Shown here: positions 1-64,000 of the stretch, in pieces
Layout: each line of letters opens with the position of its first letter
Position numbering within the stretch: the first letter of the stretch is position 1
Source of the DNA: Eledone cirrhosa
Taxonomy: Eukaryota
Direction of reading: 5' to 3'
DNA length: 64,000 bases
NCBI GenBank assembly: GCA_964016885.1
Contig: OZ024747.1
Location: 36,084,001-36,148,000 of the forward strand
Notes under the pieces: model-generated
Told to the model about the DNA's origin: nothing
The model's input: the letters and a program-made list of their open reading frames with translations, nothing else
Database searches by the model: none
Translations under genes and position numbers: made by a program

Positions 1-308
1 CAATGAAAATTTAATAAATTAAACAATCAGAGCTATATATCATAAAACATGTCTATAGAATCACAAGATAAAATACATACTATTTCCTCTCCCAATTAGC
101 ATAATTAACCATATAAAAAATCTAATAGACCAGGCTATAAGAATGAGGCTTCTATGAAGAAATCTCCGACAAATAACCGAAACTAGCGCTTCGCGTCGGC
201 CGTAGCGGAATATTTATCGAATATTTCGACAGCGTAATCGCCCAGATATAGTCAACTAAACAGAATTAGGTGTAAAATAAACTAGGAGAAAATAGAATAC
301 ATTTAAAT

Positions 309-396
309 ACCTCTACCATGGTTTCGTCCGTATTTTGAGTTTTCCAATAATTATGTAATAATTATATAAACTCGAGCGCCGGATTTATCAGGTAGC
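309..396 (-). ncRNA. Type I hammerhead motif, family A (core mutated to CUGAUAA)
   Basis: Minus strand: gctac-CTGATAA-atccg...cggac-GAAA-ccatgg-TA-gaggt. Confidence 0.5.
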
Positions 397-1049
397 TCGC
401 TCTTATCTAGACACTAAATTTTCCAAAGTGATCGCGCCAGAAATTGATTTCAAAATGGCTAAAAATCGTGACGTAGTCGCGGTCAGGTTGGAAGGGTCCT
501 GGTAGTTGCTTACGACTGGTGGCATTTTTGCTAGAAAGCACAGCACAATACAGCCAAACTTGTATCTCAACCTAATGGGAGATTATTACATATAAAAGTT
601 TACATATATATATACATATACATATACGTGTTTTGCAACTGGTCAGTTTGTGGCTCAATGAATATTTATCGAATATTGCGACAGCGTAATCGTCCAGATA
701 TAGTCAACTAAACCGAATTATTTGTAAAATAAAGACATGTTTTATGATATATAGCTCTAATTGTTTAATTTATTAATTTTTCATTCAGCCACAAAGTGAC
801 CAGTTGCAAAACACGTATATGTATATGTATGTATATATATATGTAAACTTTTATATGTAATAATCTCCCATTAGGTTGAGATACAAATTTGGCTGTATTG
901 TGCTGTGCTTTCTAGCAAAAATGCCACCAGTCGCGAGCAACTACCACACCCCTTCAAACCTGACTGCGACTACGTCACGATTTTTAGCCATTTTGAAATC
1001 AATTTCTGGCGCGATCACTTTGGAAAATTTAGTGTCTAGATAAGAGCGA

Positions 1050-1137
1050 GCTTCCTGATGAATCCGGCGCTCGAGTTTATATAATTATTACATAATTATT
1101 GGAAAACTCAAAATACGGACGAAACCATGGTAGAGGT
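1050..1137 (+). ncRNA. Type I hammerhead motif, family A
   Basis: gcttc-CTGATGA-atccg...cggac-GAAA-ccatgg-TA-gaggt; stem I gcttc/gaggt; palindromic stem III accatggt. Confidence 0.7.
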
Positions 1138-1403
1138 ATTTAAATGTATTCTATTTTCTCCTAATTTATTTTACACCTAATTCTGTTTAGTTGACTATAT
1201 CTGGACGATTACGCTGCCGAAATATTCGATAAATATTCCGCTACGGCCGACGCGAAGCGCTAGTTTCGGTTATTTGTCGGCGATTTCTTCATAGAAGCCT
1301 CATTCTTATAGCCTGGTCTATTCGATTTTTTATATGGATAATTATGCTAATTGGGAGAGGAAATAGTATATATTTTATCTTGTGATTCTATAGACATGTT
1401 TTA

Positions 1404-1448
<45 letters not shown>

Positions 1449-1559
1449 GGGAATTTGTTGATTTATAATAAATTGAAGTGAAAATCAACAGATATATATA
1501 TATTGAAAATCAATATATATATATATATATATATATATTAGTATGTATACACATCCACC

Positions 1560-2878
1560 AAGGAGAATGCCAACAAGATTTTCGAATCTTTCAACAATGC
1601 TGACAATAACAAGTTGACCAACGAACATCCTACCGACTCCGTGTCCCTCGGGCTATTTGATTTCAGACTGAACATCTCTGATAGCGGTGAAAGCCACTAT
1701 GATTTCTACTGCAAAGCAGGCAGCAGAGACCTTTTTGTTCATTCCAAATCTGTCCTCCCCAACCGCTCTAAAAGAGGTTACATCTTCAACGAAATGGCTC
1801 ACATATGCAACCGATGCAGTGACACTGCTAATAGAGCCACCCATATCAGATGATTCTACATGGATTAACTAATAGCCACCCAAATTCCTTCTCCCCCGCA
1901 CGACACAACCCCAAGCCCAGAGACCGGACCAACACAAACAACAGTTGCTTCTTCAAGATCCCACATCTCAGCGAGGAAACCACCAACGCCACACACAAAG
2001 CCATCAGAAGAGAGGGCCTCCATATCAAATTAAGTCACTCTGAACCTTCCCTGCGAAGATGCCTCTCCCCAATACGAGGGTAACGGATGCACCCTAGCCA
2101 ATTGCCCTATCCACAACACTAATTTTTGCCTACGGACCTACGTAGTATACAGGCTAGAATGTAACAAATCCAATATATTTTACATAGGCAGCACTATTCG
2201 ACGTTACATCTTCGTATTAAAGAGCATGTTAACACCAACTCCTCTTCCTTCTACAAATACATCCTCAAATATGGAAACCGGGACAACATAACCACCGCAA
2301 TAAAAGATACTGAATGCAGTGTAGGTACACTGAGAGTTGAGGAATCCCTTTTAATCAAGCAATTAAGACTTAGGATCCATAATCGAATGTAAAGAAGTGC
2401 ACCAGAATGGCTAATTTGAAAGTCTGTTTTCCAACATCCCAACGGAGAGTTTCATTCTTTCTTTCAAATTAAATCTATGTCCTCACTAGGCAAACACACC
2501 TAGACTCACACACAGACACACATATATCGCACACATATTTTTCCTTATTTATTATATACATATTCGCACACATCTCTCTCTACATAAACTTATATTCATG
2601 CACACGCATACAAACATTCAGGTAGACACATGCATATATCATACATATACATTGCATTTCAGACATTCGAAATTTTAGCATCTTTTGATTTCATGTAACT
2701 TAAATCTACTCTCCAAATAAGCAAGCCTATCTGAACAATGTTTAAGTCTCTGATAGGGTTACTCCCATAGTAAGGTAAGATTATTTTCTTATCTTGGCAA
2801 TTCAGCATTTTTCATAACGCATTGGTTTGGTTTTCAAAATTTAATATGTGTGTCCTATTCAACAATGCATCAATAAAG

Positions 2879-2880
<2 letters not shown>
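1560..2880 (+). mobile_element. Decayed Penelope-like element, 5'-truncated (RT C-terminus + GIY-YIG)
   Basis: ORF 1614-1853 resembles the PLE RT thumb (LFDFRL..FYCK..LFVHSKS.LP). ~2142-2228 reads VVYRLECNKSNIFYIGSTIR/LHLRIKEH (GIY-YIG). AATAAA precedes (CA)n(TA)n. Confidence 0.75.

Positions 2881-2975
<95 letters not shown>
2881..2975. repeat. (CA)n(TA)n microsatellite
   Basis: Direct reading. Confidence 0.95.
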
Positions 2976-2977
<2 letters not shown>

Positions 2978-3343
2978 GTGGCTAATATTAAGACAGAAAT
3001 ATAATATCAGAAATTTATCATAAGAACCTTAGGAGGATACATGATATGGGAAGTAAGCATAAGTATCAACATTTATATAAGAAAAGATAGCAGAGGAGGA
3101 AGATATATATGGAAAATATGAGCATATAAATGCAATAAAATCAGGAGCAGCTAAAAGCATTAAATTTAAAAAACATGCTGCTATAGAAAGGTTAAGTATA
3201 TATCAAAATATATTATAATCAGTAAATAAGAGCAGGTGTGCAGTTCAAATGTAAATTTAAAAATATAAAAATACATCTCCAAATGGATATGAAAAGTTCG
3301 ACTGCCTAATTCAGACACAAATAAACTGTTATTTTTTAAACAT

Positions 3344-3535
3344 GGCGGTGGATTGGCAGTATCGGTAGAGAGTCGGACAACATGCTTTGAAGCATTGAGT
3401 TACGTCCCTTTATGATCTAAGTTCAAATCCCACCGAGGTTAACTTTGCCTTTCATCCTTACGGGGTCGATAAAATAAAGTACCAGTAATGTACTGGTAAT
3501 TTGCTGGCCTTGTGCCTAAAATAGAAACAATTATT
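3344..3535 (+). mobile_element. tRNA-derived SINE (octopus-type)
   Basis: A-box-like tggcagtatcgg, B-box-like gttcaaatcc, conserved core gcctttcatccttacggggtcgataaaataaagtacc, (TTA)-rich tail; many copies in the window. Confidence 0.85.
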
Positions 3536-3554
3536 TTTTAAACCATTGAAAGGT

Positions 3555-4035
3555 AATAATTGTTTCTACTTTTGGCACAAGGCCTGCAAACACCCAGTGC
3601 ATTACTGGTACTTTATTTTATCGACCCCGTAAGGATGAAAGGCAAAGTTAACATCGGCAGGATTTGAACTCAGAATGGCAAGGGCCGTAACTCTATGCGT
3701 CAAAGCATGGCGTCCGACCCTCTACCGAATCTGCCAACCCACCGCCATTCAAATGTAATAGTGGTTTCTTATATAGGCACAAGGCCAGCAATTTTTTTTT
3801 AGGGGGAAAGTCGATTAAATCAACTCCAGTGCGTGACTGGTACTTTATTTATCGACCCCGTAAGGATGAAAGGCAAAGTTAACCTCGGCGGGATTTGAAC
3901 TCAGATCATAAAGGGCCGTAACTCTTTGCTGAAAAGCAAGGCGTCCGACCCTCTACCGATACTGCCAATCCACTGCCATTCAAAGGTAATAATTGTTTCT
4001 ACATTAGGCACAAGGCCAGCAATTACCCAGTGCAA
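3555..4035 (-). mobile_element. Tandem SINE copies (two full + one tail fragment)
   Basis: Reverse complement of the same SINE at ~3555-3748, ~3755-3980 and ~3985-4035. Confidence 0.85.
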
Positions 4036-4394
4036 TGTTGAATAAGTATACTCAGCAAAATAAAGATGAAATATAGGTCGAAGTGTTATTGTTATTAATC
4101 AAAACATTCAAAGGAATTAATGTTGAGTAAATATAATCAGCATATAGACTAATTGTTATATTCGGGAAAAGACCACATATTTGAATAGGGGGAGAAAGTA
4201 ATAGATCATTGAGCATAAATGACTCCATCTTAACAGAGTTTGAAAATTTAACCTTAAATGTCGGATAATGCAAATTAAAAAATAAATGGGAGGTAAGACA
4301 TTTTATAAGAGAGTTTCAATGTATTAAATGGAAAAACAAATATTTAGTATGTCACGATGTCTTAAAAAATGTATTTAGGGCTAATGATTGTATA

Positions 4395-7300
4395 TATATA
4401 TTTTTTATATTTCTTTATTTGCCACAAGGGCGCACAAGAAAAGGGGAGAATACAAAGACACATGCCGTTGATTTTACATACAGTCGTGTAAAAAGAATTA
4501 TAAAACCAGCAATTATGACAATCGAAATCCCCAATAGGGGGGAGACGCCATAAATGGGTTGTTTAATACCCCGTCGATAGAACAACCCTGAACTTCAGGA
4601 GCGTGTTGTGCAAGTGCTCCTCTCTTACTTTTGCTCTCTTCTTTAACCTACAGGCTTACAAACAGAGAAGGGCCAATCACTCGGGCCATTTTTGCCACAT
4701 TCACTCACCTTTCAGTAAATTTACTGGGGTGCAGTGCCTCTCTCTCCACTCTGATTCTTCTTCTAAACTGATACTTAAAGAAGGGAATCAATTGTTGTCC
4801 GGAGAGAAAGGGATCTGTCCTCAGTCCTCTCAATCTCGTCCACCATATAACGTCTTTCACCATAGCCACCGTACAGAGGAAAACCGCCTCTCTTTCGATT
4901 TTGAAAGAGACTGGATGTTTGATCCTTACTATGGACTCGGCAGTCAACTGGATTTGTCCCATACGCGAGAGCAGTTGTTCTGCATAGTTCCACAGGTCGC
5001 TTACGGGCAGTGTACAATTGCGTGCAAGACGGTTTCGATGTTCTGCTCGCATCTTGGACACGTCTCTTGGAAGGACCCCTGCCGTGACCTCTGTGCCTGT
5101 AGATCTTATCTCGAACGGGTAGAGCTCCTCGGTAACACTGCCAGGCCAGGGACCTCTGGAAGTTGTCCATAGGTCCCGGGCGGAAAGTCCTACCGAACAG
5201 ACTGGTGAGCTCGTCGTCTTCGACGCCTAGAGTCTCCCCGAGCACGTGGTGTATGGACCTGGTCGGGATTGATCAGTTTGCGCTTTCCCTAACAGGTTTT
5301 CGACGACAAGCGCCAGCCACATTGCTAGCACCTTGACCAAAATCTTTAACTCTGTGTTGCAGAGTTATGGGTATGAAATTGTTTATTTCGTCCACCTTGT
5401 TCTTGTCTTTCCTGATCAGCGTTACTACGACCTTGCCTGCAGAACTGGGAATTCTTCCGTTCTGCTGCCAATTGCAGTAGACGGCTTCGAGGACGCCAGA
5501 GAACAAGTCCGGAATGCCTATGTGAAACTCATAGGGTAGACCATCTAGACCGGGAGATTTGCGTTTCCCGCAGCGACCCAGAGCGTCTCGTATCTCAGTG
5601 GCTGTGATCGGTCTTTCGCAGAACTCGGCGTCCATGATCGAGAGACGCGGCAGGCCGTCGAGGTATGAACTAAAGTCCAATGCCCCGTTCGGTGTACCGT
5701 CGTTCTGCTCAAACAGGCGCGCAAAGTGCCGCTGAAAGGCCACACATATATGCCCGGGGTCACGTAGCACGCGTCCGTGTTGGTCTTTTAAAGACCAAAT
5801 CATGGACTTGTTGCCACTTTTCGCTTCCGCCACTCGGGCCCAGCTAACAGCTTTTGGTCCCTCGTTTCCTAGAGCACGTGATTTACTTCTGACCACGCAG
5901 CCTTCGTGTTTTGCGTCGAAGCACTGGTCCAGTGCTGTTCTCGATGCTAGCACTCACCATGCTAGCACTCGATGCTGCCACTGCTAAGCGCCTCTTCTAC
6001 TTTGGCTACTAGTTCTGTTTCTGATTTGTTTTTCTCTAAAGCTAATTATCGGCTAATCCCTATCGATTCTACTCTAATTGCTCTCTTGAGAGAGTAGCAC
6101 CATGTATTGTTGACGATGGCTCCCCTCAACTCTTGCTTAACTAATCTACTTATCCGTCCACTGTAGGCTTTTCGTGCCGGCAACGACACATTCAGCTTCC
6201 AGTGTCCGGGTCCTTGTCTATGTATTCTAACACGGTTGGCTCTGCAGACGACTCGATTGTGATCTGTATAGGCAACTATGTGCATTTGTGGACAGCTTAA
6301 CATCTTCTCATCCTCTCTTCTAATGAAAAACCTATCCAGATACGATCTAGATGTCCCGCTGCGGTTTTCCCACGTCCACTGTGGTACAGTTGGGAAATCT
6401 AGTCGATATCTATCGGCCAGTTGATTAGATGTTTGAAGCTGTTGCTCCCCGCTCTACTGGGAGATGCTCCCACAAAGTCCCATCGTGCATCTAGGATACC
6501 ATTCCAGTCCACCACTAAAAGCAAGGAGTGAGACGTTTCTAGAAAAGACTCCAGACGCTTAAATAAGTCTGGCCGCGATTGTGATTGCCCGGTCGGAGCA
6601 TAAACGGCCACCAGTCTGAAGGCTCGACCTCCAATACTGTTCTCGTCTAAGACTACCAGTCTACCCTCCGTGTCCAAGTGTACGTGCTGTACTTCGAGAT
6701 CCAGGTTTTTCCGAAACATGACAGTCACTCGCCCTCCACCTCCCGGCTGACAGAGAGATGCGTAGATCTCAAAGTCATTGAAGATGGGGGTTAGTTGCTT
6801 CCTGCTGAGGATCCTAGACTCGGTGATGGCTATTAAATCTATACCGTGTGACCTAAGGTAGTTTAGAATTTGGCCCTGTTTCCAGTGCATCCCTAGGCCA
6901 CGTACGTTGACGCTTCCAACTCGTAAGTCAGCCATGTTGGTGGAGAAGGGTTGGCAAAAAGGACGAAAAGGCGCACTTACCTTTCCGTTTCCTGGAGATC
7001 GGGTTGTTCAATTTCCATTTCAGTTCTGGTTGGGTGTTGAGTGGAGTGGGGAAACATTTCAACAGGACACGGTTTATTGGTTTTTGGCAAGGGTTGCCAA
7101 CGTCCTGTGAACACTTTTCTTTTAATGTCTGATAGGTCTCTATCGAAACTCTTATTAGTTTTAGGTGTGGTTGAGAGTTTTCTTTTACAAAAGTTTTCCC
7201 CTCAGTTTCTATTTCGGGGTCTTGGGAGATGATCTCCATTAGGTTTTTGTTGTTTGTGTTAATGTATGTGTATTGTTGTTTGTTTTTTTGTTGTGTTGTT

Positions 7301-8760
7301 TTGGTTTGTTGTTCATTTTGTAGTATTCTTTTTTATGGTGGGCATTTGTGTTTGGAGTGGTGTTGGTGTTTGTTTTCCTGGTAGGGGGTGATTGTGGTGG
7401 TGTTTGTGTTGTTATTTGTGTGGGTGATTGTTGTTTGTGTGGCTTTGTGGTGTCTCTTTTTTGTTTTTTTTTATTTACGAGGCTCTCCTTCATCTTCACT
7501 TGGGGATGGAGAAGTAGCCTCGTCTAGTGATGAATCGTCATCAGGGGCGTCTGGTAGGGGTATGTTGTGTGGTGATTGGGTGTTTGTGTGTGTGATTGTG
7601 GTAGTGTTGGATGGAATGGGATGGGGTGGGACTGTGTTTTTCAGGGGAATTGTTTGTGTTTTTTCTGTTGTTTGTGTTTGAACAGTCGTTTTGTGTGTTT
7701 GCTTGTTGTGTGTGTTGTTGTTGTTGTTGTCGTTTTGGAATTGGTGTTGGTAAAAGTACCTTTTGCGGCGTGGTGGTTTTTGTTCGTAAGAGGGGACAGA
7801 AGGCTTTTAAATGCGATGTGCTCGCGCATTTAAAACAATGTGGCCTCCTTTCATCTGCCGAAATGTGAATGTAATTGGTATCGTCTACTGGCACCCTTTC
7901 TGGTATCTTGGAAATTCTGTCCGGTTTCATTTGGACCAAAATTTACAAGCTTGTGCCGTTCCAGGTGTTTCTTGTGGATTTTTGAATCGACAGTATTGTG
8001 TCTTCATCCTCCTCCAAGAAGCATGCCAGAATCCACCAGATGTTAATGTTGGGTGGTATATTGGTGATGTTTATTCTTTGTCCCATGTATGTAGGGGAAA
8101 AGGTGTGTGGCAGAGGTGACCGGGGTCACTGAGTATTTTTTCCGCAAGGACCTCACTTCTGAAAAGCACTGAATAGCTTCCATACAGTTTAGCCCTTTGT
8201 ATGTATTGTATTTCCGACATTGCCTCTCACAAGACGATTTCAATTTCGCCTTGAGTAAAAAAAGCCGGGTTTTTTTGGTTTGTTCAAAATCGTGCGAAAA
8301 ATCACAGTCCTTCGCATAGTGTCGGCTTTGATTTGTGGCGGAGAGGTTATTTTAAATCCCCCTTTTTCCTCGAAAGTAATATATTTTTTTCCTTCATTGA
8401 TCATTTCCTTCGCATTGGAAATATCAATATTTGTAAAAGTTCCTTGGCTTATTGTGGCAAAAGATTTTTTATGGTTGCTGTTGTTGTTGTTGTCGTTGTT
8501 GTCGTTGTTGTTGTTGCTGTTGTTTTTGTTGTTCTCAGTTGTTTGATTTGTGGTTGTGGAGTTCATTTGTGAAGTTGTGTTTTTTTCTTGTTCAATATTT
8601 TTGTGCAGTATGTGTTTCCATACATTTGTTTCGGTGTGATTTTTCTCGGTCACTACTCCCTGTTGCCATAGTGACATTCATTTCAACGCTCCCATTTGCA
8701 CTTATGGCGGGAAGCGCTTCAATTTTATCATTCATACTTAAAGCAATTTATTGTAAATTT
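4395..8760 (-). mobile_element. Decayed Tx1/L1-clade LINE with internal RT deletion
   Basis: ORF1 pieces 8240-8677, 8043-8243, 7541-7939 (CCHC knuckle CFKCASTSHLKAFC). ORF2 APE 6399-6935 (GSVNVRGL..VYAP..DWN), YTDH..GPGHWKLN 6046-6303, KSPGLDGLP..NFIPITL 5273-5953, then a jump to the C-terminal region 4705-5245. 3' end ggcaaataaag next to (TA)n. Confidence 0.9.
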
Positions 8761-9170
8761 TTATGAAAATAAAATGTTCGCCCCACCCACTGACAATTTA
8801 GTCGGAGGGTCAATCTATATAGTGGTACACAACATCCTCTTAGTGTTCTTGAAAGTATGAAGATAGTAAGTATACCTCGTCTAAAACTATTCGATGTAGA
8901 ACCGATATAAGTGTTGGTGTTGGTAGAAGTTTTCACAGTGCAAGAATAAATAATATTCTTAACAAGCTAATTTCTGCTAAGAGAGCATACATTAATAGGT
9001 CACAATTACAATTATAGCTATTTATTATGCAGTTTTGAGGATAAAGATTTGAAAAGCTATTAAAGTTAGATATACGAGTGCTAGAATTGTTATTGTTATT
9101 CTTAAAGTTTATAATATATGTATATATATATAATTTCTATACTTTCCATTTATATATATATATATAATTA

Positions 9171-9345
9171 TATAGGAACGAGTAGGACCCCGACGGCTGA
9201 GCTCAAGCCGTTTCGACGGCTAATTCTGGACGAGCTCAGCCGTCGGTGTCCTACTCGTTCCTATTACCCACTCTACTATCCTAAGTATTGAGTACTTTGG
9301 TGCGTTATGGTTCACCTGGTTCCTTACTACATTTCCTTCGTTATA
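9171..9345. repeat. Short fold-back element between (TA)n tracts
   Basis: Arms ataggaacgagtaggac.ccgacggctgagctc / gagctcagccgtcgg.gtcctactcgttcctat (9171-9263), inner hairpin agccgt-ttcg-acggct, then an ~80-nt tail. Confidence 0.75.
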
Positions 9346-9407
9346 TATATATAGACACGATTTTTAACTGCGGTAAGAATTTTTTCTTATATCAAAGTTT
9401 AATGGGC

Positions 9408-9532
9408 TTCCACTGAAGATTTATAAGTGCCCACCTAAATATATTCTTACATGAATATATGTTAGGCTTCTACATAAACTGGAAACATTCTTCCAATTTG
9501 TAGAAAACTTATAATGAAACAATTGTTTGGAA
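9408..9532 (+). ncRNA. Type I hammerhead, family B
   Basis: ttcca-CTGAAGA-t-ttataag..(~80 nt)..cttataa-t-GAAA-caattg-TT-tggaa; perfect stem I; palindromic stem III aacaattgtt. Confidence 0.8.
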
Positions 9533-10395
9533 TGAGAGATATATTTTAACTTTAATTATATCTCATAATATAATACAACTGGCTTTCCACAAAATACATA
9601 TAGTTAGCACCCCAAACACTTAAATTGGGTTATACTAACATATAACCTAATGTTTGTTGAGTGAGATGGTTACCAGTCAGAGTTTAGCTTTAAGCTATCT
9701 TTGTTATTGTATTAAATATTTTACTCTTGATTGGCCAGAGGTATTTTTTCCAGGTACCTTATAAATATGACTTTCCGTATTTATTACTGTTATGTGATAT
9801 GGTGGTTTTTTGGTTGTCACTTCTCTGTTTTTAGCCTAAGAAAATATATATATGCCTGAGTAAATAATTACATGCATACATTTATTTTTTTAAATTAATT
9901 GAGTTCTTAACACGTGGAATTGATATTAGTTTTGAAATAACTAATTAACCCGCGTGTATTTAATATTTTACTCTTAATTCGGCCAGAGATTTACATTCCC
10001 AATTGCCCTTTAAAGCGTAACTTACCGTATTTACTACGGTTATGAGATGCGGTTTGTTATTCAGGTACGACTTCTGTTTTTAGCCTAAGACAATATCTAT
10101 ATGCGTGTGTAATTAATACACGCATACATTTATTTTTTTAATTTCAATTGAGTTCTTAACACGTTGGATTTATAACGTTTTTGAAAAAACTAATTAACCC
10201 GCCTGTATATTATTTTTTCTTTTCTCGTGAATCGTGGTTGTCTCCCTTTCCCACTTCGTGACGCTATAATACTTCCTCAGTTAAAAACTGCTGGAATTTC
10301 AAATTCGGCGGTCATTCGATGCGTGGGGGAGCGGCTTAGCAGACACGATTTTTAACTGCGGTAAGAATTTTTTCTCATATCAAAGTTTAATGAGC

Positions 10396-10520
10396 TTCCA
10401 CTGAAGATTTATAAGTGCTCACCTAAATATATTCTTACATGAATATATGTTGGGCTTCTAAATAAACTGGAAACATTCTCCCAATTTGTAGAAAACTTAT
10501 AATGAAACAATTGTTTGGAA
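10396..10520 (+). ncRNA. Type I hammerhead, family B (second repeat)
   Basis: Same core and stems as 9408-9532. Confidence 0.8.
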
Positions 10521-10785
10521 AGAGAGATATATTTTAACTTTAATTATATCTCATAAAATAATACAACTGGCTTTCCACAAAATACATATAGTTAGCACCC
10601 CAAACACTTAAATTGGGTTATACTAACATATAACCTAATGTTTGTTGAGTGAGATGGTTACCAGCCAGAGTTTAGCTTTAAGCTATCTTTGTTATTGTGT
10701 TAAATATATATATATATATATATATAATTTATATTAAGAGTGCATACATTATTAGACGTATAATTACAATTATATATATATATAT

Positions 10786-13700
10786 TACTCTTTTACTCTT
10801 TTACCTGCTCCATCCATCCGACATAGGCCATGCTGGGGCACCGCCCTTCTTGCTACACATTTCATCTCCAGCCTGTATTGGTTGGCCACTGGTGCAAGAG
10901 GGAGTTCGTTTCTGCTGCCCATAGGTTTCTCTCGTGTCTTGCTGTAGGCTCATTCAGGATCCTGAATAGCAAGGTGTCGTGATATTTCTTGAAAACATCC
11001 ACCTCCACACCGTGCAGATCTCTCAGATACCTCGGCAGTTTGTTGAAAAGTTGAGGGCCTTTGAACCGCAGGCTATTGCAATATCTGCTCCTTATTCTAA
11101 ATGTGGAAAACGGGACATTTGGCACTACACATTGTCGTCCTGTTCGGGGGTTGGTCCATCTCCCAATGGCAAAGTTTGGTGCTATTTCATCCAGGATTTT
11201 CCATATGTATGTCACTGTGTGTCTCTGCCGTCTTCATTCCAAGGAGTAGAGGTTCATTTTTTTTAGCCTCTCCCAGTAGCTTATCTCCTGCATCGTCACA
11301 ATCCTCTTGATGTAGCTTCGCTGGATGGCCTGTGGTTATTTTGACACTTTGGGGTGGCCACAATTGGGAGAAATAGTCCAGGCGGCTTAGGACAAATGTC
11401 CTCCATAGTGTCAACATGGTGTCTCGGTCTCTTGTCCGGAAAGTCCTCAAGATCCAGCAGCTAGTCGTCTTCACATTGTCGCCATTTTCATGATGCGTGA
11501 GGAAAAAGATGCATCGTCGCTCATGTTTATACCCAGGTCACATATCGATTTTGACACGGGGATATCGGTCCTCCCTGGTCCGGCGTAACTGTGTTGTACT
11601 GTATTTGTGTTTGCGGGTTTGTGTTGTAGGGCTTGAAATTTGCCAGAATTAAACTGCATGTTGTTGTCTTCCGCCTATTTGTATATGGGTTTTTCATTGC
11701 CTATGCTACCTTAGTGTCATCATTATAGCTAGTGAGGGATTTTGTATGTACTACAGAGGGCATGTCTGAGAGAGCCACCAAAATCAGTATTAGTCCCAGG
11801 ACCGTGCCTTGGGGCACCCCACTTGATATTGATGTTTCCTTTGAGAGGGCCCCGTTTGCTGCGACTGTCTGGCTTCTGTCCTTTAAGAAGTCATGCAGCG
11901 ACTCACCTACGTTTCCAGTTATGCCGAGACCGTGTAGTTTGTGACATATCATTCCGTGTTCGACCTTGTTAAAGGCCTTCGCAAAGTCAAGATATATCAC
12001 GTCCACATGTGCGCTGTCTAGCAGTTGTTTCAGTACCCAGTCGTAGTGATGTAGCAGCTGTGTAAGGCAGCTTCTTCCTGGGCGAAAGCCATGCTGCGTG
12101 CTAGTCAGGCGGTTATTTTCTTCGAGGAAAGTGATCAGTTTCTTTCTGATGATTCGCTCCATGACCTTACTGATGTGTGACGTGAAGGAGACTGGCCTAT
12201 AGTTTTTGGCCTCCACTCTGCTACCTCCTTTGTGGATAGGGCATATTGTGCCTTCTTTCAGATCCCTATCCAAGGGGCTTCTGAAGTGCGTCATCAGTGG
12301 AGTTGCTAAGGCCCGCATACATGTTTTTAAGAGGACTGCTGGGAATCCATCAGGTCCAGCAGCTGAGTCTGTTCTAATTTCATCTATGGCGTATACCACA
12401 TCCTCCTCCGTTATGTCTATGTGGTTGATGGTTGCCTTGCCTTTCTTCATGGAGTGCAGTGGAATCAAAGAACTCCTCTGGCTTTGTTACTTGCATGTGC
12501 CTCAGTGGACATGTGAACACACTTTTGAACTATTCGTTCAGTATTTCACTTATCTCTTGGGGATTCTCGGTTAATGAACCGACTGTATGGAAGAGTGGCC
12601 CAATCTTGCAGTGTACCGAGGTAGTTTCTTTTGCAAATTTAAAGAAGGCCTTAGGGTTTGTTTTAATATTTTCTATGGTCCTGCTTTCTTTCTTTGCCCT
12701 CTCATTTACATGGGAAAGTTTGAGTGCAATATCGATGTCAAGTAGTGCACGTTTCAAATAGGATTCCTTCTTGTTTTTGTTTTCTTGTTGTGCATTCAAC
12801 CGGTTTGGGAGCTTGGTTCTTCATCTCATAAGGATTTTCCTATCTCTGGGAATAAGATTATTGTGTCTGTTGGCCTTTTTCTCCGGGACAAACTTTTGGC
12901 ATATTATGTGTATCGTTGTCATGAAGTGTTGAAATTGCGTGTTGGTGTCTTGTGTGGCGGTGCTTTTCCAGTTAGCCTTGTAGAAGTTAAGGCTGGATAA
13001 GGTCCCGGTGCTTCTTGATGGTTGTGTCTCTGTTGATTCTCTCGGACCACATATCATTAGTTCTACTAATTTATGATCCGAGAAAGTTGTTGGTGTCATT
13101 TTTATATTGTGGATGAGCACTTCGTTGTTTGTAATACAGAGTTCTAGGAAATTCTCGTCTCTTGTTGGGAGGAGTACTGCTTGTTCCATGAACAGCCCGT
13201 GTGTGAGGGCCAGCAGGGAATCCGTCTGTCTCTTTTCTATTGATGTCATTCTAGGTAGGAGGTGGCCTCAGGCATTTTAATCTTTAGCAGGTTGAAGTCT
13301 CCCAGCAGTAGAATGTTGAGACCCTGGTCCAGTTTGTCAAGGACCTCTTCTATCCTACTGAGGCTATCCTCAAATTTACCCTCATGACTGGGGGCATCGT
13401 GCGGCCGATATGTGACATATATTACTGTATTTAGTTGCTTCATAGGAACTATCAGTGTGTCACAGACTGGAATGAGTTTGAATGTGTCAACAGTACAATT
13501 GGTGTGACATCTTCACGTATATACCGAGCAGCCCCACCATGAGTTCTCTCCTTCCTGGCCGAACGAAATACAGTATATTTTGATATATGTATTCCCGCAT
13601 CTGCTATACTGCTTGTCAGGTGTGTTTCGGTTAGTGCCATGCATAATGCTTGATTGCTTATAGCTAAGTCTCCCAGGTAGGAAATTTTAGTAATGTTAGT

Positions 13701-13960
13701 GAGTTTCACCAGGCATCTGACATTCAGTAGCAGCACTGGTATGACGTCTGGGGTGCCAGCAATGGCTGTCGGTATGACACCTGGCCTGGAGTCAGCGGCG
13801 GACACTCTGGGTCCCTTAATTTTGTTGGTGTGAGTGACCCGGACAGGTCTGCTGTCCCACAATCTTCTGTGCCATCACTAAATTTTTTTTTTTGCTCCGC
13901 TGCTGCCATCTGTATCTCGTCTGGATATGCCTGCCTTCTCCTTGTTGGAGGGGCACGCGC
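10786..13960 (-). mobile_element. Decayed CR1/Jockey-group LINE (APE + RT)
   Basis: APE: LLLNVRCL..TETHL..THGGAARY, LLGDFN, FSDH. RT 11701-12468: AAGPDG..NYRPVS..QHGFRPGRSCLTQLL..YLDFAKAF..SGVPQG..YNDDTK. MQFN.GKFQ follows. Short tandem (aaagagta) 3' tail. Confidence 0.9.
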
Positions 13961-14095
13961 GACATATCGTTATAATTTTGCCAGAAATATTACCAGAACA
14001 CACTGTTTGGTTTGGGTTGGTTTTCGCTTCTGTATCTTTTATATCTTCATAGTTAATTTATCTGGCAATCAATGTTTATGAATGTTTATATAGTC

Positions 14096-14139
14096 AACCA
14101 AAGTTCTTTCGTCACACATCTGCTTCATTATCAGTGCTA
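14096..14139 (-). ncRNA. Minimal hammerhead motif, family C (degenerate)
   Basis: Minus strand: tagca-CTGATAA-tgaagcagatgtgtgac-GAAA-gaac-TT-tggtt. Confidence 0.5.
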
Positions 14140-15284
14140 CTCTTATGTTTCCTCCCATTGTATTGTAATGTCTACGCCATTGTTTTCTTCTTGTTTCTGT
14201 CTCTGCGCATGCGTTTGCATGACATGGTAAGAGTAATGAAGAATGTATCCCGCATGTGCGAACCAACTGACTTGGAAACACACATCCAACACTTCATCAA
14301 TCGCATGCAGTACTCTGGCTACAACCAAAGAGACAGAATCAGAGTATACAAAGAATACACACAGAAATATAAGACCCTCAAAGAACTGGACATGAAAGGA
14401 AGTTGCCAATTATACAGGTGCAACTAATGGAATAGCTTAGATAGGACTAAACATAAAACAGGGAAAGCCACTTCATTGTACGACAACCAGAGATACCAGT
14501 GTGTCATGTTCGTAGATGTTACCCCTGGAGGTAAATTAGCTAAACAATGTAGAAAGGCCCTGAGAAAGATCCATCTGAATATTAAAGTGGGAGAAAATCC
14601 AGAAAATACCATAAAATCCCTAATCAGCAAGACATACCTCTTTCAGAAAACCCACTTTACAAATAAGAAATGTGTGGAGAATGAACTCCCAGATAAATTG
14701 AAAAACTAGAAATGTAGTCTATAGCATAACATGTACAGAGGGTACTTGCAGAAACAAAAATGACAACGTCATACATAGGTGAGACAGCTCGAAGCATAGG
14801 AGAAAGATTAGACCAACACTGGGGGGAACTAAGAGGACGAAAAAACGGTTCAATACTATATGAACACGCCAGACAAAGACATCTTGATAATATAGACAAC
14901 ATAGAAAGTAAAATAATATATAAACATTGAAATAACTCAACAGGTAGGCAAATCAGAGAAGCTACTGAGATAGAGCTAAGACCGAAGTTGAACAGAAATA
15001 AAGAACAACAACCGTACCCAAACAAACAATACTGACTTAAGGAAAATATAAATAAATAAATAAATATATATATACACAAGTACAATAACAACAAACACAT
15101 ATAAACACACACTAGTGAACAAAGATAGAATACAAAAACGAAAACACACACTCAAACGCGAACACGCACACCAAACATTATACACACACGCAACCGCATG
15201 CGCAGAGGCAGAGAGAAAAAAAGAATAAATAAATAAAATAAAAATGGCGTAGACATTACAATATAATGGGAGGAAACATAAAAG

Positions 15285-15328
15285 TACCACTGATGATGTC
15301 GCAGATGTGCGACGAATGAACTTTGATA
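15285..15328 (+). ncRNA. Minimal hammerhead motif, family C, in PLE 3' pLTR
   Basis: tacca-CTGATGA-t-gtcgc-agatgt-gcgac-GAAT-gaac-TT-tgata; other copies give GAAA and tggta. Confidence 0.6.
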
Positions 15329-15435
15329 GACTATATATATATATGTGTGTGTGTGTGCGTGCGTGTGTGTGTATACATATTTATATATATTATATACATA
15401 CATATATATCTACATACACACACATACACACACAA

Positions 15436-15493
<58 letters not shown>

Positions 15494-15526
15494 AGATCAA
15501 AAGATGGTTAAAGGAGTTCCATGTAT

Positions 15527-15591
15527 TTTATTATGCGCATTTCAAAAACAAACATCATCATGCAATAATATTTGTGTGTTCATCAGATAAA
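15527..15591 (-). ncRNA. Type I hammerhead, family D (antisense arm)
   Basis: Reverse complement of 15716-15780. Confidence 0.72.
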
Positions 15592-15715
15592 ACAGGAGAA
15601 CATGATATGAAGGCTAAAAAACACTTGTGGATAGTGCAGTTTTAAATCTACATATGTAGATTTAAAACTGCACTATCCACAAGTGTTTTTTAGCCTTCAT
15701 ATCATGTTCTCCTGT

Positions 15716-15780
15716 TTTATCTGATGAACACACAAATATTATTGCATGATGATGTTTGTTTTTGAAATGCGCATAATAAA
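15716..15780 (+). ncRNA. Type I hammerhead, family D
   Basis: tttat-CTGATGA-acacacaaatatta..tgatgtttgttttt-GAAA-tgcgca-TA-ataaa; palindromic stem III atgcgcat. Confidence 0.75.
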
Positions 15781-15924
15781 ATACATGGAACTCCTTTAAC
15801 CATCTTTTGATCTTATATTATGCATACTCCAGTCCTACAAACTGTAGAGTGCTTCTTATCCGATATCTGCATTGCTTTATTGTACTACAATAAAACTCAC
15901 CTCCTACATATATATATATATATA

Positions 15925-16190
15925 TATATAAAACTGTGTGTGTCCTCATTTTTGCAAAGTCTATAGAAATCCACATTTCTACTGCATTGACTTCAAACTT
16001 GCATTTATATATTACTTGCGGTCTAACGATATTAACTTCAGTTTTTAATTTTCAATTTTCTGTTGTTAAAAGGGTGTTAGGCTCCGGTTATCCATCTCCA
16101 TAGCGTTCTTATAATATCTGCCTGTATGCCTGGCTGTCTGCATTACGATATTCTGACGAATATTGATGACGTAAAATGTTATATGTGATT
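15925..16190 (+). mobile_element. 5' portion of Helitron-like non-autonomous repeat
   Basis: Homologous to 21545-21790 (tataaaactgt..gtgtgtcct..aaatccacatttctact..attgacttcaaacttgcatttata). Confidence 0.55.
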
Positions 16191-16548
16191 AGTTCAAGGA
16201 TACTATGCGGCTATAACATTTATGCATATTGTACATGCACTTTCGGGCTTATATCGCCACATGGTCGGGCTGGGTCCAAGCCTCTAGAACGTTGTCACAT
16301 ATAATAATATGTGCGCAATGTTCATAGCTGCACGTGTGTGTACGGATGGGAGGGTATTCATCAAGTATGCGCCCTCGATATGAGCGTGCGCGGGTACATG
16401 TATGTATGTGCGTCCACGCAGATATGCATGCGTACGTGTATGCACATGTCTGGGTGGGTATAATTGTATGAAGATGTCTCTGTGAGGGTATGAATGCCTA
16501 AGCGTAGATCTTCCTTTTTTTTATCTGTGTATATATGTGCAGCGTCTC

Positions 16549-16805
16549 AACTGTACACACTTCCTGAGTACAGTGTGTGACTGTAGATATGTGTATATCA
16601 AATGTACACACTTCCCTGAATACAGTGTGTGAGTGTAGATATGTGTATATCAACTGTACACACTTCCTGAGTACACTGTGTGCGTGTAGATATGTATATA
16701 TCAACTGTACACACTTCCCTGAGCACAGTGTGTGAGTGTAGATATGTGTATATCAAATGTATACACTTCCCTGAGCACAGTGTGTGAGTGTAGATATGTG
16801 TATAT
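16549..16805. repeat. Minisatellite, ~51-52 bp x ~5
   Basis: Unit aactgtacacacttcc(c)tgagtacagtgtgtgagtgtagatatgtgtatatc. Confidence 0.9.
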
Positions 16806-17500
16806 TTATCAAAAATGCCTTCGAAATAACTTTTTTTGAAAGGGTGTTCCAAACATTCATTTAAAAACGTTCTTTGTACAGAGTTCTTTTCTTTTCATTT
16901 TGAAATATGCAGGTTTTAAGGTATTCTGAGGCTGTGTTCTTGAAACGTTATGCTAAATATTTTTCAAATATTTTTCTAATTAAATTTAAAAATTCCCTCC
17001 AATCAATATTTACGGTGATCGTCGAATACAATACAGCTGCGGGTGTGTACGTGATCGGTGTAGAGGAGGGCGCCTAAAGACAGTGAAGACGTCGAATTGC
17101 TGCCAGCAGTTCAAGCATACAACCCCTTACCTACTACAGTAGTAATTCTGACCTACGAAACAAATTTGATTGACAGGTGGAGAATGAAAAGAACCAAATA
17201 GTGGACAACCATGAGTGGTTAGAAATACCGATGACAGGTGAACATCTTTACCACTCATAGAATGACACAACAGGACCTAAGCCGACAAGCGAATTATATC
17301 GATGTAAATGGACATACGAAAATCTGCTTCGTAGAATCAAAAATTATCTGAGGACCTTGCGATTTTCAGACTCAGGTTCGATCATCACATCGATCGTGCC
17401 TCGAGCTGGTCGCCAGAGAAACGATTGTAATATGTCCAATAAATTCCATTTATTGCCAAACTGATTCTCTTTTTTTCTGTGATATATATATATATATATA

Positions 17501-19785
17501 GGGCGTGTAACTTGGAGTTATGCAGGTTCACCCGGGTGAGCACTCGATGTATAGGTTCACTTCTGTATTCAGGTGTAAAGCTATACAGAGTGTAATATAT
17601 TGAAAGGATAATAAGGACGATTGGTTACTCCTTCATTACATTTATTGGTAGGTGACGCGCGTTTCGCTACTGATCAGCTGAAGGTTCGGAATGTATCGAT
17701 CTTACCCGACTCTATAATTGGCAGCTCGACGGACCCTTTAAAATGCTAGTAGAAAATGAATACATGCTATATGATAAAGTCAGAACTTCATATGTTGGTC
17801 AATATAAATTGTTTTGATTGGTGGGACAGATCTTAGGGATGTTTTCGCCTGTAGTGTATGTGGGGGTGAAGGTGATGATAAGATGTTGGTGACGGTCGCT
17901 GGCGAGGATGGGCAGGGATGTTGGGGTGGGGGATTGCCTTTCGCCTGTAGTGTATGTTGGGGTGGATGTGGTGATAAGATGGTGGTGACTGTCGCTGGCT
18001 GGGTGGGCTGTGGTATGGGGCCAGTGGATTGTCTGCAGTCAGATTGGCGTATATTTGTGGCTGATTATTGTGTGTGTGTGTGTGTGTGTGGGGGGTTATG
18101 GTAGTGGTATTTATGTTGGTGTGGTTGATGTGTTGGTGGTGTCAAATCAATGGCCAGATACATACCTAGACACTCTTAGTCTGAAAAAACGTTGTATACA
18201 TACACATACGTTATATACTGACATATATACACATACACATATGTGTATACACACACACGTACACAGATACACATACACCCACATATACATATATGTATAT
18301 ACATATATACACATATATGCATGCGCGCGTGTATATATAGAGAGAGGGGTGTGGGGAGTCAGTGGGGGTGGTGTGGTACATAGATAGAGAGAGGGGTGAC
18401 CCAATGGAGTTGACGTTGGACATATAAATATACTTACACACAGACACACACACTTGCGATTGTTCGGGAGGGAAGGTATGTGTTGTCGATGTTAATGATG
18501 TTAATGATTGTTGACGTATGGAGTTGTGCCTTGTGGTGGCGGTGGTGGAGTTGTGAGCGTCAAAAAATATACAGGATCGAATAATACGATGGGTTACAGG
18601 TTAAAGAGTGACATAGGGAAGACGTGGAAAAAAGTGTGTGGACGTATTGCGATGTGTGTGGTCATGGTGGTGGTGGTGGTGATGGGGTGATATGTTCAAC
18701 AATATATTTACATGATCAGATGTTACGGTGGGTTACAGGGTAAAGCTGACAGAGAGGGCAGATATAACACAGTCGATTTGGGAGTGAGCGATGATATGTG
18801 TTGGTGATGTTAATGATGTTAATGATTGTTGAAGTATGTGGATATATCTAGTGGTGGCGGTGGTGGTGTGTGCGTCAGTACATTTACAGGATCGAATTTT
18901 ACGAGGAGTTTTAGGTTAAGGCAGACAGAGTGAACTTGGGGGAATAAGGTTGCGGGTGTGGGGTGGTAGACATATAGCAATGTGTGCGGTGGTGCTGGTG
19001 TTGGCGATGGTGAAATATGATCGACATTATATTTATAGGATCAGATGTTACTATGGATTACAAGGTAAAACCTGACAGAGAGGACAGATAGAACACAATG
19101 TTACAAAGATGAGGGTTGTGTGGTGATGTGACTTTTGGTGGGGGTGATGTATGCGGCATGATATATAAAATATGGGCTTACAAAGGGTTACATTCAATAA
19201 AATAAATTCACTTAGATGAGGGATGGTGAGACGGGGCAAAGGTGGTTATTATTATGTTGGGTCATGGTTAGTCTACGGCTCTCCGCCGAATGTTTGCGCA
19301 GAAAATGTGTTCAACCTGGTGTGTCTGCAATTGATAATTATGTCTGACCTATAGTTTATGGTAGATTTTAATTTAATTATTTCTGCCGCCTCGGCCAGGC
19401 ATAACCTGCAGTGGTTTCTGTCACTGGGGAGTTGCGCCACGCGTCATTTGACTGACCATGTGATCTGGAATTCGATGTTCCTGTCCTTGAGGTCCCAGAA
19501 CAAATCGGCCAGTCTAGATTGGGAACGTTTCAGCCTATGTTTAAAGGAGCTTCTATGGTTATACCAGCGCTCCTGAAACGTAGTGGAGGTCGCCCTATAT
19601 ATATAAGTACTCTTTATTGCCAGCTGGGACATCACACCGGTAAACAATGTTTTTAACGAGGTACTCCCCGTTTAGTGGGAATTCACCCCGTTTTTTGCAG
19701 TTGCAATTGGGTGTTACCGGTGGGTGGCACGTTGCCGGTTTGTGGCAAGCTGTGTGGAGCTGGTATGTGGGTTGTTGTGTAGTCT
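17501..19785 (-). mobile_element. Penelope-like element 3' part (CNC..PL.G-type zinc linker + GIY-YIG, long 3' UTR, pLTR)
   Basis: Minus strand: NCNCKKRGEFPLNGEYLVKNIVYRC..YIG/ATSTTFQERWYNHRSSF..LADLFWDLK..FQITW..CRLC. The UTR ends in an HHR motif + AATAAA + (TA)n. Confidence 0.8.
17650..17737 (-). ncRNA. Hammerhead motif, family E (core CCGUCGA, degenerate)
   Basis: Minus strand: agggt-CCGTCGA-gctgc...gtagc-GAAA-cgcgcg-TC-acct, then aataaa; palindromic stem III acgcgcgt. Confidence 0.55.
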
Positions 19786-20472
19786 ATTGTTAGCGTGTTT
19801 GGAAGGGTAGTCAATAGTTACAGTTATATTCTTGTGTATGAAGTTAGCTATCTGATGGATGCTTTATATTGTGTTATCTTCTAAATCATGTTCGTTAGTA
19901 TTCTCTTGTGGGGCTGTCCTTATTACTATATTGATCTCGTCTACGGAACGTGGGTACATGATGAGGTCTCTGGAGCACTCTTCAAGGAGATTGTTGAGTC
20001 TCCCTTCCCATCATACCATAAACAGGTTGGCAACATCACCAGCTATGAAAACGCCAATGGCTGCTCCCTCAATTTGGGTGTAGACCTTTACATTGAATTT
20101 GAATATATGGCACTTTAGGCTAGTTTTAATATTAGCCCCTACTGCATGCGCGGCCATTTCTCACCTGATCATTGTTTTTGGGTGTCCGTATGGCCTTGGT
20201 CCACATAATCCACCTTCCCATGTGAGTATTTTTTTGCCATTGAGGTTATGGTGGGGAGAGGGTCTACCTCTTATGGGTCTACTGTGGGAGAAACGGCTAA
20301 GGTCATGGCTGTCTAGGTACTCGGTGTCATATGTAAGTCTAAGTAGGAGGACCAGTTCATATGTGTCGACGTCGCAAAACTCCACCTCACTCTCACGGAT
20401 CATGTCCACACATGTTTCCACAGCAAAAACAATGTTAATGGAGGGGTACAGTGATACCGTGTCCATACTGCT

Positions 20473-20475
<3 letters not shown>
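19785..20475 (-). mobile_element. Penelope-type RT core fragment
   Basis: [10 protein letters not shown]..; HIFKFN.KVYTQIEGAAIG..AGDVANLFM..; RSVDEINIV; IANFIH..VTIDYPS. Confidence 0.75.
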
Positions 20476-20938
<463 letters not shown>

Positions 20939-21430
20939 TTTCCCCATGATTTACACCAACTGAATTACTTCGCCAAAATCTGGCGTTATTCCCCTTGTGA
21001 TTTCCAGACGTGGTTTAACTTAACACCGTGCCATTCACTTATTTGGTACAGAGCGAAATACCTGTTGATAACGTGATATTCCTTGTTCGATCGTTAAATA
21101 CAAAGCTTATATTTTTAAGCAGACTGTATTTTGATTTAGGTGTCACAGAAACTCTACATCGAATTTTAACAGCAATTCCGGGAGTCCTGATCTGGTTATC
21201 ATTTATTTTTTACCATTTATTTTGTTTTGACCTTTTTAGTTTGATTTGGTTTTTGGCTTGGGCGGTTAATGCTTTCTTGACCACCTTTTCAGTTTCGTAT
21301 GGCTTGTTAACACATTGTTTAGCTCTGGTTTTTAACTATTGAGCACTTTGCCAGTATCATTTCTGATTTTTACGTTTCGCTTCGCTTTTCCTGCCCGCCG
21401 AACATGCGATTCTCGCTGAATCTTTATTTG

Positions 21431-21517
<87 letters not shown>

Positions 21518-21544
21518 TTATATATATGTGTGCATATGTATATA

Positions 21545-22669
21545 TCTATACATATATATAAAACTGTAGTCGTCTGTGTGTGTGTCCTAATTTTTGAAAA
21601 GTCTATACAAATCCACATTTCTACTCCGATTGACTTCAAACTTGCATTTATATATCCTTGTGGTCTAAAGATATTAACTGCAATTTTTGTTAGGCGCTAG
21701 TTTTCGATCTCCGTCGCGACCTTATAATACCTATCTGTATGTCTGGCTGTCTGCATTACGACATTATGACAAACATTGATGACGTATTATGTTCGCTATT
21801 TTCCGTTCATTGCCAGGGTACGTCTTCACGAACCAAAGTATCGTCTTGCTCTTTTCCTCTGGTTGCAACGTTTATCGAAATAATTACTTCTGCCTTCACA
21901 GATTATTGCTTTTTAGTTTCAAAACATCCCGTTAAGGGTGAAAGCAGCGATTATGTGCTTAAACATTAATCTGTTATTTTAATATAAGCGAGGCAAGCCA
22001 GCCCAGTTGCCACTTCTTGCCAATAAACATTAACCATTCCTCTAACTGTAGACCAACAAACACCAACTAAACGAAGCGTTGACAAGTACGATGGCGAATG
22101 ACTCTTTGAGGTAAGCAGTTTCCTGTCGAGGCGTTACTTCACGCGGGTTTCTTTGCTACACCTTTTCGTAATAATACCGAACAACGTACTGCTGGTCACT
22201 CATCCCTCCAAAAGCCGTACAAATCGGACATGTGCATCGTGCAGATGGATCGGGTGCAAATCTACACCAGGTCTACGCGAGAAATTCGCAAAGGACTGCA
22301 CCGAGAGGGATAGCGGAAAAGAGTAACTTTGTGGAAAGAGTGCGAATGAACTTTTGGGGTAAGTAGCCTACGCCTTACTGCTATTGTACTGGAACCTTGT
22401 GCCAACTTACCCTGTGACTTTCTCTTTCACATTTACTCCAATAGGCCAAAACAGAGGAGTATGACTAGAAGGGGCTCAACAATATTTCTATGAACAATGC
22501 GCGTAGACAGCTAAACTGTACTTTCAACTTCTTAATTTTCTCCAAATAAAACAAGTTTCCTTTCGGTATATTTCGTGAGTTTTTAAGAGGCACTCACAAA
22601 TAAACGTTTCTCATCGGAGGTGCTATTACCAATATTCTAACCCGTGCAACGCCGGGATACACTGCTAGT
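21545..22669 (+). mobile_element. Helitron-like non-autonomous element
   Basis: 5' TCTATACATATATATAAAA followed by (gtct/gt) repeats; 3' hairpin cccgtgcaacgccggg then ~10 nt and CTAG|T (typical Helitron 3' end). Confidence 0.6.
21898..21974 (+). ncRNA. Degenerate family F hammerhead inside the Helitron-like element
   Basis: acagatt..agttt-CAAAACA-tcccgttaagggt-GAAA-gcagcgattatgtgc-TT-aaaca..aatctgt. Confidence 0.4.
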
Positions 22670-22714
22670 ATTATATATATATACATGTATGTGTGTGTAT
22701 GTATGTGTGTGTAG

Positions 22715-22794
<80 letters not shown>

Positions 22795-22910
22795 GTATAT
22801 ATATATATAGTAATAATAATAAATGTGAAGACTAAAATCCAAAGAGGGATCGATAAGGATAAATATATATCAAATATATAAGAACCCTAGAGCAAATATT
22901 TATTAAAATA

Positions 22911-22986
22911 ACACATTAAAATTTAAGCAAAGAATCGCTGATTTCACCCTTAATGGATCTTCTGAGCATAAATAAAATCAATATGT
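22911..22986 (-). ncRNA. Degenerate family F hammerhead
   Basis: Minus strand: CAGAAGA-tccattaagggt-GAAA-tcagcgattctttgc-TT-aaatt. Confidence 0.45.
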
Positions 22987-23134
22987 GAACGCAGAAGTAA
23001 ATAGATAATACGTCGTTATGTGGAGTGATGAGGATAAATACACGCAAAGTCAAAACCATATTAATGATATAAATGGAGTCGTAGACTGATATTCTATGTA
23101 GGAAACCGTATGATTCTCGACTTCGGAGTTAAGA

Positions 23135-23425
23135 ATAATTGTTTCTACTTTTGGCACAAGGCCAGCAATAACCCAGTACATTACTGGTACTTTATTTTAT
23201 CGACCCCGTAAGGATGAAAGCCAAAGTTAACCTAAAGTAATAATAATTGTTTCTACATTTGGCACAAAGCGAATAATCACCCAGTACATTACTAGTACTT
23301 TATTTTATCGACCCCGTAAGGATGAAAGGCAAAGTTGACCTCGGGGGATTTGAACTCAGAATGTAAAGGGCCGTAACGCTATGCGTCAAAGCATTACGTC
23401 CGACCCTCTACCGATACTGCCAATA
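23135..23425 (-). mobile_element. SINE, 3' fragment plus full copy
   Basis: Reverse complement of the SINE consensus. Confidence 0.85.
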
Positions 23426-23559
23426 CAACATATACACATCCATATACGTACATACACGTGCATACGCATAAACACACGCCTCTGTCATTTTCGGTCTACT
23501 AATTTATTAACATTATTATATATATATATTTCTGGCCTTGTGCCTAAAGTAGTAACAAT

Positions 23560-23619
<60 letters not shown>

Positions 23620-23837
23620 ATGTATACGTACATACATATATGAGTAGAGACAGACAGTAGTATGTATATATATATATATATATATACATACATGCACACA
23701 TATATATATATATATGTACGTATGGGTTTACCGAACACTTATTATAATGTTCGGTTTCTTTGTAAACAAACAGCCCGAATTACGCCGTACAGTGCTTGGC
23801 AACCATCGTCGCCCTTTTTTCTACACTGACACAGGAA

Positions 23838-23878
23838 CGATGTACTATTCTCAAGCTTATTAACTATCGTCAGCACCG
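23838..23878 (-). ncRNA. Minimal hammerhead, family G
   Basis: Minus strand: cggtg-CTGACGA-tagttaataagctt-GAGA-atag-TA-catcg. Confidence 0.55.
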
Positions 23879-24102
23879 TATATCTTTCTGTCAGATGATT
23901 GAACGTCTGAAAGTATATTCTTTCCTTATGCATATTAACGGCTGAGCAGCCTAATTTGCATATCGAGTGAGTTTTCCATTTATCGTTTTCGGTATGCCCG
24001 GCCGACTAACTCCCTCGATATGCAAATTAGGCTGCTCAGCCGTTAATATGCATAAGGAAAGTATATACGTTATGACGTTCAATCATCTGACAGAAAGGTA
24101 TA

Positions 24103-24143
24103 CGATGCTGACGATAGCTAATAAGCTTGAAACTACTACATCG
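24103..24143 (+). ncRNA. Minimal hammerhead, family G
   Basis: cgatg-CTGACGA-t-agct-aata-agct-t-GAAA-ctac-TA-catcg; two-copy consensus stem III actagt (palindromic). Confidence 0.62.
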
Positions 24144-24262
24144 TTCCTGTGTCAGTGTTGAATAAAAGGACGACGATGGTTGCCGAGCACTGTACGGCGT
24201 AATTCGGGCTGTTTGTTTACAAACGAACCGAACATTATAACAAATGTTCGGTAAACCCATAC

Positions 24263-24309
<47 letters not shown>

Positions 24310-24431
24310 CTACTGTCTGTCTCTAAACATATATGTATGTACGTATACATACTTATATTTAGGTATCAGCCGTACTAAGAGTGAGAAATGAAATTTCGTT
24401 TCATTCTTTTCCATTTAGATATATATATATA

Positions 24432-24873
24432 TAGAAATGTAAGCTATCGCCGTATATTGACTAAATAAATTAAATCAATTATTTAGCCTGATAGTATGGT
24501 CAAGAACCCTCAGAGAAACGGAAAAAGATGAGTATTGACGTACATGGGAGTCGAACCCACATCTTTGATTATCCGGACCACTGAGCTACCATTTACACCA
24601 ACACGTCTTTTTCCATTCAAATTAGAAGCTATAAACTTAGCGACTGTAATGTCAAGTAACAATATTTTCGAAACAGCGAGTTGCTCCGGATAACCAAAGA
24701 TGTGGGTTCGAGTCCCATGTACGTCAATACACATCTTTTTCCATTTCTCTGAGGATTCTTAACCCCACTATCAGGCTAAAAAATTTCTTTAATTTCTTTA
24801 GTCAAAATACGGCGATAGCTTACATTTCTAATAATTTGAAACCAACGCGCTGTTTCGAAAATATTCTTACTTG
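24432..24873. mobile_element. Fold-back element containing a tRNA-like A/B-box segment
   Basis: 24432-24577 is inverted relative to 24685-24830. B box ggttcgagtcc at 24705. Minus strand carries tagctcagtgg (24578-24588) and ggttcgactcc. Confidence 0.75.
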
Positions 24874-25269
24874 ATATATATATATATATACATATATGAG
24901 TATACTCACATGCACGCACTCAGCCTCCGGGCTCCACACGCGTACTCTCCACCACCCACTCTGACCCCTCTCCATCCACACGCACAGACACACTGTCTTA
25001 CACCCCAACCCATGTACACATTGATTTCCCTATTACCCGAACTCTCACATTCACATACACACACACACACACGTACACCTACACATACACACACACCACC
25101 TTCCACCCTCCCCGAGGGGATCCCCTGTCTCCTTCTCTCCTCTCCCCCTTTCATCCTCCCACCACCACCCTCACACCTCACACCCTTTCACCACTTGTAT
25201 CATTTTAATTTTTTTTTACACTCTAAAAAGTGTTTTGCCCCCATCCACCCCCTTTTAATGTCATTCCAC

Positions 25270-27290
25270 CACTATCCTTCACACTCTTGGAACTTTGACA
25301 TTGCACATCCAACGGAGCATGCTTGCTTCATTTCTCTCCAGTTGTCGCATATCCTCTGCAGTCGCTGCCCATGTCTCACTAACAGGCAGCATCGCGCATC
25401 TCACATAGGCATCATATAACCGTCCTTTCGTACGTAGGGAGAAACCCTTCTTTGTCAACAGAGGAAGCAGGTACCTAACTTTCTTCCAACACGTGCTTAT
25501 TCTAGATACTATGGCTTCGGAACACCTCCCTCCCATGCTAATCTGATCACCTAGGTACCGGAAGCTATCAACCACTTCTATAGAACCCACCTGAACTGGA
25601 AAAATGTGACTATCACTGCGATTACGACTGCCAACTTTCCCTGTACATCTACTGCATACGTAGTTTGCCTGCTATCCCACTACATCTCGTGTGTACTCAA
25701 GATCTGCATTGCGTACATTTTATGGAATTTATGCCAGTTCCTTTCCTACATATCGACATGGCCATTTCCCTAATGGCATCAGAGTATTGTCCTCTCTTCT
25801 ACCTATCAACACATTTGTCTTAGCTATGGTCACTCTCAGGCTTCTTCATTCCAACTGCTGTTTCCATAGCCATAATTTATTCTCTAGCTCCTCTACTGAT
25901 TCTGCTATAATAACCAGATCATCAGCATAGAGAAGTTCCCATGGGCATCCAGTATTAAACTCCTCTGTTATGGCTTGGAGGATAATGAACAAGAACGGTC
26001 TGAGGACCGAACATTGATGCACAACTACTTGTATCTGGAATTCCTCACTAAACTCCATGCCTACTTTCACTTTACTGACAGCACCCCTGTACATAGGTTG
26101 CACTCTCCTCACAAGCCATTCCTCTATACCTAGTTTCCTTAGTGACCACCAGATGACAGAGCGGGGTACTCTATCAATGGCCTTCTCTATGTCAACAAAA
26201 GCTAAGTATAGTGGCTTATTCTTCTCTAAGAACCTCTCTTGTAGTTGCCTCACTAAGGAGTGGGCATCTGTTGTACGTTTCTGAGGCACAAAACCAAAAT
26301 GCTTCTCATCTAATTAGTTTCGCTAATATTCTCTCTGGCACTTTCATAACCTGATCCATCCGTTTTATGCCCCTATAATTGCTCCTCTCCAGAGCATCCC
26401 CTTTACCTTTGTAACAATTTATGAGAATACTGCTGCACCAGACTTTGGGTATGACACCACCATATATAGCTTGATTGATGATGCGTGCAACAAGTTTAGT
26501 GCCTATTTCTCCTGGTGCCTTCAGCATCTCAGCAACTATGCCCGACGGCCCAGCAGACTTACCATTCTTCATTTCCTTAATTGCCCCTTGTATCCTATAT
26601 TCGTCAATCTCAATAACTTGTCCCTCTCTCGACTCTACTGGGGGTAATTTCTCTCTCTCCCATTCGTTCTCCACATTCACTCTCTCTCATAATGACATGT
26701 CCATTCTCTAACGGCACTATCTACCGTGCTGTTCCACCACCAGGTCACTCTCTGTCTGGTTGAAGCTCTACCCCGGCAACAAGTTTCTTCAATAGCCTGC
26801 AGTAAATTATCACCCAAGAAATTCCAATTATCATCTATATCATACGACTCTAAACCGTTTTCGTTTTCGTCATACACATCTTGAAGGGCTTTGCTAAATT
26901 TATATTTTAATGAAAGATCTTTTAGCTTCTAAATATTTCTTTTCCACACCTTCCCGTATGTCTCATTCTTTCTCTTACTTACTGAGATGTCGCTAATGAC
27001 TAACCTATGCTGGGGGATGCATTCTTCCCCGGGGTATATACCTTAGTATTTGACACCATCTGTCTGTGTCACTGTCTAAATAGCAGGAAGTCAATCTGGC
27101 TTATGTGCTCGCCTGGTTTGTAGGTTATTAGGTGGTTGGCAGGCTTCTGGAAGTTCGTGTTGCAAATGGTTAGTTCACTTGCATCACAGAATTCAAGAAG
27201 CCTCACTCCTTCTTCAATTCTTGAGCCGTTACCGTGCCCACCATGTACCCCAGTGTATCCATCCTGGAGATCTGTCCAACGACCATTTTT
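25270..27290 (-). mobile_element. Decayed RTE-clade LINE (BovB-like organisation)
   Basis: KSAGPSGI..YKGKGDALERSNYRGI; TTDA..LRQLQE..AFVDIEKAIDRVPR..WELLYADDL; FRYLG..GRLY..ETW; APE remnant LLEFC..NT.F..QIDF. Confidence 0.88.
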
Positions 27291-27469
27291 CAGATTGCAC
27301 ACCCCGTGCCGTCTTCATTCCAACGCCCCACCCCGCCTATTCATTTTGCTAATGTATCTCCGGCCAAATTTCATTGTAAGCGATTCATATCGATACAACT
27401 GGAGAATCTAATAATAATTTTATTTTGCAATGTTATGTATGACAAATATTATTTTGCAATTTTATGTAT

Positions 27470-27562
27470 CACCACCAGCAATGGAGGGCGCTGTTGGATC
27501 TGGTCAGCTCTACGCTCAATGAGGCTTTGGTATCTTTGGATTAGGATGACCCCAGCCTCGAC

Positions 27563-27593
<31 letters not shown>

Positions 27594-27620
27594 AAGAAGA
27601 AGAAGAAGAAGAAGAAGAAG
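27470..27620 (+). mobile_element. Short retroposon 3' tail ending in (GAA)n
   Basis: ~95-nt GC-richer segment followed by a (GAA)n tract at ~27564-27620. Confidence 0.5.
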
Positions 27621-27729
27621 ACATTATACAACTATCGATTGCCTCCCCCTTTCTTCCACTTATAAGAATTTAAGCAAATGTCCAACCCGCCTCGTTTATT
27701 CCAAGCCATCCTATTTGGGACCCGAAAGT

Positions 27730-28940
27730 ACAACCAAAATCTCCTCCTCTCTATAGCTATCACACAAAACTCTCTTTTAATCCCTATCACTACATCTACT
27801 ACTACTAATTTTCCCCGTCCATGTCTACCTGACCATGTCTCTTTTATCCTCCTCACTATATATAACACTAATACACTTCTCCCTCTCGTTATATATCTAC
27901 ACTTACCTCTCCCTATCCCGCTCTCTATATCAATCACCCCTAAACTCTCACCCTCACTATATCTACTATACTTCGCTCTCCCATTAAACCTCTCTCTATA
28001 TCTATATCCACCAAATTCTCCCCCTCTCCATAACAAACATACAAAACACTCTCCCAATCCCCCTCGCCATATCGATCATCACAAAACTCTCCCCCTCGCC
28101 ATATCGACCACACGGCACTCTCTCATTATCGACCTCACTCTAACCATCACCAGCAAATCCATCCCTCTCTATACCCAATATACAGCAATCTATCAAAATC
28201 AACCTCTTTTTGTCAATCACCACTACAATTTTCCCTCTCTATTATACAACAACACTCTTTCGTAATCGTCCTCTCCCTATGCATCACAAACTCCCCACTC
28301 TATATCTTTTTACGACACTGTCTCCAATCCTCCTCTCTATATCAACTATCTCGCTCTCTATGTCTATCACACAATACTCTCTCTCATTCCTTCCCACTCT
28401 ATTCATCATTACCAAAATCTCCCCCTCTCTGTATCTATCAATACTTATCTCTATCAATCCTCTCACCCTATTCATTACCACATATCTCCCCCCTCTCTAC
28501 ATCAACCATACAAAACTCTCTCCCAATCTCCCTTTCTGTATCAATTAGCATCAAATTCTCCATCTCTCTATACCTACAATCCGGAACTCTCATCCAATCT
28601 CCCTCTCCATATCTACCAAACGGCACTCACTCCCAATCCCCCTCCCTATATTAATTACCACTACTCCTCTTCTCTATATCTACCATACAAACTTCTCTTT
28701 CAATCCCCCTCTCTATATCAATTAACACCAAACTCTCCCTCTCTACATATCTACTAAAGGGAAATCTCCCCCAATCCATCTCTCGATATGAATTAGCACC
28801 AAATCTCCCCATCTCTATATCTAATATATTACACACTCTACCAAGTACCCTCTCTATATCAATTACCACGAAACACCCCCCCCCCTGGTCTATATCAATT
28901 ACCACGAAACTCTCCACCTCTCTATATCAATTACCACTTG
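27730..28940. repeat. Degenerate C/T-rich low-complexity tract (resumes at 34440-34830, split by the Tx1 LINE)
   Basis: Repeated ctctctatatc/aactctc words. Confidence 0.8.
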
Positions 28941-28944
28941 ATAT

Positions 28945-31900
28945 AGACGTGATTTACTTTGCTCCGGATTTTTACGGATTGTTGTCAAAAAAACTGTGAG
29001 TTTATTGATCAATTTAATAACATTGTTTGGTTTAGCCCCTTGCCTTGGCCGTCAGACGTTAAGTCAACAAATTTTCAATTTTCATCTAAAACTGTAGACT
29101 TGGTGGCAATGGATGCCATTTCCACCTCGCACACTGTCGTGAGTGCCACGCCCACTAAGAAAAGTGGTGGAGGGAAGGTAGGAGTACAAAGCTTGCAGCC
29201 GTCCCCCCTCGTATCATCGAAAAACGTGGAAAATATCGAAACCGCGAAACCAAACCCGGTAAATAATACCAGCACCAACAACAAGAACAATGACAACACC
29301 ACAACCAACAACTGCAACAATAGCAACACCAATATTACCAACAGTGACAGTAACAAAAAAGACAACAACACCAAAACAACATTCGCACAGACCGTAAAAA
29401 AAAACGAACTATACACGCCAATAGACATAACAAATGCTAAACAACTATTACAAGATGCAAAACAATTCGTGACTTTTGGCGAAAACGGTACTTTTAGCAT
29501 CAATTCTCCACAGGAATTACGTAGAGAGGCTGTCCTGAAAACTGTGGTTGTCAGCACAATATCGAACGAAACAAGAAAACCAGCTCAATTATCACAAAAT
29601 GAAATTGGGGTTCTAAAAGATGCAATGAAGGACTTTACCTTCATACAAAAAGGTAAACTGTTTGGTAGCATTTCGGGGGTAATGAACAACCAGTCAAGAG
29701 CTCAAAAGTACTCGGTAGCACCCATTGTGTCCCCCCGCTTCACCTTTTACAGGGGAAAAAGGACACAAAGAATAAAAATAATGAGTATCACACCAAATGT
29801 AAATATTTGGTGGATACTATGTGGAATAATTAACTTTGACGAAGACAAGATAATAAGATAATTTCAATAGGAAAGTCCTCCGGAGGTGTATTTGGTGGGA
29901 CCAACGTAGAAGTTCTGGTGCAAATGAGCCCAGAACGAATAGCGAATATCCCACAACGCGTGCCTCTAGACGGGATAACTTATATAAACATTTCAGTGGA
30001 GGGAAGGCGACCGTCATGTTACCACTGCTTAAGCAGGGGTCACCTGAGGGCTGCCTGTCTTCAATTAACGAGTAAAAAAAAAAGGCTCTTCTGCCAACCC
30101 CGAACACAACAACACAACCACCACCACCACCACCACCACAACAACACGGAAAAATAACAACACAAAACACTGTTCCACCCAACCCCTCCCCACCTAAAAC
30201 AAATACAAAATCAACCACAACAAAACCCCAAAATATACCCCTTCCCAACAACACGGAAGAGGACTCCGTATCAACGTCACCCAGTGACGACGAGGGAGAA
30301 CCCTTTCAACAGGTGAAAAGGAAAAAAAAAGGCACCACATTAACAAAAATGCCACAAACACACAACCACCAGCACAAACAGAACAAACATCACAAATAAA
30401 AAAAACCAACCCTCCCCAAAACATAACACGTACTACAAAACGCAAACACGCATAAGAACAACAAACAAAAACAAACACAACACAACAAAAACTCTATACA
30501 TACATTAACAAGAACAATAAAACGTTGATGAAAGCGATAGAAAATTACCCTTCGGTGGAAAGCGAAGGGATCACTTTCACCTACGCAGCGAACAAACTGC
30601 ACCTAATGATGATTAGGGTCCCAACGGAAACCTATGTAACTTTGAAAAAGAACCATCCAATGCATGTGGGGACCAACTGCACCAAACCACATAACAGCGT
30701 CCTATTGAGATGTTTCCCCACCCCCACACCAGACACCCACACCCCACCAAACACCCTAATCCCACCACACACTGATGTCCTCACCCCACCACAAACCACC
30801 ACGCCACCAAACAACACTTCCAACACCCCCATGGAAATTGTGCAGCCTGGTCCCCAGGAAACGAAGAGGTAAGTAATTTCCTTTCCTCTTCCTTTTTACC
30901 TCTTCAGCACCAACATGGCCAATATAAGAGTTGGATGTGTGAATGCACGCGGCTTGGGGATGTCCTGGAACCAGGGCATATTCTTAAATGACCTCAGGTC
31001 GCACAGAGTGGATGTACTGGTTATTTGCGAGTCCAGGATCAGCAGCGAGCGCCAACTGGCCCCCATCTTCGACGACTTTGAGATCTACGCATCTCTCTGT
31101 CAGCCGAGGGGTGGGGTTGTCGTTCTGCTGCGAAAATACCTGGGTCTTGCCACACAGAAGGTACACCTGGACCCGGAGGGTCGACTGGTGGTTTTAGACG
31201 TCGGCAGTAGTGAAGGTGGAGCTTTCAGGCTGGTGGCAGCGTATTCCCCATCTGGGACACCACGACCGGACTTCTTCCGATGCCTGAAGAATTTCCTGGG
31301 AACGTCTCGCTCCTTGCTTTTAGTGGGGGACTGGAATGGTATCCTGGATGCACGTTGGGACTATGTAGGGGCATGTCCCGATAGAGGGGGGTGTAACAGC
31401 CTCAAACGATTAATGGGCCGATTTGATCTGGCCGATAGATATCGACTAGATTTTCCGACTGTGCCACGGTGGACGTGGAGTAATAGCAGCGGAACATCTA
31501 GGTCGTACCTAGATAGGTTCCTAGTTAGAAATAAGGATAGGGACATATTAAGCTGTCCACTAATGTTCATGGTTGACTATTCGGATCACAAGTTGGTGAC
31601 CGGAGTGGTCAACCTTGATAGAACTCATAGACAGGGACCCGGTTACTGGAAGCTAAACTTGTTTTTACCGACAAACAAAGCTTACAGTAAGCGGATTAGC
31701 ACACTAGTTAAGCAGCGTTTGACGGGGGCAATTGTCAACAACAGGTGGTGGGGCTCTCTCAAGAGAGAAATTAGAATAGAATCGATAGGTTTTAGTCGGG
31801 AATTAGCATCAGATAGGAATAGAACTGAAAGGGAATTAACAAATAGAATAGAAGAGGTGATTAGGAGTGGCAACGTGACCGGCGTGCTGGCGTCAAGAAC

Positions 31901-34440
31901 GGCCCTAGACCAGTTCTTTGATGCGAAGCACGAGGGCTGCGTTGTCAGGAGTAAAATACGTACTATGGGTAACGAGGGAGCCAAAGCTGTTAGCTGGGCC
32001 CGAGTGACAGAGGCAAAAAGTGGAAACAAGTTCACGATTCGGTCTTTGAAGGACCAGGATGGACGCGTGATCCTTGAACCTGAGCGGATGAGCGCGGCCT
32101 TTCAACGGCGCTTTGCACGGCTGTTCGGGAGGGGCGGCGGGACGGGTGGGGCCATGGATTTCGGTCCATACCTCGACGGTCTGGCGCGGCTCTCGGACGG
32201 GGAGGCGAAGTCCTGCGAGAGGCCGATTTTAGCCGCTGAAATAGGGGAGGCGCTGAGCCAATGCGGCAAACGCAAAACTCCGGGTCTCGATGGTCTACCA
32301 TACGAACTTTATGTAGCGATGCCGGGCTTGTTCTCCGGTCTCTTCGAGGTGGTCTACTGCAACTGGCAACAGAACGGGAGAATTCCCAGTTCTGTGACCA
32401 AGGGCGTAGTCACGCTGGTGAGGAAGGACGAGAATAAGGGGGATGACATAGATAACTTCAGGCCCATAACTCTGCTAAACACAGAGTTAAAGATTTTGGC
32501 CAAGGTGTTAGCGAAGAGGTTGGCGCTTGTCGTCGGGAACCTGGTGGGAGAAGCGCAGACATGCGCAATCCCGTCCAGGTCCATACACGACAATCTCCAC
32601 CTCATGCGATACATCGTAGAGAGGGTAGGGAACGAACCCGGCTTTGGTGGGGCCCTGATCAACTTGGATCAATCTAAAGCGTTCGATAGGGTTGACCATC
32701 GGTACCTGGATGCGGTGCTCGCGACGGCAGGCTTCGGACCCGTTTTCAGGGGATGGATTGCTGCAATGCGCAGCAGCAACACCTGCTCGAGGGTCAAGGT
32801 GAACGGCTACCTCTCGGAGCCATTCCAAATCGCGCGATCCTTTCGACAGGGATGCCCTCTCTCCTCCCTCCTGTATGTGCTGGCTCTCGAGCTACTACTG
32901 AGGAAGCTGGAGCTGTTGCAGGGCATCCCCTTGGAACCGGGATTGCGGAAAGCGGTGTCGGCCTACGCCGATGCCCTCCGACGGCATCGTCGGACGCTGG
33001 ACGGAGGGACCGGTGAAGCTGCTCGGGGTCTGGTTCGGACCGGACCTCCAGGTGGAGAAAAACTGGGACGAGGTAACGGGCAAGGTGTTTGCACTCGCCC
33101 AGAAGTGGGCCGAGTGCAAACTATCCCTGAAAGGTCGAGCGGAGGTGGCGAACGCTTATATAGCGTCCGTCATCTACTACCGCTTGACAGTCGTGCTTTG
33201 CCCAGAGAAAACACTCACCAAAATGGAGCGCGCGCTCTTCCGATTTCTTTGGAAGAAGCGGGCTCCTTTGGTGAGAAGATCCATCTGCTGTCAACACCCT
33301 TCGAACGGAGGGCTGGGGATGCCGTGGCTGACGATGCGTAGACACGCATTAAGGCTACGGCACCTCCAGGTATTCCTCACCGGTCAGCCGGTGTGGGCCC
33401 TGCTTGTGAGGCGAGCCTTTCCGAGACTCGTCTCACTCAACAAGCTGCAATCCTGTGTCAAGCAAAGACCGAGAAAAGTGGGCGACTGGCACATTGAATG
33501 AGCCCAGGCGCTTAGGCCCTCTGGCAAGCGGATCCGGCAATCAGTGGAGACTCAACCTCAACATTCTATAGAGGGTTGGTGCGAGGTAAGTGCGACGACG
33601 CTCTCGGAGAGGCTCTAGGCATGGAGGAAAACGAGCTGGCCAGTCTGTTCGGTAGGACGTTTGGCCCGGGACCGATGGACAACTTCCAAAAGTCCCTGGC
33701 TTGGCAATGTTACCGAGGAGCTCTACCCGTTCAGGACAAGCTCTACAGACACGGGCGCCCGGGTAGGGACTCCTCGAAGAAGATCTGTCCAAGAACCGTC
33801 GCACACGCATTCGTACAATGACCGGGCGTTGCTGACCTGTGGGGCTATGTAGAACGACTACTGTCGCGGGTGGGACTAATCCGGTTGACCACCGAGAACA
33901 TTGTCACAATCAAACCGCCTCCCCCTTTCAAAAACGAAGGAGAGGCGGTTTTCCTCTGTGTGATAGCCATGGCGAAAGAAGTTGTATGGTGGACAAGGTT
34001 GAAAGGGCTGAGGTCAGACACCTATCTCTCCGGCCAACAACTGGTCTTTTTTTTCAAGTACCACTTTAGAAGAAGGATCAGAATGGAGAGAGAGGTGCTC
34101 TACCCCAGCAAGTTTTATGAAAGATGGGTGAAAGTAGCGAGAATGGCCCGAGTGAATGGGCCTTCTCTCTATATCAGCCTGTAGGTGAGAGAGGAGAAGA
34201 ATGAGAAGAGGAAGGAAGCACCCGCTCTTTGTGCTCCTGAAGAGGAGGGTTGCACATTTTTTTTTTTTGGGGGGGGGGGGGGGGCGACCCATGTCAACGC
34301 CCCTCCCTATTGAGAACATCGATTGTTAAATTTAATTTGTTATATGTTTTTTACACGTCCTTTTAAATGTATGTAAACTCCCCCCTTTGTATTTGTCCCA
34401 ATCTTTGATGTCCTGGTGGCAAATAAAAAGAAATATATAT
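28945..34440 (+). mobile_element. Near full-length Tx1/L1-clade LINE (frameshifted)
   Basis: ORF1 pieces 28959-29861, 29918-30157 (CYHCLSRGHLRAAC), 30525-30872. ORF2 from 30915: APE (GCVNARGL..GDWN..YLDRF..YSDH), RT (KTPGLDGLP..NFRPITLLN..LDQSKAFDRV..RQGCPLS..SAYAD), deletion at ~32972, C-terminal pieces to 34184. 3' ggcaaataaaaag. Confidence 0.93.
30915..32973 (+). pseudogene. Tx1-like ORF2, uninterrupted endonuclease-RT segment up to the truncated YAD(D) motif
   Basis: ORF track 30915..33341; LINE homology in this frame ends after AVSAYAD. Confidence 0.85.
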
Positions 34441-34832
34441 ATCTACTACGTGACACTCACTCCCAACCCCCTTCCTTTTATTTATTACCTCTATCCCCTC
34501 AACTATCTAAATCTACCATACAATACACTCTGAACTCCCCTCTATATATACATAACCAACAAACTCTCACCCTCTCTATATCTACTATACAACACTCTCT
34601 TTCAATAGGCCTCTTTATATCACTTACCACTATAATCTCCCTCTCTATATATCTACTACACGGTGCACTCTTCATTTCCCTCTATCTATACCAATTAACA
34701 CCCCCTCCCCCTTTACATCTACCACGACACTGTCTCTCTCTGTCCCCCTCTATATACCAATCACCACATTGCACTCCCCCTCTATACCTAACTTACACCA
34801 ATCTCTCCCAATTACTCCCTCTCTCTATCAAT

Positions 34833-35143
34833 TACTCGCAGGTATTGAATAATCGTCTCGCCATGTTTATAAATCTATTAGATTTTGCTTCCAACCCATC
34901 CCTCCGGTTTATTAAATGTTGGTAAGTGTTATTGTGATTCATATCGCTGCTGGAGAATCTGATAGTAATTTTATTTTACATGAAAATAACACTATATATA
35001 ACAAAAAAATGAACATTACAAAAAATATCCCATATTTACACTATACAATTGCCGAACCCCACCGCTTATAAGAATTTAAGCAAATGTCCACCCCAACCAA
35101 CCCCCACTTATCCTCCCCATCCATTATTTGGGACGCGAGAGTA
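34833..35143. mobile_element. Possible MITE (diverged second copy at ~27330-27730)
   Basis: Imperfect termini tactcgc..aataa / ttatt..gcgagagta; shares gattcatatcg..ctggagaatct and cttataagaatttaagcaaatgtcca with 27380-27725. Confidence 0.4.
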
Positions 35144-35169
35144 TATATAAATTGTAGCGTACGTAATTT

Positions 35170-35840
35170 TATAATTGTTTCTACTTTTGGCACAAGGCCA
35201 GCAATTACCCAGCACATTAATTGTACTTTATTTTATCGACCCCGTAAGGATGAAAGGCAAAGTGAACCTCAGCGGGATTTGAACTCAGACCGTAAAGGGA
35301 CGTAACTATGCTGGAAAGCATGGCGTCCGACTCTCTACCGATACTAATGGGCCATTTTCATCACAGATACAACTTTCTGTTGCATTATTATAGGGCAATG
35401 GCTTGGCAGTATCGGTAGAGCGTCGGACAACATGCTTTGCAGCATAGAATTACGGCCCCTTATGAACTGAGTTCAAATCCCGCCGAGGTTAACTTCGCTT
35501 TTCATCCTTACGGGGTTGATAAAATAAAGTACCCGTCACGCACTGGGGTCGATTTAATCGACTTTCCCCTCCCAAAAAAGTGTTGGCCTTGTGCCTATAT
35601 AAGAAACCATTATTATAGGGCAATGGATTGGCATTATCGGTAGAGCGTCGGACAACATGCTTTGCGGCATATTGTTACGGCCCTTTATGTTCTGAGTTCA
35701 AATCCCACCGAGGTTAACTTTGTCATTCATCTTTACGGGGTCGAAAATGTGAAGCAGAAGTGAGTACTGGGTTCGATTTAATCGACTTTCCCCTCCACTT
35801 CAAATTTCTGTCATTGTGCCTAAAGTAGAAACAATTATTA
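35170..35840. mobile_element. SINE cluster (one minus copy ~35170-35345; two plus copies ~35393-35615 and ~35617-35840)
   Basis: SINE consensus matches. Confidence 0.85.
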
Positions 35841-36847
35841 TAGAATATAACTTTAATTTTTAATATAACTGAAGTATATATGCAGTATTTAAAAATGTTA
35901 CCATAGGTCCGAAATAAAAAAACAAAACATAAACAGTATAAACAAATTCAAATGTCAGGTTTCCAGTTATTTTCCAGTATCCAAACTTTATTAACTGTAA
36001 ACTGAAACAGTTTGTATTGGACAGTTCGTATAGCAAGAAATATGTCTCGTAATTTGACGCTAATATTCAGATACACGATGATGTTTAATAAAATCAAAAA
36101 CTGTCATCCCTTTAACCAAAACCTGTTATATTCTGTACTAGCTTATATATAGCCATGTTATTTCCAGGATTAATAGACACATTATCTGTCCTCAGCAGAA
36201 AGATAAAGCTGGTTAAACTATGAGATAAACTGTGAATGTTATTATCATTTCAGGTTTTTATATATAGATTTCTACGCGTGACACCTGTCATATTTATTGT
36301 ATGTAATTGACATTCCAGAGACAACATAAATTGAAACAGCGTACTTTCCGTTGGGGCCAGCCTGACAGTTTAGTAGATATTAGTAAATATTCAGACGAAG
36401 GACGAATCCACATATTGAACCTTCTATTGAATATAATTCAAGTAATTTATGCAGAAAAAAATTGTTTTCCCCTTAAAGACGAAGCGGTCTAGTTTCAAAA
36501 TATTTAATTTATGTTATTTTAGGGTGAAGAATCAAAGTTTTAAGTTTTTAAAAGTTGATGGTTATTTATATTTATCAATTTTATAAATTGTATACATTTT
36601 TAAATGTGTTAGATTTCTAAAATTCTGAATTTTATGAAAACAAAATTAAAGGATTTATTACGCCCGCGAAAGAGAGATATACACTGTTGAATATTTTCTT
36701 AAAAGTAATCTTTAACAAAAATTACCAATAAGAGTGTCAACATTTTCGGTATGTAAAATTTACGAAGTACTTATTGTTAGAAATATCGAAAATGTTATTA
36801 TCAAGTAGATACATTGTCTAAAGTATAATGATTAACGCAGTTTTCAG

Positions 36848-36901
<54 letters not shown>

Positions 36902-37599
36902 GTGCATGTATCGTAATAAATTAATATTTATTATATTATATTAAATTAAATCACTATATTAGTTCTAACTTCATATGAGGAATAAAACATAAATAATGGA
37001 TATGTTATTGTGCAATATATCTATATTTGCACAAACTATATATAGCGTTAAACCGAAACGGTAATTAAGATTAAGTTATTACATATTATACATATAGATG
37101 TAAAAAACAAAATGCAGAGATATACGAAAGTAATAATATGATTTTTCTATTATACAATATACACATATTTGCAATACAAATTAGGTATAGAGAGATATAC
37201 TAAGTATTAATGAGACAGTATACTTTTGGTAAATGATAACGTTTATAATCTTATATAATAGATTCAAACATGAAAAAGTTAAATACATACATATATATAA
37301 ATAAAGGAGTGTAAACGCATGAATGATTCACAGTTCAAAATAAGGTCCGTAGAGATTTACTGGTTGAATATTTGAACTTTAAAATATAGATAGAAAAATA
37401 AAGATAGAGAAATAATAATATTATGTTATGTATAGCAACGTGTGAGCATGTTATTAAACAAGTGTCGTTCATTCAAACGTTATTTCTGTTATAGATAGTT
37501 ATACCATAAAGCAATATTACAGGCCATTAAGGTTTTCAACTGTTGATTATGTACGTCTAAAAACCAAGTTTAGTTGCTTAGTGTTTTTTCCTGGTCTTA

Positions 37600-38900
37600 T
37601 GGGAGGCTTGAAATTTAGACAAGGCTTTATGAAGGCAATTAGAAAATAATTCATTTTTTTTTGTTAATTAAGGTCTCATAATTATTAATAATCAACAGGG
37701 TCTCTATTGTAAAAAGCTCGCAGTTACTTGATATACTTGAGTTGCGGTAAATTCCACTAGTCCGAAGTTTCTTCCAAAAAATGGAGTATTTTAAATTCTT
37801 CTCTTTTAAGGACCATATAAGCTGTGATAAGGAAGTAGATGATTTCCTCTTGGAGTTCGAAAATGAACATTTATGGTTCGCAAATCTGGCTTTAAATGTA
37901 GAAGACGTCAATCCTATCTAGTTGTATGTGTTGTAATCAGTTTTTACTGTGCATTTATACACCAAATTACTATATAAACAATTAATTGCAGAGGGCAATC
38001 AATTTTATTTCTACAATTACATTTTGGTTTATTATCTATTTATGTTAACGTTATTATTAAGATTATTATGTTGCTTCGGCGTTAGAATTTTAGTGTTTAA
38101 TTTAGCAATGTGTTGGGCCATATTCATAGTTGTAGAATAAGACAATTTAATGGTGTGTCTTTTAAAAATGGAATGGTATTTATGTTGAGTAGGGAAAGAG
38201 GTATCCAAAGCATTAAAGAATAATTTTGCAATTGGGGTTCTAACTGCTACCGAAGAAGGGGATGGGGTAAACCATATGACTGATTTAGTTCTAGTTCTTT
38301 TCCTCAGTTTGTTTGGCGTACGGGTGTTTAACTTATAATTATTAGAGTTTTGTTTATATATGCCATTATTTTTATCAGGGTTAAAACTTGGATTCTTATT
38401 ATCTACATATTCTATATTTTTCTCATATCCTGCTGTTTTAACGCATTATTGTACTATGCTGCACTATCATCAAATATAGCTTTATTAGCTGATATTCTAT
38501 TAATGCGTTTTTGCACACTATTTACTATAGCTCTTTTTACAGACTTTGGGTGATTGGAATGGTTACTCACATAGTTTAAGTTTTTATTGGGCTTAAGAAA
38601 ATGGAAATAAAATCCAGAGTTTAAGTTAAGCGTAACGTCTAGGAAATTAACTATTTTGGTACCATTTTCTACTTCTAACTTAAGGTATGTAATGTATCAT
38701 TATATTTTGTCTGATGAGGACGTACTGTTGTACTTCTGAAATATGTATAATGAAATTTAATTGATCAAAATAACATCCATTTTATTAATATTTATATTTT
38801 AATATTAATAACTCTGGAAAATATTTAACTGTAGAGTGCTTCCAATCTACTGTAAAACTTATTCTTTGATGTACTCATTGAATCTTGTTTAAATCTTTAA
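37600..38900 (-). mobile_element. Decayed Penelope-like element (RT C-terminus + GIY-YIG) with inverted pLTR at its 5' end
   Basis: Minus strand: VNFLDVTLNLN..KPN..SNHP; CPL..CLYSNLVYKC..IGLTSSTFKARFANHKCSF..LSQLIWSLK. Plus-strand HHR and tail at 38700-38900 end in (TA)n. Confidence 0.8.
38705..38755 (+). ncRNA. Minimal hammerhead, family H
   Basis: ttttgt-CTGATGA-ggacgtac-tgtt-gtacttct-GAAA-tatgta-TA-atgaaa. Confidence 0.65.
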
Positions 38901-39009
38901 TATATATATATATATATATAGTAATAATAATAAATTTGAAGACTAAAATCCAAAGAGGGCTCGATATATCAAATATATTAGAACCGTAGAGCAAATATTT
39001 ATTAAAATA

Positions 39010-39085
39010 ACAGATTAAAGTTTAAGCAAAGGATCGCTGCTTTCACCCTTAACGGGATCTTCTGAAACTAACAAAGTCAATCTGT
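39010..39085 (-). ncRNA. Type I hammerhead, family F (U4A core)
   Basis: Reverse complement of 39274-39349 with 2 substitutions. Confidence 0.68.
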
Positions 39086-39273
39086 AAATGACTTCTTTTA
39101 TACCATAAATGTGGTTCTGTCTTTGCGCGTAATTGTTTTTCATCGCTCCTATTAATGACGTATTATATTCGTTTTTTCCCGTTCTTTGCCAGGGAACGTT
39201 TCCACGAACCAAAGTATCGTCTTCCTGTCTTCCTCCGGTTGCAACGTTTTTTGAAATATCCACTTCTGCGTTT

Positions 39274-39349
39274 ACAGATTGACTCTGTTAGTTTCAGAAG
39301 ATCCCGTTAAGGGTGAAAGCAGCGATTCTTTGCTTAAACTTTAATCTGT
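39274..39349 (+). ncRNA. Type I hammerhead, family F (U4A core, bulged stem I)
   Basis: acagatt-gactctgtt-agttt-CAGAAGA-tccc-gttaa-gggt-GAAA-gca-gcgattctt-tgc-TT-aaact-tt-aatctgt. Confidence 0.7.
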
Positions 39350-39486
39350 TATTTTAATATATATATATATATAAAATAATTTATTGCTAGCATTGTTGAT
39401 ATTGTTGTTAATGTTCTAACTGAATGCCATTACTACTACATATAGTAGCCTGTATATTCTGTGCATGCCTGTATATTATCTTTATT

Positions 39487-39606
39487 CTCGCAAGCTCCGA
39501 TGAACTGACTAGTTATAATTTTGTTTTGGCGATCGAGTAACGCGAAAATAAGCGGATAGCGATCTCTAGACCTACCAATTCAGAGAAACAATTGTTAGCA
39601 ATGAGA
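39487..39606 (+). ncRNA. Type I hammerhead, family I (U4C core, long stem II) in a solo pLTR-like repeat
   Basis: ctc..gct-CCGATGA-a-ctga...tcag-a-GAAA-caattg-TT-agc..gag, then attaaa. Confidence 0.6.
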
Positions 39607-40080
39607 TTAAAAAACTGTTTTGTATAGCAAACCGTGTCACTCTTCTTTCCTGATTTATTATATATATATATATTTATTTATTTATGTTTTAACATTATAA
39701 TTCATGAGTTTTCACTCGGTCTTCATATTTGTAATTATGCCTATCTTGGTTGTTATTTTTTTTTCTATGCAAAATATGAAACATTTGGACATAATATCTA
39801 ATAAATACTTTACATTTCAAATGATTATAATCGCTTTTAGTCTTTTTTAAAAAATATAATCCTCAATTTATGGTTTCCCTTAGCTTCTTTGAAAATCATT
39901 TTTTTTTTCATATCTTTCTCGATTTTTCAAATAAATATATCACCACTAACGCATTCTCCATAAAGTTGTAAAACAAAGTTAGTAAGTGATACAAGGCCTT
40001 ATGAGATGTAAACCAGAGTAAAATTGTTAAACATCGCTCTTTTAATTGAGAATGCAGCAAATGTTTATTTTACTCTAAAA

Positions 40081-40365
40081 TCAATCCTGGCCAACCGGAG
40101 GTCTGAGCCTTGAGAGCTGGAAGGGCTCTTCCAGCGCATCTCCCTTACCATCCTCCGGGGAAATGCCTTCTCCATCCTCTCTGCCGGGGCTGTGGGGAAG
40201 CCAGCACGTGCGACCCCATTTGCTCACCTTACAGAGAGATGGGGAGGGTGACAGAGATGGAGGTGATGACAGTGGGAGTTCGTCTCTTCCACGTTCATAC
40301 CATATCCTTGAGGTTGTGTTCATTAAGCAGTTAATGAGTCTTTCTGTACAGATTAGGGTGTAAAA
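40081..40365 (+). mobile_element. 3' tip of a CRE-clade (restriction-like endonuclease) non-LTR retrotransposon
   Basis: 40126-40188 translates LFQRISLTILRGNAFSILSAG, matching the CRE C-terminal L.QR.S..I.RGNA motif; GC-rich island. Confidence 0.7.
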
Positions 40366-40469
40366 TATTTAGAAATATATCAGACTTACTGTTGTTGTTA
40401 CTGTCACTATTGGTGTTACTTTTGGTGATGTTGTTATCCTGAGTTGCAGTATTTCTAATTTAAAGGGGT

Positions 40470-41000
40470 TTAGCAGAAATGCTAGAACATTGGCTAGTAT
40501 GCATTGTTTTATTCTTTTCGTGACACCTCACTCTCTGTTCAAATACAACGAGATCATATTTATCTTTACTTTGCAAGTTCCATGAAGTTTATTAGCCACG
40601 AGTGGCTTATGAAGAAGAACATACCAAGGAGTATGTCCTGGTTCCTACGTTTCGAATTCATTGTTAACTCATGATTTTTTTCTATTCTTTTATCCAATAT
40701 ACTTCAAAATAACATATAGCAGGTTGTATTTGATCTGAAAGTCGCCCGTCCATAAGGTCCCTTCCTCTCCTGTTAGATGTAAGATTTTGTGATATTTGCA
40801 GTCGTTACATGTTTGAATGAACGTGGAATCTCGTTTGTTATATAATGCTCTAAATGAGGATGGGCTGAGGCATGTTTTACCTTGTGTTCTTAACCAGCCA
40901 CCTAGTTCTAGATACCTATAGACAGTTCTAGATACCTATAGACAGGCTGCATCTCAGTTTGCAACCGTTATACTGCTTTTCCTGTTTTTTTCTATGATAG
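40470..41000 (-). mobile_element. Possible R4/Dong-type LINE remnant
   Basis: Fragmentary minus-strand motifs YRYLE, (S)DQI, a C..H-like segment and N..PDI-like segment; heavily decayed. Confidence 0.3.
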
Positions 41001-41398
41001 TTACTTTGAATATCACTTTAATCATATGAAGTAAGATTTAGATCTTAAAAACAGTCGAGCTACCAGCCTTCAAGTAAAGCATTTAAAAAATGACAGAGAC
41101 CAGACTCTATTATCTAAAAACAATATGAGACTGTGACGAATCTGTATATTTTCATTATTGGTTTTTCTCCATCATATCTACTTACTGTTCTGTAAATCTC
41201 CACACTTACATTTTAATTCCTTTTTGTGCCTTTTAATCTAATCAGGTTAACATATTCTCCTTATTTCCACCTCGCAAAACAGAGTAAAGTACATCTTTAG
41301 AAGATTCACACAAATACTCACATACACGCATATGCATACACACAAATTTGTGTATGTACACACACACACACACACACACACATACACACACACATACA

Positions 41399-41477
<79 letters not shown>

Positions 41478-42549
41478 TCTCAAACAAGGTTGTTCTAGTT
41501 TGCAGAATCGAAATATATTCAAGCAATGTATTTTATATTTTTTATTGGTAAGTCGAACAACGTGATAGTGTCATTGAAAACATTATTAGATTTATCATCT
41601 AACGTTGTCCTTCGATTTTTACATGGAACAAAGAAAACCAGCGAAACTTTATTAAATAGTTATTTACAAGATACAACAGTTGAAATTTTAAGATCGATAC
41701 GAAATGATTAAATTGAAAATTGTGCAGTTATTTTTCATATATGCTTTATTTTATTCACATGTTTCTTTCCATTAGTAGAAATCTTTTTATAACCTCTTCT
41801 ATTTTTTATATATAAAAGGAAGAAAATCGATAATTAAGAAAGAACTGTCAAATTTATTTGCTTTGTTGCTGTTGTTACTTTTGCTATTTGTATTGATGTT
41901 GTTTTATTTTGGTTTGTCTTATTTGAAATTTGTTAGCTAAAATAATCAATATATCTGTATTTGTTTTGTATCCAGATTTACTGGAAATTATTGTTTCTCA
42001 AGTTACTTTCAGTTTGGGCCATTCCCACTGGGATTTTTCCAGGTTCATGGTTGCATACTTTCATTTTCAATTTATACTATTTTTTTTCTTAATGTTGAGA
42101 AATAAAACAACAGTTCAGAATACAAAATATTTTATGGCAGTGTATATCTAACTAGCGAATTATTGTCTGATATAGTGTGCATATGCTTAAGCTATCTCAT
42201 AGTTTAACGACCGGCTATTGTATTTTTCATTATCTTATGGAAATAATGGCAATAGAAGCATGTACGTTTTACTTCAAATTGATAAAATGTTTTTTATTGT
42301 GTTTCATGTGCAAATTGGGTACCATAATAAGGATATTCTAATAACGTTTTTCGCTTTGTTATTTGTATATAGATGGTTTATGTCACTATTGTTAAGGATG
42401 TAGCCACCAGCAGGACATTATAATATATTATCAAAACTTCCATCTTAATATGATATAATGGTCGTCATACATGCAGAGATTGTAGAGGTACATTTGGTTC
42501 ATATCTGTATGCCTACAAATATAACTTTCTATATGATAGACATACACGC

Positions 42550-42647
<98 letters not shown>

Positions 42648-43174
42648 ACACAACCACACACACACTCACATACATACATATACATTATGTATGTATGTAT
42701 GTATGTATATAGGTAGGTATGAATATACATACCGTACTTGAGTGGGGAAAGAGAATATGACAGAAAGTTCAAGAAACACTTGATGTGTGTAAGCTGTTCT
42801 ATATTCAATGAATTACTTAGTGCAGTTATTAATAAATACGCGCATTGCTTTAATTTCTTCTTAACTCCATCTTGAAATATATTAGAATAAACAGTATTAA
42901 CGTGATACGCTTCTGTTGGAATATTATATTGTCGAAATGAATTAAATAAAGCAGAATTTCACTCTAGGCTATATGTAATAATATTATACATTATTGTACT
43001 GGCTGGTGTGATTTACATTATCATCTACGTTTACCTTACTAAATATCAATAACTTTATTGAATATTAAAACAATTAATTCATGTTTGAAGGTAGATGATG
43101 TTATATTTCTTCGTGGCCATTGTTAACATAGATATTTAATAATACTTGAATATCAATCTAAGCCTTCGAGATTA

Positions 43175-43283
43175 AGATTATATGACAAGTTATGATTAAC
43201 CAATTCCGAAAAACACTAAGAGCGTTTGCCTACCTTTTGATATGTTCAGTTCTTGGGCGATAGAATGGCCATCATATGTATTG

Positions 43284-43351
<68 letters not shown>

Positions 43352-43461
43352 CAATACATATGATGGCCATTCTATCGCCCAAGAACTGAACATATCAAAA
43401 GGTAAGCAAACGCTCTTAGTGTTTTTCGGAATTGGTTAATCAGAACTTGTCATATAATCTT
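43175..43461. repeat. Inverted repeat with (TA)n as its spacer
   Basis: ~108-bp arms 43175-43283 / 43350-43461 with 2-3 mismatches. Confidence 0.9.
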
Positions 43462-44361
43462 ATAAGCGTTATGTAACAACACTCACAGACAAGGCTTGGC
43501 AGCTGAGCGAAAATAACCAACAATTTAACCTAAAATGGGATATAATATTTATACCCCTGCATATTTCCAAGCACAGGAACTTTGTAAATTGTGTTATATG
43601 GAATTATTTTGTATTATGAAATCCAAAAATATTTTATTAAATAACAGAATAGAGCGATCGTTATAGTGTAACCATCGCTTGAAATCTACATTTTCATATT
43701 AAAAACGCTACCAGTATTGAACGCCTGTCTCCATCTCCGTTTGATTGTCAAAATACATATTAACATTCTCTATGAGTCTTAATTCTATCAAGTCTTCTAT
43801 TCTTTACCATTTAATACACACTGCTATAGATAAAATGAGATTTCTTAATTCAATTCCCTAATGCATATACCAGCAGGCCACCAGCATTGTTGTTATACAG
43901 TAGCAGTGAAAATCTCCTCCCTTAATTGACACTTTATATCTATTAATACTACTACACCAAACCACCAGCCCTGTCCATTGTTCAATTGGTCAAGTATAGA
44001 TTAAAATAGGCACTCCCAAAAATTCTTATTTAGATAAAATAAGCCATATACTCATTGTATTCTCATTAGAAACCTTCTATATACTTCTTTACCAGTAAAT
44101 TGAATTACCATCTGTCATATACTATCCCCTCTCTTCATCCTTTCTTACAACTAATATAAATACTTCAATGTTTCTGATATTTTCCAATTTATCCAATATC
44201 TCCGAAGAAGGGACAACTGATTATAAATTTGCTATCGAATACTTGCTAACATTATATGATTACGCAATCAGCGATACATAGGTATTCCGTCTGTTACAGA
44301 AACATGTTCAATACCTAATAAATTCCTTTATAAAAGCACTTTCATTTTATATTCATCTTTT

Positions 44362-44365
<4 letters not shown>
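43462..44365 (+). mobile_element. Decayed PLE GIY-YIG C-terminus plus 3' UTR
   Basis: ..AWQLSENNQQFNLKWDII..CKLCYMELFCI..LLNNR.E, matching the GIY-YIG tails at ~19400 and ~37700. Confidence 0.6.
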
Positions 44366-44412
<47 letters not shown>

Positions 44413-44581
44413 ATCTTCGCTGTGTGGATGATTAGCTTAACCACCATCTCAGTGTGTTTGGCATTTAACGTAAGTTTTAAGCTCTAATTCATTTGAATTA
44501 TTGAGCGCTTGCCTCACAATTCGAAAGTGTTTTCTCGTTATTTCATGGGCTGGAATTCGATTCTCGCTAATTTTTACTTGT

Positions 44582-45240
<659 letters not shown>

Positions 45241-45410
45241 TATATATATATGTGTGTGTGTCTGTGTATGTGTGCGTGCTCGCGTATGTGTGTGTATGCC
45301 GCGTGTGTTTACGTGTGTGTACACACAAGTAGGTCTATTTACTCCGGGGTATACTTATGATAACGAGTTACAATTCAACAGGCTATAATTTGCTTCATTT
45401 ATTCATAATC

Positions 45411-45469
45411 GCTGTTATATATATTTCGATGATAACTGTTATGCAACAGTTATGACCGCATCAGACAGC
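45411..45469 (-). ncRNA. Hammerhead, family J (A9C mutation)
   Basis: Minus strand: gctgt-CTGATGC-ggt-cataactgtt-gcat-aacagttatc-atc-GAAA-tatata-TA-acagc, then aataaa. Confidence 0.62.
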
Positions 45470-46884
45470 TGAAAATTGATTTCCCCGAATATACCTGTAA
45501 GGACCGTATGATCTTGATTGTATTTAGGTTTATGAATAGATTATCCTATTGCATAGAGAGTCTCATCACTAAGAAAAAATGATTATCAATTTCCTTGTGT
45601 CTGAAGAAGAAATATGCCCACTTTTTGTTTTTAGTGTTGGTTATATTTACTGTGCATTTTTCATGATCCTATTGAATATATCTCTGTTTATCATGATCAT
45701 AAACACTTATTCCCCTTTACAAATTTATTCAGAATATTTCATTTGTATATATAGCAATTTTATTATTTTCCTATGATATGTAAATACGCATCATGATAAC
45801 TAGTATTCTCCTAAACAAGATCTTAATAATCGAAATTTGTTCTAATATAAGTGCACGAAACATCAAATTAAAATTGTATGATCAACCAATTTCCCCCTGG
45901 GAAAAACTCCAGTGCTTAATCGATAGATCATTGCATATATGACATCGAACCATTGTCAGTAATCATTTGTTGCAGAAAGGTTAATGCAAAATATGTAGCA
46001 TGGTGAAAGTTATTACATTATTGACATTTTAATACTCATGTTATCCAAACAACGATAACCGTCATATTTATTATTGCTGTACTTCAAAACGTGATCATAT
46101 ATCAATATGTGTGTCTCTGCATAACATATTACGCTTCAGAAGATCATTGTATTAAGATAAACGAAGTATCAAGGCGTTTACATCTTTCGATATCTTAGCA
46201 ATCTTTCGAGGAATTTAGATTATATATATTTATTTTAAAAGTTTTCAAACATAATTTATCATTCGCCATTTCCTGACATTTTTCATTTCATACAATAAAC
46301 GAAGCTGAGAGATAATTCATAGAAAGGGATTAAATGCTATATGAAAGACAATACATATTTTACATGTTCCAAGTCTTCTCACTGTTAGGCATGTGTCATT
46401 TGATTTCTAGCAGTAATCATTTAATTTCTCCATAAATTTGAGATACATAACGTTACACTAAGAAATGTCATCCAAGGTAGATACGATATCTGAGGGGAAA
46501 CCTAATATTAAATCATTCCAGTGATTGCACATCTTCTCATATAAATATCTCTAAACTGATATATTCGTAGATTCCTTGAAGTTGTATATTACTTCATATC
46601 AAAGTAGAATATTTTCAAAATTTTCAAATTGAAACGTGCAGTGCAAATCTCTTATGGAAACATATTGCCGATTGCATAAGATATTGCGCATTAGCTGTAA
46701 ACCGCTATATATAAAAAAATACTTGACTAAATAAAACTGCTGTTTGGGGAACATGTATATAGGATATACGGCATAGAATTTAAAGAATATTATCTGAAAA
46801 AAAAAGAACTAACTTTGTTAAGACGAGGCATCAGCAAAGGGGACGATTTGCGTTTGTTTCTACTTCATGGAACATTGGGCAAAT

Positions 46885-47270
46885 ACTTAATAACTGTTTC
46901 TCCTTTAGGCACAAGACCAGCAATTAACCAGTGCATTACTGGTACTTTATTTTATCGACCCCGTAAGGATAAAAGGCAAAGTCAACCTCGGCGGGATTTG
47001 AACTCATAGTTACGTAAAGGGACGTAACTATGCTGGAAAGCATGGTGTCTGACCCTCTACCGATACTGCCATACTTAATAATTATTTCTACTTTAGGCAC
47101 AAGGCCAGCAATTATCCAGTGCATTACTGGTACTTTATTTTATCGACCCCCGTAAGGATGAAAGGCAAAGTCAACCTCGGCGGGATTTGAACTCAGATCG
47201 TAACGGGACGTAACTATGCTGGAAAGCATGGCGTCCGACCCTCTACCGATACTGCCAATCCACCGCCCTA
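46885..47270 (-). mobile_element. Two tandem SINE copies
   Basis: Reverse complement of the SINE consensus. Confidence 0.85.
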
Positions 47271-47374
47271 CTGCCATATTTAATAATGAAGCCAAACAAT
47301 GCATTGTTAGGTATAATTTTGCTGGAAGCAATTTCACAAAAAGAGGAGCATCATATATATATATATATATATAT

Positions 47375-47380
47375 ATAAAA

Positions 47381-47424
<44 letters not shown>

Positions 47425-48067
47425 GTGTTTTGCAACGGGTCACTTTGTGGCTGAATGAAAAATTAATAAATTAAATAATCAGAGCTATATATCATAAAAA
47501 TTGTCTATAGAATCACCAGATAAAATATATACCATTTCCTCTCCCAATGAGATACACATTTGGCTGTATTGTGATGCGCTTTCTAGCAAAAAAGCCGCCA
47601 GCCGTAAGCAAATAACCACATTCCTTCTAACCTGACCGCTGCTACGTCACGATTCTTAGCCATTTTTGAATGTATTCTTGGCGGAATCACTTGGGAAAAT
47701 GTATTGTCTAAATTTGAGCTAACTTCCTGAAGAGTCCTGTGCTCAAGGTTCTGAAGCTATCGGATATCTTAAAATGCGGACGAAACCATGGTCGAGGTTA
47801 TTAAATGCGTTCAATTTTCTCCTACTTTATTTTACACCTAATTCTGTTTAATTGACTGTATATATCTGGGCGATTACGCTGTCGAAATATTCGATAAATA
47901 TTCTGTCGTAGCCGGTGCGATGGGCTGGTTTCGGTTATTTGTTGGAGATTTCTTCATAGAAGCCTTATTCTTCTAGCTTGGTCTATTCGATTTTTTATAT
48001 GGCTAATTATGCTAATTGGGAGAGGAAATGGTATATATTTTATCTGGTGATTCTATAGACATGTTTT

Positions 48068-48070
<3 letters not shown>
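47375..48070 (+). mobile_element. Diverged copy of family A element with a short inverted 5' end
   Basis: Homologous to ~870-1408; ~47490-47548 is inverted relative to ~48014-48070; flanked by (TA)n. Confidence 0.85.
47721..47799 (+). ncRNA. Type I hammerhead, family A (canonical core, GUC site)
   Basis: aacttc-CTGAAGA-gtcc...ggac-GAAA-ccatgg-TC-gaggtt. Confidence 0.8.
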
Positions 48071-48134
<64 letters not shown>

Positions 48135-48168
48135 CACAATAATCAAAGCTATGTTCAAATCCTTTTAT

Positions 48169-48215
48169 TGCTGACAATCGTTTCTTCCAAACTATCGTAT
48201 TAAATCATCGGAACA
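48169..48215 (-). ncRNA. Minimal hammerhead, family K (U4C)
   Basis: Minus strand: tgtt-CCGATGA-tttaatacgatagtttggaa-GAAA-cgattg-TC-agca, then ataaa. Confidence 0.62.
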
Positions 48216-48982
48216 GTAGCAATATTTGTACATATAATTATCCTCCTGAACAATCATATAGATACATGGATATTAATATTGTCAACAACAGTTTCGTATT
48301 TACAGGGTGGAATTAGCTCCCCTTAATATAGATCAAACTCACTTCCGAAAATTAAACCATTAGTAAAATCACTCCACAGCAACCTGATGCCCTGATAGCA
48401 ATATAATAGGACCGGTGTACAATTCATGGCTGTGACTGATTAAAAACATTCACTAAAATAAAACATAGCCAATGTAATGGAAAAGATAGCAATAACATTC
48501 ATACTCTCAGCACATATACATTTGAACATTACAGAAACAACAGTCACACTACATCCAGCTTAAAGCCATAGTTTTAATACAAAAACAGCTTTGCCTGATA
48601 TGCTTATTTCATTTTGATACCTTTCCCTTGCAAACATTTATATATGCCTAATACCATTGCTTGTTTCCTTCCTGTATATGACTAATGCATTTGCACTCTC
48701 TTAACGCTTTCGTATGTACTGTTAGTGTCCTCGTTTTACGAGTAACTTTCTACCTTAATGCCTCTTTAATTGTTATACTATTCCATTATAATCTCTGCCG
48801 CTTGCATTCCACTTTGTACCTTTATAATTTTCAGTATTTAATTTTTAATTATTGCACAATTCTCTTCTAATCTATGTCGCATCCATTCCACCCTGTAAAT
48901 ACGAAACTGTTGTTGACAATATTAATATCCATATGATTATTCAGTTGAATAAGAGGTTAATTATATGTACAAACATTGCTAC

Positions 48983-49029
48983 TGCTCCGATGATTCCAAA
49001 TGATAGTTTGGAAGAAACGATTATCAACA
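48983..49029 (+). ncRNA. Minimal hammerhead, family K (U4C)
   Basis: tgct-CCGATGA-ttccaaa-tgatag-tttggaa-GAAA-cgatta-TC-aaca. Confidence 0.65.
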
Positions 49030-49194
49030 ATAAAATGATTGGAACATAGCTTTCATTATTGTGTAATTTATATTCCGGCCTTGTAAAACAACTCATGTAT
49101 TTACATTGAGGTATTTTTTCGTACTGATAATAAGGTAGTAATAAATTACTGACCTTCCCTGTTTATAGTTGTATACAGTGTATGCATAACTATA

Positions 49195-49236
<42 letters not shown>

Positions 49237-49284
49237 GACGTAAAATAAGAAAATTATAAAAATTAACTTGCTTAATAAAATTTC

Positions 49285-49367
49285 ACTCCAACTAATTAGT
49301 TTCTGAAAGGGAATAAACATCGTTTTCAAATGGAAAGCATGGACAAGCCGTTTCGTCATCAGGAAGT
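49285..49367 (-). ncRNA. Type I hammerhead, family L
   Basis: Reverse-complement copy of 49849-49931. Confidence 0.7.
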
Positions 49368-49848
49368 CTGTTCTCAGCTAAGTTACCAGAACAATTATAT
49401 GATGCAAAACAATTATATTAAAGACGTAAGTCAATTTTTATAATTTTTTTTATTTTACGTCTTTCATATAATTGTTCTGCATCTCCTTGCATTGAACCAC
49501 AAAGTTACTAAGACAAAACCTATATATATTGCTACCATAGGTATGCATCCGTATATATATGTTGGTAGATATACTAATTCTTTATAATTACTCCAAATTA
49601 TTTCGTTGAGCAAAACTTTGCCAAAACTGCTACTATAGTTCATAGTAATGGCTCGGCTACTGTCTTTTTAACTGATTAACCTCGATGTCACGTGATTGAT
49701 TCTTTTGAATTTGCCACCGACCAAGTAGGCAGTGATTTTTTTCAATGTCTTGGAATTTAGTCCACGCTTGCTTTTTTTCCATCCACTGAATTATTTTCGT
49801 ATAAGTTCCCTGTGTCAACGCATCGCCTGGTAACCTAGCTGAGAACAG

Positions 49849-49931
49849 ACTTCCTGATGACGAAACGGCTTCTCCATGCTTTCCATTTGGAAACCATGTT
49901 TATTCCCTTTCAGAAACTAATTAGTTGGAGT
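49849..49931 (+). ncRNA. Type I hammerhead, family L
   Basis: acttc-CTGATGA-c-gaaa...tttc-a-GAAA-ctaattag-TT-ggagt; palindromic stem III aactaattagtt. Confidence 0.72.
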
Positions 49932-50249
49932 GAAATTTTAGTAAGTAAGTTAATTTTTTTAATTTTCTTGTTTTACGTCTTTCATATAATTGTTCTGCAT
50001 CCCCTTACATTGAACCACAAAGTTACTAAGACAAAACCTATATATTTGCTAGCATAGGTATACATCTGTATATATATGTTGGTAGATATACTAATTCTTT
50101 ATATATATATACAATTGTTTTGCAAGATTATTGATATGAATCCTGTGTTGAAACACATATTTTTATATTTGGCGAGGGTCATATTGCTACAATATTGCCA
50201 GAAATAATTATAAGACGCACTAACCGTTTGGTTTTCCCTACTGGTAACG

Positions 50250-50590
50250 TTGCTAGTGTTATTTCTGTTATGTTAGTTACATGTATTGTTGTTATATCGA
50301 TTGTTGTTGTCGTTCTCTCTATTGTTATCATTGTTATTACTGCTATTTCTATTACTGTGGTTGTTACGTGTATTGTTGTTATGTTTATTGCTGCTATTAT
50401 TATAGTTATTGTTGTTGTTGTCGTTCTGTCTATTGTTATCGTTGTTGATCCTTGTTAATTCTATTATTATTATTTCTATCGCTCCTGCTGTTTTTATTAT
50501 TATGTGTATTATTATTGTAGCTGTTATAACTATAGTCAAAGTTATTGTTTATTTTACCACTTTTGTTGTTATTATTATAATTATTGTTCT
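50250..50590. repeat. Degenerate (TTA/TTG)n low-complexity tract
   Basis: Direct reading. Confidence 0.85.
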
Positions 50591-50591
50591 A

Positions 50592-50803
50592 GGCAGTGAA
50601 TTGGCACTTGGCGGTGAATTGGCAGTATCGGTAAAGAGTCGGACGCCATGCTTTCCAGCATGGTTACGTCCCTTTACGATTTAAGTTCAAACCCTGTCGA
50701 GGTCAAATTTGCCTTTCATCCTTACGGGGTCGATAAAATAAAGTAACAGTAATTTACTGTTTATTTGGTGGCTTTGTGCCAAATGTAGAAAAAATTATTA
50801 TTA

Positions 50804-50841
<38 letters not shown>

Positions 50842-51040
50842 GTTCTTATGGCGGTGAATTGGCAGTATCGGTAGAGGGTTGGACGCCATGCTTTCTAGCA
50901 TAGTTACGTCCCTTTACGGTCTGAGTTCAAATCCCGCCAAGGTTAACTTTGCCTTTCATCCTTACGGGGTCGATAAAATAAAGTACCAGTAATGTACTGG
51001 ATAATTGCTGGCCTTGTGCCTAAAGTAGAAACAATTATTA
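50592..51040 (+). mobile_element. Two tandem SINE copies separated by (TTA)n
   Basis: SINE consensus matches at ~50592-50800 and ~50848-51040. Confidence 0.88.
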
Positions 51041-52218
51041 TTGTTCTTGTTCGTACTGCTTTTATTTAACGCATGCTTTGACGAGTGCGTAGTTCAATCG
51101 AAAACAATTTATGCCACATTATGTTTGCTTGTCCAACGCCAGCGAAATATATCATACTAGAAATATGAACATATGGTCGTACCAATACCTCCTAAATAAT
51201 ATTTCGTCCAATTCATGCCGCATGGAAAGAGGCCATCTGCACGGTAATTGTGATCATCGTGACACTGATAATCAATAATACAATTTAAGCAACATTTTCA
51301 CTTCCCAATCACTTTCAGTCCAAACACATAATTCGACTGAAATATACAGATTTCTTTATCACTGAATTCACTTAAAATATTATCCAGATATTGCTTAAAT
51401 TACATCTCCACATGACGAATGTAAATTTTCTACTATGAAATAATCCACGCAAGCAATTTTAGTAATACATAAGGAGGAACACCTCATTTATCGAAATTGC
51501 AGTATTATCCACTTATTAAAATATTTATTTATTTTTATTTGGAATCTTTGACATTCCCATTGATGATATTAGATATAAGTCATTTTGAAAGCATAATTCA
51601 TATATTCCTCCACATTAATATAATTTTAAATGTATATATATAATATCGTAATTTTCTTTTACCGAATTTAGGTGTAGTCCTTAGTGAAGTAAATAAAACT
51701 CTTTGTACTGGGTATGCATCGGTTTGTTTAAAGTGTAAGTTTTTTATGATGATAAATATAGATTTATGTTCATATGTTCTGACTAAAAGAATCCTGATAC
51801 ACTTAAGCAGTTATTGATCCTACACTCAGAGCCATATTTTATTAGGTGGTCTTATTTTATGAAAAGGAGTCGGAATCACGTATCACTACTATTGCACGTA
51901 TAATTCCCATATCTATACTATTCATTCACAAACACAATTGTTCCTAAGCCGCACCCGGATAAACAATGGCGTTTTTGAAACATTACAATACATTTTAAAG
52001 GTTATTAATTCATTTTTGTTACATAATTTAACCAGCACACGAGAGGTTTCAGAATATACTAACAGAATGAACCGGCGTAGCTCGGGATTTACTCAAGGGT
52101 TCTTACATATTTGATATATATTTATCCGTATCGAGCCTCGTGAAATAAATACATTTGTTTATATTTTGTTATTGTGTATGCAAACATATCTGTACAGGAA
52201 TATATATATATATAAATA

Positions 52219-52295
52219 ACAGATTTAAGTTTAAGCAAAGAATCGCTGCTTTCACCCTTAACGGGCTTTTCTGAAACTAAAAAAAATCAATCTGT
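52219..52295 (-). ncRNA. Degenerate family F hammerhead
   Basis: Minus strand: acagatt..agttt-CAGAAAA-gcccgttaagggt-GAAA-gcagcgattctttgc-TT-aaact..aatctgt. Confidence 0.45.
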
Positions 52296-53857
52296 GAACG
52301 CAGAAGTAAATATTTCGAAAAACTTTACACATGATATATATATATATCCACACACACACTATATATATACATATATACATACACACACAGAGAGCGACGT
52401 CATAATGTCGTAATGCAGACAGCCAGACATACAGACAGACATTCTCTGTTTTAGATATTTAGACAAAGATGCTGACGATGTTGTCGATGACGGACGATGA
52501 TGATGGTGAGGAGAAGGAGGTGGAAGAGAATAAGAAGGAAGATGAGAAGGATGATAATGATGCATGAATCTCGGGTTTAGAAATAATGTCCATTAGAGTA
52601 TAAAGACGGAAATAATCCGAGAAATACTAACAGGTCATCCGCGATTAAATCACCATGATAAAAAGATTGCTAATCTGGCCATTGTAAAAACAAACGTATT
52701 ATTGTCAAAAGTAGAAACGACCTAATATATGCCGTTTTAACTACACAGATATGAATATTGAAACTCAAATAAACATATAGAATATAAGAGAAAGTACATT
52801 TCTATAATTCTGTGTAATAATTAACAGAAAATTACACTAAGTAAAACTGAAGTATATGCTAATATTATATACAGTAGAACAAGATGAATTACACCAAGAC
52901 AAAGAACACCGAGACAAAAGAGACCTACTCTTCTGCATAATGCAATCGTCGGTATGAAGAAACATGCCAACGGCACCGTCAGAAAAAACAATAATTTGAC
53001 TCCCAAACAAAATATGTATAGAAATGGCGAAAACAAACTAGAAAGAAATACAACATCTAAAGGAAAGAAACAACTGTAAAAACAAAAATAGATTCAGATG
53101 GCGTACAGTTTACTGTATTGGATATGTCAATACACATGCTGCGCATATTGAATAATATTAATATGGTTTGAGAATACCATGAACTACATGTATGATTGGT
53201 ATATATGATACTTTTTTATAAGGTTTTCAATTGCCTTTTTTATTCTTTCATTGGTATTCATGCTGTTTCTCTTGTGATTATAATTAATTCTGTTTTCACG
53301 TGAAACAACTTATTACTGCGAGAGCAGGAATGTGTTGTCTATACACGTTTTGTTTTCTCCACATTTGATATTCAGCAAATATTTGTCAATTTTTGATTTC
53401 AAAGTATAGTTTATTTCAGTCGTCATAATATATCTTTGTATTTCATCATTAGGAAACGCGAAATTTATCATTTCATATTTCTTTTCGCTTAACTTTCATT
53501 ACGTACTATGAATGCAACGCATATTAGTGGTATTTGTGTAAGTAGTACATGAGATGTGATTGTATTTTTATTTGAATTATCTTCTAAATTTCGATGGAAT
53601 CACTTAATATGGTAATATTTCTTTTCCTATTACCCTCTGTCTGGTTATATATATATTGGTATGTGTTTATAATCATTACCTAATCATCTGTTGGAATTGA
53701 TAGGGTTATGTTATATAGATGTGTGTGTTTGTAATTTGAGTAAAATTTAGGCTGAAATGGACAACATCATTTTGCAACTCTCTTATTCACCAACAGTCTA
53801 TTCATTTCTCTCTCTCTCTTTCTCTCTCTCTCTCTGTCGCACTCTCACTCTCTCTCT

Positions 53858-53910
<53 letters not shown>

Positions 53911-53913
<3 letters not shown>

Positions 53914-54158
53914 CAAGATGGCGTAGGAGGACAGAGCAAGGGGAGGCACAACACAAAGAGAAGAATCCCCAGTCACTGAAGAGGTTACAGAATGTGTGAC
54001 GAAAGAACTTTGACAATATATGCACAACCGCCCGGTTGAAGAACCAACCAACCGGAAATTCATAAATTCTTAAATTTATAAATTTAACTTATAAGAAATT
54101 GGAGTGAAAGCTACTGGTGCGTGTGCTTCTTATTGGCAACATGACCCTCCGAAAGTAT

Positions 54159-54165
<7 letters not shown>
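53911..54165 (+). mobile_element. Solo pLTR related to family C, between (TA)n tracts
   Basis: aagatggcgtag..HHR..catgaccctccgaaagtataacaa end is shared with ~45210-45237. Confidence 0.65.
53972..54014 (+). ncRNA. Minimal hammerhead, family C-related
   Basis: gtca-CTGAAGA-g-gttac-agaatgt-gtgac-GAAA-gaac-TT-tgac. Confidence 0.65.
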
Positions 54166-54228
<63 letters not shown>

Positions 54229-54239
54229 TATATATATGT

Positions 54240-56340
54240 ATTGAGATACCTGACAGAATAAAAAAAAAATTATCACCGAGGGTTTAAAATATATTTTACA
54301 GAACAACATTTTTGATTTCGATGGCAGTTCTTACAAGCAAATATCGGGGACTGCCATGGACATGGACACAAAAGTCGCTCCCACTCATGCCAACTTAATC
54401 ATGGCATACTTGGAAGTCCATTTATATGAACTGTCTAAATCAAAATACGGATTGAACTTCCACAAATATTTATCAGAGAATTGGGAACGCTACTTGGATG
54501 ATTGTCTCAATCTTTGGTCTCACACACTCGACCAACTAAATGATTTCAAAAATAACGACATCAATAACCACATCCAATTCAAAATGGAATACAGCCAAGA
54601 TCAACTCCCATTTCTGGACATCTTAATCATAAAACAGGCATAAATATTGAAACTGACATACACTACAAACCAACATACTCCAAACAATAACTGCTATTCA
54701 CCTCCAACCATTCAAAGCACACGAAGACGAACATCCCTTTTAACCTAGCAAGAAGAATTTGCACAATGCTCTCCAATTATGAAATGCGAAATAAAATACT
54801 TCAAGAATTAAAGGAAATTCTACTCGAAAGACAGTACCCACCATTACTAATAAATAATGGATTAGAAAGCGCTAGAGAAATAGGGACTTATGAATTACGA
54901 AAACAAAAACAAATTCAAGGTACGTCCAATATTCTATCATATATCTCAACACACAAGCCAAGAAATACGGAAGCTCACAACACTATTCACAAGAACATCC
55001 CACTATTGAATCAAGACCCAAGAATGAAAAAAAGCCCTTGAAACACACAAAATAATCAAAAGCAAAAGACAACCGAAATCACTAAAAACATTACTCACTA
55101 ATGCCAAATTACCTACCACTAACCCACAACCAACTGTCAACAATTGGTCGCTCTAATTGTGGAACCTGCACTCACCTCATTGAAGGCAACACGTATACAT
55201 TTCGATCAGGACACAATTTTGCTGTAAAAAGTCACTTTACTTGCTCATCAAAAAATCTATTTTATGCCATTAAATGAAAAGGATGCATTGAAGATTATAT
55301 AGGACAAACTAAACTCACACTCAGAAACAGAATGACAGTTCATCGCCAACAATTACGAGACCCTACCAAAAGAAAGCTACCACTCAGTGCACATCTAGAC
55401 ATATGCGCAAATAATAAGTCACCCAAATTCTAAGTCTTCCCATTTTATCTTTGCGCTGACAAAGAACAAATACGAATAAATAAGGAAAATATGTTTATTC
55501 AAAAATATAGACCAGCATTAAATAGAGTTTAAATACACCATAACATACTAACTATCCAAACAGACACATACATACACAGACACATAACACCTTCTATTTT
55601 ATAAAATAAAAACCAGAACTAAATTAACCTCAACATACGTTAATACTCTAACACATTAACATGCTACCCCTCCCCCCCCATACACATAACTCTCTCCCCC
55701 ATTTCTACTAACGGAATCAGTTTCCTACACACACACCAAAAAATATATATTCTCTCCATCTTAATATGCTAACCGTACTCCCACATACACACACACACAC
55801 ACAGAAATAACACCCATACACACACGCACAGAACTCGCTCCTCCATTTCTACTAATAGAATCATCTTCCTATACACACACACAAAAACACACACACACAA
55901 GCACACAAATAAACATACACATCTCTACTTTCTTTATTTGAATAGAAAGTCTGAATGTTGACACCCCGGCACACCAGCTATATTCACTGAACCAGAACAA
56001 TTCTGCCCATCCTGTTTTTCGTGACCATTATCTTTTGTTTTACACAAACGTCTCTAAAAGACTACAAAATACATGACCAAATACGGGCCGAAATTTAATG
56101 TACTTGTTCACGTGACAGTATTAATTTCATTTATAAGCAATAAAATTAAATTTTAGCACAGCAGTCGTGCTCAGAACAACTCTCTCCATCCCTATTTCTT
56201 GACCATTATCTTTTGTTTCGCACAAATTTATTCTCTAAATGGCTACAAAAGCATTCCAAAATAGGGGCGCGAAATTTAATGTAATTGTTCACGGGACAGT
56301 TGTAATTTAATTTATAACCAATCAAAATGACATTTATAAA
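54240..56340 (+). mobile_element. Decayed Penelope-like element (Neptune-like: RT, Cys linker, GIY-YIG)
   Basis: ILQNNIFDF..YKQISGTAM..APTHANL.M..WERYLDD..LPFLDILI..YKPT; GRSNCGTC; NLFYAI..C..DYIGQT..LRNRMTVHR; duplicated 3' end ~56005-56155 / ~56185-56340. Confidence 0.85.
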
Positions 56341-57108
56341 AAAAAAACCTTTGTGAGCCGCCTTTTTTTAAAGTAAAAAGAAATTGAATCACATACTGGC
56401 GCGAAAGCTGATGTGCTTATTCATGTGGCTGCATCAACCAACCAAACTTCACTCATATATGAAAAAAAAAAACCTGAGCCCCCCCCCCCCCCGTGTTTGA
56501 AGGCAAATATAATAAGAGATTTGTAACGGAAACTGACGCGAAATCTATTATACTTATTCACCAATCAACCAAGTTACTTCCCTAAAAACCTAGCATTTCG
56601 GGGTATTATTTTCCATATAAAACAGAAGTAACATTCAAAGACCAACCGGATGTGAGAAAAACCACAAACCCTCCATCCCAATACTACTTTTGAAAAGCAG
56701 AAGAACTGCGAAATCGGTAAAGGAAACAAATAAATATATATTTAAAAAAAGAAGACTCCAGTTGCATTTTCGATTTTATCTTTTTCCTTATACTTTCACT
56801 CGTGTAGGACACCTAGTTTTTCTTCCATTTTGTAAAAAACCTCACTTTCCAATATATATATATATATATACAATATATAGAAACACACAGATACATGCGG
56901 ACACATATATATACATGAATATATCCACATATATCTTTGAATTAAGGTGCCAACCTCAACCGATGTTGCTCTATGAATAACTGGGACAAAATAATCCGAA
57001 TGGATTAGATTGATTCAGTATCAGAGCTATATAATACATTATGAAGAGAGAAGAAACATTATATATAATTAATAATAAGATATATCATACCCAAAGTCCT
57101 TCTTTACT

Positions 57109-57199
57109 CCTCGACTACGTAGTTTCGTGGCATATTATGCAAAAACACTACATCACAGAGATATAGAATTTTTGTGAGGTCTGCCGACTTATCAAGAGG
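57109..57199 (-). ncRNA. Type I hammerhead, family M (U3-A8 core)
   Basis: Minus strand: cctc-TTGATAA-gtcggca...tgccac-GAAA-ctacgtag-TC-gagg. Confidence 0.75.
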
Positions 57200-57502
57200 A
57201 TACCTAATTAAGAGTTTCAAAACACGTCCACAGGACGCGAAATAGAATCCTGAAAGGCGGAGGGGGAGTCAATCACGTGATACAGCGGTCAAGAAACAGA
57301 GCTAAGCCTCTTATAACCATGAAAAACATAAAACGGAGGCTTTGATATAAGTACCCCCTCAGCCTCCGTGGTATTTTGTTCAGGGTTATAAGAGGCTTAG
57401 CTCTGTTTCTTGACCGCTGTATCACGTAATTGACTCCCCCTCCGCCTTTTGGGATTCTATTTCGCGTCCTACGGACGTGTTTTGGAACTCTTAATGAGGT
57501 GT

Positions 57503-57593
57503 CCTCTTCATAAGTCGGCAGACCTCAACAAAATTCTATATCTCTGTGATGTAGTGTTTTTGTATAATATGCCACGAAACTACGTAGTCGAGG
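57503..57593 (+). ncRNA. Type I hammerhead, family M (G5C-mutated copy)
   Basis: cctc-TTCATAA-gtcggca...tgccac-GAAA-ctacgtag-TC-gagg. Confidence 0.6.
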
Positions 57594-58093
57594 AGTAAAG
57601 AAGGAGTTTGCGTATGATATATCTTATTATTAATTATATCTAATGCTTCTTATCTCTTCATAATGTATTATATAGCTCTGATACTGAATCAATCTAATCC
57701 ATTCAGATTATTTTGTCCCAGTTATTCATAGAGCAACATCGGTTGAGTTTGGCACCACTAATTCAAAGATATATGTGAATATATTCATGTATATGTATGT
57801 GTCCGCATGTATCTGTGTGTTTCTATATATTTTGTATAACTCCCTTTCGTCGAGTAACCTTTGAAGTGTAGTGACTGCTGGAAAGCTATCATTACTCATA
57901 CTTCTCACCACCTTCGCCACCTCTTCTACGGCTTTGATACAAGTACCCCATCCGCCTCCGTCGTATTTTTTCATGGTTATAACAGGCTTAGCTCTGTTTC
58001 TTGGCCGCTGTATCACGTGATTGACTCACACTCCGCCTTTCAAGATTCTATCTCGCGTCCTACGGACGTATTTTGAGACTGTTAATGAGGTAT

Positions 58094-58184
58094 CATCTTG
58101 ATAAGTCGGCAGACCTCACAAACATTCTATATCTCTGTCATGTAGTGTTTTTGCATAATATGCCACGAAACTATGTAGTCGAGG
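58094..58184 (+). ncRNA. Type I hammerhead, family M (U3-A8 core)
   Basis: catc-TTGATAA-gtcggca...tgccac-GAAA-ctatgtag-TC-gagg. Confidence 0.7.
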
Positions 58185-58259
58185 AGTAAAGAAGGAGTTT
58201 GGGTATGATATATCTTATTAGTAATTATATCTAATGTTTCTTCTCTCTTCATAATGTAT

Positions 58260-58384
58260 TATATATATATATAATATATATATAATATATATATAATATA
58301 TATATAATATATATATATAATATATATATAATATATATATATAATATATATATAATATATATATATAATATATATATATAATAT

Positions 58385-58416
<32 letters not shown>

Positions 58417-58581
58417 ATATATATATATATAATATAATATATATATATAATATATATATAATATATATAATATATATATAATATATATATATAATATATA
58501 TATAATATATATATATATAATATATATATATATAATATATATATATATAATATATATATACATATAATATATATATATATA

Positions 58582-58622
<41 letters not shown>
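58260..58622. repeat. (TA)n/(TAA) compound microsatellite
   Basis: Direct reading. Confidence 0.95.
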
Positions 58623-58624
<2 letters not shown>

Positions 58625-61600
58625 TCTTCTATAGTCAAAAGCTAGCTAAACTGAAGAGGTACCAGCCTGCCCGCCCAGCCAGTGGGATGCCGTCATCTTA
58701 TGAAGAAAAGGGCCTCAGTACCCTGCGCGTCAATCGGGCCACCCCATGACGGCGGAGTGCAACCCGAGCGACGAGAGGCTGCTAAGAATCGCAGGTTCCC
58801 GAAGTCCGCCAAGGAACAGGACAAACCTTGCCATATGCACCTACAACTGCAGGTCTTTGGAAGGGGGCAATGGCTGAACCACCTAATGGAGGAGAAGAAG
58901 AAGATCAGATGCGACCTGTTAGGGCTGTGCGAGACCCGCCAGAAGAAGGAGGCGAGTTCACGATGGCAAGATGGATGCGCCTTGAGACTCGGGAAAGAAG
59001 AGGGTGCCAGATCGGTCGGAGGTATACAGTTCATCGTAAGCAAGGAATGGACTTGGAAGGTCGCTTCTTGCCAGTTCATATCGTCACGGATTGGTGTACT
59101 GAACGTGAACTATCTCAGGGAAAGCCACCCTCAAGATCGTCCAGTCCTACGCTCCCACAAGTACCAGCGACGACGATGAGGTGGTAGAATGCTATCGCCA
59201 GCTAGTCAAAGGGCAAGTTGTGAAGTCCACGTACACTGTCGTGATGGGAGACTTCAACGCAAAGGTCGGACAGGGACAACAAGGGGAAGAGTGTGTCAGA
59301 AGATTCGGCCTAGGAGAGCGAAATAAGAGAGCAGAGCGTCTGGGCACCATGACGGAGGAGGGACGGCTCTACATCGGAAACAGCCTATTCAGGAAGAAGA
59401 AGGAGAAGCGATGGACCTGGGTATCGCCAAATTCTGAGCAACGAAACGAGATTGACTACATATTGGTAGACAATCGACGCATACTACAGGGCGTCTCCGT
59501 CATAACGCCATGCAACACTGGAAGTGATCATCGTCTGGTGAGGGCGAGGGTCGTCATCGACCGGAAGAGGGAGAAGAAGGCGCTGCATTTCGTGTCGAAA
59601 GAAGAACGCGCCGGGTCTTCAATGAGGCGCAGCTGCAGGAAGCCATTATGCAGGAAAAGTGGTGTCAAGGAGACGGCATATACGCTGAATACGACTCACT
59701 GATAGGGAAACTGAAGGAGTGCTTGAGGAAGGCTAAGGGTGTGTGCCGGAGGGATCGGAAGGGAAGAGTCTCGGGGGAAACTATGAAGTTGCTTAAGAAG
59801 AGGAAGAATATGAAGAGGACACCTGAAGATCACTTCGAATATTCCCTTCTCAGCAGAGTGATAAGTCAACAACTGAAGAGAGACTTCGAGGCATACCGGA
59901 TGGCGAAGCTCCTGAAGGCCGCATAGGAAAAGAAGAGCCTCAATAAATGCGAGAGGGATATGAAAATGTACAGATCGGAGGTGACGACCCTAAAAAACAC
60001 AGCTGGAATACCGGTCAGCGACAAGAGTGAGGTGGAAAATGTTTGCGAAGACTTCTACACCAAGCTCTTCAAGTCTGCCGGGAAAGTGCAGCTGTTGTCG
60101 TCACTCCAACAGGAAGAAAATGTGCCACCCTTCCTTGTCGGTGAGGTTGAAAGAGCCGTCGGCTTGATGAAAAGCGGAAGGGCACCAGGGAAAGACGGCA
60201 TAACATCGGAGGTGTTGAAGTCGGGCGGAGTGTAGCTCTGGAAAATCCTCGCCGAGCGATTCATACACTATCTGGACAAGGGAAGAATACCCTCACAGTA
60301 GAAAGAGTCGAATACGATCCTGCTATACAAGGCGGGCGATAGAGAAGATCTGAAGAACTACCGACCCATATGCCTGCTGTCTCACGTGTACGAGCTGTTC
60401 ACGAAGATAATCCTGAACAGGTTATCACGTCATCTAGATGAACAGCAACCGAGAGAGCAAGCCGGCTTCCGGAAAAACTACAGCACGATGGACCACATAT
60501 TTACTCTGACAAACTGCTTGAGCGAGCAAAAGAGTACAAGATGCTTCTTTGCGCCGCGTTCGTAGACTACGAGAAGGCCTTCGACAGCGTCGAAATCAAA
60601 TTAGGGCTGAACTCGCTGCAGAGTCAAGGAGTCAAGGCGCAATACGTTCTACTGCTCGGGAAGGCGAGTACTGGATGCACCACCGACATAGCTCTGCAGT
60701 TATCACCCATACCAGTGCTGGTCGAGAAGGGAGTGAAGCAAGGAGATGCGATCTCCCCAAAACTTTTCACAGTGTGTTTCGAGCAGATCAACAGAGGCAT
60801 TGATTGGCAAGGCGGTGTCAACATCAACGGCGAGTTACTTACCTCCCTCCGTTTCGCTGATGACATCGTACTCATCGCTGAAACCACGGATCATCTTCAG
60901 ACCATGCTGATGGAGTTCGACATCAAAAGCTCTGCAGTAGGCCTCAAGATGAACCGCATGAAAACGAAGTTCATGCAGTCCAACAACGTACCCACAAGTC
61001 GAGTAGTGGTTGGCGGTGATGAAATAGTGGAGGTGGAGGAATACGTCTACCTGGGACAAGGAAGTGAACATGCGCCGAGACATTGAGAGGGAGATCTCGC
61101 GGAGAGTAAGAGCCGGATGGAAGGCGTTCAATGGCATAAGGGATGTGCTCAAGGGGAAGTTGGACAAGACCACCCGCGCCAACTTCTTCAATAGCACAGT
61201 TTTACCTGCAATGTTTAATGGCAGTGAAACTTGGGCTACAATGTAGAGAGAAGAGCAGAGGCAGGTAACGGCTCAAAGAGCCATGGAGAGATCAATGCTA
61301 GGAATCTCTTTGACAGAGCACATCAGGAGCGAATTCATCAGACATAAGTCTGGCGTGAGGGACGTCAACAAGAAATATATGCGAAGCAAGTTCAGATTGG
61401 CTGGACACGTCGCCCGGTTCACCGATAATCTGAGGACCCGCGCAGTTGCCGAGTGGTACCCGCGCGAGCGGAAACGACTACTCGGAAGGCCTCCACGAGG
61501 GTGGAGTTACGATTTTAAGAATACGATTGGGAATACATGGATGAGTAAAGCACGACCCAGAGAGGAATGGACGGCGCGCTGTGACCAGCGGCGCTGAATG

Positions 61601-61640
61601 GACGCCTCACACACTGGTCGGTCAAGGTGATCAAGGTGAT
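58623..61640 (+). mobile_element. Near full-length RTE-clade LINE (stops and frameshifts)
   Basis: APE (DLLGLCETR..GG(I/V).F..MGDFNAKVG..WTWVSPN..NEIDYIL..GSDHRLVR); RT (RAPGKDGI..NYRPICLLS..EQAGFR..FVDYEKAFDSV..KGVKQGD.ISPKLF..LRFADDIVL..YVYLGQ); (caaggtgat)2 tail; inserted in (TA)n. Confidence 0.92.
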
Positions 61641-61854
61641 ATACATATATTATTCAAAATGTTAACAAATGAAAAATATTCGCATAATCAAAATATATAC
61701 TTTATTATATATATTTCAAAGGTACTGAGTTGTTTCAATACTTTATCCTCAGACAAAATATATGGCTTCTAATCTATTGTAAAATTGTATTCGTTGAGTA
61801 ATCAACGAACCATACTAATTTGTGGTTATATATACATATATATTTATATAATAT

Positions 61855-61907
61855 CATCAGTAATGCACTGGGTAATTGCTGGCCTTTTGCCTAAAGTAGA
61901 AACAATC
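61855..61907 (+). mobile_element. SINE 3' fragment
   Basis: cagtaatgcactgggtaattgctggccttttgcctaaagtagaaacaat. Confidence 0.7.
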
Positions 61908-63903
61908 ATATATATATATATACTTACATACATATATATTTTTTTTATATTATATATATATATACATACATAAATATATATATACATATATATATATGTA
62001 TATATATATATGTGTGTGTGTGTGTGTGCATATATCTATATATTAACTTTCCTTCTATTACGGACAATTTTAATGAATGCTTCAATTAACCTTATTGCGG
62101 TATGAATTGGAATCTTATAGAATAAGAAGCGACTATCATTTGTTGATGATACATTTTAAGTTCCTTCAGTGTATGCAATTTCTTTAATATGGACAGGACA
62201 ACCAACAATCTCAAGCCTACACATTTTGATAAAATCGGAAATAATGGAATTTATTAGCTCTTCACAAACACACCATAATATAAGTTTATGGTTTCATTAT
62301 CTGTTTATGACATTGATTTGTAAGTTGACGCTTGGCAATTGATCACTGCTCCTCCCTGTTTGTCTTGTGACTCTCACCGTGTATTATGTGTCTTTTGGGT
62401 TTTTCCCACGTACAATTCGTACATTCATGAATATAATTTTCGTAAACTAACTTCCTTTTTAATTTTCCGTAACCTCAGCAGCTGCTCGTTTCCTTTGTAG
62501 AATTCTTAGAGACAGACCAATACAGTTTGCCTTTGATGATATGATGTAGCTGGTTAATCATACAGTATATATCCTACAGATATTATCTTGCTCTAGACGA
62601 TATCCTTACATAATTCTAAACACCGCCAATAACATATTGTTTTGCCTTCCGTTGCAATAACAGTCAGACTAATATTCTTTACTGTTTTGTTATATACACC
62701 CAGTAAATCATTCAGTTTACATGTTAACAGTAACATGTTCACAATTAATAATATTTCGTCGATATTTCCAGCTCATTGTTCCTTGTAAATTCCAGATGTA
62801 TCCCTTTTTAATTAATGAATGAAAACAAATATTTCAATCTTTAATCTAGATGGTAGACCCCAACATTCATTAAAAATATATACATACTATAATATAATTC
62901 TATATTGTATATTTGTTTACTATCGAGTTATGTCATTACAAACTCGTAATTTTACTATTGATTTATGTCATTACAAACTCGTAACTTTTTCAACTTTATA
63001 AGTAGCATATAGAAATTATATTTACATTGTTACGTGGTGTAGTCAAGGCACCTGGTATACATTTTCTTGAATGTCACTTTACTCTCCCTTTTCACTATAC
63101 TTCTAACTTGCAATATATATACAGGATTGCTTAGTTCCGACATTTTGATTATAGTTTCTTTCTTATGAAAGATGACCTACAATAAGCAAACCCAGCAAAG
63201 GAAGAGACCAGCTGTAATGATTGACATGAACAAAGGGCATAGTGATCGACGGATTGCTACTTCAGAAGGAAAGACACTAAAGTCGTTCCAACGGCCATGC
63301 ACAAGGTTACGGCTACTGTGATTCGTATGGACGTAAAGGTCAATGTTATAAGTGTGTGTATATATATATATATATCTCTACACATTTGTCACCAAGGGTT
63401 TGTTGGTTTTGTGGTCCGAATTTGTTATGTAACTCGGTAATCTAATCGAAACAAAAAAAAATGAACGGAGTTTAAATTCTCACCAGAGTTTATTTCCTCT
63501 ATTACAAGTAACGCATCTCGAATTAAAGTAACACACAGGCAGTTGTGCAGCAATATGAAATATATGAATATATATGTACTTATTGTAAAAAGATAAGGAG
63601 GTATAATATTGAAATATAACCATTATAAGTCGCCCACGCTATACATAGATTAATCATCCAGTTTAGCGTTTTCCTTTTGCAAACCTCTTTATGCTTTGTA
63701 TATTCCAATTTAAAGGCCATCAATTATATTGAAAGTTGATGTTATTTAAATCTAGTGCTAATTATGATACTTGCTGCATTAATAGCGCCCGGCCTCATAA
63801 TGCTACGTAGCATCAGAACATATTATTCTGCTGCACATTTACCCTGATCCACTATGAGTATGTCGAATTATATCCCCGTGCTACTGTTTTACTTGTATTA
63901 TTT

Positions 63904-64000
63904 TACCAGTAATACACTGGGTATTTGCTGGCTTTGTGCCAAAAAGTAGAAACAATTATTTATTTACCAAAGTACGGTGGGTTGGCAGTATCGGTAGAGG
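63904..64000 (+). mobile_element. SINE 3' fragment followed by the 5' start of another copy (runs off the window)
   Basis: accagtaatacactggg..gtagaaacaattatt; cggtgggttggcagtatcggtagagg. Confidence 0.75.

Follow-up and report, generated by a model that had tools for sequence, protein, structure and literature searches.

A hammerhead-shaped motif with adenine at core position 4 in the terminal repeats of a Hydra-clade Penelope-like retrotransposon

Described hammerheads and the motif of family F

As described for Penelope-like retrotransposons (PLEs) of the Hydra clade, type I hammerheads lie near the 3' end of elements with a C-terminal GIY-YIG domain, which insert at (TA)n (PMC8557442). The Hydra rows in File S2 of that source all carry CUGA (26/26) and G16.2 (26/26), with U10.1.U11.1 in 14/26 and U17 in 10/26, and have a stem III loop of 1–3 nt. 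Poseidon of Anolis, from a different PLE clade, has a pLTR hammerhead with a canonical core inside which the ORF starts, two downstream reverse-transcription start points and copies with or without a tail of 30–40 bp (Frangieh 2024, PMC11167929). According to that report, the Anolis hammerhead requires the element's own protein for cleavage, the insertion template is uncut RNA, and cleavage is dispensable for insertion in vitro. Metazoan PLE hammerheads have been described as cleaving poorly in vitro (Cervera 2014), while the type I hammerheads of Schistosoma Sm-alpha and the animal retrozymes, whose bulged stem I lies opposite loop II, are canonical and fast and belong to short non-coding tandem repeats. 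Among PLEs the hammerhead is near-universal in some clades, absent from others and dispensable in vitro.

Departures from the hammerhead core are known from nature, and the variants given by Perreault 2011 (PMC3088659) include U4C, U3-A8, A6C and U10.1.U11.1, each a single core deviation among intact helices. In that account U4 contacts the A6-N7 phosphate, U4C has lower activity in vitro with the viroid still infectious, U.U is the best-tolerated mismatch at 10.1-11.1, and tertiary contacts are proposed to compensate for core variants; U4A is absent from its main text. Single mutants in the CUGA region of a type III hammerhead are reported to have low activity (Roberts 2023, PMC9901934), and CUU and UUU are given as the least efficient cleavage triplets (PMC8879150). 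No A4 hammerhead was listed in a literature search covering mostly open-access sources.

The window analysed here, the whole stretch of 64,000 nt, comes from a 3.0-Gb genome and holds five copies of a hammerhead-shaped motif, here called family F. The parts of the best-preserved arrangement are as follows.

39274..39349, plus strand: hammerhead-shaped type I motif in the pLTR of family F, young subfamily, identical or nearly so to the ORF-flanking pLTR copies
39274..39282, plus strand: 5' strand of distal stem I, partner 39341-39349, the final two positions possibly open
39283..39289, plus strand: stem I bulge of 7 nt, which differs among subfamilies
39290..39294, plus strand: 5' strand of proximal stem I (AGUUU), partner 39336-39340 (AAACU)
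39295..39301, plus strand: core C3-A4-G5-A6-N7-G8-A9 (CAGAAGA), with A4 at 39296 and N7 at 39299
39302..39314, plus strand: U10.1, 3-pair stem II, loop II (G...A) and U11.1 (U-CCC-GUUAA-GGG-U)
39315..39335, plus strand: G12-A14 (GAA), stem III (AGCA/UGCU) capped by a loop of 9 nt, U16.1 and U17
39335/39336, plus strand: predicted cut after U17, triplet CUU, placed by hammerhead numbering

The letters of the motif support a type I hammerhead fold that is natural and carries A4. The core consensus (C3 U4 G5 A6 N7 G8 A9, G12 A13 A14, A15.1-U16.1, H17) is matched throughout except that U4 is A, and the parts of the full-size type I fold named in the original prediction are present as described, including the closable stem III (AGCA/UGCU), which is non-palindromic. 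As also predicted, the A4 core escapes the search string CUGANGA. The motif has a hammerhead descriptor score of 12, on a background of 4 matches scoring at least 9 in three shuffles of 94 loci, and with helix I open the three helices around the core pair in 92% of cells, compared to 16–57% for slid controls. Several properties had been missed by the prediction, namely membership in a PLE, the U.U mismatch at 10.1-11.1, a stem II of just 3 pairs, the cleavage triplet C16.2-U16.1-U17 and the outcome of RNAfold (z -1.39), in which the hammerhead (-12.3 kcal/mol) is not the lowest-energy structure (-15.1 kcal/mol, a gap of ~3 kcal/mol) and proximal stem I has a pair probability of 0.07.

Compared with the File S2 rows, U10.1.U11.1 and U17 are ordinary Hydra-clade traits because both recur there at the frequencies given above, and the bulged stem I is shared with Hydra-1_cRog (PMC8557442). 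The differences lie in A4 and C16.2, as opposed to CUGA and G16.2, and in a stem III of 4–5 pairs with a non-palindromic loop of 7–9 nt in place of the 1–3 nt of the clade. Like the variants of Perreault 2011, family F combines one core deviation with intact helices, and differs in that its variant is fixed in >20,000 genomic copies. No Rfam match to a hammerhead was returned in the 64-kb window, nor in 10 loci holding canonical Hydra-type motifs, and the blank is thus uninformative about A4. Elsewhere in the window Rfam gave a tRNA match above the gathering score (24536-24607, minus strand), and a long near-perfect inverted repeat lies at 57239-57463 (plus strand).

The host element and its insertions

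The motif sits downstream of a 709-codon ORF and also upstream of it, in direct or inverted orientation. In tandem copies the unit measures 3,259 nt, the A4 motif is its sole sense-strand hammerhead string, and the start codon follows the predicted cut by 157 nt, in contrast to the ORF of Poseidon. The single ORF encodes a protein of 709 aa (P0001) with a reverse transcriptase (RT) followed at the C-terminus by a GIY-YIG domain (YRDD at 346, YIG at 598), in which RWR occupies the RWK position at 37, followed by DKT at 115, CNCRNRVDC at 564 (CxCX5C), CDLC at 662 and CKH at 690; the CCHH linker (CX2-5CxxC) is absent. The feature set described for the Hydra clade comprises RWK, DKT, the CxCX5C linker, lack of CCHH and a C-terminal CxxC plus CxH (PMC8557442). 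Family F further matches the clade in its pLTRs, an inverted 5'-truncated copy, an optional tail and (TA)n targets, and its unit exceeds the length of <3 kb that this source gives as 'generally' the case, a soft feature.

Pfam gave no match for two ORFs, and PF01541 is carried by 1/120 homologues among the matches listed. P0001 groups with P0002 and P0005, from sister families in the same genome, with a support of 99 (FastTree, 37 rows, computed without a named reference protein). Candidates were confirmed in 0/66 cases in a single-protein metagenome scan and in 0/14 in a viral scan. Among the scored full-length ORF matches 37/63 are stop-free, and the differences shared between old and young ORFs number 10/543, 19/545 and 67/543 at codon positions 1, 2 and 3; from this skew it follows that the source lineage has been under protein-level selection.

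The motif is not a free-standing family: it belongs, as the hammerhead, to the pLTR or terminal repeat of a PLE from the Hydra clade. Its copies either terminate a coding unit of 3.26 kb or form truncated inverted pairs, as opposed to the short non-coding tandem hammerhead units of the non-LTR retrozymes. With Sm-alpha and the animal retrozymes it shares the type I architecture in which stem I is bulged opposite loop II, here accompanied by an autonomous element, A4, U.U and CUU. Imperfect internal repeats of ~120 nt occur directly 5' of the hammerhead in the family F 3' UTR (L052:6790-7100).

Other PLEs of this genome were encountered alongside family F. A young sister Hydra-type family with 53% protein identity has many near-identical copies (L176-L177, G000:C1:91.47-91.49 Mb; L178-L193), including a head-to-tail array of four units with a period of ~3.54 kb, and a hammerhead with U3-A8, a long stem III and a long loop II. 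A further PLE family is represented by pieces ~35-49% identical with a U3-A8 core (L049, L062, L068). In the window, decayed ORF pieces of a different PLE family (37657-38684, minus strand; 35-48% identical to P0001) adjoin the family F motif, with a CUGAUGA motif beside them at 38711 (plus strand), and position 44687 (minus strand) marks a canonical minimal Hydra-type hammerhead of another high-copy PLE family (CUGAGGA or CUGAAGA, U.U, palindromic CAAUUG, GUU; also L116-L118). Further minimal hammerheads with a canonical core lie at 15586 (minus) and 15721 (plus), which form a palindromic pair, and at 47727 (plus) and 61752 (minus). Hydra-type PLE ORFs with hammerheads are also present in bacterial assemblies from marine samples (L494-L509), probably as host contamination.

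The family F copies of the window and their surroundings are listed below.

39091..39273, plus strand: 5'-truncated upstream pLTR / 3' UTR part
39350..39360, plus strand: short 3' end of the insertion, then (TA)n
39010..39085, minus strand: inverted second copy of the motif, with a 5'-to-5' junction near 39088-39091
38920..39009, minus strand: the inverted copy's long 3' tail, terminating in (TA)n
21775..21986, plus strand: older copy (motif 21898), core decayed to CAAAACA with G5 and G8 lost
22787..22998, minus strand: older copy (motif 22911), CAGAAGA, stems II and III damaged, long tail
52200..52329, minus strand: older copy (motif 52219), core CAGAAAA

The original prediction gave CAGAAGA as the recurrent core and A at position 4 in all five copies; position 4 is indeed A in 5/5, and the full string is kept in just 3/5. 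As a bare 7-mer, CAGAAGA occurs 11 times in the window where 5.6 are expected, a mild enrichment equalled in 3/100 shuffles.

Copies terminate at ~+29 or ~+116 beyond the predicted cut and then run into (TA)n, so that the optional tail measures 87 nt, longer than that of Poseidon; the two elements are alike in having a pLTR hammerhead, two downstream RT start points, copies with and without the tail and an uncut template. In most divergent pairs (38/50) one member ends long and the other short, as is the case for the window copies at 39010 and 39274. None of the full-ORF copies has its 5' end at the cut site (0/30; the nearest are at -5 and +15), 14/30 begin upstream of the 5' cut site, with 12 including the whole motif, and it is common for a template to carry two uncut motifs separated by 3.3 kb. 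Such read-through was considered as proof of a dead ribozyme and rejected: canonical U4 families of the same genome likewise insert beyond their cut site, and insertion past the site is thus not a mark of inactivity.

Position 4 and constraint on the motif

Across the genome an exact 24-mer occurs with A4 in 20,080 places and with U4 in 83. A core-free pattern yielded 14,867 matches, with A4 in 100/100 of the matches listed; copies not selected on the core have A in 73/74 and a gap in one, and ancient copies anchored outside the motif have A in 25/27, G in 2 and U in 0. About half of the U4 loci examined (n = 20) have an intact stem I and are scattered over subfamilies, the remainder being truncated or junctions. 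A search for an ancestral U4 subfamily of large size was negative, a looser U4 pattern giving 160 scattered matches. One candidate, which looked like a U4 sister family sharing the stem II of family F (15 among the first 100 matches listed), was discarded since 15/15 are family F inversion junctions, which fall on the quasi-palindromic core, where the A4 of one arm becomes U. By extrapolation from these 15 (L101-L115, G000:C1), such core junctions may number ~1,300 genome-wide. Contigs from public runs, possibly not independent of this genome, have no letter other than A at position 4. Because A4 is carried by old, young and ancient subfamilies, U4 is scattered and the U4 'sister' consists of junctions, A4 is one inherited state and not, as first proposed, recurrent.

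When the descriptor was applied to related loci of other organisms (n = 94), 69 of them contained sense-strand matches, 87 in all, of which 86 have U4, one has C4 and none has A4 (0/87); the antisense strand of these loci, as a control, gave 11 matches (9 U4, one CAGA-type). C16.2 was seen by eye in none of the 87. The sister families of the same genome (53%-identical and ~42%-identical, U3-A8 core) keep U4. A second hammerhead-like repeat family of this genome, arranged in inverted pairs, has C4 (CCGAUGA or CCGAAGA) in 8/8 copies seen, two of them in the window (48961-49050, plus; 48148-48237, minus) and others in L069, L129, L160 and L167, and a metagenome contig (L429:2168) has a CCGAAGA (C4) match upstream of a Hydra-type ORF.

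Comparison of old and young subfamilies identified 27/258 differences upstream of the motif, 2-3 in the 7-nt bulge, 0/69 in the remaining motif and 2/102 downstream. Taken alone this pair does not make the constraint motif-specific, since the downstream segment is kept as well as the motif (p 0.52), and some of the constraint is thus not peculiar to the hammerhead. Ancient subfamilies were gathered again by means of an anchor lying outside the motif (112 matches, 90 read), and 27/90 copies that kept the proximal stem and core region were used, the other 63 being truncated, junctions or too decayed. Five subfamily majority sequences were built from 12, 5, 28, 30 and 70 copies; part of the ancient set had been chosen on motif positions 42-66, where the majority of the unbiased set is the same.

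Variable sites among the five majority sequences number 0/14 in the core, 2/36 in the stems and 9/22 in the loops and N7, compared to 9/30 upstream and 15/40 downstream (24/70 for the flanks together), and both variable stem sites are weak majorities in the 5-copy group (ancB). Stems and core together differ from the loops with N7, the upstream flank and the downstream flank (p 2e-4, 0.002 and 7e-5), and the core alone differs from the flanks (p 0.008). The core is fixed at each of its 14 sites, G8 and G12 among them, with changes inside the motif confined to N7, the loop interiors and the bulge. The 27 ancient copies have A (17) or U (10) at N7, linked to the type of loop II (p 0.003); the stem I bulge is present, and loop II has as its first base G, or what CpG decay makes of it, and ends in A in 25/27. 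Covariation of the stems, a check named in the original prediction, is absent in 40 copies (score 0.055, 0.056 when shuffled), with two-sided change in 1/19 pairs. The pattern of free N7 and loop interiors beside a fixed core and stems is that expected of a hammerhead under selection, which makes a passive relic unlikely and points to selection for the hammerhead shape in its A4 form.

Catalytic and non-catalytic readings

The sequence evidence inclines us slightly towards a self-cleaving hammerhead of the PLE pLTR that is fixed for A4, likely slow and possibly protein-assisted. Under this proposal the RNA would fold as a type I hammerhead with a contact between the stem I bulge and loop II, and A4 together with the CUU triplet would reduce the rate of cleavage. 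A majority of transcripts would then stay uncut, so that the ORF remains attached to both of the start points for reverse transcription that lie downstream, with a minority cut after U17, trimming read-through tandem transcripts to unit length. A closed stem III on its own would allow the monomer to sever the ORF from these start points, which the weakened core may mostly prevent. In favour of a slow hammerhead count the pLTR context, the presence of A4 in every subfamily examined, the fixed core and stems, the viroid that stays infectious with U4C (PMC3088659), the protein-dependent Anolis hammerhead with its uncut template (PMC11167929) and the C4 of the second hammerhead-like family (8/8 copies seen). 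The zero covariation, the equally kept downstream segment of old and young subfamilies, the low activity of CUGA mutants, the lack of A4 among relatives (0/87), the stem I probability of 0.07 and the lack of 5' ends at the cut site (0/30) count against it.

It is possible, if doubtful, that the motif is catalytically dead and that the junction or the DNA is kept for another role, whether RT-EN binding near the RT start points or as pLTR promoter / 5' UTR. Such a role would accord with the Anolis PLE hammerhead mutants, whose insertion in vitro is reported as undiminished (PMC11167929), with the spread of Naiad elements described as lacking canonical hammerheads (PMC8557442), with the two predicted handicaps of A4 and CUU (PMC9901934, PMC8879150), with the equally kept downstream tail of old and young subfamilies and with the full-ORF copies that start upstream of the 5' cut site (14/30, 12 with the whole motif). 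Against it, the sites free to vary are N7, the insides of the loops and the bulge, the very freedom that working hammerheads have, the core is fixed throughout, and canonical U4 families also insert past the cut site.

A fast, monomer-competent hammerhead of the Schistosoma kind, as originally proposed, in which the contact between bulge and loop II fully compensates for A4, appears improbable. The closed non-palindromic stem III, the bulged stem I and the G...A loop II are all conserved, and tertiary contacts have been proposed to offset core variants (PMC3088659), but rapid cleavage is made less likely by A4, by CUU and by the weak junction: the triplet belongs to the slowest class (PMC8879150), stem II has only 3 pairs on a U.U mismatch, the hammerhead fold lies ~3 kcal/mol above the lowest-energy fold, and templates in which both motifs, 3.3 kb from each other, remain uncut are common, the cut site being read through. 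Very improbable is a founder mutation to A4 that killed the ribozyme and has since been copied passively, the alternative named in the original prediction. In its favour are the single inherited state of A4, its position within a quasi-palindrome where inversion converts U to A and the lack of covariation, but it is largely contradicted by the change of about one third of flank sites among subfamilies, along with N7 and loops, against 0/14 in the core and 2/36 in the stems.

Returning to the slow, self-cleaving hammerhead, the wider proposal drawn from these sequences, which we consider evenly balanced, is of a natural hammerhead that is catalytically active although position 4 is a purine, and that was selected through successive subfamily waves. 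Position 4 might then be tunable (A4 here, C4 in the second family), slowing ribozymes whose stem III is closed and thereby sparing uncut RNA for retrotransposition, and surveys based on CUGA would miss whole high-copy families. A family of >20,000 copies in which the other core bases are kept and A4 is fixed offers a direct test of the role of the hammerhead in PLEs. If the family F motif cleaves, the accepted core consensus would be too narrow and descriptor-based surveys would undercount; if it does not, a hammerhead fold would be selectable without catalysis.

Follow-up and report, generated by a model that had tools for sequence, protein, structure and literature searches.

A 591-nt hammerhead retrozyme of Eledone cirrhosa whose insertions point to copying of a single monomer from two priming sites by Penelope-like machinery

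Background

The genome of Eledone cirrhosa harbors a family of non-coding retrozymes with a unit of about 591 nt, which are probably mobilised by Neptune-like Penelope-like elements (PLEs), each insertion likely having been copied from one circular monomer, with priming by the two nicked strands of a (TA)n target and with A>G changes in the template that were probably made by ADAR. We further suggest, tentatively, that an insertion may be the DNA record of one ADAR-edited circle read simultaneously by the two RTs of a PLE dimer, each using its own fixed site on its own strand, in which case editing would enter the germline and steer the evolution of the family (A-U to G-U to G-C pairs, GC from 38% to 43%).

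The retrozyme class and the U3-A8 variant of the hammerhead ribozyme (HHR) core are both already known. Circular RNA intermediates and mobilisation by PLEs have been proposed for metazoan retrozymes (PMC7229834; 10.64898/2026.07.22.740005), and Li 2026 (10.64898/2026.07.22.740005) argued for a non-autonomous origin of animal retrozymes from PLEs and observed cleavage in 1 of 9 retrozyme dimers. According to Craig 2021 (10.1101/2021.04.23.441226), PLE insertions can be partial tandems and can have an inverted head, and one of their ends carries a tail of 30-40 bp; in vitro, this tail corresponded to the interval from one internal RT start site to the other, both target strands being cut and extended (Frangieh 2024, PMC11167929). 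In the same system HHR cleavage was not needed and no reads ended at the HHR site. The origin of the tandem and inverted insertions of PLEs and the role of HHRs and circles are debated, circles having been proposed in 2014 and cleavage found dispensable in vitro in 2024.

Structure of the copy in the window

The window is a stretch of 64,000 nt of the E. cirrhosa assembly GCA_964016885.1 (contig OZ024747.1, positions 36,084,001 to 36,148,000). The features of the retrozyme copy that it carries, and of the PLE copy beside it, are listed in Table 1.

Table 1. Features of the retrozyme copy and the adjoining PLE copy (positions in the window)
Feature	Position	Strand	Description
PLE family A copy, 5'-truncated	54242..56858	+	RT and C-terminal GIY-YIG; 80-85% identical to L096/L097
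HHR of family A copy	56690..56719	+	U3-A8, UUGAAAA; decayed helix III AUCGGU for ACCGGU
(TA)n, left target half	56850..56870	.	doubles as 3' end of the older PLE copy
Whole element	56865-58265		two arms, 476-nt inverted and 928-nt direct, (TA)n on both flanks
Inverted arm	56865..57340	-	476 nt; matches L001 986-1461
Intact type I HHR	57108..57200	-	core 57195-57189; GUC cut at 57113 (minus strand)
Inversion junction	57338..57340	.	3-nt overlap of arms (microhomology)
Direct arm	57338..58265	+	928 nt, 1.57 units
HHR copy, decayed core UUCAUAA (G5C)	57502..57594	+	core 57507-57513; cut after 57589
Cut-to-cut full monomer	57590..58180	+	591 nt, 38% GC, no long ORF
HHR copy, core UUGAUAA	58093..58185	+	core 58098-58104; cut after 58180
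(TA)n-type microsatellite, right target half	58260..58622	.	

The inverted arm is 5'-truncated at unit position 365, and its 3' end is priming site B (about 249 nt past the HHR cut in the unit), abutting (TA)n. The direct arm consists of unit 341-591, one full unit and unit 1-85, and its 3' end, priming site A, also abuts (TA)n. A previous reading made from the sequence only (the sequence-only reading) had described three HHR motifs, every one with U3 and A8 and a GUC cut site, the two plus-strand copies being exactly 591 nt apart and the third lying in an inverted arm, and all of this was recovered. The helices and core that it assigned to all three copies were each found in two: the core UUGAUAA is UUCAUAA in the copy at 57507, and the copy at 58098 departs from both the cctc/gagg stem I, having one mismatch in helix I (UCAUC/GAGGA), and the actacgtagt stem III, its helix III palindrome being broken (ACUAUGUAGU). 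The stem II insert is long, as claimed, at 49-50 nt rather than about 45 nt. Fully intact is one of the three window copies, the inverted one, with helix I UCCUC/GAGGA, the core UUGAUAA (U3, A8), GAAA, a bulged helix II with the long insert and the palindromic helix III ACUACGUAGU. Since its own repeats diverge by 6-7%, the window copy is old.

The absence of an ORF and the escape of the family from canonical searches had likewise been stated correctly. The longest ATG-initiated ORF of the circularised window unit has 34 aa in sense and 82 aa in antisense, and Rfam at the gathering threshold found no HHR in the window, its sole match being tRNA-like. Coding potential and the status of an autonomous PLE were rejected, the circle having no ORF with RT and GIY-YIG and none above 99 codons from stop to stop.

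Several other features were noted in the window. The tRNA-like match (24536-24607, minus strand, 35.4 bits, several mismatched pairs) is probably the head of a tRNA-derived SINE. LINE remnants occur at 30873-33341 (plus strand; an 822-aa frame with endonuclease and RT) and, to the right of the element, as ORF pieces at 58655-61086 (plus strand) that look RTE-like. At 47727-47800 (plus strand) lies a separate canonical type I HHR with CUGAAGA, a 7-bp helix I, the palindromic helix III ACCAUGGU and GUC; as a relative is present in L079, it probably belongs to another HHR repeat family.

Abundance, subfamilies and conservation of the hammerhead

A search of the 3.0 Gb genome with a 19-letter HHR pattern, in which positions 3 and 8 were left free, returned at least 6,203 matches against 0 for the reversed control, so the pattern does not arise by chance. 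A DNA search with the element yielded 2,187 candidates; 40 of them were scored, and 29 distinct loci from this search were examined. The discovery set consisted of 40 of the first 55 insertions among the HHR-pattern matches listed, with multi-copy loci favoured; at 55 insertions per 100 HHR matches, the genome would contain about 3,400 insertions by extrapolation. For the held-out set an A-end pattern was used, which has 564 matches; the set comprises 80 of the first 100 and is skewed towards young copies on contig C1 that have an A end and a long TA run. The family is scattered over many chromosomes in tandem arrays of non-coding units, each of which has a single type I HHR, and the longest arrays reach at least 5 units per arm. 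It comprises several subfamilies that are up to about 20% apart, the youngest of which has identical copies at separate loci.

The core boxes and helices I-III of a type I HHR are present in the family in the U3-A8 variant. Among 143 HHR copies, 137 have UUGAUAA, 139 GAAA, 141 UC and 131 CUACGUAG; 88 of these copies came from loci picked by the core pattern, and UUGAUAA was found in 49 of the other 55. U3-A8 was present in 99 of 100 copies among the pattern matches listed and U3-G8 in one, so the paired change does extend to other copies. One helix I pair differs among subfamilies (UA 19, UG 4 and CG 4 of 28), which represents one lineage event, and the other pairs of helices I and II are conserved without covariation. 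The HHR persists in subfamilies that differ by about 20%, and the helix I series U-A > U-G > C-G between them looks compensatory.

Folded as a circle, a young copy was more strongly self-paired than its shuffles in sense (z = -4.0) but not in antisense (z = -0.04), and the decayed window copy gave z = -1.8 (25 shuffles each). For the young subfamily, ViennaRNA predicted probabilities of about 0 at equilibrium for both helix I and a dimeric helix III, with helix I held in two alternative hairpins; the duplex of the helix III palindrome was put at -12.9 kcal/mol. With helix I tied up in the predicted fold, cleavage probably needs help, and a dimer assay may require the PLE protein; by the same model the trapping of helix I would keep a circle stable.

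Sequencing runs were also inspected, and among those containing family sequence none is recorded as RNA. X4 and X5, whose kind is unrecorded, each gave one cyclic contig (621 and 620 nt, depth about 8), which is no evidence for circular RNA because tandem DNA gives an identical graph. X1 and X6 contain A- or B-type ends continuing into TA.

The U3-A8 core and the local Penelope-like elements

A GIY-YIG search of the genome gave 10,596 candidates, of which 150 were scored and 45 loci examined. Among them are autonomous PLEs with RT and C-terminal GIY-YIG domains, the two-end pattern described below, (TA)n targets and U3-A8 HHRs. Families A-D appear Neptune-like, as judged from the Cys linker motif described in Craig 2021 (10.1101/2021.04.23.441226) rather than from a tree. 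At L096, family A has an intact 938-aa ORF with RT and GIY-YIG, and at L104 and L107 its arms end one each at about 76 and 143 nt past the cut, leaving a tail of about 66 nt; the first of these ends lies at a distance past the cut similar to that of retrozyme site A.

Families A, D, D2 and L115 carry UUGAnAA (U3-A8) cores and family C the canonical CUGAAGA, and an HHR was not located in family B. As the U3-A8 core occurs in 4 of the 5 PLE families with an HHR located, it was likely inherited from autonomous PLEs. The sequence-only reading had taken U3-A8 to be a double compensatory change and strong evidence of selection for catalysis. The change is neither new nor specific to this family: natural U3-A8 cores and activity in earlier in vitro work were covered by Perreault 2011 (PMC3088659), about 1,300 PLE-linked U3-A8 HHRs were reported from S. 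mansoni by Cervera 2014 (PMC4209133), and the core is common to the local PLE families. As to selection, the comparison of families argues for selection in the PLE lineage instead of the retrozyme family. By itself the core is thus known and of modest interest, and it was the non-autonomous PLE derivation and the two fixed priming sites that had been overlooked. A canonical C3-G8 version with the same helix III has 0 matches genome-wide. A version with a short helix II was considered as the ancestor and rejected, all 3 of its matches being deletion derivatives of the retrozyme family.

When the retrozyme was compared with PLE families A-E in their 3' regions, the only matches were microsatellite-like, and pLTR homology to an autonomous PLE was found at none of the 45 GIY-YIG loci examined (of 150 scored and 10,596 candidates). 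The match 'TTTC..CTTCATAA' in family D2 was rejected as a link to a partner, since it sits upstream of the D2 HHR. That HHR (L071-L114 3' regions) is U3-A8 with a non-standard helix II base (UUGAUAA-U...GCU-GAAA), and the D2 tail holds an internal TA run. In the window, the retrozyme copy is inserted in the terminal (TA)n of the family A copy. Autonomous PLE copies with a retrozyme in their 3'-terminal (TA)n were seen in the left flank of L019, in the right flank of L040 and at window position 56850; with retrozymes in the (TA)n of both the D2 tail and the family A end, PLE ends serve as landing sites.

Insertion ends and priming sites

Arms end at one of two sites, A at about 80-85 nt or B at about 245-249 nt past the cut, each running into (TA)n, and the spacing between them, which is the tail, is about 165 nt. 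Across 120 loci, adjacent arms formed 68 head-to-head pairs, of which 62 were A+B, 1 was A/A, 4 had another end and 1 ran off the fetched stretch; L037, a local duplication, is counted twice in these figures, and L031 and L050, both A+B, are uncounted. In the held-out loci, which were picked for their A end only, B was the end of the partner arm in 40 of 45 cases. The sites are thus nearly strictly one per arm, whereas no strand difference in start site was observed for the PLE in vitro (PMC11167929).

The insertions otherwise have the architecture of PLEs, with a partial tandem, an inverted 5'-truncated arm and two 3' ends. As in EN+ PLEs, the tail is on one end, the targets are AT-rich or microsatellites, and the HHR lies upstream of the priming sites. 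They differ from PLEs in that the retrozyme has no ORF and its tail measures about 165 nt, against 30-40 bp in PLEs and about 66 nt in the local family A.

The 5' ends of arms are spread through the unit: only 6 of 184 lie within 5 nt of the cut (p = 0.16 against uniform) and 15 of 184 within 15 nt (p = 0.09). RT passes the cut site without stopping. Either arm can be the longer one (e.g. 111 against 1,665 nt in L153), and the arms are therefore not copies of each other.

Three further observations concern the ends. In many loci the 5' ends of arms appear to cluster at unit 166-183, the base of a long hairpin before site B, which suggests an RT pause. At the inversion junction of L050 (4305-4365) a 12-nt segment of the unit is repeated in tandem several times, suggesting RT slippage during the joining of the arms. 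At L037 (C1:19618800-19625200) a whole two-arm insertion was later duplicated locally, the two copies being 2,554 nt apart with identical junctions.

Variation within and between insertions and the excess of A>G

The discovery analysis used 38 young loci, BLAST pieces below 95% identity or shorter than 60 nt being removed and only columns covered at least twice being considered. Every repeat of the insertion carried the variant in 91 cases (42 of them spanning both arms), a single repeat in 60 and some of the repeats in 6, and mean divergence was 0.5% within and 1.8% between insertions. The 80 held-out loci yielded 167 all-repeat variants, 99 single-repeat variants and 9 present in some repeats, and alleles found in at least 3 loci were fixed within an insertion in 129 cases and polymorphic in 4. 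These column-wise tests replaced a nearest-neighbour test (43/126), in which truncated segments and young copies of identical sequence were confounding factors. Changes that are present in every repeat of an insertion were in its template.

Such template-borne changes are strand-asymmetric, with an excess of A>G on the sense strand. In the discovery set A>G outnumbered T>C by 47 to 12, lineage markers included, against 6 to 10 among single-repeat changes. On internal branches of the held-out tree, which supplied the polarity, 41 A>G and 20 T>C were counted (expected A>G share 0.38, p = 7.5e-6), and, as recurrent sites make these events non-independent, the distinct sites are given too, at 32 and 20 (p = 8e-4). 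Clades of one insertion gave 12 against 2, and all young loci other than L050 and L051, the two that prompted the idea, gave 26 against 7. The tips of multi-unit loci had 2 A>G and 5 T>C, and single-repeat changes numbered 6 and 15. In a simple held-out column count the bias was weak: the rare fixed sites numbered 13 and 9 (p = 0.08) and the private ones 7 and 6, which is not significant.

Errors of RT are an unlikely source, since errors made in each pass would fall in the single-repeat class. ADAR editing is probably the source of the template A>G changes, as far as can be judged from genomic sequence. The genome contains genes with an adenosine-deaminase domain, and the predicted fold shows more pairing around the A>G sites. 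ADAR disfavours a 5' G and favours a 3' G next to the edited adenosine. At the A>G events a 3' G is enriched (22/58, p = 6e-4); a 5' G occurred in 8/58 (p = 0.2) and at 3/13 of the held-out rare sites, so that its depletion was not replicated. One adenosine-deaminase-domain gene, at L206-L207 (C6:13644405-13646174), is intronless with a 700-aa open frame, the two other loci being multi-exon, and is possibly a retrocopy or an intronless ADAR. Cervera 2020 (PMC7229834), in its accessible text, mentioned RNA editing as no more than a possible cause of the heterogeneity of circular RNAs.

The same bias could also have arisen on circles without ADAR, through purifying selection on stems, which tolerates A-U to G-U and not U>C, together with transcription-coupled asymmetry at source loci or polymerase errors. 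Transcription-coupled strand asymmetry is known from mammalian germline work. Many predicted pairs vary between A-U and G-U or between U-G and C-G, and in one set the internal branches carry more C>T than G>A changes (16 against 3, p = 0.04); selection for changes that G-U pairing tolerates therefore contributes. The neighbour and private-site biases were also not replicated in the held-out column count. Against this account as the whole explanation, A>G exceeds C>T, which produces the same wobble, when each is set against the single-repeat supply (41:20 against 6:18, p = 6e-4; 26:16 against 6:18, p = 0.005). Moreover, A>G changes cluster in single insertions, with 7 in L050, 4 in L051 and 3 in L185, and a given site can change as many as 7 times in the tree, the recurrent unit positions including 132, 277, 357, 395, 436, 490 and 537. 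We consider it unlikely, if still a serious competitor, that ADAR played no part.

The template of an insertion

The pattern of shared variants is consistent with a closed monomer copied repeatedly from two primers into both arms, cleavage and circles being deduced from genomic sequence. A tree of 119 cut-to-cut units clusters by insertion and not by position in the array. The haplotype of L050 occurs 7 times in the assembly, always in that insertion, with 4 occurrences in one arm and 3 in the other, the source locus possibly being absent from the haploid assembly.

A template of uncut linear multimers, with two-site priming by PLE machinery, a vestigial or rarely cutting HHR and repeats homogenised by gene conversion or unequal crossing-over, would agree with the predicted sequestration of helix I and with the read-through at the cut site. 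Uncut RNA was also the main template of an Anolis PLE in vitro, its HHR being protein-assisted (PMC11167929). Against it, the inverted arms of near-identical, very young insertions share their variants, the unit tree has no position-specific clades, and the L050 haplotype fills all 7 repeats of one insertion and occurs nowhere else; the HHR is moreover conserved across distant subfamilies, with a helix I series that looks compensatory. Conversion must be rare, given that single-repeat mutations remain unspread within loci (99 single against 9 partly shared). We therefore judge the uncut multimer improbable.

The bottleneck at the monomer would be explained equally well by a linear cut monomer, with RT jumping from its 5' end to the 3' end of the same or another monomer, and the slight, non-significant excess of 5' ends near the cut (15/184) points in that direction. 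Yet ends are not piled up at the cut, the junction GUC|GAGGA followed by the helix I strand is found in all but a few of the 143 copies, and jumps between molecules would mix haplotypes, whereas one haplotype fills all repeats and both arms. This makes such jumping a quite improbable route. A satellite-like repeat spread by DNA mechanisms with an incidental HHR has next to no probability, for although tandem arrays exist and local amplification was discussed by Li 2026 (10.64898/2026.07.22.740005), it is at odds with the dispersal, the fixed 3' ends with variable 5' truncation, the inverted arms, the (TA)n on both flanks and the strand asymmetry of inherited changes.

Proposed mechanism and relation to known systems

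The reading that we prefer, one circular monomer per insertion, would proceed as follows. Copies reside in (TA)n as partial tandems, often with two head-to-head arms. A read-through transcript with at least two HHRs would be cut at GUC, likely with the aid of a dimeric helix III and protein, and the monomer would be ligated into a circle, some of whose stem adenosines may then be edited by ADAR. A PLE RT/GIY-YIG dimer would nick both target strands, as the end pattern observed here and the data of Frangieh 2024 suggest, site A (about 80 nt past the cut) being primed by one strand and site B (about 245 nt) by the other. Both RTs would run backwards round the same circle and across the ligation junction, producing tandem repeats with shared private letters, and the two cDNAs would be joined at their 5'-truncated ends through short microhomology, or a single arm would survive.

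The family resembles metazoan non-LTR retrozymes in its non-coding tandems with one type I HHR per unit, its thousands of copies, its GC content below 45% and its co-occurrence with PLEs. Its unit of 591 nt is longer than the 170-400 nt of PMC7229834 and falls inside the 51-972 bp range of 10.64898/2026.07.22.740005. Metazoan retrozymes in that literature have canonical HHRs, whereas the core here is U3-A8 with a PLE-type palindromic helix III, and their circles have been shown, whereas the Eledone family is known from genomic DNA. In its short helix I, the bulge in helix II and the palindrome of helix III, the HHR matches those of PLEs, e.g. that of D. virilis. The core covariation is the same as in the U3-A8 variants of PMC3088659 and in the Cercyon min-HHRs of S. 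mansoni (PMC4209133). The present HHR differs from these in a structured helix II insert of about 50 nt and in being part of a non-autonomous element of 591 nt that exceeds 6,000 copies.

The retrozyme literature, in its accessible parts (PMC7229834, 10.64898/2026.07.22.740005), mentions neither inverted arms nor two priming sites nor (TA)n targeting. Likewise, the papers found on retrozymes and hammerheads, on retrozymes with ADAR, on the retrotransposition of edited RNA and on twin priming or circles of Penelope, most of them covered through their abstracts, describe no one-site-per-arm priming, no haplotypes shared across arms and no inherited A>G edits in a retrozyme.

Conclusions

The proposal of a 591-nt monomeric, retrozyme-type family has been borne out by its thousands of copies, by the monomer as the unit of inheritance and by the helix I series between subfamilies, whose GC content ranges from 38% up to 43%. 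In a family that is young and abundant, private letters work as barcodes for monomer copying and for the priming site of each arm, and it is the anatomy of the insertions, rather than co-occurrence, that ties retrozymes to the PLE machinery. The unit also offers a short non-coding substrate for in vitro tests of PLEs. If the A>G changes are the work of ADAR, the family would be a natural case of RNA edits turned into heritable DNA changes, and if the tentative reading of an edited circle is true, its insertions would provide the first genome-scale readout of the mechanism by which Penelope tandems and inversions are made.
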